From: an uncultured Smithella sp.
GTDB taxonomy: Bacteria > Desulfobacterota > Syntrophia > Syntrophales > Smithellaceae
Assembly (NCBI GenBank): GCA_964632255.1
Contig: CAZWCA010000004.1
Coordinates: 489 to 64,488 of the forward strand
DNA length: 64,000 bases
Direction: 5' to 3'
The notes under the pieces were generated by a model. It had not been told where the DNA came from, made no database searches, and saw only the letters and a program-made list of their open reading frames with translations. This document shows positions 1 through 64,000 of the stretch, in pieces. The position numbers and the translations under genes are program-made. Within the stretch, counting starts at the first letter, position 1; the number at the start of each line of letters is the position of its first letter.

Positions 1-20
1 TAAACCTTTTGTTAATTTTA

Positions 21-47
21 TTATCGGATAATGCATGCAAAACTTTA
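21..47 (-). promoter_or_regulatory. sigma-28 (FliA)-type promoter firing leftwards out of the window
   Basis: Minus strand reads TAAA-N15-TCCGATAA (plus strand ttatcgga 21-28, ttta 44-47). This is a 7/8 match to the -10 GCCGATAA with the canonical 15-nt spacer. The target gene lies beyond position 1. Confidence 0.5.
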
Positions 48-74
48 GAATCCGGAATAATTTTTTAGACTATT

Positions 75-101
75 AGACTGAAGGCTGAAGACTGGAGCTG
101 A
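75..101. repeat. Degenerate heptamer tandem array AGRCTGR x4
   Basis: agactga aggctga agactgg agctga read directly. It is preceded by two tagact units (66-79). Confidence 0.45.
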
Positions 102-163
102 CAATTGAAGGTTATTCTTCTGCGAATGAAAAAACAAATAACAACTCCTGAGAACGTTAGTGT

Positions 164-200
164 CCTCCGCCGGCGGAGGTGTCACGAAGTGACGGAGGTG
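164..200. other. GC-rich 16-nt perfect palindrome followed by a small hairpin and a duplicated GGAGGTG
   Basis: CCTCCGCCGGCGGAGG at 164-179. gtcac-gaa-gtgac hairpin at 181-193. CGGAGGTG occurs twice (174-181 and 193-200). Function unknown. Confidence 0.4.
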
Positions 201-352
201 GAAAATAAAAGGTTTCCGGCAAAGACGTTGTGATCCAATTGAGGGAGAGATTGCTTTCCGCCTTCAGCTTTTTTTATTCTTCGTATTCAAGTTTCTTCCG
301 TTATCAGCCGATAATTCTAATAGACAATCCGATATCTAACGGAGACTATTTT

Positions 353-1609
353 ATGGCCGATTGTTTCATCACATCTTATGTAAACCGATACGCCGTACCT
401 TTGTATGAGAGCCCCTATGGTGTATCGGCGAACGCGATAGATGATTTGTTTGCCACGTCAGGAGGCAGTACTCAGGCTGGTCTTGACTCTCTGGCCGGGA
501 CTATTTTGTTACAGGGAATCGATTTCTATCAAAATGGGAATTATAACCGGGCGATTCAGTCCTTCAAAAGCGCTGCAGCCCTGTCGCCCTATTCCGATAA
601 TTCCGCCAAGTCTTATGAGTATATGGGACTGGCTTATCTTCAACTGGATAATACGGATGCAGCAATTAAGACTTATAAGGAAGCAGTCCGGCTTTATCCG
701 ACGGATGATACATTTTCCAAAGCCCTGGGTGATCTCTACCTGAAGGAGAACAGGACGGATGAAGCCGTTAGGCAATATAAGGCAGCGGTTTATGCCAATC
801 CGACTTCTGCCGACAACCTGTATTCTCTTGGACAAGCTTATCTCTCGGCAGGTGAACTAAGCAAAGCTCAAGAACAATTTACAGCTGTTACCCGCATCAG
901 CCCTAACAGTGCAGCTGGTTTCTATGGTTTAGGCCAGGTCGCCCATCTCTCCGGTAATTTGACCGATGCAGTCTCCCAATTAACTCATGCCATTAACGTC
1001 AATAAAAATTTTGAACTTGCCTACCTGGAACTGGGTTATGTCTATGCTGATCAGGGAGATTTTTCGAGCGCCGATGACCAACTGGCGACTTTAAAGAGCA
1101 AAAAATCCGATAAAGCCACCACACTTTCGTCTTATATTACACTGGCCGCAAAACCCAAAATGATCGCCGCCTTAGGCATCGATGGCTTCAACACTAATCT
1201 GGGGCCGAATACCAAAGTTTCATCTCTTTCTTCCTCACTGACAGCTGCGAATACATCCAAACTGTTCTCAATGAAGATCGCGTTTTCCAAAGACATGGAT
1301 CAAGCATCCATTATCAATCCTTACAACTGGAAGATATCCCGGGCCACCATCCGGAATAACGGCGGCGTATACAACAACGGGCTGACACCGCCGGCTACGG
1401 AAGCCGCCATTCTTCCCAAGCCTGCATATATTTTATTCAATCCGGAAAATAATACGGCAACCGTCCGTTTCTGGGTTTCTCAAAACGCCAATGCCAACGC
1501 GACGATTGATCCCAAGCATATTGTCTTCAAATTCTCAGGTGTGGATACTTATGGCAAGGCAATGGATACGTCCGCCGATGAATATAGCGGGTTTTCTCAA
1601 ATAGTATAA
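353..1609 (+). CDS. TPR-repeat protein with a C-terminal Ig-like/beta-rich domain
   Basis: The ORF opens at GTG 230, but ATG 353 has a GGAG 8 nt upstream. Repeated TPR-like units are present (AIQSFKSAAALSP, AIKTYKEAVRLYP, AVRQYKAAVYANP, AQEQFTAVTRISP). The C-terminal ~130 aa is beta-rich (SKLFSMKIAFSKDMDQAS...ATVRFWV). Confidence 0.7.
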   Translation: MADCFITSYVNRYAVPLYESPYGVSANAIDDLFATSGGSTQAGLDSLAGTILLQGIDFYQNGNYNRAIQSFKSAAALSPYSDNSAKSYEYMGLAYLQLDNTDAAIKTYKEAVRLYPTDDTFSKALGDLYLKENRTDEAVRQYKAAVYANPTSADNLYSLGQAYLSAGELSKAQEQFTAVTRISPNSAAGFYGLGQVAHLSGNLTDAVSQLTHAINVNKNFELAYLELGYVYADQGDFSSADDQLATLKSKKSDKATTLSSYITLAAKPKMIAALGIDGFNTNLGPNTKVSSLSSSLTAANTSKLFSMKIAFSKDMDQASIINPYNWKISRATIRNNGGVYNNGLTPPATEAAILPKPAYILFNPENNTATVRFWVSQNANANATIDPKHIVFKFSGVDTYGKAMDTSADEYSGFSQIV

Positions 1610-1613
1610 AAAA

Positions 1614-1674
1614 TAGGTAATAGGTAATAGGTAATAGGTAATAGGTAATAGGTAATAGGTAATAGGTAATAGGT
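1614..1674. repeat. Perfect heptanucleotide tandem repeat (TAGGTAA) x8 plus a partial copy
   Basis: Eight exact TAGGTAA copies at 1614-1669, then taggt. It starts 5 nt after the TPR gene stop, between convergent genes. Confidence 0.95.
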
Positions 1675-1763
1675 GCAAACGCACTTGCAGTGTTTTTTGT
1701 CAATTATAATTAATTCATTGATCTTTCATGCTAAACAAAGCAATTTGTTTTAGTGAATTTATT

Positions 1764-4292
1764 TTACAGATAATCAAGAATTGACATTTTTCCGATCTTC
1801 GCCGCCATGTTGTATGATGCCTCCATGGCTGTCTGTTCCAACTGATAGGACACGATTAATTTAGCCAGATCTACATCTTCGATCCCGGATTTCAATGACG
1901 TTATTTGTTCGTTGAGGGATGTAAGCCTTTCGCTGGTATTAGTTAAGGAGCCGGATTTGGCGCCGACTTTTGTTTGCGCCTGCAAAACCTGTGTTTGAAT
2001 ATTTTTTAAATCATCGATTTGTGCAGCCACTGCCGTTAAGTCATGATTATCCAGTGCAGTTTTCAGGGCTTTAAGCGTTTTTAAAAGATCAACTGTTCCC
2101 GGGCCATGAACTTCAATGGAGTTGACCTGTGGCTTGGTACCCGCTGTAATTTTAAAAGAAACCGTATTGCCGGTATTCCACTGGCCCGACAGAGCGATTT
2201 TTATGTCATCCGTTCCGTCATTATCGGCATCAATGGTCACTTGAGCCGCGCTCATCGAGGTTATCGTCATATGTGGATATAGGGCACTGCCGGTAATGGC
2301 CCAGCTGCCGACGGCAGCTCCCCGGGTAAGAGTAATCGTATCATCCGCAGTCAGACCGGTCCCTGCTCCGAGAACGGATGCGGAAGCAACGGGTCCGTTC
2401 GCCGCGGTAAAGGCGGAAGCCCCGGTAATGTTGTAAACAAAACTGCTGCCTTTACCGACCTGCATGGCGAGCTGGCCGTCGTTGCCCCGGTAGTAGCCGC
2501 CGGCATAACCGTTAACCGTAAACAAGTCATCAGCGGCCAGATTCTGCGTGCCTGCGGTAAAGTTCATCGTTACCCCGTCGCCTAAAGCAATAGAGGTGAA
2601 GGCGGTTGGGGTGAATGCGCCCAAAGCAAGGTTACCACCGGCAGGGTTGGTGACACTGAGGGTCATGGATAGATTGCTGGCTCCGGTCGCTTTATCTGTA
2701 AGGGTGATTTTCCCCGACGAATCGATGGCTGCCGATACCTTGCTGCTGCCGCCGAATGTTGTTTCAATTTGATCCAGCAAATCCTGCACTGTTCCTGCAG
2801 CTGCATCGGCTATCGTAAATGTATCAGGCCCGACAGCAATGCCATCGTGATCAACTCCCGAAATATCGATGGTTGTGCCGTTTTGGACATTGGCGCCGGT
2901 AATTGTGTTCCACACGGTCGCAGTTGTAATGGACAATCCGCCGGACGTATTCGCCACGCTTCCCTGAATTGTCCGGGGCGGCAGTGTTTGCTTGGCTCCC
3001 CAGGTTATACCGCCATCCGTAGATATTTTATAGGTCGCTGTTGTCAATGTTCCGCCATCAATAATTTTTACGGCGTACGTTTTGTTTTCTGTAGCCGTAT
3101 TAGTGCCGCCGGAAGCAACTGTGCCATTGAATTTATTGGCTGCGGATGCTGAGGCTGCACTAACACTGGGCGCAGCGATAGTCACCGGAATTGAAAAAAG
3201 ATCCCCGGCCGCCAGGTGATGAGTTCCCGAATCGTCAAGAGTTAAGTTTATTCCCTCGTCCAGGGGGATGGATGCCTTTGTCGATGCGGCGATGGCGCCG
3301 AAATTCAGAAAACCACCCACAGGATTGGTAATGCTCAGAGTCATCGACAGACTGCTGGCTCCGGTCGCCTGGTCCGTAAGGGTGATTCTCCCTGACGAAT
3401 CAATGGTTGCCGATACCTCGCTGCCGCCGCCGAATGTTGTTTCAATTTGATCCAGTAAATCCTGCACTGTTCCTGTAGCTGCATCGGTTATAGTAAATGT
3501 ATCAGGCCCGACAGCGTTACCATCGTGATCAAATCCTGAGATGTCAATGGTTGTGCCATTCTGGACATTACCGCCGGTAATTGTATTCCACACGGTCGCT
3601 CCCGTAATGGGTAATCCGCCGGCGATATTTGCCATGCTTCCCTGAACAATTTGAGGCGGAAAATTTTGTACCTCTCCCCAGGTTTCGCCGTTATCGGCGG
3701 AGATTTGATAAGTCGCCGCAGCCACTGTTCCGCCATCAATAATTTTTACTTTGTATGTCTTATCTTCTGTTCCCGTGTAAGTGCCGCCGGAAAGAGCTGT
3801 GCCGTCAAACTGATTGGATGCTCCCGTCTCAGCGCCTCCTATGCCGGCAACACCGGAAGTTGCCGAAAAAGGAGCGACATCCGTTCTTGATCCGCCGAAT
3901 ATATAGCTGTCGCCTGACTTGGCATTCATTAGTGATAAAGCGCTGTCAATTAAAGAAGAGGCAATCGAGGCATTGGCATCCATCGTATCCGCCGTCGTTC
4001 CAGTGGCGATAGAGCCGGCCTGGGCAAGAATGTTTTTAATGCCCTCAAGATTTGTATCCGTTAAAGACAACCATGTTTTTGCACTGGTTATATTGGTTTG
4101 GTACTGATCTATGGAGGCCAGGGTGGAAGCATAATTTAATATTTGACCGGCGCCGATGGGATTATCCGACGGCCGGTTGATATTTTTTTGCGTGGAGATC
4201 TTTTCCATCAGTTCCGCGGCTTTTCCCTGGACATTAAACAAACTGCCGGTCAGCGTAGTAAATTTCATGTTTTCCGTAACCCGGTTAATCAT
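1764..4292 (-). CDS. flgL: Flagellar hook-associated protein 3 (hook-filament junction), greatly expanded to 842 aa
   Basis: Flagellin-type N-terminus (RVTENMKF...STQKNINRPSDNPIG) and C-terminus (DLAKLIVSYQLEQTAMEASYNMAAKIGKMSILDYL). It directly follows flgK. AAAGGGGA RBS. Confidence 0.88.
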   Translation of the reverse strand: MINRVTENMKFTTLTGSLFNVQGKAAELMEKISTQKNINRPSDNPIGAGQILNYASTLASIDQYQTNITSAKTWLSLTDTNLEGIKNILAQAGSIATGTTADTMDANASIASSLIDSALSLMNAKSGDSYIFGGSRTDVAPFSATSGVAGIGGAETGASNQFDGTALSGGTYTGTEDKTYKVKIIDGGTVAAATYQISADNGETWGEVQNFPPQIVQGSMANIAGGLPITGATVWNTITGGNVQNGTTIDISGFDHDGNAVGPDTFTITDAATGTVQDLLDQIETTFGGGSEVSATIDSSGRITLTDQATGASSLSMTLSITNPVGGFLNFGAIAASTKASIPLDEGINLTLDDSGTHHLAAGDLFSIPVTIAAPSVSAASASAANKFNGTVASGGTNTATENKTYAVKIIDGGTLTTATYKISTDGGITWGAKQTLPPRTIQGSVANTSGGLSITTATVWNTITGANVQNGTTIDISGVDHDGIAVGPDTFTIADAAAGTVQDLLDQIETTFGGSSKVSAAIDSSGKITLTDKATGASNLSMTLSVTNPAGGNLALGAFTPTAFTSIALGDGVTMNFTAGTQNLAADDLFTVNGYAGGYYRGNDGQLAMQVGKGSSFVYNITGASAFTAANGPVASASVLGAGTGLTADDTITLTRGAAVGSWAITGSALYPHMTITSMSAAQVTIDADNDGTDDIKIALSGQWNTGNTVSFKITAGTKPQVNSIEVHGPGTVDLLKTLKALKTALDNHDLTAVAAQIDDLKNIQTQVLQAQTKVGAKSGSLTNTSERLTSLNEQITSLKSGIEDVDLAKLIVSYQLEQTAMEASYNMAAKIGKMSILDYL
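2145..2342 (-). repeat. Copy of the shared axial-protein insertion module (FlgL aa ~651-716)
   Basis: TITLTRGAAVGSWAITGSALYPHMTITSMSAAQVTIDADNDGTDDIKIALSGQWNTGNTVSFKIT aligns with the FlgK and FlgE copies. Confidence 0.7.
2502..3821 (-). repeat. Tandem in-frame duplication inside flgL, period 678 nt (226 codons)
   Basis: gtttcaatttgatccag... at 2761 recurs at 3439 (offset 678) with roughly 85-90 percent nucleotide identity by eye. The protein units (aa ~158-383 and ~384-597) are co-linear. Confidence 0.9.
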
Positions 4293-4305
4293 GATCGTCC
4301 CCTTT

Positions 4306-5997
4306 TTATCGGCCGAGGTTAATCAAAATATCCATCATATCCGAAATGGTTTTGGTCATTCTGCTCGCGGCATTGTAAGCCATCTGATATTTAATCAGAT
4401 TCAACATTTCTTCATCCAGAGAAACACCGGAGAGCTGTTCTCTTTGATCATTCTTCTGAGAAGCTATGGCCTGCTCGCGAGTCAGGTTTGCAGCTGCATT
4501 GGAAACATCCTGCCCGACTTTAGCAATAAATGTGCTGTAATAGCCGCTGATATTTGTCGTGCTGTCTTTTTTGGATAAAGAAAACGAAAGTGTATCGCCG
4601 GCATTCCAGAAACCGGATAAATTTAAAGTGATGTCTGCGGTGCCGTTGTTATCCAGGTCAACAGTCAACCTGCTGTCACTGGACGATAGGACAACTGCAT
4701 TGTCATAGCCGCCATTGTCGGATGCCGCGGCAATTGACCAGGAATTGGCCGTGGCCCCGCGGGTAATCACAATTGGTGAATCTGTATTTTTATAAGCTTG
4801 TCCGGTATTATTAATAATTCCCGTAGCTGAACCTGTAGCGCCTCCCCCTGCCGAAATCTGTCCCAGTGACGCATATATATTATCATCCTGAATTGCGGAC
4901 ATGGCTGCAGCATTATCGCCGTCGGCGTTGGCTGTGGCGGAAGCGGCGATCTTTCTTGTATCAGCGGCTATCGCCGCACTTACCGCCATATCCTTGGCTT
5001 CAGTAGTTTTTTTGAAAAACAAACCGCCGATATTGCCGTCCTGATCATAACCCGCCATATGTTGGGAGTTTACTTTATTGACAATGCTGGACGCTGTCTG
5101 GTTCAGATCATTAATATAAGACGGCAGGGTGACATCTCTGATATTTAATAATCCGCCCAGCTCACCCCCGGTGATTTCATTATTCAATGATGTATTCGGA
5201 TCATTGGTAAAAACGATGTCATTTAAATTAGAATTGTTGACATTCCTCTGCACTTTTAATTGCCAGTTATTGCTTTCTTCCACAAGCGCCCTGCCGCTTT
5301 CAGGCAGATAAATGTACAAAGACCCGTTGCTCTTCTCAACGTAATTAATATCAATCAGCGAGCTTATTTTGTTAAGCAGGGCGGCCCGGTTATCCCGCAG
5401 TGCCGATGCCGTACCACCCGCACTTTCTGCTGTGGCGATCCCGGCATTTAAAGAAGACATGTCTTTGAGATATCCGTTCAGCTTATCAATATCATCGGCT
5501 ATCGTCTGGTTGGCATTATTCTGGATAGTTAATAGCTGATCAGCTCTTTGATTAAAAATATAGGTGAGATTTTGGGCTGCCGATACTACTGAGTCCCTCT
5601 CGGACTGGCCCGAAGGATTGGCCGAAAGATTGTCCCAGGCGCTCCAAAAGGCGCTCAGCGCATCATTTACGCCGTTTCCCTTGCTTTCATTCAGAATACC
5701 TTCAATTTGAGTTAATAAATCCTTACGGGTTTTGGCATTGCCAACGGACGCGTTTTGCGAAACTATCTGCGATTCCAGAAATTTATCATAGACTCTCTCA
5801 ATATCGGCTATTCTTACACCGACCTGCTCCTGGCTCGATGTGGAATCACTCGAACCTACGGCTTCGAATACCGGACGAAGTCTTGTATAGCCTTCGGTAT
5901 TAACGTTGGAAATATTTGCCCCGGTAACATTGATCGCCGCCAGATTACTGAGGATAGCCTGCTGCGCCGTATATAAAACTCTTCCAATATCGCCCAT
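4306..5997 (-). CDS. flgK: Flagellar hook-associated protein 1
   Basis: N-terminus LYTAQQAILSNLAAINVTGANISNVNTEGYTR and C-terminus LDEEMLNLIKYQMAYNAASRMTKTISDMMDILINL are typical FlgK. Synteny is flgN-flgK-flgL. Confidence 0.92.
   Translation of the reverse strand: MGDIGRVLYTAQQAILSNLAAINVTGANISNVNTEGYTRLRPVFEAVGSSDSTSSQEQVGVRIADIERVYDKFLESQIVSQNASVGNAKTRKDLLTQIEGILNESKGNGVNDALSAFWSAWDNLSANPSGQSERDSVVSAAQNLTYIFNQRADQLLTIQNNANQTIADDIDKLNGYLKDMSSLNAGIATAESAGGTASALRDNRAALLNKISSLIDINYVEKSNGSLYIYLPESGRALVEESNNWQLKVQRNVNNSNLNDIVFTNDPNTSLNNEITGGELGGLLNIRDVTLPSYINDLNQTASSIVNKVNSQHMAGYDQDGNIGGLFFKKTTEAKDMAVSAAIAADTRKIAASATANADGDNAAAMSAIQDDNIYASLGQISAGGGATGSATGIINNTGQAYKNTDSPIVITRGATANSWSIAAASDNGGYDNAVVLSSSDSRLTVDLDNNGTADITLNLSGFWNAGDTLSFSLSKKDSTTNISGYYSTFIAKVGQDVSNAAANLTREQAIASQKNDQREQLSGVSLDEEMLNLIKYQMAYNAASRMTKTISDMMDILINLGR
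4573..4776 (-). repeat. Copy of the shared axial-protein insertion module (FlgK aa ~408-475)
   Basis: PIVITRGATANSWSIAAASDNGGYDNAVVLSSSDSRLTVDLDNNGTADITLNLSGFWNAGDTLSFSLS. Confidence 0.7.
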
Positions 5998-6000
5998 AAA

Positions 6001-6549
6001 TCAGCCTACCTTATGTAAGTATGTGCCGTTTCTCTGCCCTGATTTCATTTTTCCGCTCTCCAGATAAACTGTTTCCGAAGATATGATGGAATTGATAAAA
6101 TCCAGGGAGCTTTTAATATTGCCAAGCGAGGCATCCAGCAAATCTTTATTCGCTGCATTTAATGCATTGACTTCCCGTGAAATTATCGACAAATTATCAC
6201 GAATTTCCTCGATTTCTTTCCTTTGTTCAGAACCGGCGTAACCGGCTAATTGGGTGAGTTTGATATCTTTTGTATCCAGATCAAGATTACGGGCGATCTT
6301 CTTCAAGACGGTTGTTCTTGCTTCCCCCAGCATCCGTGCTTTCAGAATTATATTTTCTTTCAGGGCATTGTTCCGATTGAGTTCCTCAAGAACGGGTTTA
6401 TTGAGTATTTTCTTCTCATAAATAATCGTACTTCTCAGTTCCTGATAAACCATCAGTTCTTTTCTCAATATATCTATCAGAGAAGCAAAAATACTTTCGC
6501 AGAAATTTTCCTGTTGCGAGTTCATCAACCCCATACACTGATCGAGCAT
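6001..6549 (-). CDS. flgN: FlgN-like export chaperone for FlgK/FlgL
   Basis: 182-aa helical protein in the canonical position between flgM and flgK. Assignment rests on synteny and composition. The true start may be a later Met. Confidence 0.6.
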   Translation of the reverse strand: MLDQCMGLMNSQQENFCESIFASLIDILRKELMVYQELRSTIIYEKKILNKPVLEELNRNNALKENIILKARMLGEARTTVLKKIARNLDLDTKDIKLTQLAGYAGSEQRKEIEEIRDNLSIISREVNALNAANKDLLDASLGNIKSSLDFINSIISSETVYLESGKMKSGQRNGTYLHKVG

Positions 6550-6695
6550 AATAATATCCTTATATTAATTAGATAGTAATTTAGCTTTTGTACGCCCGCC
6601 TGAAAGCGGGCCTGAAAAAAGACGGACCGAGACCTGCCGGAAAGGAAATGCAAATGAGGAATAATCTGTTTAAATAACGGAATCTTTTTGCTTTT

Positions 6696-7004
6696 TCAGG
6701 CAAAAAGGTCAACAATTGACTCTCCCACCATTTTTCCGGCAATGTCTTCTCCACTAACGTTGTATGTGCCTTTCTCCACCTGACTTTTTATTTCCTGTAT
6801 TTTTTCTTCACGAACGTCAGGTAATTGAGACAACGTATTTTTTATTTGCTGGATATCTTTTGCCTGGGTGGAAAGATTAACTTTTTCTTCCGTTATTGTC
6901 GCCGCACCGGCATTTTGCTTATCAGAATTGACGACGTAGTTATCGTTTTTCTGATACTGCTGAACCATTTGCGAGCTTAAATCTTTAACATCGGAAATTT
7001 TCAT
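6696..7004 (-). CDS. flgM: Anti-sigma-28 factor FlgM
   Basis: 102 aa. The C-terminal IQEIKSQVEKGTYNVSGEDIAGKMV resembles the FlgM sigma-28-binding helix region. It is preceded by a sigma-28 promoter. Confidence 0.8.
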   Translation of the reverse strand: MKISDVKDLSSQMVQQYQKNDNYVVNSDKQNAGAATITEEKVNLSTQAKDIQQIKNTLSQLPDVREEKIQEIKSQVEKGTYNVSGEDIAGKMVGESIVDLFA

Positions 7005-7035
7005 TTAACTTTCTCCTTGATTTGTCTTATCACAC

Positions 7036-7063
7036 CTATCGGCAAAAATAGCAAATAACTTTA
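7036..7063 (-). promoter_or_regulatory. sigma-28 promoter for flgM(-flgN-flgK-flgL)
   Basis: Minus strand reads TAAAG-N15-GCCGATAG (plus strand ctatcggc 7036-7043, cttta 7059-7063), about 30 nt upstream of the flgM ATG. Confidence 0.7.
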
Positions 7064-7066
7064 ATC

Positions 7067-7417
7067 CTATTTAATTTTCTCCGGGGAAACTTCCTCCTTT
7101 GGGTAATTTCTTGTCAATTGTTCAAAAAGAACCTTTTGCAACCCCAGTCCATTTCCTTTTCTTGATAAATCTTCAGCAATTTTTTGATCCATAATCATAT
7201 AATATGTATCCTTGCCTGGTCCTGACAAACTGGCGGCACTGGAATTTTTGGGAACAGTCTGACGCATTATTTTTAAAAGCTGATAAGTAAAAATTGATTC
7301 AAAATCCTGGCATGCTTTTTTAATTTTTTGCAAATCAGCCCGGTTTTGTTTCGAAGCGATATCCGAATCTTTTATCAATTGAGTTGTATTTTGGGGATTT
7401 TTATTTATAGTGTTCAT
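7067..7417 (-). CDS. flgJ: Rod-binding protein (FlgJ N-terminal domain only, no muramidase domain)
   Basis: 116 aa. ACQDFESIFTYQLLKIMRQT matches the FlgJ rod-binding motif (FE..F...ML..MR). It lies downstream of flgI. Confidence 0.75.
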   Translation of the reverse strand: MNTINKNPQNTTQLIKDSDIASKQNRADLQKIKKACQDFESIFTYQLLKIMRQTVPKNSSAASLSGPGKDTYYMIMDQKIAEDLSRKGNGLGLQKVLFEQLTRNYPKEEVSPEKIK

Positions 7418-7432
7418 ACTTCTTCCTCGATC

Positions 7433-8614
7433 TTAGATGATGCGTAAATCCGCCTGCAATGCGCCTGCGGCCTTGATCGTCTGCAAGATAGTGATCAAAT
7501 CGCGGGGCGAAACTCCCAGAGCGTTAAGAGCCTTCACCACATCATAAATTGTGACCCCCTGAGGAAGCATCATCAATGATCTTTTCTCTTCTGCAACATT
7601 GATCGTGGTTTGGGGAACGACAACTGTCTGTCCACCGGGAGCAATCGTTGTACCCCCAGGACCGAGAGCAGGAGTGGTCAAACCGGCAGGAGCACCGGGA
7701 GCAAAAGGCAGCGGTTGCGATACCCGGGCGTCCTCTTTTATCTGAATGCTGAGGTTTCCATGGGCAATAGCCACCGTTGATATACGTACATTGTCGCCCA
7801 TGACAACTGTACCGGTTTTCTCATTTAACATGACCACAGCGGCGGCATCGACTGGAACATCAAGAGATTCAATAAAATAAACAAGCTCGGACAAAGATCC
7901 TTCAAACGAATCTCTTGCTTTTACCGAGACTGAAATGGAATCAATTTGTTTTGCTTCAACAAAAGATATCGTTTTATTGATCATTGCGGCCATTCTGGTG
8001 GTAGTGGTGAAGTCAGGACGCAGTAAATTAATTACCAGTGATCGCCGTTGATCAAAATCATACTTAAGTTCTTTCTCGACAAAGGCCCCATTGGCAATAT
8101 TGCCGGCTGTAGTATGATTTTTCGATACACTTCCTGCAGCTCCGCTCGCTGAAAATCCTCCCAATGTCACGGCTCCCTGCGCTACTGCATATACTTCACC
8201 GTCAACACCGCGAAGCGGAGTTAATAAAAGCGTTCCGCCCAAAAGACTTTTTGATGATCCTAAAGATGAAACACTTACATCGATTTTCGTGCCGATTTTG
8301 GCAAAAGGAGGCAGTGCGGCGGTGACCATAACAGCGGCTACGTTATCTGCTTTTAAATTCGATATTTTATCTTTCATGGAAAGCCCCTGCCTGACCATCA
8401 TGTTGGCGAGAGATTCCTGAGTAAAAAGATTTTTTGTCAAGTCATCTCCGGTTCCGGCCAAACCAACAACCATCCCATAACCGATCAACTGGTTATCCCT
8501 GACCCCGCCGATCGCTGCAATATCTTTTATACGGGCGGCAAACACAGTGCTTGTCAATAGCAGCAGTGTCAATAAAACTATGGCCGAATAAATTGTAATT
8601 CCACCTTTATTCAT
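7433..8614 (-). CDS. flgI: Flagellar P-ring protein
   Basis: The ORF extends to 8698, but ATG 8614 has a GGGAG RBS and lies after the flgH stop. A signal peptide is followed by RIKDIAAIGGVRDNQLIGYGMVVGLAGTGD. The C-terminus is IKAAGALQADLRII. Confidence 0.93.
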   Translation of the reverse strand: MNKGGITIYSAIVLLTLLLLTSTVFAARIKDIAAIGGVRDNQLIGYGMVVGLAGTGDDLTKNLFTQESLANMMVRQGLSMKDKISNLKADNVAAVMVTAALPPFAKIGTKIDVSVSSLGSSKSLLGGTLLLTPLRGVDGEVYAVAQGAVTLGGFSASGAAGSVSKNHTTAGNIANGAFVEKELKYDFDQRRSLVINLLRPDFTTTTRMAAMINKTISFVEAKQIDSISVSVKARDSFEGSLSELVYFIESLDVPVDAAAVVMLNEKTGTVVMGDNVRISTVAIAHGNLSIQIKEDARVSQPLPFAPGAPAGLTTPALGPGGTTIAPGGQTVVVPQTTINVAEEKRSLMMLPQGVTIYDVVKALNALGVSPRDLITILQTIKAAGALQADLRII

Positions 8615-8658
8615 TTTTCCACTCCCGCCGGTTTTACTGAATTCTTTAAAATTTTTAC

Positions 8659-9429
8659 TTAAAAAGGCCATACCCAATCCACAACTCTCGTCAGCCATCC
8701 CGGCCTCATTTTGTCATTGATTACACCATCACCCGTGTAAACTATCCGGGCATCGGCTATGTATCGTGAAGCTACGGTATTATCAGCCGAAACATCTTCC
8801 GGCCGGATAATGCCGGAAATGATGATAAACTGGTCTTCGGCATTGACGGTCAGGTGTCTTCTCCCTTCAATTAACATATTACCGTTATCCAGCACTCTTA
8901 AGACACGGGCGCTGATTCTTGCTTCCAGCGAGCTGCTGCGGTCGGTGTCCCCCGCTCCTTTGAGTGAATTGCTGGATGTCCCGCTCAAAGCGATTTTTCC
9001 ATTCATGTTGGCATTTTTACCGATAATTTCATTCTCCAGTCCTAAAAGTGATGTAATGGCGGCTGATGTGCTGGTATCCCTGCTGGTATTCGTTGAAGCT
9101 TTGTTTCCGCCGGCTGCTGTTTCCGAAACAATTATGGTAACAAGATCATTCATATAGCGCGCTTTTTTAGCCGAACAAATCAAATTATTGCCGTTTTCAC
9201 CATTCCAGATGGAGCCTGCCACAGGTTGAGACCGAATTACATGGGGAGGAACAATAACATTATTATCCAGATGCGCCTTTTCCGCTTTTTGTGCAGCACA
9301 ACCGGTTAATATAAAGACTGTCAACACCAGTAAATTAGAAATCATCTTAATCTTTTTTCCGGCAAAACATAATTGCGTTTGCTCACTTATCTTCATCGAT
9401 CGTCTGTTATTCCGGATTCTATTCAACAT
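8659..9429 (-). CDS. flgH: Flagellar L-ring lipoprotein
   Basis: Lipobox LTGC, then LVTIIVSETAAG...LKGAGDTDRSSSLEARISARV...GNMLIEGRR...IISGIIRPEDV. GGAG RBS before ATG 9429. Later Mets (9396, 9345) are possible starts. Confidence 0.9.
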   Translation of the reverse strand: MLNRIRNNRRSMKISEQTQLCFAGKKIKMISNLLVLTVFILTGCAAQKAEKAHLDNNVIVPPHVIRSQPVAGSIWNGENGNNLICSAKKARYMNDLVTIIVSETAAGGNKASTNTSRDTSTSAAITSLLGLENEIIGKNANMNGKIALSGTSSNSLKGAGDTDRSSSLEARISARVLRVLDNGNMLIEGRRHLTVNAEDQFIIISGIIRPEDVSADNTVASRYIADARIVYTGDGVINDKMRPGWLTRVVDWVWPF

Positions 9430-9441
9430 GAGAAAACTCCA

Positions 9442-10179
9442 TTATCTAAAATCAACTCTAACTTTTGATTCCCCGATTACCCGGGCATAAATAATTTTAT
9501 TGGATGTAATATTGCGTACTCTGACAAAAGATCCCTCAGCGCCATCCTCTTCGGCCATACCCGTGGTGGTAATATTTATCGGGCCGTTTTCCAGAATAAC
9601 CTGTACCATTTTATGTCTTCTCACGGCTGTAACTTCTTTGATCATATTACGAGTAATTTCAGTATTTTGACGTAGACTGACGCCAAGTGACTTACCAATG
9701 ACTTCATCAATCGCGGATATTGAATTTATCGGAATTGAACGAACCCATCTTTTCTGAACAAAGACGTCGTCTTCATTAATAATGGTTTCTCTGCTTAAAT
9801 TTTTGGCGCTGAGAACAAATCCCTGGAGAATTTCAATTCTTACTTTGATTGGCTCTTCTTTAAACAAAACCCCTTTATGATAAAGTTTCAGGACAAAGTA
9901 TGTATCACCAAGGTAACCTTCGTTTCCTTTAATCTCCACTTTCCAGGCAACCTTCTTTGATGGCAGAACAAACTCAGGCAGTGGTGAAAGTACTTCAAAG
10001 CGCACGGTATCTTTCGCCCATGGCATATTTTTTTCTATACTCAATCCAATTGCCTTATTCAGTTGTTCCTGATCAATTAACGGCTTTTCCGCGGCCGATA
10101 AAATTCCCGGCTTAAGGCAAATGAGCAGAAAAGATATAACAGAAAAAATTATTAATTTGCCGCCAAGTAGTTTAAACAT
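9442..10179 (-). CDS. flgA: P-ring assembly chaperone FlgA
   Basis: Signal peptide. The C-terminal SAF-like part is GKSLGVSLRQNTEITRNMI...GAEGSFVRVRNITSNKIIYARVIG. Position is between flgG and flgH. Confidence 0.85.
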   Translation of the reverse strand: MFKLLGGKLIIFSVISFLLICLKPGILSAAEKPLIDQEQLNKAIGLSIEKNMPWAKDTVRFEVLSPLPEFVLPSKKVAWKVEIKGNEGYLGDTYFVLKLYHKGVLFKEEPIKVRIEILQGFVLSAKNLSRETIINEDDVFVQKRWVRSIPINSISAIDEVIGKSLGVSLRQNTEITRNMIKEVTAVRRHKMVQVILENGPINITTTGMAEEDGAEGSFVRVRNITSNKIIYARVIGESKVRVDFR

Positions 10180-10967
10180 TATGACCTCTTGAGGTTGTTA
10201 ATGATGGAAAGAAGGCTATCCGCCGTTTGAATGGCCTTGGAATTGATTTCATAGGCGCGCTGGCCGACGATCATCCGGACCATTTCATCGACGACACTTA
10301 CATTAGACATTTCCAGGTAATACTGGGATACTGTTCCAATACCATTTTCTCCCGGATTACCTACTGTCGGATCCCCCGAAGATTCCGTTTTTTCATAGAG
10401 ACTTCTGCCAAGACTGGTTAATCCCGATGGATTGATAAAGTTTGCCAGTTGTATGCGGCCTGTGGCCAGTGATACTCCGGTACTGTCGGCTGCAGTCCAT
10501 GTTCCGCCGGCATCAACAGTAAAAGATACTGTTCCGGTTGGAATAGTTATATTGGGAAGAAGTTTCAATCCTTCGGAATTAACCAGGACACCTTCCTTGC
10601 TGATTTTAAGACTGCCTGCACGGCTGTAGACAGTCGTTCCATTATTATCGAACTGAAAGAAGCCATCCTGTTCAATTGCCAAATCAAATTTATTTCCTGT
10701 TTGCTGATAATCACCCTGAGTAAATATTTTTTGCGTTGATGTTGGCTTTACGCCCATTCCGACTTCAATACCGACCGGCAATTGATTGCCCTGAGTGGTT
10801 TCTGAGCCGGCCTTATTGATTATTTGATACATAAGATCGCTAAAATCGGCCCTGGATTTTTTAAAACCAGCGGTGTTGACATTGGCCAGGTTGTTGGCAA
10901 CCACATCCTGCTCCAACTGTTGTGCAACCATACCTGTTGCCGCAGTGTACAAAGCTCTGATCATCAA
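10179..10967 (-). CDS. flgG: Distal rod protein
   Basis: MIRALYTAATGM...NNLANVNTAGFK at the N-terminus and YLEMSNVSVVDEMVRMIVGQRAYEINSK at the C-terminus. Confidence 0.93.
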   Translation of the reverse strand: MMIRALYTAATGMVAQQLEQDVVANNLANVNTAGFKKSRADFSDLMYQIINKAGSETTQGNQLPVGIEVGMGVKPTSTQKIFTQGDYQQTGNKFDLAIEQDGFFQFDNNGTTVYSRAGSLKISKEGVLVNSEGLKLLPNITIPTGTVSFTVDAGGTWTAADSTGVSLATGRIQLANFINPSGLTSLGRSLYEKTESSGDPTVGNPGENGIGTVSQYYLEMSNVSVVDEMVRMIVGQRAYEINSKAIQTADSLLSIINNLKRS

Positions 10968-10975
10968 ATACCTCC

Positions 10976-11689
10976 TTAAGCCAATTTGCCTATTCTATTG
11001 GTCGAAATTTTATCCAGGTCGGACATAGTTTGAATTATTTTTTCATATGCCTCAAAAGAACGATGACCGCCCATCATCTCCACCATTTCTTTCATTGCAT
11101 TGACATTGGACATTTCCAGATAGCCGCCCGATACTCGACCGGAATCTTTTTTTATTCCGGCATTTCCATTATCAATAAATTGCCCTTCGGCACCCCGAAT
11201 AAGTTGATCGGGATAAGCAAATGAAACGATTTTTAATTTTCCCGCCATATTTCCATCAACCCGGATAGTGCCGTCGGTATCTATATTTATTTGTGAACCG
11301 TTGATGACTATCGGTCCGGATTGACCCAAGACCTTTGCTCCGTTTTTTGTCACCAACTCCTTATTTTTATTAATAACAAAGCTGCCGTTGCGGGTATAGG
11401 CAGTGCTGCCGTTACTTTGTTGAATTGAAAAAAAACCGTCGCCGTCAATTGCTGCATCCAGTTGATTACCGGTACGATGGATAGTGCCCTGAGTAAAATC
11501 AGTGGTAATTGATGTTGTTCCCAAGCCGGCCCGGGCTCCTTCTTGAGCCTGCCTTCCCTTCATCGCATAATAAAGATGTTCTGATTTAAATCCACTGGTG
11601 GAGATGTTGGCAAGATTATTAGCTATAAAATCCAACTGAGTCAGCTCTCTTGAGCCGCCGATAGCAATTTCTCTAATATCGTAACTCAT
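10976..11689 (-). CDS. flgF: Proximal rod protein
   Basis: NNLANISTSGFK at the N-terminus and GYLEMSNVNAMKEMVEMMGGHRSFEAYEK at the C-terminus. It lies upstream of flgG. Confidence 0.88.
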   Translation of the reverse strand: MSYDIREIAIGGSRELTQLDFIANNLANISTSGFKSEHLYYAMKGRQAQEGARAGLGTTSITTDFTQGTIHRTGNQLDAAIDGDGFFSIQQSNGSTAYTRNGSFVINKNKELVTKNGAKVLGQSGPIVINGSQINIDTDGTIRVDGNMAGKLKIVSFAYPDQLIRGAEGQFIDNGNAGIKKDSGRVSGGYLEMSNVNAMKEMVEMMGGHRSFEAYEKIIQTMSDLDKISTNRIGKLA

Positions 11690-11720
11690 TATTATCTCCT
11701 TTTAGCTTTGCATTTCTTTT

Positions 11721-11736
11721 TGCAATAGATGTGCCA
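11721..11736 (-). promoter_or_regulatory. sigma-54 promoter for flgF operon
   Basis: Minus strand TGGCAC-atcta-TTGCA, an exact match to TGGCAC-N5-TTGCW, about 32 nt upstream of the flgF ATG. Confidence 0.75.
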
Positions 11737-11929
11737 TATGATTTTCACCGATCATCATGAATGGAATATCCGCAATAAGCAATTTTCGAAATCGATCTAT
11801 GGTCAATTATTAAAAGATATCTAGGGTTTGCATGGCTTTAAAAAATTATTAATTAAACCTGATTGAAAAATAAGGAGTAGGAAATAAAGTGCCGGAAGGA
11901 AATTTTTTCCTTTTTAAGATTAAGAATTT

Positions 11930-12208
11930 TTATCTTTGATTTTCATTGATTGAATAAACGAAGGCAAGAATTTCAGCTACGGCCCGGTACAATTCCACCG
12001 GAATTTCAGCACCGACCTTTAATTTACTCAATACCTGGATTAAGTCGGGATCATTCTTGACGGGGATGTCATTGTTCTGCGCTATTGCGATTATTTTCTC
12101 TGCAATAAGACCGCGTCCGCTTGCCGTTACTTTCGGAGCATTATCCTTTGCACTGTCATACTTTATTGCAGCAGCCAGAGTTTGTTCCGGTTTCGTCTGT
12201 TTTTTCAT
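11930..12208 (-). CDS. Stand-alone FlhB C-terminal (FlhB-CC) like protein, YlqH/FhlB-domain type
   Basis: The 92-aa protein aligns to the flhB product of this window after its NPTH site. LAAAIKYDSAKDNAPKVTASGRGLIAEKI...IPVELYRAVAEILAFVY aligns with HLAVAVKYDPENMMAPKVVAKGANLIAEKI...IPEDLYRAVAEVLAFVY. The NPTH motif is absent. Confidence 0.85.
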   Translation of the reverse strand: MKKQTKPEQTLAAAIKYDSAKDNAPKVTASGRGLIAEKIIAIAQNNDIPVKNDPDLIQVLSKLKVGAEIPVELYRAVAEILAFVYSINENQR

Positions 12209-12219
12209 AGTTCCTTATA

Positions 12220-12360
12220 CAATGTCATTGACTTAAGGGTCATTCCCGCATTTTTTTGGCGAGAATCCAGGAATCACCGAACATGGATGCCCGACAAGAA
12301 CATTCGGTACCCGACAGAAAATTTCGGGTATGACACGAGGTGCTTAAGTCAATGACATTG
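12220..12360. mobile_element. 141-bp MITE-like element with 18-bp perfect terminal inverted repeats and a 9/10 flanking direct repeat
   Basis: Left inverted repeat caatgtcattgacttaag (12220-12237); right inverted repeat cttaagtcaatgacattg (12343-12360). Flanks are gttccttata (12210-12219) and gttccttaca (12361-12370). The interior has small hairpins (acccgacagaaaatttcgggt) and no ORF. Confidence 0.6.
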
Positions 12361-12365
12361 GTTCC

Positions 12366-13523
12366 TTACACAAAAAAATTGACCAAATTATCAGCGAAAA
12401 AAGATTGACTTGATAAAAATTCTTCCTTCTTCTGCATAAGCCCTTCTTCCTGAATACAATCAATATAGCCGACCTGATAACCGGTCTTCGCCAGTGAATT
12501 TTTAAGTTTATCGAGATCACTGCTGATTAAATTTTTGACTTCTTCTTTTTCACATTTGATTACGCAATTGAAACTTCCTTCACGAACATTTGCCTTGACC
12601 GCAATCTTCCCTAAGCAATCCAAGTCCAAAAAAATGGCGACTGAGCAGGAGGAAAATTTTTTTATCGCCTCGGGATTTTTTCCCTCCGGAGTAATAAATA
12701 TATCCGCCAAACGAAAACCATCGGCCAGGGCTATTGGAATTTGCAACATCAATCCATTTTCACTCTCCTGAAAAACCGAATTGATTATCTGATGTACTTC
12801 GAGAGTGTTGATTGCGTCATCAGTGAATGACGCGATATTGACAAGCTTCGCCATGATTCCGTCATCAAGCTTCGGGTTTTCCCTTAGAATAGCATTTATG
12901 GAAATTGCTATTTTTTGTAATAAAGTTTTTAAATTATCCTCCTGCGGATTTTCCATTCCCGCTTCAACCATGCCGGCGACAAGTTGTTTCAATGAATTTC
13001 CCTGAATTAAACCGATTCGGGAAACAAACTCTTTTAAAAATAAGGGATTATTCATAGTGCGTGGTGAAAATATGACTTTTTCAAATAATTTTATTAATTT
13101 TTCAAGATCACTTTTAAAAATTGCCGACGCCGGTTCTCCGGAATGAAAAAGTTTGGCAAGTCCGGCGAATTTATCAATAACCTGCAAAAATGATTCGGGA
13201 TTCATCCTCCATTGCAATAATTTTTCATTAATTTGCGCATTATTTTGACTTTTTCTGTCGATAATATTTAAAAAAATTTGCGGCTGCAGATTGTCGACTC
13301 TTACCAGTAGTTTTTCGCCTCTATTCAAAGGAATATCGCTTATTGCCGAAGCCTGCTGATTCTTCCAGGCAAGGATATATTTGTTGCCGGCCAGCTTTTC
13401 CAAAACAGTTGCTTCGATGGTTTCTCCCAAAACCAGCCCCGAAAGAGCTCCATTGGAACGGACTGTTGCTACGTTACTTTCAATTGTGATGTTGTTGGCT
13501 TGAGATATTGATGTGATAAACAT
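12366..13523 (-). CDS. Second FliK-like protein (hook-length-control-type C-terminal domain)
   Basis: The C-terminal SVAIFLDLDCLGKIAVKANVREGSFNCVIKCEKEEVKNLISSDLDKLKNSLAKTGYQVG parallels the canonical FliK motif seen in the 29400..31079 gene (ITLDPPSLGRLEMDVTVRNGKVDVVLVADNKDVQQTLNIHIDKLKGGLQNQGLTI). Confidence 0.55.
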   Translation of the reverse strand: MFITSISQANNITIESNVATVRSNGALSGLVLGETIEATVLEKLAGNKYILAWKNQQASAISDIPLNRGEKLLVRVDNLQPQIFLNIIDRKSQNNAQINEKLLQWRMNPESFLQVIDKFAGLAKLFHSGEPASAIFKSDLEKLIKLFEKVIFSPRTMNNPLFLKEFVSRIGLIQGNSLKQLVAGMVEAGMENPQEDNLKTLLQKIAISINAILRENPKLDDGIMAKLVNIASFTDDAINTLEVHQIINSVFQESENGLMLQIPIALADGFRLADIFITPEGKNPEAIKKFSSCSVAIFLDLDCLGKIAVKANVREGSFNCVIKCEKEEVKNLISSDLDKLKNSLAKTGYQVGYIDCIQEEGLMQKKEEFLSSQSFFADNLVNFFV

Positions 13524-13987
13524 CAGGTATTCTCGTTTTTAATGCGGGAAAGATCAATAATCAGCGCAATTTCAGCCTGGGTAAAGCCGGTTTTGCCCGC
13601 TATTTCCTCTTCTGTACAGCCATCATTGATCATATTTATTACTTCTGAGTATTTATTTTGAGAAATGTCGGCGGAATCCTTGATTCTTGCTTTTGTATTA
13701 ATTTCTTTTTCCTTTTCCAGAATTGCTTTTACCCTCTTTTCTTTCAGCTCAAGTTCCAAAGCTATTTCTTTCAAGGCAAGTCTGCTTTGTTCCATAGCTT
13801 GCAAAAATTTATCGGCATTGGTTTGAGAATCAGTAATTAAAGTTTGTAATTCCGCAGTCATTTTCCGCAGTGGCTCCAGAGGGGGATTTTTAATATTGGC
13901 ATTTACCCGCCAAAGTAGAATAATTACCGCTGTAAATAAAATGAAATCGAGAATAATCTGCAAAAATACGGGATCGAAAAAGTTCAT
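13523..13987 (-). CDS. Membrane-anchored protein with coiled coil and small C-terminal HTH-like domain (DUF2802-like)
   Basis: N-terminal TM segment (ILDFILFTAVIILLW). The C-terminus is DGCTEEEIAGKTGFTQAEIALIIDL. From memory, DUF2802 proteins sit next to FlhB-like genes in other flagellar loci. Not verified. Confidence 0.45.
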   Translation of the reverse strand: MNFFDPVFLQIILDFILFTAVIILLWRVNANIKNPPLEPLRKMTAELQTLITDSQTNADKFLQAMEQSRLALKEIALELELKEKRVKAILEKEKEINTKARIKDSADISQNKYSEVINMINDGCTEEEIAGKTGFTQAEIALIIDLSRIKNENT

Positions 13988-13989
13988 TC

Positions 13990-14298
13990 TTAAACCTTAA
14001 TATTGATATTTTCGCCTTCACCTTCGAAAACGCTGTCTTCGCCTGCAACGATGGTTTCTTTTGCATGACGTTGATCTTTACTTTTTCGTCCGCTTTCGTG
14101 TTCTTCCTTTTCTTTTATGAAGGTCTTTTCCGACTCTTCCGCTTTTTTAATCTTTTCTTTTAAAACGCTATCCTGCTCGGATAAATCAAGGGCAAAATAC
14201 CGTTGCTGCATATCCGGATTTTGCTGCTGAATTTGTTGAATTTTTTCTGCTATACTTGATTGGAGAATCACTTGTTGTGTATCTATTGCCCTGACCAC
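13990..14298 (-). CDS. Small highly charged hypothetical protein
   Basis: GTG start with a GGAGGTG RBS 6 nt upstream. 102 aa, Gln-rich N-terminus (IQQIQQQNPDMQQ), Lys/Glu-rich centre. No recognisable family. Confidence 0.5.
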   Translation of the reverse strand: MVRAIDTQQVILQSSIAEKIQQIQQQNPDMQQRYFALDLSEQDSVLKEKIKKAEESEKTFIKEKEEHESGRKSKDQRHAKETIVAGEDSVFEGEGENINIKV

Positions 14299-14386
14299 GA
14301 TACACCTCCGACTTTTTTTTCCATGAAAAACAGGAGTTTTAATATTAAATCGTCAGAATAGCAGAATTTCTTAAATTCCTTTCCAA

Positions 14387-15166
14387 TTATTTCTTTATTC
14401 GATAGGGAAAACTAATAGAAATATTACTAAAGCCTTCCTCATTAAAAAAGTTAATTATTGCCTGATACTTATCAAAGAGCATCAGAGATAACAAAATTCC
14501 CTGATTAACGGCATCGGATACTTGATGGGAAACCGAATCCAAATTTTCCATTAAAGCCGCAAAATCAGTTGAAGGTTTGGAATTTATCGAGCTCTTAATC
14601 AATATACTTATGTATTTATCATCGTGATCCGTCTGAATAGTAAATTCTTTAAGCCGGCTTTCCCGCGCCTGAGTCATTGCAAAGCGAATAATTCTCCAAA
14701 AAGCCAATGACAAATCCGCCGTGTTCCCTTTAAATTCGGGAAGATCCTGATCTAATTGAATATCTTTTTTTATTTCATGCTTAAAATCCAGATAAAAATC
14801 AACAAAGCGCATTTCCGCCGCCAGTAATTGGGAAAAATTAATTCTGTCTTCATTTTTTGCGGCAAGTGCATAAAACTTACTTGCAACATCTTTGAACATA
14901 TCGAAGAAAGAATCGGATTCCTGACTGACGGCCCGGATATCCGTCCGGATGCGCTGCAGATCATCAGCCATTCCCGCCGCTACATCAGGATGATTTTCTT
15001 CCATCTTTTTTATGATATTTTCAATACGGCGCTGCAAAAGTTTTGACCTGCCCATTATACCGTTTAAAGGATTGGCAAAATTATGTAAAATACCGGGGAT
15101 GAGTTCATCAATAAAAGTTGCTGAAAAATCTTTCTCCAATGCCCGGTATATTTCGCCTTTATCCAT
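14387..15166 (-). CDS. Soluble HisKA-type protein with H-box but no recognisable ATP-binding boxes (pseudo-kinase or phosphatase candidate)
   Basis: H-box LHNFANPLNGIMGRSKLL. The region where the N-box is expected reads LSLAFWRIIRFAMTQA (no Asn). I found no DxGxG or GxGxG motifs in the C-terminal 90 aa. No TM segment. Confidence 0.55.
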   Translation of the reverse strand: MDKGEIYRALEKDFSATFIDELIPGILHNFANPLNGIMGRSKLLQRRIENIIKKMEENHPDVAAGMADDLQRIRTDIRAVSQESDSFFDMFKDVASKFYALAAKNEDRINFSQLLAAEMRFVDFYLDFKHEIKKDIQLDQDLPEFKGNTADLSLAFWRIIRFAMTQARESRLKEFTIQTDHDDKYISILIKSSINSKPSTDFAALMENLDSVSHQVSDAVNQGILLSLMLFDKYQAIINFFNEEGFSNISISFPYRIKK

Positions 15167-15239
15167 TTGCTGCTCTCCTTATTTTTTTAACATCAATCGG
15201 TCTTTATCTTTGCCGTCCGATTCACTTTCCGTGAAAGAC

Positions 15240-15875
15240 CTACATAATAACATAGTTAGTAAAGTAAATATTTTTAACAAAGCCGGCGCCCAGCGTTTTA
15301 TTTAATTCCTGTAATAATTCTTTTTTCAAATTATTTCGTTCTTCAATGGATCTTAAGGCTACGGCGCTTCTCCCTGTTACAGTTTGGTATATTATATTTC
15401 TAATGTCTTCTCTATTTTCTAATCCGGCAAGGTTTTCCGCCGTATTTACCACAAGAACGAAATCACATGCCAGAATTTTGCTTTTACCTGCTTTATCCTT
15501 TAAATCAATTAAAAAATCTTTAAAATTTACGCTTTTTTCTATTACGGGTTGGACTGCAGCCCGTCCATTTACCATATCAGCATCTTGAAATTTCTTCTCT
15601 ATTACAATTGACGCTGTTTCTGTGGGCGCTTTGGATTGTTTTGGTGCGATATTTGTTGTTCGGGCAAAATAAAACCATAAAAAACCAACCATGATGAGAA
15701 CCACGATTACTACAGGAGCAAAAATTACAAGAAGCTTATTTAAAGCCCATTTTTCCGAAGTTACAGGAAGCGGCAATTCCGGGTCAATCGGAATTGTGTC
15801 ATCTATCAAATCTATGTCAGGCAAATCTATATCAGGCAGATTCTCAATGACATCTAATTTTGCTTTTTTTACCAT
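15240..15875 (-). CDS. FliL-family paralogue
   Basis: One TM segment (LLVIFAPVVIVVLIMVGFLWFYF). The C-terminal FliL signature is FKDFLIDLKD...ILACDFVLVV...REDIRNIIYQ...KELLQELNKTLG..FVKNIYFTNYVI. The N-terminus has a LPDIDLPDIDL repeat. Confidence 0.7.
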   Translation of the reverse strand: MVKKAKLDVIENLPDIDLPDIDLIDDTIPIDPELPLPVTSEKWALNKLLVIFAPVVIVVLIMVGFLWFYFARTTNIAPKQSKAPTETASIVIEKKFQDADMVNGRAAVQPVIEKSVNFKDFLIDLKDKAGKSKILACDFVLVVNTAENLAGLENREDIRNIIYQTVTGRSAVALRSIEERNNLKKELLQELNKTLGAGFVKNIYFTNYVIM

Positions 15876-15890
15876 AGCTATAGGAAAAAT

Positions 15891-16613
15891 TTATCGGGAA
15901 AATTTGACCGAACTTCTTAATCTTAAAACAGCCTGCGCATGAAGTTGACAAACCCGCGATTCAGTTAAATCCATTACTCTGCCTGTTTCCTTCATGGTCA
16001 ATTCTTCATAATAATAAAGTGAGAGAACAAGTCTTTCTTTTTGCGGAAGATCATCGATTGCATTTTTCAACTTATCTTTTGTTTCCATTGTCATGAGCAG
16101 GTTCAGCGGATTTCCGGAACTGATTTCTTCCATAATATCTTCACTACTGAAGCGCTCCAGATAATCAGGCGGTAAATCTTCAGTCGAGATCAGAGAAATA
16201 TATTTGGCCTCGTCCAATAGTTTATAATATTCTTCCAGTGTAATATCCAGTTCCCGGGCGATCTCCTCCTCAGCCGGTGCTCTTCCTAATTTTTTTCTCA
16301 GTACCTCCATTGCATTTTCCAGTTTATTGTCTTTGCTTCTGGTCGCCCGGGGCACCCAATCTTTAGCTCTTAATTCATCAAGCACAGCTCCTCTGATCCG
16401 GAAGCTGGCATATGTTTCGAATTGCACATTCCTTGCTTTATCAAATTTATCCAAAGCGGACATTAAACCCATAATACCGACATTGATTAAATCTTCTTTA
16501 TCCGCCGAATCAATGGGTAGCTTAGCAGCCAGACGCCCGACAATATTCTTTACCAGCGGCGCATACTGCATTATGAGTTCATCCCGTTTTTTCTTACCCG
16601 CCATTTTTATCAA
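15891..16613 (-). CDS. fliA: Flagellar sigma factor sigma-28
   Basis: Region 2 LINVGIMGLMSALDKFD...FETYASFRIRGAVLDELR and region 4 LVLSLYYYEELTMKETGRVMDLTESRVCQLH. The ORF start at 16613 is TTG. ATG 16604 or 16571 are alternatives. Confidence 0.92.
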   Translation of the reverse strand: MIKMAGKKKRDELIMQYAPLVKNIVGRLAAKLPIDSADKEDLINVGIMGLMSALDKFDKARNVQFETYASFRIRGAVLDELRAKDWVPRATRSKDNKLENAMEVLRKKLGRAPAEEEIARELDITLEEYYKLLDEAKYISLISTEDLPPDYLERFSSEDIMEEISSGNPLNLLMTMETKDKLKNAIDDLPQKERLVLSLYYYEELTMKETGRVMDLTESRVCQLHAQAVLRLRSSVKFSR

Positions 16614-17508
16614 TGATTTTTTCCCAGAAGAAATTTATGCCGCAGTCTTCATTATCCAGTATAGCCTCACTGCATATCTTCTCGGCAATTGCCGCCAGAC
16701 ATTTCGCAGAAGGAGAATTAGGATAAATTTCGGCCACTGCTTTTTGTTGTAAAACAGCCTGTCTTACCTTTTCATCCAATAACACATGCCCCAAATACTC
16801 AATAGTTAAATTTAAAAATTGATCTGTTGCATTGCTTAATCTTTCATATACTTCTTTTGCTTCGAAAGAATTTCTCACCATATTGACAATCAGGCGGAAA
16901 CGCTTCTTGGCATGGCGCTGGTAAAGAACTTTAATTAAAGCATAAGCATCGGTTAAAGCGGTCGGCTCCGGAGAGGTAACTACAATTATCTCCCGCGCGG
17001 CCATATTGAAATACGTGACGTTTGACGAAATACCGGCGCCAGTATCAATTAATATATAATCAAACAACCTGTTGAGAGAATTCAATTCATCAATCAGTGT
17101 TAATTTCTGACCACGGGAAAGATCCGTCATTTCCGGAATTCCCGAAGCTGAAGGCAGGATTTTGATGCCGCCCGGTCCCTCTACCAGGGTTTCGGAAAGC
17201 ATTCTTTCCCCGCTTAATACATGATACAAATTATAATGGGAATTAATTCCAAGAATAACATCGATATTGGCAAGCCCGGCATCAGCATCCAATATCATTG
17301 CTTTCCTGTTCGTTTTGGCAAGAAGATAAGCAAGGTTAGCCGTTATATTTGTTTTGCCCACTCCGCCCTTTCCGCTGGTAACAGACATCATCCGTACTTG
17401 CGATGCAGAACAATTTTTGTATGTGCTTTTACTATTCACGGCCTCGCTTTTAGAAGATTTTTCCTTTTTTCTTAACGTGCGAAGAGCCTCTGCTTGATCG
17501 GTTCCCAT
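16594..17508 (-). CDS. flhG: MinD/ParA-family flagellar number regulator FlhG (YlxH/FleN)
   Basis: Deviant Walker A VTSGKGGVGKTNITANLA. The ORF opens at TTG 17526, but ATG 17508 has an AAGGAGA RBS 5 nt upstream. Confidence 0.9.
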   Translation of the reverse strand: MGTDQAEALRTLRKKEKSSKSEAVNSKSTYKNCSASQVRMMSVTSGKGGVGKTNITANLAYLLAKTNRKAMILDADAGLANIDVILGINSHYNLYHVLSGERMLSETLVEGPGGIKILPSASGIPEMTDLSRGQKLTLIDELNSLNRLFDYILIDTGAGISSNVTYFNMAAREIIVVTSPEPTALTDAYALIKVLYQRHAKKRFRLIVNMVRNSFEAKEVYERLSNATDQFLNLTIEYLGHVLLDEKVRQAVLQQKAVAEIYPNSPSAKCLAAIAEKICSEAILDNEDCGINFFWEKIIDKNGG

Positions 17509-17527
17509 ATATCTCCTTGGCAACAAA

Positions 17528-18685
17528 TTAATGAATAACTTTTCTCATAATTAAATCAGCCATTCTTTGCGGCGTCACCTCTTCAATATCCTGCGGAACA
17601 TTTTGTCCGCAGGTCAAAAAGCTGACCGGTTTTCGGGCCTTATTGATCACATCATAAAGAATGCCGAAACGCCTTGATTCATCTACCTTGGTGACGATCA
17701 GATTATCATAATCAAAAGGAGAATATTTCTTAACTGTATCCAGTAAATTATCTTCGCTGGATGTTGAGCTGATAAGGAGATTGGTTTCAATATTTTTACT
17801 TTGCAGCATCGAATCCATAAGACCAAGATAGCCGTCATCAACACAGCTCCTGCCCGGAGTATCAATCAGGATAATATCCTTATCCGCTAATAACTGCAGT
17901 GATTTTTGAAATGATTCTTTTGTCGATGCTACTTCCATCCTTATCCCCATTATCCGGGCATAAGTTTTCAGTTGTTCGATGGCCGCAATACGAAAGGTAT
18001 CAATGGTAATCAAACCGATATTCTTTTTTTTCATTAACGAATAGCGTGCGGCAAGTTTGGCCAGAGTTGTTGTCTTCCCGACACCTGTTGCACCGATATA
18101 AGCTTTAATTCGTTTTTCTTCCTTTACTTTGTTTATTGCCGGCATGGATTTAATAATAAATTCCTCGGCAATACGGAAAACTTTTTCTTCTGTCAATTCA
18201 TCCAGAGAGGATATTTGCGGTCCGATCTCTTCCATGATGCCGCAGGCGCTCATACGTGTAAACCCGCAGGTAAGCAGATGATAATAAATCCGGGACTGAA
18301 TATCCTGCTGTCCTTTTCTTTTTCGCGCTCCCAGGATATCAAAGAATTTGTCCATTGTTTCTTTTAATTCTTCCAGCTCTCCGCCCAATGATTTCCGTCT
18401 TTGCTCCGACTGGATAATTTCTTTTAATTCCCCTATTTCCTGACGAATAACTTTACAAACATCCTCCCTGCTTTCTATTGAACGGCTGTTTTCGGGCGGC
18501 AAAGGATGGAAACGCTTCTCCGGCTGATTTACCCTTTCATCACGGGCTGCCACTACCTCTAATGTGGAGTTGACCGTATTATTTAACTTCTTTGATGAAA
18601 GAATAATTGCATCAGGACCCATGTCTTCCTTTATTTTAGCCAGAGCTTCACTGATGCTGGATACTTCGTAACGTTTAACCTGCAT
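17528..18685 (-). CDS. flhF: SRP-type GTPase FlhF
   Basis: G1 IGATGVGKTTTLAKLAA, G3 DTPGRS, G4 TKVDES. It lies downstream of flhA. Confidence 0.92.
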   Translation of the reverse strand: MQVKRYEVSSISEALAKIKEDMGPDAIILSSKKLNNTVNSTLEVVAARDERVNQPEKRFHPLPPENSRSIESREDVCKVIRQEIGELKEIIQSEQRRKSLGGELEELKETMDKFFDILGARKRKGQQDIQSRIYYHLLTCGFTRMSACGIMEEIGPQISSLDELTEEKVFRIAEEFIIKSMPAINKVKEEKRIKAYIGATGVGKTTTLAKLAARYSLMKKKNIGLITIDTFRIAAIEQLKTYARIMGIRMEVASTKESFQKSLQLLADKDIILIDTPGRSCVDDGYLGLMDSMLQSKNIETNLLISSTSSEDNLLDTVKKYSPFDYDNLIVTKVDESRRFGILYDVINKARKPVSFLTCGQNVPQDIEEVTPQRMADLIMRKVIH

Positions 18686-18686
18686 T

Positions 18687-20765
18687 TTATAATTCTACCA
18701 TCCCCAAAGATTTTACATTAGTTTCCCGGGTAATTTCATTGTGCGACAAAATTACGATACCGGGATAAAATTTTTCAAGTATTTTGCGGAAATGAATTCT
18801 GGTGTTCGGCGAACAAAGAATTATCGGCTGCAGACCGGCAGTGGTAAATGCATTTACCAGCCGCTGTAAATTCGCTGCCAGTCTCTTCACAATGTTGGGA
18901 TCAGGCAAAGCAAAGGATTCGAAATCAGTATGCTGGATAGAACGGTTGATTTGTTCCTCAACATCCGGCGACATAACCATCACAGTGATGTTCCCGTCTC
19001 GATCCTGATACTGTTTTGTTATTGCCCGCCCCAGGTTTTGTCTTACATATCCGGTAAGAATATCGGCGTTTTTCGTAACCTGCGCATACTCCCCGATTGT
19101 TTCCACAATCGTCATTAAGTCCCGAATCGAAACACGCTCGCGCAGCAACCGCTGGAGAACCCTGTGTATGACCGTTACCGGAACAAGTTTGGGAACGATA
19201 TCTTTCACCATCCGGGGATACTGCTCGTCCAGATTATCCAGAAGCGCCTGCACTTCATGACGTCCCAGAATTTCATCGGCATAAGATTTGATCAGCTCCG
19301 TAATGTGGGTTGTTATCACTGTGGCCGGATCAACAACAACATGACCTTTTGACTGAGCCAGATCTTTGTCCCTTTCCGCGATCCACATTGCGGGCAACCC
19401 GAAAGCAGGTTCCTTGGCCGGAATGCCTTTAATCTTCAAATCACCTTCATCGGCTGTAATGAGGAGATGATGGCCCATCATTATGCTGCCGCGTGCTATT
19501 TCTACGCCTTTAAGCAACACGGTATATTCATCGGGCTTGAGTTTTAAGTTGTCCCGGATATGTATTGACGGAACGATAAAACCCATCTCCGAAGCCAGTT
19601 GACGGCGCAGCGCTTTGATACGATGCAGCAGTTCCCCTCCCTGAGCGGAATCAACCAGGGGAATCAAACCATAGCCTACTTCAAGGCCCATGAGATCGAG
19701 CGGCGCAATAGTATCCACCGTTTCCGCGGGAGCCGGAACCGCTTCCTGCTCGGCTGCTTCCTGTTCCTGGATTTTTTTGATGCTTTGAACGATGCGGAAC
19801 GCTAAAAAAGCAACAACAGCCGAGACGACAATAAAGGAAAACTTGGGCATTCCCGGAATTAAGGCGAAGACAAAAAGCATAATGGCGGCGGTGGCAATAA
19901 CCCGTGGCTGCATAAATAATTGTGTTTTTACTTCTTCTCCAAGGTCCGCCGACGCGGCGCTCCTCGTCACCAGTATGCCCGCCGCCGTGGAAACGATCAG
20001 CGCGGGCACCTGCGTCACCAAACCGTCACCGATAGTCAAAAGAGTGTAATTTCTGGCGGCATCGGCGACCGGCATCCCTTTTTGGAGCACGCCGATAATC
20101 AAACCGCCGATGATATTGACGAAAACGATGATAATACCTGCTACTGCATCACCCCGCACAAATTTACTGGCGCCATCCATCGATCCGTAAAAATTGGCTT
20201 CCTGCTCAATTTCACTGCGGCGGCGGCGGGCGTCATTGTCGGTTATCAAACCGGCGTTCAAATCCGCATCAATACTCATTTGCTTTCCCGGCATGGCATC
20301 CAGAGTAAAACGCGCTGCCACCTCGGCAACGCGAGTCGCACCCTTGGTGATAACGACAAAATTAATCAAAACCAAAACCATAAAAACAATCAATCCGATA
20401 ACATAGTTACCGCCCACAACAAATGTGCCGAAAGATTTAATAACCTGGCCGGCGGCGGCGGCGCCTTCATTGCCGTGCAATAAAATCAGGCGGGTGGACG
20501 CCACGTTCAGCGCCAGCCGCAAAAGAGTGACCATTAACAAGACGGAAGGAAATACGGAAAATTGCAGAGGTTTTAATATATTCATGGACATCAGCAAAAT
20601 AATGATTGAAATGGTAATGCTGAAAGCCAGAAAAATATCCAGTAAAAAGGTTGGAATAGGGATGATCATGATCATCAGGATGGCAATAACAGCCATGGCC
20701 GTCATTGCCGAACTGGATTGCATGGTGTCAAAAAAAGTGCCCCTGTCCGCTGCAGCAGTGGTCAT
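18687..20765 (-). CDS. flhA: Flagellar export gate protein FlhA
   Basis: 692 aa. Contains FPSVLLMVTLLRLALNVASTRLIL, the FHIPEP region GSMDGASKFVRGDAVAGIII and a large cytoplasmic C-domain. Confidence 0.96.
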   Translation of the reverse strand: MTTAAADRGTFFDTMQSSSAMTAMAVIAILMIMIIPIPTFLLDIFLAFSITISIIILLMSMNILKPLQFSVFPSVLLMVTLLRLALNVASTRLILLHGNEGAAAAGQVIKSFGTFVVGGNYVIGLIVFMVLVLINFVVITKGATRVAEVAARFTLDAMPGKQMSIDADLNAGLITDNDARRRRSEIEQEANFYGSMDGASKFVRGDAVAGIIIVFVNIIGGLIIGVLQKGMPVADAARNYTLLTIGDGLVTQVPALIVSTAAGILVTRSAASADLGEEVKTQLFMQPRVIATAAIMLFVFALIPGMPKFSFIVVSAVVAFLAFRIVQSIKKIQEQEAAEQEAVPAPAETVDTIAPLDLMGLEVGYGLIPLVDSAQGGELLHRIKALRRQLASEMGFIVPSIHIRDNLKLKPDEYTVLLKGVEIARGSIMMGHHLLITADEGDLKIKGIPAKEPAFGLPAMWIAERDKDLAQSKGHVVVDPATVITTHITELIKSYADEILGRHEVQALLDNLDEQYPRMVKDIVPKLVPVTVIHRVLQRLLRERVSIRDLMTIVETIGEYAQVTKNADILTGYVRQNLGRAITKQYQDRDGNITVMVMSPDVEEQINRSIQHTDFESFALPDPNIVKRLAANLQRLVNAFTTAGLQPIILCSPNTRIHFRKILEKFYPGIVILSHNEITRETNVKSLGMVEL

Positions 20766-20771
20766 ATTTCT

Positions 20772-21848
20772 TTATCCGAATATCTTAATTCTTTTCTGTT
20801 CATAAACAAATGCCAGTACTTCCGCGACCGCCCGGTAGAGATCTTCCGGTATGGGATGATTTATATCAACCATCTTATACAATACCTGTGCCAAAGGCTT
20901 ATCTTCGATTATGGTCACATCATTTTCCCGGGCGATCTCTTTTATTTTTTCTGCAATCAGGTTTGCTCCTTTAGCCACTACTTTGGGCGCCATCATGTTT
21001 TCGGGATCGTACTTGACAGCCACTGCCAGGTGGGTCGGATTGGTGATAATGACGTCTGCTTTCGGCACTTCGGCCATCATCCGCTTTTTGGCCATTTCCC
21101 GCTGCAGCCGGCGGATCCGGGATTTGATCAGGGGATCGCCTTCGGTATTCTTATATTCATCCTTAATCTCCTGCTTGGTCATCCGCAGGCTTTTTTCATA
21201 TTCCCAGCGCTGATAAATGTAATCGAGAATTGCCAGAATAACGAGTACTATCGCCGTACTCAGAACAATTTTAAAGCATATCCGGCCTAAATAAGCCGTT
21301 ATTCCCGAAATGCCCTGATCCATCAGCAGGATCATATTAGCCAGTTCGCTTTTTATAACCAAATAGGCAACGATGCTGATAATGCAAATTTTGAAGATGT
21401 TCTTTATCAATTCCACGATCGAACGCAATGAAAACAGCCTTTGAAAACCTTTAATGGGATCAATCTTGGAAACTTTTGGAGTTATTGATTCCGAGGAAAA
21501 CATTACCCCGATTTGCAGAACATTTCCCAAAACAGCCGCCACCAGAACGGTCAGCATAAGCGGGAAAAGAATAACAAAGCCTTTAAAAATATAATTACTG
21601 ATCAGGCTGGTCAGACTGGATGGAGTAAGATCGTTTACATTAACATCCCGGAATCCGGAACTCATCAAATCCATGATATTTTCGAGAAAGCCTGCAGCAC
21701 CAAAGTAAAAATAAATCAGACAGGCCACCAGAATGCTTACAGACACAATTTCCGTCGAACGGGCAACCTGGCCTTTTTCGCGGGCTTCATCACGGCGATG
21801 CGATGTCGCCTGTTCGGTTCGTTCCTGATCCTGGTCGTTCTCCGCCAT
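20772..21848 (-). CDS. flhB: Flagellar export switch protein FlhB
   Basis: N-terminal EQATSHRRDEAREKGQVARS, four TM segments, and the autocleavage site ITNPTHLAVAVKYD. Confidence 0.96.
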   Translation of the reverse strand: MAENDQDQERTEQATSHRRDEAREKGQVARSTEIVSVSILVACLIYFYFGAAGFLENIMDLMSSGFRDVNVNDLTPSSLTSLISNYIFKGFVILFPLMLTVLVAAVLGNVLQIGVMFSSESITPKVSKIDPIKGFQRLFSLRSIVELIKNIFKICIISIVAYLVIKSELANMILLMDQGISGITAYLGRICFKIVLSTAIVLVILAILDYIYQRWEYEKSLRMTKQEIKDEYKNTEGDPLIKSRIRRLQREMAKKRMMAEVPKADVIITNPTHLAVAVKYDPENMMAPKVVAKGANLIAEKIKEIARENDVTIIEDKPLAQVLYKMVDINHPIPEDLYRAVAEVLAFVYEQKRIKIFG

Positions 21849-21893
21849 ACATACCTATCGCTTTAATGACATAGGCGTCAATATTCCGCTGTT

Positions 21894-22673
21894 TCACATC
21901 AGGCGCAACAGTGTTATGATTTTTGACTCAATATTAAGGAAATATCCCTGAGTCAATTTAATAAACATCGGCGCAGTCAAACCAAGAAAAATAAGTCCGA
22001 TTGCTATCTGCAAAGGCATGCCGACAATAAAGATATTGATTTGCGGTACTGTACGGGCGACAATTCCCAGGCCGACATTGGTAAAAAGCATTACAGCCAT
22101 GAGAGGGACAGCCAGTTTTATCGCTATTACAAACATTTCTTTCGAATAACTTAAAATTGCCTGCATTAATGGACCCGAAAAATGAAATTCCAAAGGCTTT
22201 AAAATGGAATAACTCTGGATTAAAGCGGCAAAAAAAATGTGATGAGCATTAATTGTCAGGAAAACGAGCAAAGCGATAAGATATTGCAGCTCAGTAACGA
22301 TCGATACTTGTTCACTGGACATCGGATCGATAATATTGGCGATTGACAATCCCATTTGAAAACCGATCATATCGCCGGCCATCTGAATACCGGCAAGAAC
22401 GAGCCTCGCCGCATAACCAATGATCAGGCCGATCATTACTTCACCGGCCATCCGGTACATAAGAATCAACACCTGGAAATTTGATGTTTGTGGAATCTTC
22501 GGTGCAACAAGCGGAAATATGATTAAGGTTATAAGAATAGTTAAAGCTGCCTTAAACCGCGCCGGAACAGAGGCTTCGCTGATCACCGGAATGGTGACAA
22601 TAATGGCACCGACTCTCAATAGAATAAGAATAAAAGCATCCAACTGGCCGGGCGATAAAAAGGGTAAACTCAT
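21894..22673 (-). CDS. fliR: Flagellar export protein FliR
   Basis: 259-aa polytopic membrane protein between fliQ and flhB. Contains FILILLRVGAIIVTIPV. Confidence 0.92.
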   Translation of the reverse strand: MSLPFLSPGQLDAFILILLRVGAIIVTIPVISEASVPARFKAALTILITLIIFPLVAPKIPQTSNFQVLILMYRMAGEVMIGLIIGYAARLVLAGIQMAGDMIGFQMGLSIANIIDPMSSEQVSIVTELQYLIALLVFLTINAHHIFFAALIQSYSILKPLEFHFSGPLMQAILSYSKEMFVIAIKLAVPLMAVMLFTNVGLGIVARTVPQINIFIVGMPLQIAIGLIFLGLTAPMFIKLTQGYFLNIESKIITLLRLM

Positions 22674-22713
22674 TTTTCGCGGCTCCCTCTTCCTTCCCTT
22701 CCATTGCGTTCCC

Positions 22714-22983
22714 TCATTTGATATATGCCGGTATATTGGTGAAGATATTTTGAGTAAAGTTGATCATCAAACTCATCATCCAGGGCAGGGCCGCCACCAT
22801 AGCAATCATGACCGCCACTATCTTCGGTACAAATACGAGTGTCATTTCCTGAATTTGCGTCACTGCCTGGAATAAACTGATCAAAACACCCACGACCAAA
22901 CCAACGATCAGCATGGGGGCGGATATCATAAGCGTTACCTTGATTGTTTCAATCATCAATCCCACAACTGTATCCGGTGTCAT
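22714..22983 (-). CDS. fliQ: Flagellar export protein FliQ
   Basis: The ORF extends to 23034, but ATG 22983 has an AAGGAAGGG RBS and follows the fliP stop. The 89-aa product contains LISLFQAVTQIQEMTLVFVPKI. Confidence 0.92.
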   Translation of the reverse strand: MTPDTVVGLMIETIKVTLMISAPMLIVGLVVGVLISLFQAVTQIQEMTLVFVPKIVAVMIAMVAALPWMMSLMINFTQNIFTNIPAYIK

Positions 22984-23002
22984 TTTTTTACCCTTCCTTA
23001 AA

Positions 23003-23776
23003 TTAATGAAAACTCTGTACCAACGAACCGACAATTAAATACCAGCCGTCAACCAGGACAAATAAAAGCAATTTAAACGGTAAACTGACCATAATGGGCG
23101 GAAGCATCATCATGCCCATGGAAAGTAAAACACTTGCCACAACCATATCCAAAACCAAAAAAGGCAGATAAATCATAAACCCGATCTGAAAAGCCGTTTT
23201 CAATTCACTGATCGCAAAAGCCGGAATTAAGGTTGAAAAGGAAATATCTTCCGGTTTCGCCGGACGCTTCTCGTTTGCTATTTTGACAAAAAGAGCCAGA
23301 TCTTTTTCCCGCACCTGCTTCAGCATAAAAGCCTTTATTGGAGCCGAGCCCTTTTCGAAAGCCTGTTCACCGGAAATTTGTTCATCATAGTAAGGTTTGA
23401 GAGCTTCATTGTTTACCCGGTTAAAAACCGGAGACATGATAAATAATGTCAGAAATAAGGATAACCCGATAATGACCTGATTTGGAGGCATTGTTTGCGT
23501 TCCCAAAGCATGTCTCAACAGGGATAAAACGATCACAATCCGGGTAAAAGAAGTGGCCATTAACAAAATGGCCGGAGCCATGGAAAGTATCGTCAGTAAA
23601 ATTACAATCTGAATAAGAGAGGAAACCTTTTCCGGCTCAGTTGTGCCGCCATTCATACTGAAATTGATATTCGGGAGAGCAAAGGGTGAGGCAGCGTAAG
23701 CGCTGGTCGAAGTAATTGCCGCGGCAATGACGACAAGCAGGGGAATTAATATTATCAGTACCGTTTCTTTTTTCAT
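23003..23776 (-). CDS. fliP: Flagellar export protein FliP
   Basis: Signal peptide, then ILLTILSMAPAILLMATSFTRIVIVLSLLRHALGTQ and FLVLDMVVASVLLSMGMMMLPP. Confidence 0.96.
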   Translation of the reverse strand: MKKETVLIILIPLLVVIAAAITSTSAYAASPFALPNINFSMNGGTTEPEKVSSLIQIVILLTILSMAPAILLMATSFTRIVIVLSLLRHALGTQTMPPNQVIIGLSLFLTLFIMSPVFNRVNNEALKPYYDEQISGEQAFEKGSAPIKAFMLKQVREKDLALFVKIANEKRPAKPEDISFSTLIPAFAISELKTAFQIGFMIYLPFLVLDMVVASVLLSMGMMMLPPIMVSLPFKLLLFVLVDGWYLIVGSLVQSFH

Positions 23777-24168
23777 TTTCCCGTCTTGTCCTTTGTCTTA
23801 TTCAGAGAAAGATTAAGCTGAGACATATATTTCGCCAGCTTACTTCCCGGAAAATCAACTATTTTCGGATTAACCATGCCGGCCTTAATTTTCATTACAG
23901 CCTGGGGATCGTCAATTGAGGCCAGGGTCGTCATTTGCTGATTGGAAATACCGACAACCAGGATTTGGCCTAAAACTTCAACCAAAATGATTCTGTTTTT
24001 CGGACCCAAATATTTAGATGAGATTATATTGATTAATTGACCATCGGATACGGGACTCGTCTGCTGCATAAAAACTTTGACGAAATACATAACACCGATT
24101 AATAAGCCCAAGACAACGGCAAGCGCAAAAATCATTTTTAAAAATGAAGCAATTAAAGAAATTTCCAT
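23773..24168 (-). CDS. fliO: Flagellar export protein FliO/FliZ
   Basis: Single N-terminal TM segment (FALAVVLGLLIGVMYFV), ILVEVLGQILVVG core, position between fliN and fliP. Confidence 0.8.
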   Translation of the reverse strand: MEISLIASFLKMIFALAVVLGLLIGVMYFVKVFMQQTSPVSDGQLINIISSKYLGPKNRIILVEVLGQILVVGISNQQMTTLASIDDPQAVMKIKAGMVNPKIVDFPGSKLAKYMSQLNLSLNKTKDKTGK

Positions 24169-24258
24169 TTAGAATCACACCCAGACTAGTTTCCGTCAGG
24201 AAAGGCTCTTTCACGGTTAGGAAACAATTATTATTTCATCCATAGTATCCGATGGATG

Positions 24259-24720
24259 CTAGGCTAATTTGTTAACTCTTTCCGCCGGAGAGACTATATC
24301 CGTCAGTCGCACACCGAATTTTTCATTCACGACAACTACTTCACCACGGGCAATCAACCTTTGATTAACATAAACATCCATAGGCTCACCGGCCAGTTTG
24401 GTCAGTTCCAGTACGGAACCCTGTCCGAGTTGCAGTAATTCGCTGATCAACATTTTACTTCTGCCGAGCTCGCATGTTAAAGTAAGAGGGATGTCCAGAA
24501 TGAAATCCAAATCAAGTGATTCTTTATTATCCGGCTTTTTATTCTTTAACTCATCGAAATTAACATTAGTAACTTCCGTTTTTGGCTGCATCGGCGCTCT
24601 GGAGAGTTCCATCTCCTCCTTTACGTCATCCCAGCTGATATTATCGTCATTATTTGCAGGCGCCGGTTCCGTGGATAAATTTATACCTTTCATCAATTCA
24701 TCTATTTCACTTTGTTCCAT
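24259..24720 (-). CDS. fliN: C-ring protein FliN
   Basis: SpoA domain ILDIPLTLTCELGRSKMLISELLQLGQGSVLELTKLAGEPMDVYVNQRLIARGEVVVVNEKFGVRLTDI. Confidence 0.94.
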   Translation of the reverse strand: MEQSEIDELMKGINLSTEPAPANNDDNISWDDVKEEMELSRAPMQPKTEVTNVNFDELKNKKPDNKESLDLDFILDIPLTLTCELGRSKMLISELLQLGQGSVLELTKLAGEPMDVYVNQRLIARGEVVVVNEKFGVRLTDIVSPAERVNKLA

Positions 24721-24721
24721 A

Positions 24722-25708
24722 TTAATCGTCCTCTTTTCCCGTCACTATACCGGAAATTTGCACAGCCTGGTTTCCCTTGTAGTTGCCAGGATAAGCATTA
24801 AATTTTTTAATACCTTCCACGTAAACGTCAAGCGGATCAGAAGCATAATGCTCCAGTTGAATAACGTCACCTTTCTTAAGATTTATAACATCTTTGCTCA
24901 AAACCTGAGCCCGCCCCAATTCGACAAAAATATTTACATAAGATTTAAGAAGACCTGCTTTGAATCTGTTTGCCCATGCCTTGTCTACTTCAAGATGTTC
25001 GCTTTGAAAACCGGCGGCCAGTTTTTCTTTAACAGGTTCAAGCATGGAATAAGGAATACAAATTGATATAACGCCCGATGTATATTCCACTTCGACTTCA
25101 AAATTCATAACAACAACAACGTCCGTAGGCGGCACAATTTGTGCAAACTGCGGGTTTACCTCTGCACGTTGATAAGCTATCTTCAAATCAATTAAAGGTT
25201 TCCAGCATTTTTCCAAATCGGAAAGAGCCGACAAAACAACTTTTTTAATCAGGTTATTTTCAATTGCGGTAAATTCCCGGCCTTCAATCTTGTAAGCAGC
25301 AGTTCCCGAACCACCGAATATTATGTCCACCAATGTAAAAATTATCTTGGATTCCAAAATAAAAATTGCATTGCCGCGCATGGGATCCATCCGGAACAAA
25401 TGCAGGCTTGTCGGGACAGGCAATGTCTTTAAAAATTCCCCGAATTTAATCATATCGGCTGAAACTGCTGAAACCGAAATTACTTTACGCAACATGGAAG
25501 AAAGAGTCGTGCGAAACATGCGTGCAAACTTTTCATTAGTCATCTCCAGAGTGGGCATGCGTCCACGAATTATCCTGTCCTGACTGGTCAGGTCATAGGC
25601 AATTACATCGCCCGGCTCATGATATTCTTCCGGTTCGGTTTCAATTTCACCGCCGGATATACCGCGCAACAGGGCATCAACTTCTTCTTGTGAAAGAATA
25701 TTGGTCAT
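24722..25708 (-). CDS. fliM: C-ring switch protein FliM
   Basis: N-terminal CheY-P binding motif ILSQEEVDALL, FliM middle domain, and a C-terminal SpoA-like domain (GDVIQLEH...DVYVEG). Confidence 0.95.
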   Translation of the reverse strand: MTNILSQEEVDALLRGISGGEIETEPEEYHEPGDVIAYDLTSQDRIIRGRMPTLEMTNEKFARMFRTTLSSMLRKVISVSAVSADMIKFGEFLKTLPVPTSLHLFRMDPMRGNAIFILESKIIFTLVDIIFGGSGTAAYKIEGREFTAIENNLIKKVVLSALSDLEKCWKPLIDLKIAYQRAEVNPQFAQIVPPTDVVVVMNFEVEVEYTSGVISICIPYSMLEPVKEKLAAGFQSEHLEVDKAWANRFKAGLLKSYVNIFVELGRAQVLSKDVINLKKGDVIQLEHYASDPLDVYVEGIKKFNAYPGNYKGNQAVQISGIVTGKEDD

Positions 25709-25743
25709 GAAGCCTCACTAATGATTTTTCCAATCTTTTCTCA

Positions 25744-26253
25744 TTATTGAATTACGAATTCGGTAAAATATACTTTGATAATTTTTCCTTTTGTCAAATA
25801 CCCGCTTGACCGCAGTGCGATTTCATCCCGTAATCGCTGTTTACCGATAGGGTCCATCATTTCTTTGAAATTTTTTGATGAAAGCAGATCAAGAATGCTA
25901 TCCCGCACTTTAGGCTTAATAATATTTAATTCGTCTACTGTTGATTGATCAGATAATTCAAATTGCATTATTACTTTTAAATATCTTTCTCCTTCATTAT
26001 CATTAAGATTGACAATAAAAGGATCAAGAGGCCAAAATATGGCTGCCGCGGGTTTTGCCGATTCCGCCTGCTTTTTATCTTGAGCAGGCGAATGAGACTT
26101 GAACAGGAAAAAATACGCCCCTGCCCCGCCGCCGCCCAGAACAACCACAGCTATAACGGCGATAATAATCCATTTCATTGCCGAGCCTTTTTTCTTTTCC
26201 AGAGACTGCTCTTCTATTTCTTGTTCGTCTTTTTCATCTTTTGAATCTGCCAT
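25744..26253 (-). CDS. fliL: Basal-body associated protein FliL
   Basis: One TM segment, then DPFIVNLNDNEGERYLKVIMQFEL...KPKVRDSILDLLSSK...GKQRLRDEI...VYFTEFVIQ. Confidence 0.92.
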   Translation of the reverse strand: MADSKDEKDEQEIEEQSLEKKKGSAMKWIIIAVIAVVVLGGGGAGAYFFLFKSHSPAQDKKQAESAKPAAAIFWPLDPFIVNLNDNEGERYLKVIMQFELSDQSTVDELNIIKPKVRDSILDLLSSKNFKEMMDPIGKQRLRDEIALRSSGYLTKGKIIKVYFTEFVIQ

Positions 26254-26298
26254 TGTTTTTCTCCCTAAGCAGTAATATTTCTTTTTGCTTTGTTATTT

Positions 26299-26314
26299 AG
26301 CAAAAAACATACCA
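26299..26314 (-). promoter_or_regulatory. sigma-54 promoter for the fliL...fliA operon
   Basis: Minus strand TGGTAT-gtttt-TTGCT (GG-N10-GC geometry), about 45 nt upstream of the fliL ATG. Confidence 0.6.
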
Positions 26315-26462
26315 AATGAAAGATGCTTTTATTGATATAATTTTTACTTGAAAAATCATATATTAGGTCTAACGGAAATATAAATCTTTTGGCCGGTATT
26401 GATTCTTTTTATTGACGAAAAGTCAAATAATTGACGTGAAATGAAAGGGTAATTATGGAAAA

Positions 26463-26513
26463 GGCTGAAGCTAAAGGGAGAGAAAGGAGAGGCAAAATCT
26501 TTAGTCTTCAGCC
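26463..26513 (-). terminator. Long hairpin after flgE (candidate terminator or attenuator)
   Basis: ggctgaagctaaag at 26463-26476 pairs with ctttagtcttcagcc at 26499-26513 (14 bp with one bulge). The loop is purine-rich. A short U tract (tttt) follows on the minus strand. Confidence 0.4.
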
Positions 26514-26554
26514 CGTTATGGTTTGGGAATAACAATATACTTGAAAAGCATTTT

Positions 26555-28681
26555 TTATTGTTTAATGCTCATCAATACCGACATCATTTGATCCTCGGTT
26601 GTTACAACTTTAGCATTGGCCTGATAAGCCTTTTGCGCTGTAATCATTTTAACGAACTCCGAAGCGATATCCGTGTTGGACATTTCCAGTGTACTTGGGG
26701 TCAGTGAGCCCATTCCGGAAGCACCCGGTATATTGCGGAGTGATGATCCGGAGGTGATGGTTTCACCAAAAAGATTTTTTCCCAATTTACTGAGCCCCCA
26801 TGGATTGGGAAATGAAGCCAGAATAAGTTGCGCAAGTTCAGATGTCTGACCGTTGGTAAAAAATCCGCTGATTTTGCCGTCGTTATCAATGGATAATGAC
26901 TTTAGCTGACCGGAGGCGTAACCATCGGCGCTTATGGAACGGGTAACCGAAGAGGAAGAGTATTGCGTAATATCAAGGGCGCCATCTCCTACCAATTTCC
27001 ATTTTATATTCCCTTCAGTGCCAATTGTCGCCCCCCCGTTAAGAGGCGGAGTGGTATAAGTAAGTGTAATATCATTAATGGCTGAGGGTGTATTGGTCAG
27101 TGTGAAGACCGCCGTGTCTCCGTTAGCCCAAACACTGGTAGGGGTTAAAGTTATATCTGTAGTACCGGTACCGTCGAGACTGATCGTGACAGGTTCTGTA
27201 AGACCGGGGGAAGTCACAATGGCTTTAGCATATACGCTACCGCCTTCTACACGCCAGGCCGCCCCATCTCTGGTTATCCGTATTTCTCCTGTCTGATAAA
27301 TCATGCCCGGCCGGTCAAGTGTAACTGTTGCCGTAGACGCATCGGGAACATTATTCAGTGTAAATGTGGCCGTATCATCGTTCGCCCAGGTGCCGGCTAA
27401 AGCTAAATGCGCATCTGTTATACCATCACCATCAAGATCGACATTCACTGTTGTCGCGTTGGCGGAAACAATATTGGCATTGGTGTATCCGCCTTTGTTA
27501 GAGATTGACCAGGAGTTGGTGCTGATATCATCGCACTTTAAAGTCATTGTACCGGTCAGAGAAACCGCTCCCGGATGATCCAGAGCGGCAGTTGCGGTAG
27601 CAGCGTGAGTCAAGCTTAAAGATACTGTGCCATCGGCTCCGGCAGTTGCCGGAGTAAAATGTAAATCAGGGCCACCCACACCGTCGAGATTAATGTTGAT
27701 TACACCGCCGACATCAGTTAAAGTGGCTCCGGCAAAGCCGCCGTCATTGGAAAGGGTCCAAGTTCCGGCAACCTCATCCCATGAGCAAACTAAGTTACCT
27801 ACGCTGTTTTTATAAATATTTGCCGCCTGATCTACAATAATTCCGCCTGGTACAGTAATTCCGCCCGTCGTTCCGGCAAGAGCAGCTGAACTGGCGTGAG
27901 AAACAGTACCGACACTGCTCACTGTATTATGCTCGGCTGTGATCGTACTGGAGGTTCCCGTGTACAACCCCGTGCAAATACCATCAGAATTAAAAATAAA
28001 TCCGTTGGCGGAAATTGAATTTACCGGGCTTGAATCCAGAAAGCATTGCACCGACCAGCAACTGGCCGAATCATCCGCTCCGGCATATGCTGTTTTAGTA
28101 AAAGTGGTATTCAACGTATGTTTGGCACCCAGAGAATCATACACGGTTTGCGTCGTGGTATATTTTCCGCCGGTGGCGGTTGTGGCATTTAAATTAGCGC
28201 CTAGAGAAACGGTTGTGGTCACAGCAGGCGCAGATTGCAGCCCCTGCAGATTAATATCTCCCAGAGGACTCAACACACCGTTTATAATCATTTGCCCCTG
28301 AACTTTATAATCATTGATATCCACCAGCAGACCATCGGAATTCAAATGAAACGCACCTGCGCGGGTATAATAAGTACCGCCTTCGGCGTCGTTTACCATA
28401 AAGAAGCCGTCCCCATCAATGGCCGTGTCCGTAGCGTTGCCTGTGGACTGAAATGATCCGGCGCCGAATTGCGTCTGAACTTCGGAAACGGCAACACCAC
28501 GCCCCACCTGCATTGTTCCCGATGCACCGCCCGAAATACTGGAACTCAATACATCTCCAAAGAACGTCTCGCCGGATTTAAAACCGATTGTATTCACATT
28601 AGCCAGATTGTTGGCAATAACGTCCAGTTGCTTGGAGCTGGCGCTTAATCCCGATATCCCCGCCCATAGTGCACTGCCCAT
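26555..28681 (-). CDS. flgE: Flagellar hook protein, expanded (708 aa)
   Basis: N-terminal SGLSASSKQLDVIANNLANVNTIGFK, DGDGFFMV, and C-terminal LEMSNTDIASEFVKMITAQKAYQANAKV. It lies downstream of flgD. Confidence 0.94.
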   Translation of the reverse strand: MGSALWAGISGLSASSKQLDVIANNLANVNTIGFKSGETFFGDVLSSSISGGASGTMQVGRGVAVSEVQTQFGAGSFQSTGNATDTAIDGDGFFMVNDAEGGTYYTRAGAFHLNSDGLLVDINDYKVQGQMIINGVLSPLGDINLQGLQSAPAVTTTVSLGANLNATTATGGKYTTTQTVYDSLGAKHTLNTTFTKTAYAGADDSASCWSVQCFLDSSPVNSISANGFIFNSDGICTGLYTGTSSTITAEHNTVSSVGTVSHASSAALAGTTGGITVPGGIIVDQAANIYKNSVGNLVCSWDEVAGTWTLSNDGGFAGATLTDVGGVININLDGVGGPDLHFTPATAGADGTVSLSLTHAATATAALDHPGAVSLTGTMTLKCDDISTNSWSISNKGGYTNANIVSANATTVNVDLDGDGITDAHLALAGTWANDDTATFTLNNVPDASTATVTLDRPGMIYQTGEIRITRDGAAWRVEGGSVYAKAIVTSPGLTEPVTISLDGTGTTDITLTPTSVWANGDTAVFTLTNTPSAINDITLTYTTPPLNGGATIGTEGNIKWKLVGDGALDITQYSSSSVTRSISADGYASGQLKSLSIDNDGKISGFFTNGQTSELAQLILASFPNPWGLSKLGKNLFGETITSGSSLRNIPGASGMGSLTPSTLEMSNTDIASEFVKMITAQKAYQANAKVVTTEDQMMSVLMSIKQ
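27092..27835 (-). repeat. Three tandem copies of the shared insertion module inside FlgE (aa ~283-530)
   Basis: Copy A: LVCSWDEVAGTWTLSNDGGFAGATL...VININLDGVGGPDL. Copy B: LKCDDISTNSWSISNKGGYTNANIV...VNVDLDGDGITDAHLALAGTWANDDTATFTL. Copy C: IRITRDGAAWRVEGGSVYAKAIV...VTISLDGTGTTDITLTPTSVWANGDTAVFTL. Confidence 0.75.
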
Positions 28682-28714
28682 AATATATTCCTCCTGTCTA
28701 TGCTGTTTATGGAA

Positions 28715-29377
28715 TTAATTTGTTGGTTTAGTTATTGATATAATTTTCGAGAAGGCCACGTCCTGACCGTTTATGGTCAGATAGGCCGTGTCATCTTTAA
28801 ACGTAACTCCGGTAACTGTGCCGGAAATTAATGTCGTGGCGGTCACGGCCTTTCCACTTTTATCCTGGGCGCTGATATCAAAGGTGTATTCGCCGGGACT
28901 GACACTGCTGGTATTCCATGAAATAAAATTGATGCCCGAGCTCATGTTGCCCAAGTCGGCACTGCCCACTTCGGCGCCGTTTGAGTCATAAATTTTAAGA
29001 GTTCCGCTGGCGATATCCGAAGGCAGACTGAAAGAAATATCGGTTTGGGAACCGCTGACGGTAATGGTATTTCCGGAAGCGGTGGCTACATCGCCGATTA
29101 AGTCCGACATTTGGGCATTGCTGAATGCCTGCAGATAAGTAGGCAAGGAGCTCATCGTCGTATTTAAGTTGCTCAATTGCTGCAATGAAGAAAACTGCGC
29201 CAGTTGAGCGGCAAAATCTTTACCTTCCATAGGATTCAGCGGATCCTGGTTTCTTAATTCGGCCAGAAGCATGGTCATAAATTCATCCTGCCCCAAAGAA
29301 GAGGCACTGCCTGTTGATTTTGAACTGCTTGTTGTACCGCTCGTGAGACCTGCTGTTACATAATCTACTGTCGTCAT
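28715..29377 (-). CDS. flgD: Hook capping/scaffold protein FlgD
   Basis: ATG 29377 has a GGGGAGGGAAA RBS; the ORF extends to 29407. Contains LGQDEFMTMLLAELRNQDPLNPM and a FlgD Ig-like C-terminal part. Confidence 0.93.
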   Translation of the reverse strand: MTTVDYVTAGLTSGTTSSSKSTGSASSLGQDEFMTMLLAELRNQDPLNPMEGKDFAAQLAQFSSLQQLSNLNTTMSSLPTYLQAFSNAQMSDLIGDVATASGNTITVSGSQTDISFSLPSDIASGTLKIYDSNGAEVGSADLGNMSSGINFISWNTSSVSPGEYTFDISAQDKSGKAVTATTLISGTVTGVTFKDDTAYLTINGQDVAFSKIISITKPTN

Positions 29378-29399
29378 TTTCCCTCCCCATATTGCCCTT

Positions 29400-31079
29400 T
29401 CAGGCAAATAAACTAATATTATCCGTTGATATTCCGGATACGGTTCCGGATCTCATGGAAATAGTTGCGCCGGCCGGAACTTTTTCCTCAGGCTTATTCT
29501 GTTGATTGTTACCGTTTTGCCTTGAACCACTTTCCTGATAGAATGTCTGCCGGCTGAAATTTTGTTGATATTCACCCCGGTTGTCCTGCATGAACACATC
29601 ACAGCGGTCAATTGTCAGTCCCTGATTTTGCAGACCACCTTTTAATTTATCGATATGAATATTCAATGTTTGTTGAACATCTTTATTATCGGCAACCAAT
29701 ACGACGTCTACCTTTCCATTGCGGACGGTTACGTCCATTTCCAGTCTCCCCAAAGAAGGCGGATCTAACGTAATTTTTATCCGTCCGCCTTCATTTACCG
29801 CCGCTTCTTTAATTTCACCTGTTATCTGCCCGACTAGTTTATCAGCGGAAACATCATTGATTCTCTCATTTCCTGCGTAATTGCCGGCGAATGTATTAAC
29901 CGAACCCAAAGGAACCTCTTCCCTGCCTTTTTCATTCGCAATATTTTTTCCTTTTTGTTCAAATTTGATACCGGATACTTCTCTTGCGACTACCTGCACC
30001 TTTTCCGCCTGAAATTTATTTCCGGAAGCAGGATTGGTGGTATCCGGACGCTGTTGTTTTTCTGCAAAATGAATACTTTTCTCTTTGCCCATTTGAGACT
30101 CTTTTATTTCAGGCATGCTTGAACTGATTTTAGTGCCGGATTCAGAATCTTCATTTTTTGCATCTTCAGGCGGAACAGCTTGACTTATTGAATTTTCTTT
30201 GAAGGTTTTAGATGAATCAAGGTTGATTTTATCAAAAACTTTCTCTGCAAGCTGATCGGGATTTTCCAAGTAATTCATCATCTGCTGTTTTACTGTTTTT
30301 TCAGAATCGTTTATTGCAGACTCCTTGTCTTTATTCTGCATGTTAAAAGCAGTTTCGCTATCGGCAGCTTCTTTTTCCAGCCTTGACTGAAAGTTGGCGT
30401 TATCAGCTTTTACTGCATCAAACTTATTAGCGGCTGTATTTGTCGATTCCATTTTCATTATTTCAATTTGAGCTTCTTCGGAAGATTGATCCCCTTGAAG
30501 AAAGTTATTCTTCACTGTTTCCAAAGTCATTAAACCTGGCTGATTCAAGGCTGCATTTTGATTGTTTAGTGTTGCTGATTCATTTTTTTCATTGCTTTTT
30601 TCTGATTCCGGTTTTTTTCCCGTAATTGCAGATAACGCATCCGCTGCATTGCCTTTGCTTAAAACTTCCTCTTGATTGTTGACTTGTTCAACGCTTGCCG
30701 AAAATAAATGATTTATTACTCCCGTATCTGTTTTATTATTTAACCGATTCATTTCATTTAACAGATTATGAACGGAAATATCTTTTTGACCTTTTTGTTC
30801 CTCGTCTATGCCAGCCGTTTCCCGGGACAATGCCTGTTCAAGACCAATATTTATCTTTGCCGTATTGTCACAATCAGAATGTTTATCGGCCTGAGACATT
30901 TGCTGATTCAGGAAGTGAAGAAAAGGAACAAGATTATTCACATCTTCATCTTTTGCGGATTGATCATTTGCATTTCTAATCTTGTCAATAGAAGAACCGG
31001 TCATTTTAAACAAGCCTGCAAACTCAAGTCCTTTATTTTGAGCATTTTCTCCGGATGTTGCCGGTATTATCTGTCCCAT
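29400..31079 (-). CDS. fliK: Hook-length control protein FliK
   Basis: Low-complexity N-terminal ruler. C-terminal Flg_hook motif GRIKITLDPPSLGRLEMDVTVRNGKVDVVLVADNKDVQQTL. Position is upstream of flgD. Confidence 0.88.
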   Translation of the reverse strand: MGQIIPATSGENAQNKGLEFAGLFKMTGSSIDKIRNANDQSAKDEDVNNLVPFLHFLNQQMSQADKHSDCDNTAKINIGLEQALSRETAGIDEEQKGQKDISVHNLLNEMNRLNNKTDTGVINHLFSASVEQVNNQEEVLSKGNAADALSAITGKKPESEKSNEKNESATLNNQNAALNQPGLMTLETVKNNFLQGDQSSEEAQIEIMKMESTNTAANKFDAVKADNANFQSRLEKEAADSETAFNMQNKDKESAINDSEKTVKQQMMNYLENPDQLAEKVFDKINLDSSKTFKENSISQAVPPEDAKNEDSESGTKISSSMPEIKESQMGKEKSIHFAEKQQRPDTTNPASGNKFQAEKVQVVAREVSGIKFEQKGKNIANEKGREEVPLGSVNTFAGNYAGNERINDVSADKLVGQITGEIKEAAVNEGGRIKITLDPPSLGRLEMDVTVRNGKVDVVLVADNKDVQQTLNIHIDKLKGGLQNQGLTIDRCDVFMQDNRGEYQQNFSRQTFYQESGSRQNGNNQQNKPEEKVPAGATISMRSGTVSGISTDNISLFA

Positions 31080-31111
31080 GTTCTTCCTCTAATCTTTTCT
31101 ACAGACTAATG

Positions 31112-31127
31112 AGCAAAAGGCATGCCA
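31112..31127 (-). promoter_or_regulatory. sigma-54 promoter for fliK-flgD-flgE
   Basis: Minus strand TGGCAT-gcctt-TTGCT, about 33 nt upstream of the fliK ATG. Confidence 0.7.
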
Positions 31128-31345
31128 TTAATCATATTGGTTTTTGTTATTTAATAACGGCAAGTTACAAATCAATGTCTTTTGGGGAAATTAATAATGG
31201 GAAAATATTTCCGGGCCGATACAGTAAATATGGATCATTATCTCAGACTTTATTCAGAGCACGAAGCGCGACAACGGGAAAGGAAGGTAAAGGAAAATGG
31301 TATGGTATTTACCGAGTAGAAAGTAACTTGCTGCCTGTACCATCG

Positions 31346-31376
31346 ACAAAAAAAGCCCCCATAATAGAGGGCTTTC
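31346..31376 (-). terminator. Rho-independent terminator ending the flgB...ylxF-like operon
   Basis: Minus strand AAAGCCC-tctattatgg-GGGCTTT followed by TTTT, about 105 nt after the stop at 31482. Confidence 0.5.
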
Positions 31377-31481
31377 AACGGCAATGAAAATCAAATCCTG
31401 AGAAGGTCGAAACCAAACGAATTATAATCTATTTCTAAAAGCCGGCAATAACTTCAGCAAGGTCAGCTTTGGACAGCGGCA

Positions 31482-32108
31482 TTAGTCAGTTTGACGACCT
31501 CCGTTGCGGGTTATCTCTTTCGTGATCTCGGCAGCTTTTTGTGGTGTAATATATCCCCAGACGGCACCCGCCTTATCTTTCTTCATATTCATGGTAAGTC
31601 CCGCTGCTGTCTTTATGTCCAGTTGCTCCAGCATTTTTCCGGCCTTTGCCGGAGGAGCAGACTCATAAACTTTCGCCAAATCCTTGTATCTCTTTGTTTC
31701 CGCGGCTTTGCCGGCATCCAGGGATGAAGTTAATTTTTCTTCCTGACTTTTTAATAATGCAATCTTATCGGTTATTTCTTTTCTTAATGCAAGAAGGCGC
31801 TGCTCATCCGCGCGAAGATTACTTTCCCGAATATCCAATTCATTCTTCCTGGCTATAAGTGCAGCCGCTAAATCTTTCTCTTTAGACAGATCATCATTGG
31901 AAATCCCATTCGCCGTCTGTTCCTGGGGCGCAGGGGCAATTGCCGAAGGAAGAACCGATGCGGGCCGCTGTTGCGCCAGGGCTTGGCTGGTAACAAGTGA
32001 TGTTGCAGGGAGAATATCCTGCTTTTTGATAAGGCCGATTACTAATGCAACTTTAGTAAGAATCAAAATTAATATCAGTATCTGGGCGCCGATTAACAGT
32101 TTTTTCAT
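31482..32108 (-). CDS. YlxF/MotE-like flagellar protein (MgtE-N-like C-terminal region)
   Basis: N-terminal TM segment, coiled coil, and C-terminal YESAPPAKAGKMLEQLDIKTAAGLTMNMKKDKAGAVWGYITPQKAAEITKEI. It occupies the ylxF slot between fliJ and fliK, as in the Bacillus fla/che order. Confidence 0.55.
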   Translation of the reverse strand: MKKLLIGAQILILILILTKVALVIGLIKKQDILPATSLVTSQALAQQRPASVLPSAIAPAPQEQTANGISNDDLSKEKDLAAALIARKNELDIRESNLRADEQRLLALRKEITDKIALLKSQEEKLTSSLDAGKAAETKRYKDLAKVYESAPPAKAGKMLEQLDIKTAAGLTMNMKKDKAGAVWGYITPQKAAEITKEITRNGGRQTD

Positions 32109-32545
32109 TTTTCTCTCCTGCCGAATTTTAATACAGCCATTTCATCGGAGTTTTTTTGTTCAAATGCCCGCTCAGCATTAGCATATTCTTCAGCATGCCG
32201 GTCTTTGAGCATTTCGATGACCTTTCTTTTTTTTACTGCTTCCAGTAACTCTACTCTTTTGGCTTCCAGTTGTTCGGATGCCTGGGCAATTACTATATTT
32301 TGCTTTTTTTCATTTTCTCTGATCCGCTCGATATAAGAAACATAGCGGGCTATGTCGTCAATAGGCAGTGATTTGTTTTGCGTGTTTCTCAATTCGCCGA
32401 TTGAATTGTTTCTTTCTTCGATCAATTTTTGCAGCTTTAATTCTTCCAATTCGAGTTCGCGCTTTTTTTCCGAAAAGGCATTAAGAGTTCTTTCTTCGAT
32501 ATTTTTTCTATAATCTAAAACTGTTTGAAGAGAAAAAACAAACAT
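32105..32545 (-). CDS. fliJ: Export chaperone/stalk protein FliJ
   Basis: 146-aa coiled coil. N-terminal FSLQTVLDYRKNIEE. Downstream of fliI. Confidence 0.85.
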   Translation of the reverse strand: MFVFSLQTVLDYRKNIEERTLNAFSEKKRELELEELKLQKLIEERNNSIGELRNTQNKSLPIDDIARYVSYIERIRENEKKQNIVIAQASEQLEAKRVELLEAVKKRKVIEMLKDRHAEEYANAERAFEQKNSDEMAVLKFGRREK

Positions 32546-32551
32546 AATTCC

Positions 32552-33877
32552 TTATTTATTTTTAAGAAGTTCCAAAAGCTGGTGAACCGCCGATGCAAAG
32601 TCGATTCTTTCTCCTATATTTTGTTTGAGAAAAGAATTGACCTTATCGATCATTTTGATGGCGTAATCTATTTCCGGATTGGAACCCTGCACATAAGCGC
32701 CGATGTTGATCAAATCCTCTGCCTTCTTATAAGTGGCAACAATTCTTAAAAGTTCGCCGGCTTTCTCTTTTTGTTCTTTATTGACAATATCGATCATCAC
32801 CCTGCTGATGCTTTGCAGGACATCAATTGCCGGATAATGATTTTTATGGGCAAGGCTGCGGGAAAGCGAAATGTGGCCATCCAGTATTGAGCGCGCCGCA
32901 TCGGAAATCGGTTCATTAAAGTCATCGCCCTCGACTAAAACGGTGTAAAGTCCTGTTACCGAGCCTACTCCTTCAACAATTCCGGAGCGTTCCAGCAGTT
33001 TTGGAAGCAAACTGAAGACGGAAGGCGTATAACCTTTTGTAGTAGGCGGTTCACCGACAGATAAGCCTACTTCTCTCTGGGCCATGGCAAATCTGGTTAA
33101 AGAATCAACCATCAAAAGGACATCATTGCCTTGATCACGAAAGTATTCAGATACTGTCGTGGCAACATAGGCGGCCCTCATGCGAACCAGCGGATGCATA
33201 TCCGATGCCGCAACAACAACAACCGATCTTCTGAGGCCTTCTTCTCCCAGGTTCTTTTCCAGAAATTCCCGGACCTCCCTGCCCCGTTCCCCAATCAATC
33301 CGATTACATTTACATCTGCTTTCGTGTTCAGAGCAATCATTCCCATGAGCACACTTTTGCCTACGCCCGATCCGGCAAAAATACCCATCCTCTGCCCCTT
33401 GCCGCAGGTAAAAAGCGCATTGAGCGAACGGATGCCTAAATCCATGGGTTCAATAATACGGCCCCGGTCCAGAGGATTAATCGGATCTGCATAAATCGGA
33501 TATTCATCGGCGAAATTAATCGGTCCTTTGTTGTCAATGGGATTTCCCAATCCGTCGATCACTCTTCCCAAAAGGCCATTGCCTACTCCTATTGAAGCTT
33601 TTCGTCCGAGTGAAAGTATTTTACAGCCCGGCCCTAATCCCTGAATGCTTTGCAAAGGCATTAAAAGGACACGCCCCTTTTTGAAACCAACTACCTCCGC
33701 CTCCAGCAGAGCATCGCCATTCACCGGCATTATGCCGCATATGTCGCCTATTGACGCCGCCGGTCCGCTCCCTTCAACGATTAATCCCACTATTTCAGTC
33801 ACCTTGCCGTTGACACGAATCGGATTAATTCGTTCCAAAAGCTTTTCATATCTGGTCAAATCGATAGCTTCGTTCAT
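32552..33877 (-). CDS. fliI: Flagellum-specific ATPase FliI
   Basis: Walker A GSGVGKSVL, Walker B VLLMVDSLTRFA, F1-ATPase-like fold signature. Confidence 0.96.
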   Translation of the reverse strand: MNEAIDLTRYEKLLERINPIRVNGKVTEIVGLIVEGSGPAASIGDICGIMPVNGDALLEAEVVGFKKGRVLLMPLQSIQGLGPGCKILSLGRKASIGVGNGLLGRVIDGLGNPIDNKGPINFADEYPIYADPINPLDRGRIIEPMDLGIRSLNALFTCGKGQRMGIFAGSGVGKSVLMGMIALNTKADVNVIGLIGERGREVREFLEKNLGEEGLRRSVVVVAASDMHPLVRMRAAYVATTVSEYFRDQGNDVLLMVDSLTRFAMAQREVGLSVGEPPTTKGYTPSVFSLLPKLLERSGIVEGVGSVTGLYTVLVEGDDFNEPISDAARSILDGHISLSRSLAHKNHYPAIDVLQSISRVMIDIVNKEQKEKAGELLRIVATYKKAEDLINIGAYVQGSNPEIDYAIKMIDKVNSFLKQNIGERIDFASAVHQLLELLKNK

Positions 33878-33936
33878 AATTACATTATCTGAGAGTGATA
33901 TAGCACCAAGCAGGCAGCGTCTGATCCGGAATGGAA

Positions 33937-34617
33937 TTAAAGCTTCAGCATCGCCGTCTTTATCTCTTTTAACTGACTTTCCAGTCTGGCATCAACTTCA
34001 CCAAACATTGTTTCCACAACTGCCCCCCCTCTTTTGATGGACAGATCTTCTTCAAAGATGACATTTCGGACACCGTCAATTGACTGCAAAAAATCTTTCT
34101 TTACTTCCATTATATGCCGGAAATCCTGAGGGTTAATTCTGATCTTCATTCCTTCTGTTTCTGAGATATTCCTCAGTACGCCTTTGAGCACTCCCAAAAT
34201 AACTTCTTTTCTTGTTGCCACTTCCTGATTAATTATTTTTTCAGCAATGGCGAGCGCCAATTTAACTATCTGTTCCTCCATTTTTGCCACAATATCTTTT
34301 CGAACAGGGGGCATTTTTTCGATCATCGCAGCAATGGCATCAAGTACCGGAGAAATCTCTTTTTTTTGAAATTCCAAGCCTTCATTAAATCCTTTTCGAT
34401 AATACTCATCACTCACCCGGCTGAGATGCTGTTCCATTTCAGCCTTGAGTTTTTCCTGCTGGATTTGATCCGGCGCCGGCGATGATTCGGCCTCTGCCGG
34501 TAAATTAGCCCCCTCTTTTTTATAAGGAAAATTCTGGGATAAAGATACCGGTTTGCGGGAATCAATTACCTCGCTGGCCTTAATAACCTTAGCTTTATAC
34601 GAATCCATCTTCTTCAT
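33937..34617 (-). CDS. fliH: FliI regulator FliH
   Basis: 226 aa between fliG and fliI. Contains EGLEFQKKE..., and C-terminal RINPQDF...GGAVVETMFGEVDARLESQL. Confidence 0.85.
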   Translation of the reverse strand: MKKMDSYKAKVIKASEVIDSRKPVSLSQNFPYKKEGANLPAEAESSPAPDQIQQEKLKAEMEQHLSRVSDEYYRKGFNEGLEFQKKEISPVLDAIAAMIEKMPPVRKDIVAKMEEQIVKLALAIAEKIINQEVATRKEVILGVLKGVLRNISETEGMKIRINPQDFRHIMEVKKDFLQSIDGVRNVIFEEDLSIKRGGAVVETMFGEVDARLESQLKEIKTAMLKL

Positions 34618-35587
34618 CGCCGCGCAGAATGACTATTCTGCCTTCTGCTTCCAGTTTTTTAGTTACTTCCACAATCTTACGCTGACTTGCTTCCACTTCG
34701 GAAATTCTGATCGGCGGCATAAGTGTAATCTCTTCCCGTAACATTTCCGCACCGCGTTTGGACATATTCTTGAAAATCTTTTCGCGCATTGTTTCATCAA
34801 CCATTTTCAGCGCACGAGCCAAATCTTCAGAACTGACATCTTTCATTAATTCCTGGAGTGATTTGTCATCCAGCTTCAAAACATCATCGAAGCTGAACAT
34901 GAAGTTGCGGATTTGAGCCGCCAATTCCGGCTCGGAATCTTCAAGTGACGTCATAATGGCATTTTCCGTGGAACGGTTCATCCGGTTCAGAATATTCGCC
35001 ATCAATTCGGCGCCACCCAACTGTTGATCAACCGTATTGCCGATAATCAATTCTTTCTCCAGTGTACTGGCGATTTCCTCAATAAATTCCTTGGGCACAC
35101 TTTTGAGAGTAGCCATACGCTTGGAAATTTCATACTGAATATCCGGAGAGAAATGTTCCAGCACTTGGGCTGATTTCTCCGGTTTCAAATGAACCAGAAT
35201 CAAGGCTATCGTTTGCGGGTGTTCCGTTCGGGTGAAATCCGCCAATACTTTGGGATCAATATCATGTAATCTGTCAATAATAGGATTATCAACAGTTGAA
35301 TTCTCAACTTCGGTTAAAATCGTTTGAGCATCTTTTTCACCCAATGCCAAAACAACAAGATTTTTTGGAGCGCCTTCCCGCACCGAAATCATTCCGCCCC
35401 GCTCTTTAGCCATGGTACAAAATTCTTTGGCCACGGCACTCAGAGTTTCTGAAGGGATACTCGTAACCCGGCTCATTTGTTTTCCCAATTTGCGAATTTC
35501 CGCCGGCCGCAAATTCTTCATAACATTTGCCGCTAAATCTTCATCTAATGATAACAGCAATATTGCCGCTTTTTCTTCGCCTGTCAT
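34595..35587 (-). CDS. fliG: Rotor switch protein FliG
   Basis: GEEKAAILLLSLDEDLAANVMKNL, and a C-terminal torque helix region SKRGAEMLREEI. Confidence 0.96.
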   Translation of the reverse strand: MTGEEKAAILLLSLDEDLAANVMKNLRPAEIRKLGKQMSRVTSIPSETLSAVAKEFCTMAKERGGMISVREGAPKNLVVLALGEKDAQTILTEVENSTVDNPIIDRLHDIDPKVLADFTRTEHPQTIALILVHLKPEKSAQVLEHFSPDIQYEISKRMATLKSVPKEFIEEIASTLEKELIIGNTVDQQLGGAELMANILNRMNRSTENAIMTSLEDSEPELAAQIRNFMFSFDDVLKLDDKSLQELMKDVSSEDLARALKMVDETMREKIFKNMSKRGAEMLREEITLMPPIRISEVEASQRKIVEVTKKLEAEGRIVILRGDEEDGFV

Positions 35588-35617
35588 CGGATTTTATCCT
35601 TACAATTCAAAGGGATT

Positions 35618-37168
35618 CTATTTAATCCAGTTTCGCAATATATCGGCAAATTGTTTGGAATCAGCCCTTGCCATTTCTCTGGCAATTTCAGCATCAGTAA
35701 GCTCGTGGTTTCCTGAAGCCTGCCGCATTGCAACATGCGGTGTATATTGTTCTGAATGAGTTTCTCCGGGAAGACCGACCGGGAAAGGCATGTCCGGTAA
35801 TTGTGGAACCGGCTCGGGAGCTGCTTTTGTAATAGTGGTAATCATCGGGCGCACAATGAATAACAAAATGAATATTATTACGCCGGCTATTGCCATATAA
35901 CCAAATATCGGTGTGAATGTTTCTACTCTTTCTTTGAATGTTGGAGTCTCTTTTTCTTCCGCATCAACCTTGCGGAAAGGCATGTTTGTTACGACAACCT
36001 GATCGCCTCTTTGTGCATTGAACCCTGCTGCTTTACGTACCAACTCTTCAATTGAGTCGATTTCATTCTTTGTGCGCGGCTGATAAATCTCTTCGCCTTT
36101 TTCATTTTTCTTGTATGTACCGTCCACCAGAACAGCAATAGAAAGTTTTTTTGTATCTCCTAAAGGCATAACCGTTTTATTTACCACCTTGTTAATTTCA
36201 TAGTTAATTACTTCATCCAGTTTCTCCTTTTCCGGATTATCCGACACTGCTCCCGATTTTGAGACAGCATTATTTTTTTCCGAATTACGCTGTACGCTTC
36301 TGACCACCTGTGCTTCCGGGTCATATGATTCTTCGGTTTTTTCAGTTACACGAAAGTCAAGTTCCGCAGTTACCCTGACTACGGCTTTTTCTTTCCCTAC
36401 TACGTTTTCTATCAAAGACTGAATTCGGTTGGATAATTCTTTTTCCGTATTTCTCTGAAAATCAGCCTGTTGGACGGTTAACTTGGAAAATTTGGAATCA
36501 TTCTGAGAGGAAGAAAGGATAGTTCCCCTTGAATCCACAACCATCACATCTTCAGGATTCATACCTTCTATGGAACTGGCCACCAGATGAACTATACCTT
36601 CTATTTGTCCCGGCCGGATAGTTTTCCCTGATTTTAACCGCAGGGTAACAGAAGCAGTCGGCCTCTTTTGCTGTTCGGAAAAAAGTGAATCCTTCGGAAG
36701 CGCAATATGCACACGGCTGGACTGGATTTCATCGAGACCGTTAATCGTTCGCGCCAGCTCGCCCTGCAAGGCACGCCGGTAATTCAGTTGTTGTTCAAAT
36801 TCAGTCGCTCCGAGTGTTTTATTATCAAAAATTTCAAATCCGACCCCGCTGCCCTGCGGAAGTCCGGCAGCGGCAAGTTCCAGTCGTAATTCGGATACTT
36901 TTTCCGAAGGTACGGAAACGGCGTTTCCGGATGACGATATTTTATATGGAATCTTTTTTTCATTTAATTTGGCAACGATAGAACCTGCATCCTCAGCAGA
37001 TAAATTAGAAAAAAGAACTTTATAATCGATTTGATTTGTTAAGTAGACCATTAGACCGATACTGGCCGCTGCAGCCAGTGCAACCGACATCACCATGATT
37101 TTGCGGCCTAAACTCAGAGAATTAAAACCTGCCCATAATTTTGCTAAGAACAGTAAAATTGAATCCAT
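35618..37168 (-). CDS. fliF: MS-ring protein FliF
   Basis: 516 aa. N-terminal TM segment, LSAEDAGSIVAKLNEKKIPYK, LPQGSGVGFEIFD, and a second TM segment near the C-terminus. Confidence 0.95.
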   Translation of the reverse strand: MDSILLFLAKLWAGFNSLSLGRKIMVMSVALAAAASIGLMVYLTNQIDYKVLFSNLSAEDAGSIVAKLNEKKIPYKISSSGNAVSVPSEKVSELRLELAAAGLPQGSGVGFEIFDNKTLGATEFEQQLNYRRALQGELARTINGLDEIQSSRVHIALPKDSLFSEQQKRPTASVTLRLKSGKTIRPGQIEGIVHLVASSIEGMNPEDVMVVDSRGTILSSSQNDSKFSKLTVQQADFQRNTEKELSNRIQSLIENVVGKEKAVVRVTAELDFRVTEKTEESYDPEAQVVRSVQRNSEKNNAVSKSGAVSDNPEKEKLDEVINYEINKVVNKTVMPLGDTKKLSIAVLVDGTYKKNEKGEEIYQPRTKNEIDSIEELVRKAAGFNAQRGDQVVVTNMPFRKVDAEEKETPTFKERVETFTPIFGYMAIAGVIIFILLFIVRPMITTITKAAPEPVPQLPDMPFPVGLPGETHSEQYTPHVAMRQASGNHELTDAEIAREMARADSKQFADILRNWIK

Positions 37169-37199
37169 GGAGAAACCTGATTAAGAAGATTAAACAAAT

Positions 37200-37502
37200 T
37201 TATACCTGCATCCTCATAACTTCCTGATAAGCATCAAGAATTTTATTGCGAACCTGCATCATAACCTGGAAGGAGATACCGGCTTTTTCCAAAGCGATCA
37301 TTGCTTCATGAATTGAGCCTGCATCTTCCAGTTGAACCTTGGCAATTGATTTATCCGCATCATTTTGCAGTTTATTGATGTCCGAGATAGCATCTTTCAG
37401 CACGGAACCGAATGAGCTTCCACCGGCCTGTTTTTCGCCATCCGGTTTTTCAGGAGTTATACCAGTTGGGTTTATACCACCATGAATAATGACATCCGTC
37501 AT
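37200..37502 (-). CDS. fliE: Basal-body protein FliE
   Basis: FGSVLKDAISDINKLQNDADK...HEAMIALEKAGISFQVMMQVRNKILDAYQEVMRMQV. Confidence 0.93.
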   Translation of the reverse strand: MTDVIIHGGINPTGITPEKPDGEKQAGGSSFGSVLKDAISDINKLQNDADKSIAKVQLEDAGSIHEAMIALEKAGISFQVMMQVRNKILDAYQEVMRMQV

Positions 37503-37522
37503 GTTTTTGGCTCCATTATTAT

Positions 37523-37948
37523 TTATTTACCAATACTAATGGCTGTTACCGCCATGCTCTTCGCCGCATCAAAGGCGGTGGCACATGCTTCGTAAGTTCG
37601 GCCGGCCATTATCATGTCCGCCATCTCCAGCATTGCATTGACATTGGAGAAAGATACATAGCCGTCTTTATCAGCATCAGGATGAGCGGGATCATATACT
37701 CTTTTGAATCCTTCTTTTTCTTCAGTTATTCCCTTGACTTTCACTGCCCGTACTGCGCCTTCCAGAGTTTTATCAAAACCATTTTTTAAAGGGTCGGATG
37801 TAAAAGTGATTATTTTTCTTTTATAAGGGCCGCCCTCCGGAGTGCTGGTTGTGTTGACATTAGCCAAATTACTTGTAATTACATCCATTTTAGCCCGTTG
37901 GACTGAAAGCCCTGTGCCACAAATCTTGAAAGCGGTAAAAAATTCCAT
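37523..37948 (-). CDS. flgC: Proximal rod protein FlgC
   Basis: SGLSVQRAKMDVITSNLANVNTT...GYVSFSNVNAMLEMADMIMAGRTYEA. Confidence 0.95.
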   Translation of the reverse strand: MEFFTAFKICGTGLSVQRAKMDVITSNLANVNTTSTPEGGPYKRKIITFTSDPLKNGFDKTLEGAVRAVKVKGITEEKEGFKRVYDPAHPDADKDGYVSFSNVNAMLEMADMIMAGRTYEACATAFDAAKSMAVTAISIGK

Positions 37949-37949
37949 C

Positions 37950-38330
37950 TTACTTAGCCTCGGTTAAAATATTTTTTATACCTTTGAATTTTCTGGACAA
38001 TAATTCAACATTAAAATTAAACATTAAATGATTTTCAGCTAAATTCGTCATTTCCTTATCTAAATCGGCTTTTTCATCAGATTTTACCAATTCAAAATCA
38101 TCTTTGGTAATTTCTTTCTTCGTGTTGGGAAAATGTTTCTCATTTGTTCTTGTCAGAGGAACTTTCATTTCTATGGCCCTACGCAGGTTCTCTTTGAATA
38201 CATAATCCGCCGCCTTATAATCAGCAGAGTCCAAGTTGCTGATATTAGAAGCTATCACCTTGTTACGTTCCGAACGGTAATCAAGCATGGTGGATAGTAA
38301 ATTAAATGTCTTCCCGAATAATGATTCCAT
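37950..38330 (-). CDS. flgB: Proximal rod protein FlgB
   Basis: LDYRSERNKVIASNISNLDSADYKA. First gene after a sigma-54 promoter. Confidence 0.92.
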   Translation of the reverse strand: MESLFGKTFNLLSTMLDYRSERNKVIASNISNLDSADYKAADYVFKENLRRAIEMKVPLTRTNEKHFPNTKKEITKDDFELVKSDEKADLDKEMTNLAENHLMFNFNVELLSRKFKGIKNILTEAK

Positions 38331-38353
38331 CTTCGATCCTTTGCCAAATTATT

Positions 38354-38369
38354 TGCAAATCATGTACCA
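38354..38369 (-). promoter_or_regulatory. sigma-54 promoter for flgB operon
   Basis: Minus strand TGGTAC-atgat-TTGCA, in the 52-nt gap between the regulator stop and the flgB ATG. Confidence 0.75.
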
Positions 38370-38382
38370 AATAATTTCTTTG

Positions 38383-39801
38383 TCATTTTTCGTCGGCGGC
38401 AAGATCATTAATTCCGTATTCATGAAGCTTATTCCTCATTGTTCGCACGCTGATGCCCAGTATTTTCGACGCCTTGGTCTTATTCCAGTTGAATTTGTTT
38501 AATGTATCGAAGATCATGTTTTTTTCCATCTCGTATAGAGTTGATATTTTTTCATCATCATCGTCATTATTATTTTGTATCAGCGTTATTTCTTGTACCG
38601 GCGTTTCTTCGTCAGCCCTGGAATTAGAGACAACGTTTTCCAGCAATAAGTGTTCGGCGCCAATGCCGGCAGCATTACAAATTAAAACAGCCCTTTCCAT
38701 TACATTCTCCAGTTCCCGTACATTTCCCGGCCAGGAGTAGGCCTTTAATATTGCTTCGGCGGCATCTGTAAGAATAGGTTCCTTTTTTTCATTAACCTGA
38801 CTGTACTTTTTAATAAAGTGCTCCGCCAATAAAATGACATCACCATTTCGTTCCCTCAACGGCGGCACGATAACCGGAATGACATTCAGCCGGTAATATA
38901 GATCACTGCGAAAAGTCTTTTGGGCAATTCGATCCTGCAGATCGGCATTTGTCGTGGCGATTATCCGGGTATCAATCGGTATGGGCATCTTTCCACCTAC
39001 CCTGTCTACTTCAGCTTCCTGGATTACGCGCAACAATTTAGCCTGAAGTTGAACGTCCATTTCCGATATTTCATCAAGCAGAAGAGTGCCTCCATTGGCC
39101 AGTTCGAACTTGCCGATTTTTCGTGTAGTTGCTCCCGTAAAGGCTCCCTTTTCAAAACCGAACATTTCGCTTTCTAAAAGCTGAGTCGGAATCGCCGCAC
39201 AATTTACCGCTACAAAAGGCATATTGCGGCGGTTGCTGTACCTGTAAATATAACGGGCAAAAAGTTCTTTTCCCGTGCCGCTTTCCCCCTGGATGAGGAT
39301 GCTGGACTTACTCTTGGCCACATTTTTCAGCATATCCAGAATGGCCAGAATCTTCTTATCTTGCGTAATTATCTCTCTCACGGGATAAATATCGTCGATT
39401 GCCGAATCTTTCCGGCCCGCGTTTACTTGAGCACATCCCGCCAATACATTTTTCACTGCAAATTCCAGGTCGTCCAGTGAAAAGGGCTTCATTATGAATT
39501 CCGCCGCCCCTTCTTTCATTGCTTCGACTGCCGTATTAACAGTTCCATAAGCTGTGATCAGAATAACCGGCGTTGGCGGTGATATCTTCTTAACTCCCCG
39601 CAGAACGTCCATACCGGTCATCATGGGCATGCGCATATCGGTTACGACAACGGCAAATTGACCTTCTTTGAACTTTACTAATGCATCGGCGCCGTTTTCA
39701 GCAGTCTCCACTTCATATCCACAACTGCTTAATGATTCGTAGAGAGCCGTGCGCATCGATTCATCGTCATCTACAACAAGTAGTCTTTCGGAATTAATCA
39801 T
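38383..39801 (-). CDS. Sigma-54-dependent response regulator (NtrC family; FlrC/FleR/FlbD-like by context)
   Basis: REC domain (VVVTDMRMPMMTG), AAA+ domain ([36 protein letters not shown]), and a C-terminal Fis-type HTH. Confidence 0.9.
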   Translation of the reverse strand: MINSERLLVVDDDESMRTALYESLSSCGYEVETAENGADALVKFKEGQFAVVVTDMRMPMMTGMDVLRGVKKISPPTPVILITAYGTVNTAVEAMKEGAAEFIMKPFSLDDLEFAVKNVLAGCAQVNAGRKDSAIDDIYPVREIITQDKKILAILDMLKNVAKSKSSILIQGESGTGKELFARYIYRYSNRRNMPFVAVNCAAIPTQLLESEMFGFEKGAFTGATTRKIGKFELANGGTLLLDEISEMDVQLQAKLLRVIQEAEVDRVGGKMPIPIDTRIIATTNADLQDRIAQKTFRSDLYYRLNVIPVIVPPLRERNGDVILLAEHFIKKYSQVNEKKEPILTDAAEAILKAYSWPGNVRELENVMERAVLICNAAGIGAEHLLLENVVSNSRADEETPVQEITLIQNNNDDDDEKISTLYEMEKNMIFDTLNKFNWNKTKASKILGISVRTMRNKLHEYGINDLAADEK

Positions 39802-39812
39802 TCAATGATCTC

Positions 39813-41036
39813 TCAATTTTCATTAACTTCCGGCAGGAGAGGGAAGCTGAGATTAACAACCGTCCCTCCCGCGAGTGAGTTTTCCACATTAATGGCGCCA
39901 TTATGCTGACTGACGATATTATGTACTATAGCCAGCCCCAAGCCTGCCCCTCCCTGTTTTGTACTGAAGAAAGGATCAAATATTCTCGATAAATTTTCCT
40001 TAGGTATTCCCGGCCCGGAATCTTGAAAGATAATTTCGATCCTGGACGGTTCTTCGAGAATAAATTCTTCTGATGATGTCATTGTTTTAATTTTCAGTGT
40101 TCCGCCATCCGGCATCGCTTGTTGTGCATTTAGTATTATGTTTAGAAACACCTGTTTGATCATATCGGCTTCACCCTCGATGCACGCATGACCACCGTCA
40201 TATTCAGCAGCAATATCTATGCCGCCCTGTTCCATTATTTGTTCTGAAAAATCAATGACTTCATTTAAAATATGATGAATATTGATTCTCTTTTTTTCCG
40301 GCCGTTGTTTGCGGGTAAACATGAGCAGATTGGATATTTTGTTATCGACGTTTTTCACTGAAGAAATAATATGGACAACACGTTCCCGATCCTTCTTTTC
40401 CGGCAGATTTTTTAACAAAAGCGAAGCAAAAAGTTCAATGCTGCCTAAAGGATTGCGAATTTCATGAGCGATATTTGCCGCCATTTCCCCCATTGCCGCA
40501 AATTTTTCCGTTCGCTTGGCCATGTCTTCCAGTTTTTCAATGCGGGTAATATCCCGCAACACAAAAACATTTCCAATCGCAGCACCTCCCGGCGCCTTGA
40601 ACGGTGAGCAGAATATTTCCAGCGTCCGGCCATTTATTTTAACTTTGTTTCCCGATTCACCTTTGAAATATTCAGCCAAATTTATGGTGGGCCAGTCATT
40701 GACAACAATATTTTCAAAAAGAATACTGATATGCTGTCCGGCGGCACCGGCTTGACTCGTGCCGACAAACATTTCCGCGCAATGGTTCATCGTCTGAATT
40801 TTCCCATCCAGATCGGTGACAATAATGCCGGTGATCAAGCTTTCCAAAATGTTTTGCAGATAATTTTTTGTTTGTTCCTTTTCATGAACAGTCTTGACCA
40901 ATTCGGCATTTTTCTCTTCCAGCTCTTTATTTAAACCGGCAAAACGATCTTCCAGCCTGGCATAAGCCATTTGAAGGTCGGCTGTGGCTTTGTTAAAATT
41001 TTCAAAAGTCTGCTGAAGCAAAGCTATGTCTTTCAT
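39813..41036 (-). CDS. Cytoplasmic PAS sensor histidine kinase (FlrB/FleS-like by context)
   Basis: Coiled coil plus PAS domain. H-box AHEIRNPLGSI, N-box NIILNAQQAM, G-boxes DSGPGI and GGAGLGLAIV. Confidence 0.88.
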   Translation of the reverse strand: MKDIALLQQTFENFNKATADLQMAYARLEDRFAGLNKELEEKNAELVKTVHEKEQTKNYLQNILESLITGIIVTDLDGKIQTMNHCAEMFVGTSQAGAAGQHISILFENIVVNDWPTINLAEYFKGESGNKVKINGRTLEIFCSPFKAPGGAAIGNVFVLRDITRIEKLEDMAKRTEKFAAMGEMAANIAHEIRNPLGSIELFASLLLKNLPEKKDRERVVHIISSVKNVDNKISNLLMFTRKQRPEKKRINIHHILNEVIDFSEQIMEQGGIDIAAEYDGGHACIEGEADMIKQVFLNIILNAQQAMPDGGTLKIKTMTSSEEFILEEPSRIEIIFQDSGPGIPKENLSRIFDPFFSTKQGGAGLGLAIVHNIVSQHNGAINVENSLAGGTVVNLSFPLLPEVNEN

Positions 41037-41052
41037 CGGCGTTCTTTAACCT

Positions 41053-43533
41053 TTACTTTTTCAAATAATCTCCATACTTATCCCACCATTCACGATCGGC
41101 CGCGCAATAATCGGCAATCTTCGCCCAGAAACTTTCCGGTCCCGATTCAGTTTTGACTTTAGTAAATATTTTCTGAGCCTCGGCATATTCACCTTTTTTC
41201 AAATGATCCTGCCCCATTTGAATCATTGACCAGTACCTATTATCCGCTCCCGGAGACTGTGTTGAAGCCGCGTCATTTACCCGCTTTCGCTCAGCAAGGC
41301 CTGCCATATCTTTTTTAATTGAAGCCAATGATTTCTTGTTTTTGGGTGATGTTTGCGCAAGCGATTCATGCAGAACTTTTTCCGCTTCGTCAAATTTACC
41401 ACTTCCTATTTCCGCCTCGGCTATTCGATTTCTAATTTTAGCCGCGGTTTTACTATCCTTGCAGATATTTTTAAAATTTTTCAGAAGCCGGATACAGTCA
41501 TCGATAAGGCCGACATTCCTTAAACTGACTGCTATCTTATCAACGGTTTCATATTCTTCAGGCTGAAGGGGAACAGCTATATAGGCTTTAAAATAAGTGT
41601 CGGATACCGTAAAAAAATCATTCTTCCTGAAACTTTCATCAATCAAAGCAACCGCGGCCTGCTTTAGGCCCCTTCTTGCCTCATTCGCCATTTTACTTTG
41701 TGAATGCATTTTAAAAAATTCCAAATAAGTATCAATAGCAGCCTTGTTCTGCTTTAATTTATATAATGCATTGCCTTTCTGTAAGAGGGCGTTCTCAGCA
41801 ATTTCTCCTGTACTATTTTTTTTAAGCAGCAGATTGTATGCTTCAAGAGGGGCTTTATAATATTGAAAATTGCCGGCTGCAAAAAACACTCGATATCCCG
41901 GTTTGTCAATGCCAAGGGAAGCCATGGCCAAAATACTTTCGGTGGCTTCTCTACTTTCCGGATATCTATCAATTATTAAATTATAGATGTTCAGAGCTGC
42001 TGATATCTGATCCGCCGCTTTATAGGAATGGGCAAGCAATAGCAAAACCTCTTTTATCTTCTCATCATTTGGATAAATATTGGCATAAAAGGAAAATATT
42101 TTGCCTGCTTCGACATAGCTGCGCACAGAATATTTATGCTGTCCCATATCCCAAATAACTTCTTTCGGGACACCGCTGAAATTCGGCCATTTTTTTTGTG
42201 CATCATGAAACCATACCTCAGCACTGGCGGATTGTTGCATTCTGTAATTACAATCGGCCACCAAATAGAAAGCCTGTTTGGAAAAAGTTCCTCCCCGGTA
42301 TTTTAGAAGATAAGCGATCAGTTTATCTGATGCCAATCCGTATTTTCCGGTCTTATGTAACAATGAACCAATCCTGAAAGAAGCTTCGGAAACATAAACA
42401 GATTGGGGATATTTGTTAAGCAGGTTTTCATAATTTTTCATCGCTTCGAGGAAATTATCCAAAAATTCAAAAGTTCTGGCCAGCCGGAAATAGACTGCGG
42501 CATTTTCCCGTCTCTCATCAGGAAAACTTTGCAATGTATTTTGATAAAATTTAACGGCAAGAGATTGGTGTTCTTTACTTCCCTTTTCTCCCAGAAAGAA
42601 GTGGCAATCCGCCATATGCCGAAGTGCTCGTTCTCCTAAATCACTCCCGGTATCCGGACGCGCTACAAATTCTTTGAATGTGACCAGCGCTTTTTCATAA
42701 TTTTTATCTTTCAGTTCACCCAAAGCTTTGTCGTAAAGTACTGAACCGGAATTGGCTTCATCTTTTTCCGCGTAAAATTGTTCAGGCGCTTTGAGTTTGC
42801 CGGCTGATTTTTCCGATAGTGGATTATTAGGAACTTGCTGGATTTTCTTCCCGGCTTTTGCTTTCTTCTCCGCGATTACGGCGTTATTTTTTACGAGAGA
42901 CTCGCGAAGCTTGTTTTCATTTATAATCTGCGACCAGTTATTTTTATCAGGTTTTTCTTCCTTTGATTCATGATTCTCCTGTTTTAGTGCATTTTGACTG
43001 ATATTATTGTTTTCGCCGGCTTTGCGATAGCCGGCCTTAATGGCTTCGCTCTCCGATTTGAATAATACCCGGTGAGATTTCTTGACCTTGTTATAAAAAG
43101 GCATCCCCGGCAGGTGATAGCGTTTTGAATCCCTGTTCCCGATAACGATCACTGCTTTATCTGTTGACGCACCGGCGGATTTATAATTCTTTTCTTTACT
43201 TTGAGTTGCCTGATTTCCGGAAACCGGTAATATAAAGTACTTACTGAGTACCTTTTTTTTCACCATTTCTTCCGCAGACTGTACAGCCTTGTCTCTCGTT
43301 TCAAATTTTCCGGAGCATACTCTGTACCATATACCTTTTTTATTAATTTTTACCCGCGTAAAAAAAGCGGGATATCCATTCGCCTTCAAATTCTCAACAT
43401 CAAGTGCAGCCTGTTTACTTGTTTTATAAGAAGCGCAATGAACAGTATATAAATTCGCCCAGGCAATACCGGAGAAATTTAATGAAAGAAGAACGGTAAA
43501 TATAATAAAAAAATTTAGAGTTTTTATTGCCAT
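41053..43533 (-). CDS. Secreted SPOR-domain plus TPR-repeat protein (826 aa)
   Basis: Signal peptide. SPOR-like YTVHCASYKTSKQAALDVENLKANGYPAFFTRVKINKKGIWYRVCSGKF. A GN..SK.YH.PG...F.S..EA..AGYR motif (Cys-less Ada-Zn-like). More than 450 aa of TPR-like repeats. Confidence 0.75.
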   Translation of the reverse strand: MAIKTLNFFIIFTVLLSLNFSGIAWANLYTVHCASYKTSKQAALDVENLKANGYPAFFTRVKINKKGIWYRVCSGKFETRDKAVQSAEEMVKKKVLSKYFILPVSGNQATQSKEKNYKSAGASTDKAVIVIGNRDSKRYHLPGMPFYNKVKKSHRVLFKSESEAIKAGYRKAGENNNISQNALKQENHESKEEKPDKNNWSQIINENKLRESLVKNNAVIAEKKAKAGKKIQQVPNNPLSEKSAGKLKAPEQFYAEKDEANSGSVLYDKALGELKDKNYEKALVTFKEFVARPDTGSDLGERALRHMADCHFFLGEKGSKEHQSLAVKFYQNTLQSFPDERRENAAVYFRLARTFEFLDNFLEAMKNYENLLNKYPQSVYVSEASFRIGSLLHKTGKYGLASDKLIAYLLKYRGGTFSKQAFYLVADCNYRMQQSASAEVWFHDAQKKWPNFSGVPKEVIWDMGQHKYSVRSYVEAGKIFSFYANIYPNDEKIKEVLLLLAHSYKAADQISAALNIYNLIIDRYPESREATESILAMASLGIDKPGYRVFFAAGNFQYYKAPLEAYNLLLKKNSTGEIAENALLQKGNALYKLKQNKAAIDTYLEFFKMHSQSKMANEARRGLKQAAVALIDESFRKNDFFTVSDTYFKAYIAVPLQPEEYETVDKIAVSLRNVGLIDDCIRLLKNFKNICKDSKTAAKIRNRIAEAEIGSGKFDEAEKVLHESLAQTSPKNKKSLASIKKDMAGLAERKRVNDAASTQSPGADNRYWSMIQMGQDHLKKGEYAEAQKIFTKVKTESGPESFWAKIADYCAADREWWDKYGDYLKK

Positions 43534-43580
43534 TTTTTATAAAAATTCTTTTTTTTATTCATTTTTACTCTTCATAATTA

Positions 43581-43596
43581 AGCAATTTATATACCA
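43581..43596 (-). promoter_or_regulatory. sigma-54 promoter for SPOR-TPR / kinase / regulator operon
   Basis: Minus strand TGGTAT-ataaa-TTGCT, about 48 nt upstream of ATG 43533. Confidence 0.6.
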
Positions 43597-43848
43597 GATC
43601 GTCTTTTGCCTGTTTTATTCAGGTATTGTCTTTAAAAAGCTCTTTAAATTCTTCTTAAATCCTGTTTCTGTCAATTAGTCAGCTTAAGAGCCAATATTTT
43701 GACTTGTTCAAGTCAATCATGATTTTTTTAGAAGAAGTTCGGAATGACTTCTGAAAAATATGTGGTCCCGATAAATTTCAAACAGCCTAACCATACTAAT
43801 CCACCGATATTATATTTGATGTTGTATAAAGATTATGATTAATAAAAA

Positions 43849-43864
43849 TGGCAAATTATTTGCA
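43849..43864 (+). promoter_or_regulatory. sigma-54 promoter for pilZ-motA-motB
   Basis: Plus strand TGGCAA-attat-TTGCA, 35 nt upstream of ATG 43899. Confidence 0.7.
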
Positions 43865-43898
43865 TGATATTTTTTAAAAAAACATTTTAGGATGAACC

Positions 43899-44438
43899 AT
43901 GGATGATCAGGATATACTAAACGATGAAAGTCAAAGACAATATTCACGTGTCGATGCTTACATCCCTCTGGAGTATAAATTAATAGATCCCGAACATAGG
44001 CAATATATGCGTTCCCGCGTGGCCGGAGATATAGTTCTTTCCGAATTCAAGTCTTTACCTGATCCTGACGATCAAATAATAGCTGAATGGTTGAAGACAA
44101 TTAACACCAAATTAAATACCATCATCCGTATGTTGACTATGCATCATGAAGGATTTGATCAAATGCCTTTAAGAAAAGTGAATATCAGCGGTGGTGGAAT
44201 CAGTTTTTCTGCGGATTCATCATTCACACCCGGAGAGATCATTGAATTCAAATTAATATTGACCATGCAATATCCTTTATCACTTTTTTTATACGGCGAA
44301 GTAATTGAAATATGCAACCACAATACTGAATACAATACATTTGTTCGATTTATCGCAATTGATGATTTTGTTCGGGATGAAATTATCAGATTTGTCTTTG
44401 AAAGGGAGAGGGAAATTCTTCGGGAAAAAAGGAAGTAG
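43899..44438 (+). CDS. PilZ-domain protein (candidate c-di-GMP receptor coupled to the stator genes)
   Basis: RxxxR motif (QRQYSRV, aa 12-18) and (D/N)xSxxG motif (NISGGGISF, aa 95-103). About 75 aa with a predicted helix (IIAEWLKTINTKLNTIIRMLT) lie between them. It is immediately upstream of motA. Confidence 0.8.
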   Translation: MDDQDILNDESQRQYSRVDAYIPLEYKLIDPEHRQYMRSRVAGDIVLSEFKSLPDPDDQIIAEWLKTINTKLNTIIRMLTMHHEGFDQMPLRKVNISGGGISFSADSSFTPGEIIEFKLILTMQYPLSLFLYGEVIEICNHNTEYNTFVRFIAIDDFVRDEIIRFVFEREREILREKRK

Positions 44439-44451
44439 CCCTAATTAATTC

Positions 44452-45321
44452 ATGTTTCCTATAATCGGCATTATCATTGTTACTGGCTGCGTAATCGGCG
44501 GTTATTTGCTGGAACACGGCAACATGTCCGTTATTTTTCAGCCCGTCGAATTTATGATTATCGGTGGTGCAGCTATCGGCAGCTTTGTTATAGCATCCCC
44601 AATCCATGTCATTAAATCCGTAATTTCTGCTTTTATCGGTCTGTTCAAACATTCACCCAGGAACAAGCAGGATTATATTGATATTCTAATGCTGCTCAAT
44701 GGAATTTTTTATAAAATAAGACAACAGGGACTTGTTTCTATCGAATCCGATGTAGATTCACCTCAGGAAAGTCCTTTATTTACAAAGTATCCCATTATAT
44801 TAAAAAATCATGCGGCGATTGATCTGATAACAGATACATTGCGTACAGTTATGACAACGACAATTGCCCCCCATGAACTGGAAGCACTCATCGACCACGA
44901 ATTGGAAACCCACCATGAAGAGGCGCTGATCCCTGCACATAGTGTTAACACCATCGCCGACGGACTCCCCGGTTTGGGAATTGTTGCCTGCGTTCTGGGA
45001 ATTGTTTTAACCATGGGTAAAATCAAGGAACCTCCTGAAATTTTGGGTGCCAGTGTCGGCGCCGCTCTGGTCGGAACATTCATGGGTGTTCTCTTATCTT
45101 ACGGTTATGTCGGCCCGATGGGAAAACATCTGGAATTTATTGCTGCAGAAGATCTGCAATATATGAATGTAATTAAAGTCGCCCTGCTCGCTTTCATCGG
45201 CGGTGGTGCCGCACCAAAAGTCGCAGTTGAATTCGGCCGCCGGGTTATACCGGCAAAAATGAAACCTTCTTTCATTGAAATGGAAGATGCATTCCGGGAA
45301 GCAAAGAAAATACAAGCATAA
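44452..45321 (+). CDS. motA: Stator protein MotA
   Basis: 289 aa, four TM segments, MotA/TolQ/ExbB channel region GLPGLGIVACVLGIVLTMG...ALVGTFMGVLLSYG. Confidence 0.93.
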   Translation: MFPIIGIIIVTGCVIGGYLLEHGNMSVIFQPVEFMIIGGAAIGSFVIASPIHVIKSVISAFIGLFKHSPRNKQDYIDILMLLNGIFYKIRQQGLVSIESDVDSPQESPLFTKYPIILKNHAAIDLITDTLRTVMTTTIAPHELEALIDHELETHHEEALIPAHSVNTIADGLPGLGIVACVLGIVLTMGKIKEPPEILGASVGAALVGTFMGVLLSYGYVGPMGKHLEFIAAEDLQYMNVIKVALLAFIGGGAAPKVAVEFGRRVIPAKMKPSFIEMEDAFREAKKIQA

Positions 45322-45361
45322 CCATGATAATAATGGAAACGATTAATTTTATAGGATTGAT

Positions 45362-46174
45362 ATGGATGAACGGCCTCAACCAATAATAATAAAGAAAAAA
45401 AAGAAACTTCAAAGCGGTGCCCATGGCGGATCATGGAAAGTTGCTTATGCCGACTTTGTAACGGCAATGATGGCTTTTTTTCTTATGCTTTGGCTTTTAA
45501 GCATGGTTTCCGAGGAAAAAAAAGCTGCTCTTTCCGAGTATTTTAATAAGTACAGTCTTTTTCAGGAAAGTGGTAGATCAGCAATAACCACTAAAAATGC
45601 AAAAGTGACTGATCCGAACTTTGTTACACCAATAAAAATGGAAGCTTCTTCCATGGCTTTACAGGGAAATAAATCAGGTGAAACCTTTCGTAGATTGAAA
45701 CAAAAAATAGAAATAAAAGACGAAGAATCAGTTAGAAAAATAAGAGCATCAATTGACAAAAAAATGGCCGGCTTTCGTGATCAAATTTTGGTTGATGTAG
45801 TTGAAGGAGGTATCAGAATTCAAATTATCGATACGGAAGGAAGTGAAATGTTTTCTTTGGGATCGGCACAGCCGACGCCAAAGGCAAAGGCAATATTGAA
45901 GCTTTTATCGGACAATATGAAAGAAATGCCCGGACGCATTATTGTCGAAGGTCACACCGATTCCGCGCCGTTTCAAAAAGGCAGGTCAACAAACTGGGAA
46001 CTCTCCACATCCCGGGCTTCATCGGCACGTAAATTACTGGAAGAAAACGGGATCGATTCGACAAGGATTGCCAGAGTTGTAGGTTATGCAGATACTGAAC
46101 TTTTGATCCCCCTTGATGCCCGGGATCCGCGCAACAGAAGGATCAGTCTTATTGTTCTGAATGCTAAAAATTAA
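45362..46174 (+). CDS. motB: Stator protein MotB
   Basis: GGSWKVAYADFVTAMMAFFLMLWLL carries the conserved Asp in the plug/TM region. The C-terminal OmpA-like domain reads EGHTDSAPF...NWELSTSRASSARKLL...NRRISL. Confidence 0.93.
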   Translation: MDERPQPIIIKKKKKLQSGAHGGSWKVAYADFVTAMMAFFLMLWLLSMVSEEKKAALSEYFNKYSLFQESGRSAITTKNAKVTDPNFVTPIKMEASSMALQGNKSGETFRRLKQKIEIKDEESVRKIRASIDKKMAGFRDQILVDVVEGGIRIQIIDTEGSEMFSLGSAQPTPKAKAILKLLSDNMKEMPGRIIVEGHTDSAPFQKGRSTNWELSTSRASSARKLLEENGIDSTRIARVVGYADTELLIPLDARDPRNRRISLIVLNAKN

Positions 46175-46258
46175 TAAAAATTGTTTTTTTAAATTTTAAC
46201 AATTGCCTTTTATGGATTGGCCTTGAAAGAGGCCGCACAGGCCAGGCGAATAAATCAT

Positions 46259-46284
46259 AAAAAAAGGCGTACTCAGCGTACGCC
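46259..46284 (-). terminator. Rho-independent terminator after cheX
   Basis: Minus strand GGCGTAC-gctga-GTACGCC followed by TTTTTTT, 38 nt after the stop at 46322. Confidence 0.7.
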
Positions 46285-46321
46285 GTTGTGATGAAGGAAA
46301 AGCGCAACATAATATCCGGTA

Positions 46322-46783
46322 TTATTCTGCAAGACAGATATCCACAACAAAAACGCCTTCATTAATTTCAAAAGGAATAATTAAACTGGGGCCGCCCATA
46401 ACGTGAGCTATGGAATGATTCTTACCGGAAACAACAGTGGGAATAGCTGCTTGAATGTTAAATCCTTCCGCCTCCAAATTTTTCCGGGCCACACCGGAAA
46501 TCATGTTTGTAATCTCACCTACGGCATCTTTAATATCACCGTTAATTGATTTTATATCTTCTCCCAGCATATTGGATACTATCTTTAATATAGCACCCTC
46601 GCTGAAACTCAAGGCTAGAGATCCGGCGGCGGATCCCGTCAAACCGATAATGCCGGAAATGTCACCTTTAGCCAGACTGTCCATCTTCAGATAGGGTTTT
46701 CCAGCCCGAGGTTCTACGAAAGCCATTGTCTTTAAAACGCTTACAGTACCTTCAAGAAACGGATTAATAAATTTTACGTTCAT
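46322..46783 (-). CDS. cheX: CheX-type CheY-P phosphatase
   Basis: FINPFLEGTVSVLKTM...DISGIIGLTGSAAGSLALSF...DAVGEITNMISG. Confidence 0.82.
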   Translation of the reverse strand: MNVKFINPFLEGTVSVLKTMAFVEPRAGKPYLKMDSLAKGDISGIIGLTGSAAGSLALSFSEGAILKIVSNMLGEDIKSINGDIKDAVGEITNMISGVARKNLEAEGFNIQAAIPTVVSGKNHSIAHVMGGPSLIIPFEINEGVFVVDICLAE

Positions 46784-46817
46784 AAATTGCCTTTCTCATA
46801 TAAACACCGGACTTTTC

Positions 46818-47207
46818 TTATTTCTGTAAACCATCTATGATCTTCTTAATTTTCTCATTTAGCACTTCCGCCGTAAACGGCTTAACAATATAATTGTTTA
46901 CTCCGGCTTTTACAGCAGCAACTACATTGTCCTGCAGCGCTTCCGCGGTTACCATGAGAAAGGGCGTTTTCGCCAATTCAGCATCAGCCCGAACCGCCTT
47001 AAGCAATTCCAAACCTGACATATTCGGCATATTCCAATCGGAAACAACAAAATCAATCTTTTGCGATTTTAGAGCTTTTAGAGCCATAACACCATCTTCA
47101 GCTTCCACAATATCGTCATATCCGCTTTGCTTTAACAAGTTGCGGACGACCTTTCTCATTGTCGCAAAATCATCAACGACCAGGATTTTGAGATTTTTAT
47201 CACTCAT
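46818..47207 (-). CDS. cheY: Chemotaxis response regulator CheY
   Basis: KILVVDDFATMRK, phospho-acceptor VVSDWNMPNMSG, TAEA, NNYIVKPF. Confidence 0.93.
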   Translation of the reverse strand: MSDKNLKILVVDDFATMRKVVRNLLKQSGYDDIVEAEDGVMALKALKSQKIDFVVSDWNMPNMSGLELLKAVRADAELAKTPFLMVTAEALQDNVVAAVKAGVNNYIVKPFTAEVLNEKIKKIIDGLQK

Positions 47208-47245
47208 AATTCAACCTCGCTTTTATCTTTTCACGATAAAATTTA

Positions 47246-49450
47246 TTAACAACGTCCTTCACTTAATTCAAACAATCCTTCAATATCAATAATTAAACCG
47301 ATTCGTCCGTCACCCAAAATCGCACCGCCGGCAACACCTTTAATGCTCTTTAAACCTTCACCAAGGCTCTTGACGACCACTTCCGCTTTACCGACAATTT
47401 CATCAACAAGCAGGCATTTGGAACCGCTTTCGCTATCAACCACCACGACAATACCGTCCCACGGTTCTCTATGTTTTGGTTCGATATCAAAAATTTCATA
47501 AAGCCTGAGCAGAGGCATTAAACGGCCCATCGCATTGATCATTTCTCCCTTGCCGACTACGTTGGTGTAAGCATCAAGCGAAGGCCGCAGAGCCTGGCGT
47601 ATTGATATTGTCGGTAAAATGTAACTTTCAGCACCCACTTTCACGATCATGCCGTCAATGATGGCCAGTGTCAGCGGAAATCTCGTAATAAAAGTCGTTC
47701 CAATACCTAGGGAACTTTCAATTTCGATCTTGCCCCGTAATTTTTCTACAGCCTGCCGGACAACATCCATTCCAACACCACGACCGGATACATCGGTTAC
47801 CTTTTCCGCCGTAGATAAACCCGGCAGAAAAATAAACTTATATATTTCCTGATCGCTAAGGCCTTCATCGCTTTGAATCATTCCGTTTTTCAAAGCTTTT
47901 TGTAATATTTTGTTTTTATCAAGGCCTCTTCCGTCATCCGTTATTTCAATGACAATATTCCCTCCCCGGTGGTAAGCTTTCAGTTGAATCAAGCCTTTTT
48001 CAGTTTTGCCCAGCTTTATCCTTTCCTCAGGAGTTTCCAGGCCATGATCAACTGAATTACGGATCATATGGACAAGGGGATTATATATTTCATCAACCAT
48101 ATTTCTGTCTATTTCCGTATCTTCGCCGATCAGTTCCACAAAAACGGATTTACCGGTGTTTTTTGCCAGATCCCGAACAAGCCGGGACATGCGCTGAAAA
48201 GTCTGTTTGATCGGTATCATCCGGAGTGTTGTGGAAACCTGTTGCAGAGTCGATGTAATCCGGAAAAATTGTGAAATATCCCTTATGAGCTGTTTGTCGG
48301 CATTTACCTGATTATTCAAATCCTGCTGAATCATCGACTGGGTAATGACCAGTTCCCCCACCATATCAATCAAATCATCAAGCTTTGTTGTATCCACACG
48401 TATCGTGGTCATATCAGAGACTTGATCAGCCTGTTTCCGTAAAGCCTGTGAAAGCTGTTTAGGTTTTACTACTCCCTCCTCAATCAAAGCCCGGCCTATT
48501 TTTCTTTCCGGTGTAGCTTCATTTGCTCTTAAAGTCTTTTCCAGTTCTTCTTTGGAAATGACGCCATCATCGATCAGAATTTCACCGATTTTTTTGGGAC
48601 CCGATTCATTTTCAAATCCCTGCTCGATTTTCTTGATTCTTGCCTTTAGAGAAGGAACATCAACCACACTTTCGTCAAATTTCTTACCTTCCAGGATTTC
48701 CCGAAGCCCGCCGATTAATGTTTTTAGAACGTCAGCTCCGTCCAAAACCACATCAATGAGCATGGGTGTAACCGAGATTTCATCATTCCTGGCTTTATCC
48801 AGAAGGTTCTCCAGGCTGTGTGCCAAATCACGGATTTTTTCTAAATTAAGAAAACTGGCCACCCCTTTAATAGAATGAAACGGCCTGAATATTGTGTTAA
48901 TGTAATCCTTGTTTCCCGGTTCGTTTTCTAAATTTAAAATATTGACTTCAATTTCTTCAATATATTCCAATCCTTCTGCAATAAAATCTTTCAGCAGAGA
49001 TTCATCCTGGATTTGAAAGGACTCTTCCTTTTCCGCCAAAGTACTGCTCCCAGTATTTTCTGTGGATGGTGAAGAGTTTTCACTTGCAATAGTAATACCG
49101 GGAACTACAGCAGCTAATTTTCCCATAAATTCTTGAATATCACCGTCAAATTTGCCTGTATTTTTAAAATTGTCGGTAATTTGCTGCATTAAACGGATTC
49201 CCTCTTCCAGTAAATCAGCAGCCTTACTTTTATCAGGAATCGCATCAAGAATGACTTTTTCCAAAACCTGACTCAGACCCGTAGCGCAACTGTTTAACTG
49301 AGGTATTTTGATTTTCTCTGATTCATTACCGATGTTTTCCAGATGATTCAGCAGTTTTCCCGCTGTAGGAATATCAATATCTTTACAATCCAGGAAAAGA
49401 TATTCTTGAGCCAATGCATCCAGCAAGCTGATCATTTCATCATAGTCCAT
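47246..49450 (-). CDS. cheA: Chemotaxis histidine kinase CheA with atypical N-terminal extension and MshEN-like insert
   Basis: Hpt FRPFHSIKGVASFL (His ~192), dimerisation IRVDTTKLDDLIDMVGELV, HATPase (NSVDHGLE, DDGRGLD, GRGVGMDVV), and a C-terminal CheW-like domain. Confidence 0.93.
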   Translation of the reverse strand: MDYDEMISLLDALAQEYLFLDCKDIDIPTAGKLLNHLENIGNESEKIKIPQLNSCATGLSQVLEKVILDAIPDKSKAADLLEEGIRLMQQITDNFKNTGKFDGDIQEFMGKLAAVVPGITIASENSSPSTENTGSSTLAEKEESFQIQDESLLKDFIAEGLEYIEEIEVNILNLENEPGNKDYINTIFRPFHSIKGVASFLNLEKIRDLAHSLENLLDKARNDEISVTPMLIDVVLDGADVLKTLIGGLREILEGKKFDESVVDVPSLKARIKKIEQGFENESGPKKIGEILIDDGVISKEELEKTLRANEATPERKIGRALIEEGVVKPKQLSQALRKQADQVSDMTTIRVDTTKLDDLIDMVGELVITQSMIQQDLNNQVNADKQLIRDISQFFRITSTLQQVSTTLRMIPIKQTFQRMSRLVRDLAKNTGKSVFVELIGEDTEIDRNMVDEIYNPLVHMIRNSVDHGLETPEERIKLGKTEKGLIQLKAYHRGGNIVIEITDDGRGLDKNKILQKALKNGMIQSDEGLSDQEIYKFIFLPGLSTAEKVTDVSGRGVGMDVVRQAVEKLRGKIEIESSLGIGTTFITRFPLTLAIIDGMIVKVGAESYILPTISIRQALRPSLDAYTNVVGKGEMINAMGRLMPLLRLYEIFDIEPKHREPWDGIVVVVDSESGSKCLLVDEIVGKAEVVVKSLGEGLKSIKGVAGGAILGDGRIGLIIDIEGLFELSEGRC

Positions 49451-49452
49451 AC

Positions 49453-50520
<1,068 letters not shown>

Positions 50521-50641
50521 TTAAAAAAATCTTTTAAAGCAGCAGCGATTAGTGACTCTTGCATTTTCCGGGCCTTGCTTTTAAATTAATTTATAGAAAC
50601 TGCAAATGCCGGCCAAAATATTTGCGGCGATTGTCAGTTAA

Positions 50642-51094
50642 TTAAAAAAAATTCATCTTTACTCCCAGCAAGCCTTCACCTGATTCAAAACATAAATTCC
50701 ACATAGTCCCGCCTTTCGCTGCCTCCTGCGCTGCAAAGTCTAAGGTTTCATTTTTAAAAGCTGGAATTGAAAGATCAAATACTTTTGATGAATCATATTT
50801 TTGTAAAAAATTACCGGCGATCATGTTTGCAGACTCTTTTGCACAATCTTCGATCAGCCTGGTAGTTATGCTGTCTTCATCAATACTAAGCATATTTTGC
50901 ACCATAGCGGAGGCCAGATCGGCGGAAAGTAGAACATCGATAGTTCCTTTTACCGGACCGGTAAAGTTAATTGATGCAATCATGTCGCATTTGATATCTT
51001 CATCTACAGGCTCCAGAAAGACGAAGAACATTTTCTCAAATACCTCAAAAATCGCATTCGTCAGCAGCTCTTGTATCTTCTCCGTATTCTCCAT
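50642..51094 (-). CDS. Second CheX/CheC-like protein
   Basis: AIFEVFEKMFFVF...INFTGPVKGTIDVLL...AKESANMIAGNF. AGGAG RBS 9 nt before ATG 51094. It overlaps the upstream REC gene by 50 nt. Confidence 0.6.
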   Translation of the reverse strand: MENTEKIQELLTNAIFEVFEKMFFVFLEPVDEDIKCDMIASINFTGPVKGTIDVLLSADLASAMVQNMLSIDEDSITTRLIEDCAKESANMIAGNFLQKYDSSKVFDLSIPAFKNETLDFAAQEAAKGGTMWNLCFESGEGLLGVKMNFF

Positions 51095-51476
51095 TTTCGG
51101 AAACTCCTATAACTTGATGAAGGATTTTTTTTATATCTTCCGGCAAGAAAGGTTTTTTTATGAAGCCTTTTGCCCCCCGGTTGAAGGCTTCCTGCTTTCG
51201 CTCCGCACTTCCTTCAGTTGTAATCATGATTACCGGAATGTCTTTAAAAGTCTCATCCTTTTTTATTTGGTCAAGAAGTTCCAGACCATTTACTTCCGGC
51301 ATATTTATATCGGAAATTATTACATCAACCCAATTTTGAGAAAGAATTTCCAAGGCTTCCCTGCCATTTCCGGCCTCCAGGCATTGATTCATCCGGAATC
51401 CGGAAATAGTTACAATTTTTTTGATAACGGCCCTCATAGCATTGGAATCATCAACGATTAATACATTGAACGACAT
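51045..51476 (-). CDS. Single-domain CheY-like response regulator
   Basis: VLIVDDSNAMR, IISDINMPEVNG, MITTEG, FIKKPF. The C-terminal 20 aa is acidic and overlaps the next gene. Confidence 0.85.
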   Translation of the reverse strand: MSFNVLIVDDSNAMRAVIKKIVTISGFRMNQCLEAGNGREALEILSQNWVDVIISDINMPEVNGLELLDQIKKDETFKDIPVIMITTEGSAERKQEAFNRGAKGFIKKPFLPEDIKKILHQVIGVSENGEYGEDTRAADECDF

Positions 51477-51515
51477 AACGTTACCTTCCCTTTTTTATGT
51501 TCGATTATGTTATTG

Positions 51516-52367
51516 TCATATGATACTGATGAGTTCCCTGGCACGGTTCAAATCTTCAGTCAATAAAACCATGCTCATTTCCAAATCTTTCATCCTCAAA
51601 TTTAATTTCTTCAAAACCTGGCCTACGGCGCGGTACGACAGACCGTCAATTCCGCCGCCGACACCCAGCATTAAGCACGCCTGGTCGGCAATATAGACAA
51701 TCCAAGGCATCATCTTTTCTTCTTTTTCCAATAGATCCGGTCGATGATGATAAGATATGGCATCTACGATCTCCGCCGGAAATTTCCAGTATGAAGCAAT
51801 TTTTCCCCCTAAATCAGCATGGTTAATTCCTATGACAATCTCTTCCGCTTCTAAAAAAGATACTTTTTGGGTTGATACCAAAGCAGAGATTTTAACCAGC
51901 GCATCACGGACGAATTCACCCATGATTATTTTTCCTACATCATGAAGAAGAGCTGCTGTATAGAGAGTATTATCTTCCTCGCCGGTTATTTTTTTGGATA
52001 AAATCTGTGACATGAGCGCTACGGCCACGGAATGTTCCCATAAATCGGTCACTTTGTCGAAATAACCCGTAGCACCCTTTTTATAATATTTGGAAACACC
52101 CGCAATCTGAATCGCTCTTAATAAGTTTTTCTGCCCAAGATAGACCACGGCGTCGTTAATGTTACTGATTTTGTGCCGGGGCCCGAAATAGGCGGAATTG
52201 GCCATTTTTAAAATGTTTGCAGTAATGGAAGGATCAAATTTAATAACGTTGGCTACTTCATTGATCGAATAATCCGGATTTGTCAGCAGTTGCGCCACCT
52301 TGTTTCCGGTTGCCGGAAAAGCGGGGATTGTATTGATTGATTTTAATATACGATCTAGCGGCTTCAT
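51516..52367 (-). CDS. HDOD-domain signalling protein
   Basis: LPAFPATGNKVAQLL...VANVIKFDPSITANILKMANSAYFG...AVVYLG, and a degenerate HD region ALLHDVGKII. Confidence 0.8.
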   Translation of the reverse strand: MKPLDRILKSINTIPAFPATGNKVAQLLTNPDYSINEVANVIKFDPSITANILKMANSAYFGPRHKISNINDAVVYLGQKNLLRAIQIAGVSKYYKKGATGYFDKVTDLWEHSVAVALMSQILSKKITGEEDNTLYTAALLHDVGKIIMGEFVRDALVKISALVSTQKVSFLEAEEIVIGINHADLGGKIASYWKFPAEIVDAISYHHRPDLLEKEEKMMPWIVYIADQACLMLGVGGGIDGLSYRAVGQVLKKLNLRMKDLEMSMVLLTEDLNRARELISII

Positions 52368-52846
52368 AATTCTTTCATTTCACCTCCGGAACCACGAACA
52401 AATACTCTCCCAGTGGACATTTCCAGACGAATGGTCCGATTAAAATTCAATCCCGTGTCTTCCTTGTCGATCATGACATTGTTTTTCCAAAATATTTTCC
52501 GCATGGCCATAATATTCTTCTGTCCGATACGGAAAAAATTGGTGTCATCCAATATGCTGGCTCCTCCTGCAGCCTTGACAACCATTCTTCTTTTTTCAGC
52601 GCCTAACTTGTAACAGGACTTAAACAGGAGAGGAATTCCCGTATCGGCAAACATAGCCGGATTCTCTCTGGCCTTATTTTGATCAAGAGCAGATTCCGGC
52701 AACATGTAATGTAGAAGGCCGCCGACTTTAGCAATTGGATCAAAAACAACTATTCCGATACAGGAACCTAATGCATAGGTTATAATAACATCTTCCGCTT
52801 TACTACTCACCTTAATATCTGATATTCCTACAATCAAATCACTCAT
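52364..52846 (-). CDS. cheD: Chemoreceptor glutamine deamidase CheD
   Basis: ITYALGSCIGIVVFDPIAKVGGLLHYMLP with the catalytic Cys and His context. Confidence 0.9.
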   Translation of the reverse strand: MSDLIVGISDIKVSSKAEDVIITYALGSCIGIVVFDPIAKVGGLLHYMLPESALDQNKARENPAMFADTGIPLLFKSCYKLGAEKRRMVVKAAGGASILDDTNFFRIGQKNIMAMRKIFWKNNVMIDKEDTGLNFNRTIRLEMSTGRVFVRGSGGEMKEL

Positions 52847-52850
52847 ATAA

Positions 52851-53681
52851 TCACTTCTGATAAACGCTTGGTTCGATATATTTAAAAGGATGTTTGAGGC
52901 CGGTTAAGCTTTCCGAGTGCCCCACAAAAAAATAGCCGTCTTTTTTTAAACTTTCATAATATTTGTTAACCAGTTGGGTCTGGGTATATTTATCAAAGTA
53001 AATCATCACGTTACGGCAAAAAATTATATCAAAATTAGCTTCGAATGGAAATTTTTCCATCAGATTAAACCGTTGAAAGACAATTAAATCTCTTAAATTT
53101 TTTTTAACCTTATAGTATCCTTCAGAACGGCCCGTTCCTATCTGGAAATATTTCGCAAGGAGAGAAGAGTTGATTTTTTTAACTCTCTCTGCGGGATAAA
53201 TTGCCGAATGAGCTATTTTTAATACTTTTGTGGAAATATCCGTAGCAAGAATTCGAATGTCTAAAGGCCTTGACTGGGCTGCTTCTTTTATCGTTATGGC
53301 GATAGTGTACGGCTCCTCTCCTGTGGAACAGCCGGCAGACCAAATATTAAATTTGGGAATAGAACCGTGGGAATCAGCTTTTTCAAGCAGTGAAGATACT
53401 ATTACCTGCAACCTGGCAAAATGACTTTCTTCACGATAAAAAGACGTTAAATTGGTAGAAATGGAATCGATCATGGCGATCAATTCGTCTTTACCTTCTT
53501 CGGTCGTCACGTAATGACAATAGTCGGTGAAAGATTTATAGTTGCCTTCGCGCAATCTTTTGCCTAAACGGGCTTTAACTAATTCCTTCTTACCTTCATG
53601 CAGATTTATCCCGCACAATTCATAAACAAGCCTGCTGATCTTTCCAAAATCGCTATCTTTAAGTTCGGATATCATTGTCAA
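52851..53681 (-). CDS. cheR: Chemotaxis methyltransferase CheR
   Basis: TNLTSFYREESHF, SAM-binding IWSAGCSTGEEPYTIA, and IFCRNVMIYF. Confidence 0.94.
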   Translation of the reverse strand: MTMISELKDSDFGKISRLVYELCGINLHEGKKELVKARLGKRLREGNYKSFTDYCHYVTTEEGKDELIAMIDSISTNLTSFYREESHFARLQVIVSSLLEKADSHGSIPKFNIWSAGCSTGEEPYTIAITIKEAAQSRPLDIRILATDISTKVLKIAHSAIYPAERVKKINSSLLAKYFQIGTGRSEGYYKVKKNLRDLIVFQRFNLMEKFPFEANFDIIFCRNVMIYFDKYTQTQLVNKYYESLKKDGYFFVGHSESLTGLKHPFKYIEPSVYQK

Positions 53682-54047
53682 CCGTTAATCAATCATAAGA
53701 TTAAATTATAGAAATTTTTGATCAGCTCTATACCTATCTTTATAAAAAAAATAAAGATTTTTCGTAAAAGTAATACCAAGAATTCAATATTATTTTTCAA
53801 TATTTGGAAATCGACAAAAACCATAAATTACTTAAATAAATATTCTTTCCTTGAGATCTTAGACGAACCAGACAAGAAGAACGTCAAAAAACCTTCGTTT
53901 TTTTTAGATTTAAGTAAAACAGTGTTATTTTTCTGACATTAATAGGGTTTTACTATTGTATTTTGACCACTTTTATCCTAAAATGCCGCCCGGCTTTGGA
54001 TTAAGGCGGCAGTTCTTCAACAATATTCATAATCAAATGGACATGAA

Positions 54048-55439
54048 ATGAGACACGGTAAAATTCTGATTGCGGAAGATGATGAGCTCAATAGAGATAA
54101 CCTTGCACAATTACTGAGAGAAAATGGACATGAAGTTAATACAGTCTGTGATGGAAGGGAAGGAATCGAATCCTTTCTGGAAAATAAATTTGACTTAGTA
54201 ATTACAGACCTGCGCATGCCGAACGTTGACGGTCTGGAATTCCTTAAATATATTAAAGAAATTAATCGAGATAACATCGTCATCATGATCACGGGCTACG
54301 GCACAATAAATTCAGCAGTAGAATCGATGAAAATCGGTGCGTTTGATTTTATTACCAAGCCTATTAAAGATGACCTGGTTATCCTTGCCGTAAATCGAGC
54401 CATGTCATTCGCCAACCTGCGCGATGAAAATATTTCTCTAAAAGAACATCTCAAAGAGAGACAAAATTTTGATAAAATAATCGGTTATAGTGATTGTATG
54501 CGAAAAATTTTCCATACAATAGATAAAGTTTCCACATCAGACAGTACAATTCTTATTGAAGGTGAAAGCGGAACGGGCAAAGAATTGGTGGCGAGGGCTA
54601 TTCATTTTAAAAGCGACCGAAGCACCCAGCCCATGATTTCCGTAAACTGCGGCGCCATACCTGAAGATTTGCTGGAAAGTGAACTGTTCGGTCATGAAAA
54701 AGGTGCTTTTACGGGAGCAATTCGCAGTAGAATGGGACGGTTTGAACTTGCCCAGGGCGGAACAATATTTCTCGACGAAATAGGCGATATGAGTCCGGCG
54801 CTGCAAGTTAAACTTCTCAGAGTAATTCAGGAAAAACAGTTCGAACGGATCGGCGGAGTAAAAACAATCAATGCCGATGTCCGCATAATAACTGCGACCA
54901 ATCAAAATCTGGAAAAAGCTGTTGAAGAAAAACGATTTCGTGAGGATCTTTATTACCGCATTAATGTTATCCCGATTCATTTGCCGGCACTGCGTGAACG
55001 CGGTTCGGACATCCTGATTCTGGCAAATCATTTTTTGTCGTATTTTAATAAATTGAAAAAAAAGAATGTAAAAGGCATTGCGGCGGATGCCATTAATTTT
55101 TTCAAACAATATCCATGGCCCGGCAATGTTCGTGAATTGCAGAATTTAATCGAGATGCTTGTGGTTATGAAAGAAGAGGGTGAAATTTGTGCGGAAGACT
55201 TGCCGCCGAAATTCCGCAATATTCAAAAACCGGCCGATAACGGCTCCGGTATTGATTTAACGGAAGAAGGTATCAATTTTAACGATTGCGTAAATCAGTT
55301 GGAAAAAGATCTCCTGATGAAAGCTTTGAAAATGAGCGGCGGAGTGAAAAACAGGGCGGCCAAACTCCTTGATTTGAACCGTACAACTCTTGTAGAAAAA
55401 TTAAAGAGACTTAATATCGCCGGCAGTTGGGTTGACTAA
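54048..55439 (+). CDS. Second sigma-54-dependent response regulator (NtrC family)
   Basis: REC domain ([13 protein letters not shown]), AAA+ domain ([21 protein letters not shown]), and a C-terminal HTH ([18 protein letters not shown]). Confidence 0.9.
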
Positions 55440-55508
55440 GCAGTTACGAGCAAACATTTAAATCACTTGAGTTTAAAACCTTATTATTTTTTAAGTCTTT
55501 GTTCATAA

Positions 55509-56459
55509 TTAAGCATAATTGTTTTGCAGCTCATCAAAAGTTTTATTTACTATGTCAATATAATTATCCCGATGATGAGTTTTATATATTTTCTTTTGAA
55601 TTTTTACACCGTTTTCAAAAAAGCCGCCGAGATAGGTCCAGATTTCTTTCATTTTATTGGTGATGTGCGAGGGACCGGATAAAATTTTTGAATATTCAGC
55701 AAACAGCCGGTCATGAAAGGCTCTGACAATTCTTATTTTTTCATCATAAGATTTTGTTACATCGAACTTAATTTCTTCAGCAAGAAACGGGTTGGCAAGC
55801 AAACCCCTGCCGATCATCCACCGGTCAATCGATCCGAACCGTTCAGAGAGAATCTTCAGTTTGTCAACTGAATTTATATCCCCGTTATAGACAATGTCAT
55901 GCAGTGACAGGTTAAGACATTTCTCGAACATATCCAGGTCAACCTCTCCTGTGTACATTTGTTCACCGGTTCGGGGATGGATGATCAGTTTTTCAAGCGG
56001 GAACCGGTTAAAGATCGGAAGTAAATCCAATATTTCATCACGATATTTCAAGCCGATCCTCAGCTTTACTGATAAGCGCAATTTTATGGCAGGTATCGTC
56101 TTCTCGAGAAATGATTCAATCTTTGCCGGATAACAAAGCATACCCGCTCCCCTTCCCTTTTTCACAACTATCCGGAAGGGACAACCGATATTCCAGTTTA
56201 CCGTTTCATACCCCATATCGTAGAGGATATTGGCGAGTTTTATAAAATCATCCGGATCGGAACTCATTATTTGCGGAACCGTGGGAATACCCGTGTACCC
56301 GTCAGGATTCAATTCGCGAAGGAGATTATTTTCCGGGGACATATTCTTTGTTGGAGTAATAAATGGCGCCACCGCCAAATCAACTCCCTTAAAGTAGATA
56401 GGAAAGAGAGTACGATAAATCCTGTCGGTCGTTCCCTGGATTGGTGCAAGGTAAATCAT
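55509..56459 (-). CDS. tRNA-dihydrouridine synthase (Dus) family protein
   Basis: Contains LAPIQGTTDRIYR and TVNWNIGCP (candidate catalytic Cys), with an overall TIM-barrel-type layout. Assignment is from motif memory only. Confidence 0.65.
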   Translation of the reverse strand: MIYLAPIQGTTDRIYRTLFPIYFKGVDLAVAPFITPTKNMSPENNLLRELNPDGYTGIPTVPQIMSSDPDDFIKLANILYDMGYETVNWNIGCPFRIVVKKGRGAGMLCYPAKIESFLEKTIPAIKLRLSVKLRIGLKYRDEILDLLPIFNRFPLEKLIIHPRTGEQMYTGEVDLDMFEKCLNLSLHDIVYNGDINSVDKLKILSERFGSIDRWMIGRGLLANPFLAEEIKFDVTKSYDEKIRIVRAFHDRLFAEYSKILSGPSHITNKMKEIWTYLGGFFENGVKIQKKIYKTHHRDNYIDIVNKTFDELQNNYA

Positions 56460-57086
56460 AAAATATCTATCTGACCTTTGTTTAAATTAATTTTTACGAA
56501 ATCTCATTTTCCCGACAACGGATAGTTTGTCAAGTTCAACTTTATTTATAAGAAAGATCTTTGCAAATAACATCGGCATTGGCTGGGCAACAACTGCTAA
56601 TCTCTCAATGCGGAAAATTAATTTATACTAATTTTTACTGTTAGATATTAGTTAATTTTTTTGTATTGAATGCTGTGTCTCGATTGACATAATAAAATGA
56701 TTTTATCATATCATAGCATTTTTTCTATTTTGAAATTTACAGAGACATAATCCGAAATGTTTTTTCTACTTAACTTTTCTAAAATATCCTTTAATCATAA
56801 ATTTTTTTTATAGGTTCCTTTAGTATGACAACTACGGTAAAAATGATCAAAAGCAATTCAATTATAAACCAATCATTTCGCTCTAAAATATTAAAATATT
56901 GATTTCGCATATATTCAAATTCCAAAACAGATAGGCGGTGCACGGAATCAGTCTAAATTAATAGTCAACCGATTTATACAATTGTCTCCTGGCTAAAAAT
57001 AAGGAGCTTAAGCCTTTATACAAAAGGTGCGAGAAAACTATATATGTTTTGTTCTTAAAAATTCATTAATTTTTAATGAGGTTGAT

Positions 57087-58445
57087 ATGGCGGATATAGA
57101 AGATGTTGAAGAATCAAATATATTCTTCCGAAATATTTTTGAATACTCTGGCGTTGCTAAGTTCATCTATGGAGAAGATGGTATCATATCATTAGTTAAT
57201 AATGAGTTTGAAAATTTTTTGAAGTACACGAGAAATGAGGTTGAAGGCAAAAAGAAGTTGACAGATCTTTTCAGGAATAAAGATTTTGGATTGTTGATGG
57301 AGTATCTTCTAATGCATAGAAACGACTCACAAATATTCATAAAAAATTATCGGGCGCAGGTAGTTGACCGCAATAACGCTATGAGAGATACATATGTAAC
57401 AATCGCCCTGATACCGGGAACAGAAAAAAAGGTTGCTTCTCTGGTGGATATATCTCAACTTAAAAAAGATGAGAAAGCTTTAAGTAAAAACAAAGCTTAT
57501 TATTGGGAACTATTTGAAAGTATTGGACTGCCAATTGTCCATGTCGATGCCAAGGGAAGGCATTTGTTTTTCAACGATGCTTTTGCTGAATTTACCGGTT
57601 ACTCACATATGGAATTAAAGCATATGAGCTTTTCAGATTTTTTTTCACCTAACTCTTTTATGCAGATTCAAGATCTAAACATGAAGCAAATGGCCTGTCA
57701 ATTAGACTGCTTTAACATTGATATTCATTTTCTCTGCAAGGATAATTCTCTGCGCTGGGGTAAGATGAGAGCCATTCCTGTGCACAATCAACATGATTCA
57801 TTTTCTGCATTTTTTGTCATTGTTGACAAAACTATTCAGAAACAGACTGAAGAGAATTTTCTGGCAACTCAAAATGAATTAAATATTAAAGAAAGAAAAC
57901 TTGAAGAAGCTTATACAAGTGTACAATTTATTATGGAAGCTATGGAAAGGAAACAGAATAAATTACAGGAAAGGTTTATATGCAATATAAGAGAACTCGT
58001 TCTTCCATTCCTGGATAAATTGGAGAAGACGCCATTAAATAATAACCAAAGAAAATTAGTTAAAATGACTGAAACTTATTTGGAAAGAATTGCTTCACCC
58101 TTTATACATAATTTATCTTCAAGTTATTTCAATCTTACGGAAAAAGAGATCCAGGTTTCTGCACTCGTCAAAGAGGGGAAAACATCAAAGGAAATAGCAG
58201 AACTTTTAAATTTATCTCAGCGTGCCATCGACTTCCACAGAGGAAGAATCAGAGACAAACTTGGCTTGAAAAATAAGAGCTGCAACCTTCAGATGCTGCT
58301 TCATAATTACGATGTTTCCTCAAATATGGAGGAAACACCAGGATACATGAAGACTGTAATACCTTTAAATGAAGATCGAGATTATAATCATAAACAGTCC
58401 AAGCATCATTTGGAAGGCAAGAAGATGGGTTCGAAACATGAATAA
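57087..58445 (+). CDS. PAS-domain LuxR-family transcriptional regulator
   Basis: ATG 57087 has a GAGG RBS; the ORF opens at GTG 57027. Two PAS-like regions. The C-terminal LuxR HTH reads LTEKEIQVSALVKEGKTSKEIAELLNLSQRAIDFHRGRIRDKLG. Confidence 0.82.
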   Translation: MADIEDVEESNIFFRNIFEYSGVAKFIYGEDGIISLVNNEFENFLKYTRNEVEGKKKLTDLFRNKDFGLLMEYLLMHRNDSQIFIKNYRAQVVDRNNAMRDTYVTIALIPGTEKKVASLVDISQLKKDEKALSKNKAYYWELFESIGLPIVHVDAKGRHLFFNDAFAEFTGYSHMELKHMSFSDFFSPNSFMQIQDLNMKQMACQLDCFNIDIHFLCKDNSLRWGKMRAIPVHNQHDSFSAFFVIVDKTIQKQTEENFLATQNELNIKERKLEEAYTSVQFIMEAMERKQNKLQERFICNIRELVLPFLDKLEKTPLNNNQRKLVKMTETYLERIASPFIHNLSSSYFNLTEKEIQVSALVKEGKTSKEIAELLNLSQRAIDFHRGRIRDKLGLKNKSCNLQMLLHNYDVSSNMEETPGYMKTVIPLNEDRDYNHKQSKHHLEGKKMGSKHE

Positions 58446-58820
58446 ATTAAACCACTTCTTTCTAAAAGCACGTAAAAGCATGGACTTGCAAGTTCTTCGG
58501 TAAAATTTGCCTAATGTCTGTTTTGAAAATAAGCATAAAGTATTTTATGCTGTTATGAATACCAAATATAATTGTAAATTATCTGTTATTTACTTAGTAT
58601 TGTATATTTCTTTCTTTTTTTTTAATTTTACAATCTATTTTCTTTAATAAATATTTGAAATAATTAATTGGAATATAACAACTAAAAATTCTTCATTTCG
58701 GCCATCGAATCATCCTCTAAATAAAATAATCCTGCACAAAAATTTGCGGAAAAGAGGTGGTATAAAGATTTTTTTAAGTAACGGCCAATACACTCATACA
58801 GTAATCTAACAGGGATATAG

Positions 58821-59113
58821 AGAACCTTTCCGGACATCACTCCAATCATAAGCCAACTGAGGCAACGCTCAAACCAGCGAGGAAAGTACCGGAAAATTTT
58901 TGACATCACCATTAAAGATATATTTCAGACAACTTCCGAAGGATATCTCTTAGTGTAAATCCGGCTTTGCAAAAAAGTTATATGTTTATGGAGGATGAAA
59001 TCAATTTCATAAGAGATTATCCATATTTTTCATGATACTTCGGAAAATATTTTATCTTCGAAGTTGCAAACAGGAAATTACGCAGAATATCCTTACTAAA
59101 GGAGAATACGAAT
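58821..59113 (+). pseudogene. Possible decayed PAS-coding 5' portion of the downstream hybrid kinase
   Basis: Frame 0 reads ...GKYRKIFDITIKDIFQTTSEGYLLV then a stop (58956). The kinase frame reads NPALQKSYMFMEDEINFIRDYPYFS, then TGA (59033-59035), then continues open into GTG 59114. Confidence 0.35.
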
Positions 59114-61426
59114 GTGCGGTTTGTAAATTTTATACCTCAGATTGTTATGGATGCAAATACCGGTGCCTTCATAGATTGTAATGAAGCCGCAGTTAAGATC
59201 TACGGATATGCCAGCAGAGGAGATTTTATAAATAAAACAATTTTCAATATTGATGAAAAATCTGCGCCGATCCGATATAACGGCTTGGCTTCAGCAACAG
59301 ATGTTCAGAAGCATATTCAATTATGCCTTAAAAATGGTTCGCATATCTTCGAACGGCGTCATCAGAGGCCTAATGGCGAGATATGGGATGCCGAAATTCA
59401 CTTGAAACTTTTCTATCGTAAGGGCAAACCCCTTATACAGTTCGCTCTTCATGACATCACCGCACGCAAACAGGCAGAGGAGGCCTCGAAGAGATCAGCT
59501 TATTTATACTGGTCAATTTTCGAAAATACAGGTGTTGCGAATATAGTCGTGCACGAAAACACAAAAATAATTCTGGCAAATCCTGAGTTTGAAATATTGT
59601 CCAGTTATTCTAAAAAAGAAATTGAAGGGAAAAAAAGATGGACGGAATTTTTTATCGAAGAGGATTTAAGCCGGATGAAGAAGTACAGTCAACTGCGAAG
59701 AACAAGTAAAGATATTGTACCGCGGAAGTATGAGTGTAGATTAAGAGACAGGCATGACAAAATAAAAGATATAGCCATTAGCTTTGACAGGATTCCCTGC
59801 ACAAAAGAAAGCATAATTTCCCTTCATGACATAACTGAACGTAAACAAGCCGAGAGAATTCTTCAGGAATCACAACGGAGACTGTCTGATATAATCGAAT
59901 TTTTGCCTGATGCTACTTTGATTATTGATAAGGACGGAAAAGTTATTGTCTGGAACCGGGCTATGGAGACCATGACCGGTGTTAAGAAAGAAGATATGCT
60001 GGGCAAGGGTAATTATGAGTACGCTCTGCCCTTTTATTCTGAAAGAAGACCTATCATAATTGATCTGGCCCTTCATCCGGACAAAGAAAGAGAAAAACAA
60101 TACACCACAATCCAGAGAAAGGGAAACCTGCTTTTTGGTGAATCCTTTACACCGAATCTGCCGCCAGGGGATATACATCTTTCCGCTACGGCATCTGTTC
60201 TTCGTAATGAGGAAGGTGAGATCATCGCAGCTATAGAATGCATCCGGAATAACACGGAACGTAAGAAATTAGAGGAACATTTAAAACGAGTGGAAAAGAT
60301 GGAGTCTCTGGGTACTCTGGCCGGCGGAGTTGCCCATGATCTAAACAATATTCTGGGAGTATTAATCGGATATTCTGAACTGCTTATTGAATCTCTGCCT
60401 GGAGATAGTTTTACCAGAAAGTACGCTGATAATATCCTGAAATCCAGCATGAAAGGAGCCGCCATAATCCAGGATCTTTTGATTTTAGCAAGGCGTGGTG
60501 TAAATGTTTCGGAAGTAGTTGATCTGAACAAACTGGTCCTTGATTATCTTAATTCACAAGAGTTTGAAAAACTTAAATCTTCTTATCCGAATGTAAAAAT
60601 ATCAACTGAACTCGAAACTGGATATTTGGATATTAAAGGCTCCCCCGTACATCTAAGCAAGACAGTCATGAACCTTGTTTCCAATGCGGCAGAAGCTATA
60701 TCAGGCAGGGGAAATGTGACAGTAAGAACGGAGAACCGCTACCTGGACCATCCTCTCCACAACTATGACGCCATACAGGAAGGTTACTATGCGGTTTTAG
60801 CTGTATCTGATACAGGCGATGGCATATCAACCCATGATTTGGAAAAAATATCCGAACCTTTTGATACGAAGAAAGTCATGGGAAGCGGAGCAGGTGTAGG
60901 TTTGGCTGTTGCTTGGGGAACGATAAAGGATCATAATGGTTATATTGATGTCCAAAGTAAAAAAGGAAAAGGAACCACCTTCACTCTCTACTTTCCCATT
61001 ATCAAAGAGGAAGCCGGAAAAATAAAAAAAGCAACATTACCTGATTCCAACATAAGCAAAGGGGAATCCATCCTTGTCGTTGATGATGTTAAAGAACAGC
61101 GTGAGCTGGCTATGGACATGCTGGAGAGCATGGGATACAGGGTTACGGCTGTTTCCAGTGGAGAAGAAGCAGTTGAATATATCAAACATAAGAAAGCTGA
61201 TCTGATCGTTTTGGATATGATCATGAAACCTGGGATTAACGGGCTGGAGACCTATCAGAAAATACTGGAATACAACCCTGGACAAAAAGCAATTATTGTT
61301 AGCGGTTTTTCTGAAACTGACCAGATCAGGAAAGTTCAAAAAATGGGTGCCGGAGCTTTCATTCAAAAGCCCTACACGATGGAGCAGATTAGCCTTGGAA
61401 TCAGGAAGGAACTGGATCGGAAATAA
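59114..61426 (+). CDS. Hybrid sensor histidine kinase (multiple PAS, HisKA, HATPase, REC)
   Basis: GTG start with an AAAGGAGAA RBS. Three PAS-like units each end in HDITxRKQAE(E). H-box VAHDLNNILGVL, N-box NLVSNAAEA, DTGDGI, GAGVGLAVA. REC domain (LIVLDMIMKPGING). Confidence 0.88.
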   Translation: MRFVNFIPQIVMDANTGAFIDCNEAAVKIYGYASRGDFINKTIFNIDEKSAPIRYNGLASATDVQKHIQLCLKNGSHIFERRHQRPNGEIWDAEIHLKLFYRKGKPLIQFALHDITARKQAEEASKRSAYLYWSIFENTGVANIVVHENTKIILANPEFEILSSYSKKEIEGKKRWTEFFIEEDLSRMKKYSQLRRTSKDIVPRKYECRLRDRHDKIKDIAISFDRIPCTKESIISLHDITERKQAERILQESQRRLSDIIEFLPDATLIIDKDGKVIVWNRAMETMTGVKKEDMLGKGNYEYALPFYSERRPIIIDLALHPDKEREKQYTTIQRKGNLLFGESFTPNLPPGDIHLSATASVLRNEEGEIIAAIECIRNNTERKKLEEHLKRVEKMESLGTLAGGVAHDLNNILGVLIGYSELLIESLPGDSFTRKYADNILKSSMKGAAIIQDLLILARRGVNVSEVVDLNKLVLDYLNSQEFEKLKSSYPNVKISTELETGYLDIKGSPVHLSKTVMNLVSNAAEAISGRGNVTVRTENRYLDHPLHNYDAIQEGYYAVLAVSDTGDGISTHDLEKISEPFDTKKVMGSGAGVGLAVAWGTIKDHNGYIDVQSKKGKGTTFTLYFPIIKEEAGKIKKATLPDSNISKGESILVVDDVKEQRELAMDMLESMGYRVTAVSSGEEAVEYIKHKKADLIVLDMIMKPGINGLETYQKILEYNPGQKAIIVSGFSETDQIRKVQKMGAGAFIQKPYTMEQISLGIRKELDRK

Positions 61427-61521
61427 GCATTAATTATACGAGGACGGACTTGACTTGACAAATAAGTAAAAAGAGTGGTCAGTTACCTTCTAACTCCCTC
61501 ATGACTCTCAAGCTTAGAGAT

Positions 61522-62859
61522 TCAGCTATTTTTTTCATCTTGAACTTCGGTATCTTTTTTATCGTCATTTACTCTTGATACTAAAATTTTATCGACACGC
61601 CTGCCATCCATATCAACAACTTCGATTCTTAACCCTTCCCATACAAAATAATGTCCTTCTAAAGGCACAGCCTCAAGTTTCGCCATTACGAAACCGCCTA
61701 CAGTGTTAATCCCCGCATGCTCTTTGTCGCTCAGTCCTGCAATTTCCATATAATCGAGGAACTCATCCAGCGGCAGACTGCCGGATATGAGCAATGATCC
61801 ATCCTCCCGTTTCACAATGTCTTTTTCACCTTCAACCTCATCTTCGACATCTTCAAACACAGAGTGCAAGATATCGCCGAAGGTAACGAGCCCTTGGATT
61901 GTACCATATTCATCCACCACAAAACCGACATTCATTTTAGATTTTTTGAATAACTCCATCACCTTTACTGCCGGAGTCGTCTCCAAAACAAAAAGCGGCT
62001 TACGGGAAGTTTTTTTAAGGTCAAGCGGCTTTTCCTCCATGGCTAGTGAAAGTAATTCTTTTCCCTTGACAATCCCAACAACGTTATCGAGCGTATCCTC
62101 CGCCACCGGATATGCAGAATATCTATATTGGGCAATTTTGTGCTTTGTTTCATCTTCGCTTTCATTAAGGTCAAGCCAGACAATATCCGCTCTTGGTGTC
62201 ATCAGGACTGCTACACGACGATCAGCCAAGCGAAAAACACGCTCGATTGTATCCTGTTCAAACTCTTGAAAAGTCCCGTCCTGTGTTCCTTTGTCAATTA
62301 ACAGCTTTATTTCTTCTTCCGTTACGGCTGGCTCCGGTGAAGTTTTGAATCGAAAAATACGAAGCAGCAAATTTGTTGAGCCGCTGAGCAGGATCACCAA
62401 GGGACGAGCCAGTTGCGAAAGACGATGTATTAAGGGAGCGACAAGAAGAGAAATATTTTCCGGATTATTAAGTGCAAGACGTTTTGGAATCAATTCGCCT
62501 ATTATTACTGATAAATACGTTATAAAGATGACTATGATGGCAACACCGATTGTTTCGCTGTATGGGGCAAGCAAAGGGAAAGCGGCAAAGTATCGAGCCA
62601 GCAATTCAGCAATGGTTGCACCTCCAAAAGCGCCGGCTAAAATACCGACAAATGTTATACCGATTTGAACGGTGGATAAAAAGCTGTCCGGCGAATTAGC
62701 AAGCTGAAGCGCTATGTGCGCTCTGGAACTACCTTCTTTGGCCAACTGTTCAAGTTTGGTTCTTTTGGCAGCTACAAGAGCAATCTCAGACAATGCAAGT
62801 AAACCGTTCAAGATAATTAGTAAAAAGATTAAAAATATTTCAATAACTATTGAATTCAT
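61522..62859 (-). CDS. CNNM/HlyC-CorC family transporter (DUF21, CBS pair, CorC_HlyC)
   Basis: N-terminal DUF21 region (LNGLLALSEIALVAAKRTKL, GELIPKRLAL), central CBS pair, and C-terminal TVGGFVMAKLEAVPLEGHYFVWEGLRIEVVDMDGRRVDKILV. Confidence 0.85.
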   Translation of the reverse strand: MNSIVIEIFLIFLLIILNGLLALSEIALVAAKRTKLEQLAKEGSSRAHIALQLANSPDSFLSTVQIGITFVGILAGAFGGATIAELLARYFAAFPLLAPYSETIGVAIIVIFITYLSVIIGELIPKRLALNNPENISLLVAPLIHRLSQLARPLVILLSGSTNLLLRIFRFKTSPEPAVTEEEIKLLIDKGTQDGTFQEFEQDTIERVFRLADRRVAVLMTPRADIVWLDLNESEDETKHKIAQYRYSAYPVAEDTLDNVVGIVKGKELLSLAMEEKPLDLKKTSRKPLFVLETTPAVKVMELFKKSKMNVGFVVDEYGTIQGLVTFGDILHSVFEDVEDEVEGEKDIVKREDGSLLISGSLPLDEFLDYMEIAGLSDKEHAGINTVGGFVMAKLEAVPLEGHYFVWEGLRIEVVDMDGRRVDKILVSRVNDDKKDTEVQDEKNS

Positions 62860-63571
62860 AAGTTTCTGATCTGCACATTTGGAACGCTGTTAAATTTTTA
62901 ACTTTCTCTCGTTAAAACAATAACGGCGTTATTTCTAAAGATTGGGCATGGGCTCCTTTTTGTTTGTGCAGTGTTTTCATTTTTTTCAATTTCAGAGTCC
63001 AGTACCATTTTTGAATTCAGGTTATTAACAATTTCTTAAGAACAATGCAATACAAAACAATAAGTTGCCCTCTTGCTGCCTGCATTCGAAGAGGATATTC
63101 AGAACGACCAACGACCATTGGAAAGATTCTACAATGATTTTTTTGAAAAGCAAAAGATCGCTGACGCCACCGGCTATGCTTGCCCGCAGAATAACGCTGT
63201 AAGCTACCAGTAATCCCGCCACGGTTACACCGCGCTCAAGTTGCCGTCTTTAACACATTGAACATTGAACAATGTCAAACCGGTAATTTTTTTCATGGAC
63301 GTATATTGCCGCAATCATGAAAACCTGCCCCAGGAAGAAAAAAACAACCGCACTTAAAATGCCGCCGACATAGCCGGCGATATAGATGCATTAAGCCCAT
63401 AGGGTAGCAATTGATAGCGCCGTAGGTGCGGCATGCTAACAATCGAAATTATAACGATTTCTTAATATATTTCCTAGCCACACCAGCTTTCAGCCTGCTT
63501 GTTTGTCCTTGCATTGTTTCAAGGAAGTTGTAGTATTCAAATGATTTTGCAAAAAAGGAAAACATAAATTC

Positions 63572-64000
63572 GTGTCTTCTTTACTACCTACCAATAACGA
63601 ATCTTCAGGGACGATTGTAACACGCCGGGCAGTAGGTACATTTATTGCTCTTCTCGTTGCGCATATCATGATTGATTTCATGGGCTTAAGCGTCTGGCCG
63701 GTTTACAAGACACTGGCCGGCCTGGATGTCGCCAAAGCAGGTTGGATTGCCACCGTTATCGGTATGAGCGGAACTGCGCTGCAGCCATTGTTCGGTTCCA
63801 TCGCCGACCGGTTCGGGCCGAGGCGTGTTATTTTGCTCGGTACACTGCTCACCTCGCTTGCCCTGCTTCTCGGCCCGCTTGCCGATTACCGGGCAACACT
63901 TGATCTTCATCTTCCGGCGCTGTTCGGATTGAGCGGTTTTTACCTTGTAATTTTCATTATTCTCGCCGCCGGCCGCCTTGGACAGGACATGTTTCACCCT
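63572..64000 (+). CDS. MFS transporter, 5' part (runs off the window end)
   Basis: My own translation gives (GTG 63572) MSSLLPTNNESSGTIVTRRAVGTFIALLVAHIMIDFMGLSVWPVYKTLAGLDVAKAGWIATVIGMSGTALQPLFGSIADRFGPRRVILLG..., with the MFS loop 2-3 motif G..ADR.G.RR. The start codon is uncertain. Confidence 0.6.
   Translation, partial: MSSLLPTNNESSGTIVTRRAVGTFIALLVAHIMIDFMGLSVWPVYKTLAGLDVAKAGWIATVIGMSGTALQPLFGSIADRFGPRRVILLGTLLTSLALLLGPLADYRATLDLHLPALFGLSGFYLVIFIILAAGRLGQDMFHP

Follow-up and report, generated by a model that had tools for sequence, protein, structure and literature searches.

The CheA of an uncultured Smithella sp. has, in place of a P2 domain, a MshEN_N domain between its P1 and P3 domains. 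In the GSPII/MshEN receptor for c-di-GMP, MshEN_N is the N-terminal subdomain, made of four helices. Residues 287-340 of CheA are a genuine domain of this kind, and we think it probable that the domain binds c-di-GMP and in this way tunes the output of the kinase. A receptor domain within CheA would place c-di-GMP at the central kinase of chemotaxis. The gene was found in a 64,000-nucleotide stretch of DNA (the window), to which all coordinates refer. The fusion of MshEN_N to CheA, and its binding of c-di-GMP, were already reported in 2016, and the idea is not new. Our result is a refinement of the annotation of this window and not a discovery.

The cheA gene and its domain layout

cheA (47246..49450, minus strand) is an open reading frame of 734 aa that matches Pfam and NCBIfam CheA models, and the relatives of its product at 100%-91% identity carry the name CheA of Smithella sp. 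The domains that make up a CheA kinase were found in order (Hpt with its histidine, P3, HATPase_c and CheW), with all Pfam scores above the gathering thresholds. The P1/Hpt domain extends from aa 152 to about 279 (48614..48997, minus), and the Pfam Hpt match covers aa 152-244 with 52.5 bits. Its phospho-acceptor is His192, within FRPFHSIKG, and F188, R189, H192, K195 and G196 vary little or not at all among 73 diverse CheA homologues. Residues 264-279 are conserved among orthologues, and aa 262-279 are probably the fifth P1 helix. The P3 dimerisation domain (aa 348-405; 48236..48409, minus) was identified by Pfam H-kinase_dim, the P4 ATP-binding kinase domain (aa 457-594; 47669..48082, minus) by HATPase_c with 58.5 bits, and the P5 CheW-like domain (aa 600-728; 47267..47653, minus) by CheW with 69.9 bits. 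The initial annotation had placed the Hpt histidine at about residue 192 and the dimerisation domain at about residue 350, and Pfam bears out both.

There was no match to the Pfam P2 model (PF07194) in CheA even at E<=10, in agreement with the earlier suggestion that the tandem motif occupies the place of P2. P2 is typical of CheA proteins, not universal among them and not a defining feature, and its absence is no bar to the identification. The gap between the Hpt profile and MshEN_N is about 36 aa, and it is 34-60 aa in 69 of 73 full-length CheAs. Counted from the end of P1 itself, about 7 residues lead to MshEN_N, and 9 residues separate the last motif Gln from the start of P3. Including the N-terminal region, the domain order is pseudo-P1, P1 (Hpt), MshEN_N, P3, P4, P5.

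The N-terminal extension, initially described as about 150 aa without a recognizable motif, is real, and it is silent at the level of sequence: phmmer against PDB sequences and Pfam returned nothing for the N-terminal 150 aa, and hhalign against the Hpt profile of the same protein gave a probability of 0.4%. A P1-like fold emerged only from structure prediction combined with Foldseek. AlphaFold modelled the extension with a pLDDT of 89.6 and helices at residues 4-18, 27-47, 50-67, 74-98 and 105-115, and the leading PDB matches in Foldseek were the CheA P1 domains 1i5n, 3kyi and 8c5v_C (TMq 0.70-0.78, prob 1.00). The model predicts that aa 1 to about 120 (49091..49450, minus) are a degenerate, P1-like bundle of five helices, a second such bundle in this protein and one without a conserved histidine; His36 varies among orthologues, and there is no conserved phospho-acceptor His. 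Residues from about 121 to 150 form a low-complexity linker rich in Ser, Thr and Glu.

An antisense reading frame with a TTG start (48552..48878, plus strand) overlaps the motifs. Lying in reverse frame opposite coding sequence that is strongly conserved, it was set aside as a spurious shadow.

The tandem motif and its assignment to MshEN_N

The two motif copies lie at 48431-48592 on the minus strand (aa 287-340), which reproduces to the base the location first assigned to a pair of 24-residue motifs. Copy 1 is KIGEILIDDGVISKEELEKTLRAN (aa 287-310; 48521..48592, minus) and corresponds to R9-Q32 of Vibrio cholerae MshE (VcMshE). Copy 2 is KIGRALIEEGVVKPKQLSQALRKQ (aa 317-340; 48431..48502, minus) and corresponds to VcMshE R38-Q61. 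In the structural model, copy 1 would form helices alpha1 and alpha2, and copy 2 helices alpha3 and alpha4. Between the copies is the spacer EATPER (aa 311-316; 48503..48520, minus), as read from the sequence. The description of the pair as a MshEN-type tandem held for the two copies and not for the spacer, which had been expected to be about 5 residues long and has 6; the family alignment has 6-9 residues at this place in most members and 2-3 in a few. The residue map also upheld the statements that hydrophobic, Gly and Leu positions are kept in both copies and that Lys replaces Arg and Asn replaces Gln. There are three such departures from the strict MshEN consensus, two at Arg (K287 and K317) and one at Gln (N310). 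Both copies, starting at aa 287 and aa 317, conform to the relaxed pattern for membership given by Wang et al. 2016, [RKPN]hGxxhhxx[GAS]hhxxxxhxxxhxx[QNKRYWST].

One alternative is that the segment is a generic amphipathic helical linker whose likeness to the motif is accidental. It is 54 aa long, helical, rich in Leu, Ile, Glu and Lys, and unmatched by Pfam T2SSE_N. This alternative is effectively refuted by several results. The NCBIfam model NF053729 ([quoted passage not shown]; curated cut-off of 38 bits) matches aa 287-340 with 46.3 bits and an E value of 2.7e-12, over profile positions 1-53 of 53. In shuffles of the CheA sequence, the tandem pair appeared in 0 of 20,000 and a single copy in 31 of 20,000. 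A scan of all six frames of the window (128,000 residues) found the relaxed motif only twice, and both occurrences are these two copies in CheA. In addition, the segment gives a confident four-helix model that fits 5HTL at about 1 Å, and G289 and G319, one in each copy, are invariant in 73 diverse CheA clusters.

The profile search proposed with the initial annotation succeeded for the MshE-related model, as above, and failed for Pfam T2SSE_N (PF05157), which matched neither the whole CheA nor the isolated fragment at E<=10. We did not take the silence of T2SSE_N as a refutation because that model spans both MshEN subdomains, of which CheA has the N subdomain alone. MshEN_C cannot fit, because only 9 residues lie between the motif and P3. 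Given the absence of MshEN_C and of a PF05157 match, we classed the segment as MshEN_N only and not as a T2SSE_N domain. DUF4388 scored 24.2 bits, slightly below its threshold of 25. Among PDB sequences, phmmer matches of the motif segment were limited to PilF, MshE and PilB, with E values of 1e-11 for PilF and 3e-5 for MshE (5HTL).

The consensus motif is by itself insufficient for binding in PilF GSPII-A and in D. geothermalis PilB_3, the latter with undetectable binding (Wang et al. 2016, Nat Commun 7:12481).

Predicted fold, ligand contacts and conservation

AlphaFold modelled aa 280-346 as four compact helices with a pLDDT of 92.5. The best 16 PDB matches of the modelled domain in Foldseek were all MshEN-type domains. 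The first was the c-di-GMP-bound MshE structure 5HTL, which aligned over 57-59 columns with an rmsd of 0.8-1.2 Å (TMq 0.79-0.80), and c-di-GMP-bound structures of PilF GSPII-B, including 8PDK, ranked second. The prediction is of a four-helix bundle superposable on c-di-GMP-bound domains.

The residues that contact the ligand in VcMshE have counterparts in CheA. The guanine-stacking triangles are I288/L303/L307 and I318/L333/L337, equivalent to L10/L25/L29 and L39/L54/L58 of VcMshE, and across the family these columns hold L, I, V or M. G289 and G319, at motif position 3, match G11 and G40 of VcMshE, where the substitutions G11L and G40I abolished binding (Wang et al. 2016, Nat Commun 7:12481). 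All the hydrophobic and Gly positions found to be critical in that study are conserved in kind in CheA, and none of the substitutions that account for loss of binding in XpsE is present in the CheA motifs.

The three departures from consensus appear tolerable, given the preference of PilF for Lys and the fact that changes at Arg9 and Gln32 of MshE shifted affinity less than 5-fold (Wang et al. 2016, Nat Commun 7:12481). PilF GSPII-B natively carries Lys at motif position 1, and its KD is 6 nM; with Arg the KD is 150 nM. Because the native Lys binds more tightly than Arg, we regard Lys in place of Arg as harmless. Position 310 drifts among K, N, S and T in close orthologues and is Gln in >90% of the family. 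The PilF substitution Q190E, equivalent to this position, had a 158-fold cost in affinity. We regard Asn310 as a mild deviation.

Conservation was assessed in 73 CheA clusters (the query and 72 representatives, 31-57% identity), a sample biased to relatives of the query, and domains were scanned in 60 diverse homologous CheAs. A strict literal pattern failed for many true family members, and the census was made with HMM and NCBIfam scans. In the survey of CheA homologues, which the initial annotation had suggested, all 60 matched NF053729, and the ligand-contact positions were conserved in the 73 clusters. L292, L322, Q340 and Gln at position 310 are each present in at least 90% of the 73 CheAs, and L337 in at least 88%. 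Motif position 1 is mostly Lys across the clusters. The linker from MshEN_N to P3, 9 aa here, is 7-19 aa in most of them. Pfam P2 was present in 1 of the 60 related CheAs scanned, and the layout of pseudo-P1, P1, MshEN_N, P3, P4 and P5 without P2 is common in Syntrophia, Planctomycetota and other groups. This P2-less layout with a pseudo-P1 predominates among the retrieved homologues, a query-biased set. Flagellar-type CheAs with this domain order make up a widespread class, of which the Smithella protein is a member.

[quoted passage not shown] Near-consensus MshEN-like domains that do not bind do exist (PilF GSPII-A, XpsE and PilB_3 of D. geothermalis), the position of Asn310 is drifting away from the family Gln in the Smithella lineage, and MshEN_N occupies the site at which other CheAs have the CheY-docking P2. 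The MshEN-like N domain of Xanthomonas PilB docks a PilZ protein, and the X. citri PilB(N)-PilZ complexes 7lkm, 7lkn and 7lko were in the Foldseek list. However, those complexes match far less well, at 18-19% identity and an rmsd of about 3 Å. The residues that explain the failure of XpsE to bind are all intact in the Smithella CheA, and MshEN_C, which helps to block binding in PilF GSPII-A, is absent from it. Across very distant lineages, purifying selection has fallen on exactly those positions that contact the ligand, and the homologous fragment of Aeromonas veronii CheA does bind c-di-GMP. For these reasons we consider a non-binding domain unlikely.

It is also conceivable that the domain senses another cyclic dinucleotide, such as 3',3'-cGAMP, instead of c-di-GMP. 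Some deltaproteobacteria, including some Desulfobacterota, use cGAMP signalling. VcMshEN_N detectably binds cGAMP (KD 3.3e-4 M), and the two copies here are unequal (Asn310 and Gln340), as might suit an asymmetric ligand. Nevertheless, cGAMP was about 600-fold weaker than c-di-GMP in that sole measured case, both guanine-stacking clusters are intact, the family consensus is Gln in both copies, and there is a canonical PilZ gene nearby. We judge this alternative to be very improbable, and c-di-GMP is the ligand we consider below.

Proposed mechanism, related systems and genomic neighbourhood

In the mechanism we favour, one monomeric c-di-GMP would be bound between the two motif copies, with a Leu/Ile triangle and the aliphatic portion of Lys287 or Lys317 enclosing each guanine. 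G289, G319, Gln340 and, more weakly, Asn310 would contact the base edge and the ribose-phosphate. Because its linkers to P3 and P1 are only about 9 and about 7 residues long, MshEN_N should lie at that end of the P3 hairpin where the P3-P4 linker also departs. Binding of the ligand there would be expected to alter the presentation of P1 to the ATP site of P4, and phosphorylation of CheY and CheB, and with it flagellar switching, would then follow cellular c-di-GMP. The sign of the effect is not deducible; our guess is that kinase output would be lower at high c-di-GMP. The pseudo-P1 could act as a competitor or an autoinhibitor that engages in a ligand-dependent way. It is possible, though on balance somewhat doubtful, that throughout the P2-less class, with linkers of <10 residues, c-di-GMP directly gates, by allostery, the autophosphorylation of CheA or the delivery of P1.

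The closest precedent is a fragment (residues 261-390) of Aeromonas veronii CheA (EKB11881), with motifs beginning MLG and KLG, that bound c-di-GMP rather weakly, with a KD of 2.6 µM (Wang et al. 2016, Nat Commun 7:12481). MshEN_N-CheA fusions are named in the same study (Supplementary Tables 4 and 6), and literature searches gave no functional study of a full-length MshEN-CheA and none on how the ligand affects its kinase activity, the 2016 report standing alone. Both proteins have a single MshEN_N module directly before P3, a second copy that begins with Lys (KLG) and a spacer of more than 5 residues. The Aeromonas CheA has P1 at its very N-terminus and a CheY-binding P2 before MshEN_N, whereas the Smithella CheA lacks P2 and has the additional, histidine-less P1-like domain at its N-terminus. 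The missing P2 and the added pseudo-P1 are all that sets it apart from the CheA measured in 2016. Of the features of the fusions tabulated by Wang et al., MshEN_N abutting H-kinase_dim was found here, and an N-terminal HPT together with P2 was not. The P2-less sub-architecture with a pseudo-P1 is absent from their table, though it is common in databases, and MshEN_N-CheAs with and without P2 both occur in public genomes.

The likeness extends to receptors outside chemotaxis. MshE of Vibrio cholerae (5HTL) has the same tandem motif and the fold predicted here for CheA, at 32-33% identity. In MshE, position 1 is Arg and position 24 is Gln in both copies, the spacer has 5 residues, an MshEN_C follows and the output is a T2SS/T4P ATPase; the Smithella CheA has Lys and Lys, Asn and Gln, a 6-residue spacer, no MshEN_C and a histidine kinase as output. 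PilF GSPII-B of Thermus thermophilus (8PDK) shares the native Lys at position 1 and a four-helix N-subdomain, which is bound to c-di-GMP in PilF. It differs in that its copy 2 has Leu at position 1 and is one residue shorter, and in that it is one of three GSPII domains arrayed on a pilus ATPase. The PilZ adaptor MapZ-CheR1, the PilZ-containing chemoreceptors Cbp1 and Tlp1, and PlzC-CheX of V. cholerae are likewise reported to couple c-di-GMP levels to chemotaxis; there, PilZ domains act on a methyltransferase, a receptor and a phosphatase, whereas here a non-PilZ receptor domain lies within the kinase. If c-di-GMP does gate the P2-less kinases as described above, a large set of flagellar chemotaxis kinases from many phyla (in Syntrophia, Planctomycetota, Acidobacteriota and others) would sense the motile-sessile second messenger directly, without PilZ adaptors. 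The predominance of the P2-less layout and the strong conservation of contact residues could help in choosing an experimental model.

Other genes of the window were consistent with a chemotaxis and motility locus. A PilZ-MotA-MotB cluster (43899..46174, plus; Pfam PilZ, MotA_N/MotA_ExbB and MotB_plug/OmpA) is convergent to cheA. The PilZ gene that had been noted upstream of motA and motB is indeed there, at 43899..44438 (Pfam PilZ, 31.6 bits with a cut-off of 22.5), and its product carries the N95xSxxG and RxxxR motifs. PilZ proteins of the YcgR type mediate action of c-di-GMP on the motor. The cluster is a second, independent entry of c-di-GMP into motility, separate from CheA. The PilZ gene indicates that c-di-GMP signalling touches the motility cluster, and as to CheA itself its support is circumstantial. 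We found no GGDEF, EAL or HD-GYP signature of a diguanylate cyclase or phosphodiesterase in the long open reading frames of the window, no match to Rfam families, including c-di-GMP riboswitches, in the window, and no further MshEN motif or CheW-like reading frame elsewhere in it. Downstream of cheA in the operon are genes for a CheY (46818..47207, minus; Pfam Response_reg) and a CheX phosphatase (46322..46783, minus; Pfam CheX). Upstream in the operon (49453..53681, minus) Pfam identified CheR, CheD, an HDOD protein, a second CheY, a second CheX-like protein and CheB, and the same upstream gene set adjoins orthologous cheA in the Smithella/Syntrophales loci compared (L001-L007).

An MshEN_N domain in CheA

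The 734-aa product of the ORF at 47246..49450 (-) is, by its Pfam domains, CheA: an Hpt domain containing His192 (aa 152-244) is followed by H-kinase_dim (aa 348-405), HATPase_c (aa 457-594) and CheW-like (aa 600-728) domains. The initial annotation had placed a tandem MshEN-like motif pair where P2 would be expected, and Pfam indeed gave no P2 match in this protein, even at E ≤ 10. Translation confirmed the pair: aa 287-340 read KIGEILIDDGVISKEELEKTLRAN-EATPER-KIGRALIEEGVVKPKQLSQALRKQ and map exactly to 48431..48592, with a spacer of six residues (EATPER) rather than about five. The relaxed membership pattern of Wang et al. (2016, Nat Commun 7:12481) fits both motif copies and had no other match in the 128,000 six-frame residues of the window. 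The tandem pair appeared in none of 20,000 shuffles of CheA.

The dedicated 53-position NCBIfam model, NF053729, aligned end to end with aa 287-340 at 46.3 bits (E 2.7e-12; curated cut-off 38 bits). A model for NfrB, a c-di-GMP-activated glycosyltransferase, also matched this stretch weakly, and a DUF4388 match to the segment was just below threshold. Of the two profile names originally attached to the segment, MshEN therefore held over its full length, and T2SSE_N (Pfam) gave no match in CheA. That miss is expected because T2SSE_N models the N and C subdomains together; with only nine residues between the motif and P3 (7-19 in most relatives), CheA has room for the N subdomain, MshEN_N, alone. 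In a phmmer search of PDB sequences with aa 261-361, all matches at E <0.1 were MshEN-type proteins, including Thermus thermophilus PilF (E 1e-11), Vibrio cholerae MshE (5HTL, E 3e-5) and PilB ATPases. An AlphaFold2 model of aa 280-346, for which 48 sequences from diverse CheA homologues were aligned, was confident (pLDDT 92.5) and had four helices. The best PDB match of this predicted model by Foldseek was 5HTL, MshE in complex with c-di-GMP (TMq 0.79-0.80, rmsd 0.8-1.2 Å over 57-59 columns), followed by c-di-GMP-bound PilF GSPII-B structures; each of the 16 best matches was an MshEN-type domain. Sequence profile and predicted fold together show aa 287-340 to be MshEN_N, supporting the initial interpretation as to domain identity, with c-di-GMP as the probable ligand.

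The fusion of MshEN_N to CheA is already known, and its novelty is low because it has been in print since 2016 and is covered by a curated model. Fragment 261-390 of Aeromonas veronii CheA (EKB11881) bound c-di-GMP with a KD of 2.6 μM (Wang et al.); by analogy with that protein, the window's CheA would probably bind it as well. The window's CheA is set apart by its missing P2 and its predicted pseudo-P1 domain. A full-text literature search found no follow-up on the effect of c-di-GMP on CheA activity.

Ligand contacts and expected effect on the kinase

We drew a residue map from the phmmer alignment with 5HTL and the motif scan table. R9, L10, G11, G18, L25, L29 and Q32 of V. cholerae MshE correspond to K287, I288, G289, G296, L303, L307 and N310 of CheA, and R38, L39, G40, G47, L54, L58 and Q61 to K317, I318, G319, G326, L333, L337 and Q340. 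As first described, the hydrophobic, Gly and Leu positions are kept in both copies, Lys replaces the first Arg in each (K287, K317), and Asn replaces the final Gln of copy 1 (N310). In V. cholerae MshE, mutation of any conserved hydrophobic residue lowered affinity more than 10-fold and G11L or G40I abolished binding, whereas changes at Arg9, Asp12 or Gln32 cost less than 5-fold (Wang et al.). None of the eight substitutions blamed for loss of binding in XpsE (G11V, I19R, L29R, R38G, G40L, L54H, L58C, Q61V) is present in CheA. Concern over Lys for Arg is settled because PilF GSPII-B binds more tightly with its native K167 at motif position 1 (KD 6 nM) than with K167R (150 nM); Lys also occupies this position in other high-affinity domains. 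Judged by analogy with PilF, Asn310 is the one real weakness among the contact residues: at the equivalent position Q190E costs 158-fold in affinity, binding remains at ~1 μM, and only the double Gln mutant abolishes it. The main caveat is PilF GSPII-A, in which the consensus motif is present yet insufficient for binding.

The four-helix bundle would bind one c-di-GMP, as in 5HTL or 8PDK. On its N-terminal side, about seven residues link it to aa 262-279, which are conserved in close homologues and are likely the fifth helix of P1. P3 of CheA is a helical hairpin whose N-terminus and P3-P4 linker leave at the same end, which puts MshEN_N beside the hinge controlling P4. The domain would also take the place of the long, flexible tethers through which P1 normally gets to P4. 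Because of both features, any stiffening or repositioning caused by the ligand would be expected to change autophosphorylation or phosphotransfer, in a direction that cannot be derived from sequence.

Conservation, distribution and the N-terminal extension

G289, G319, L292, L322, L337 and Q340 were 100% conserved in the 120 homologues nearest to this CheA, which are at least 69% identical to it and carry the names Smithella, Smithellaceae or Syntrophaceae; position 310 drifted, with K, N, S or T. We also searched 1.84 billion cluster representatives exhaustively by HMMER, using aa 283-410 (MshEN_N and P3), and recovered 188 clusters at E ≤ 1e-10, mostly as one alignment over both domains in proteins of 600-1100 aa. 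We assembled a diverse set of 73 full-length CheAs (the query and 72 representatives, 31-57% identical to it), in which G289 and G319 were invariant, L292, L322, Q340 and Gln at position 310 were each at least 90% conserved, and motif position 1 was Lys in the majority. The gap from the Hpt profile to MshEN_N was 34-60 residues in 69 of the 73. The same insert recurs in homologues: NF053729 matched all 60 of these CheAs in the curated scan, Pfam P2 matched one, and T2SSE_N none.

The N-terminal extension (aa 1-~120; 49091..49450 (-)) has, as noted initially, no recognizable motif: hhalign against CheA's own Hpt gave a probability of 0.4%, and there was no sequence-level match in PDB or Pfam. 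Its model, from a 30-sequence alignment, has five helices (pLDDT 89.6), and the best PDB matches were the CheA P1 domains 1i5n, 3kyi and 8c5v chain C (the last with TMq 0.78, rmsd 2.1 Å). The helix that corresponds to the phospho-acceptor helix contains a single His, His36, and orthologues have N, Y, Q, F, R, D or K in its place. This P1-like fold and variable residue lead us to predict a degenerate pseudo-P1, a five-helix bundle without a conserved phospho-acceptor histidine. At least 130 residues precede Hpt in 67 of the 73 full-length CheAs, pseudo-P1 is kept as the first domain in many MshEN_N-CheAs, and longer relatives have a second recognizable Hpt between it and the functional P1.

Scanning a single genome for each species revealed two layouts. 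Class A (pseudo-P1, P1, MshEN_N, P3) occurs in Smithella, Syntrophales, Syntrophorhabdus, Syntrophobacteraceae, Planctomycetota and others; its apparent predominance may be biased because the census was seeded with the query. Class B (P1, ~150 aa that could accommodate P2, MshEN_N, P3) has P1 at the N-terminus and is represented in Nitrospira, Methylomirabilis, Actinoplanes/Virgisporangium, Desulfoluna and Insolitispirillum (loci L018-L023, L026, L036, L042, L046, L060, L074). Five other HMMER matches from outside the window (P0125, P0129, P0131, P0132, P0172; ~1160-1184 aa) have three repeats of Hpt-MshEN_N-MshEN_N without a kinase core, and C-terminal TSP3_bac/dockerin-like calcium-binding repeats, an odd mix of phosphorelay and c-di-GMP modules.

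Genomic context

By Pfam, cheA lies inside a flagellar and chemotaxis supercluster with a flagellin-like protein (Flagellin_N/C, 842 aa), FlgK, FlgN, FlgI, a FliK-like protein, FliL, a sigma-70-family factor, FliF and sigma-54 activators. Two ORFs in the flagellar gene cluster, 14387..15166 (-) (259 aa) and 37950..38330 (-) (126 aa), matched no Pfam family at the thresholds applied. The minus-strand operon order is CheR-CheD-HDOD-CheY-CheX-CheB-CheA-CheY-CheX, and the same operon is found beside orthologous cheA. The operon (46322..53681 (-)) contains CheD, an HDOD-domain protein (51516..52367 (-)), two CheY and two CheX-type phosphatase genes; CheY2 (51045..51476 (-)) and CheX2 (50642..51094 (-)) overlap by 50 nt as listed. 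An HMM derived from CheA P5 found no CheW-like ORF in the whole window. A 108-aa TTG-start ORF antisense to cheA (48552..48878 (+)) overlaps the MshEN_N coordinates and is most likely a shadow of the conserved coding frame, not a gene.

There was no cyclase or phosphodiesterase signature, second MshEN or Rfam element in the window. A hybrid PAS-PAS-HisKA-HATPase-REC kinase (59114..61426 (+)) matched a 'diguanylate cyclase-like sensor domain' weakly, below the cut-off (25.6 bits; cut-off 28.1), and had no GGDEF motif.

Convergent with the che operon is a PilZ-MotA-MotB unit, and Pfam bore out the PilZ gene reported upstream of motAB (179 aa; 43899..44438 (+)), which lies directly before motA/motB. 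The protein bears N95xSxxG and RxxxR motifs, so c-di-GMP signaling is evidently used in the motility cluster, independently of CheA. This PilZ protein may act as a stator brake of the YcgR/MotI type. Its RxxxR candidates (R13-R17, R34-R38) lie 57-78 residues upstream, where ~20-30 is usual, and the Pfam alignment covers only aa 93-168, a pattern suggestive of a helical insertion within the PilZ domain. A PilZ-MotA-MotB set again adjoins MshEN_N-CheA in two class B Nitrospira loci, L018 and L021.
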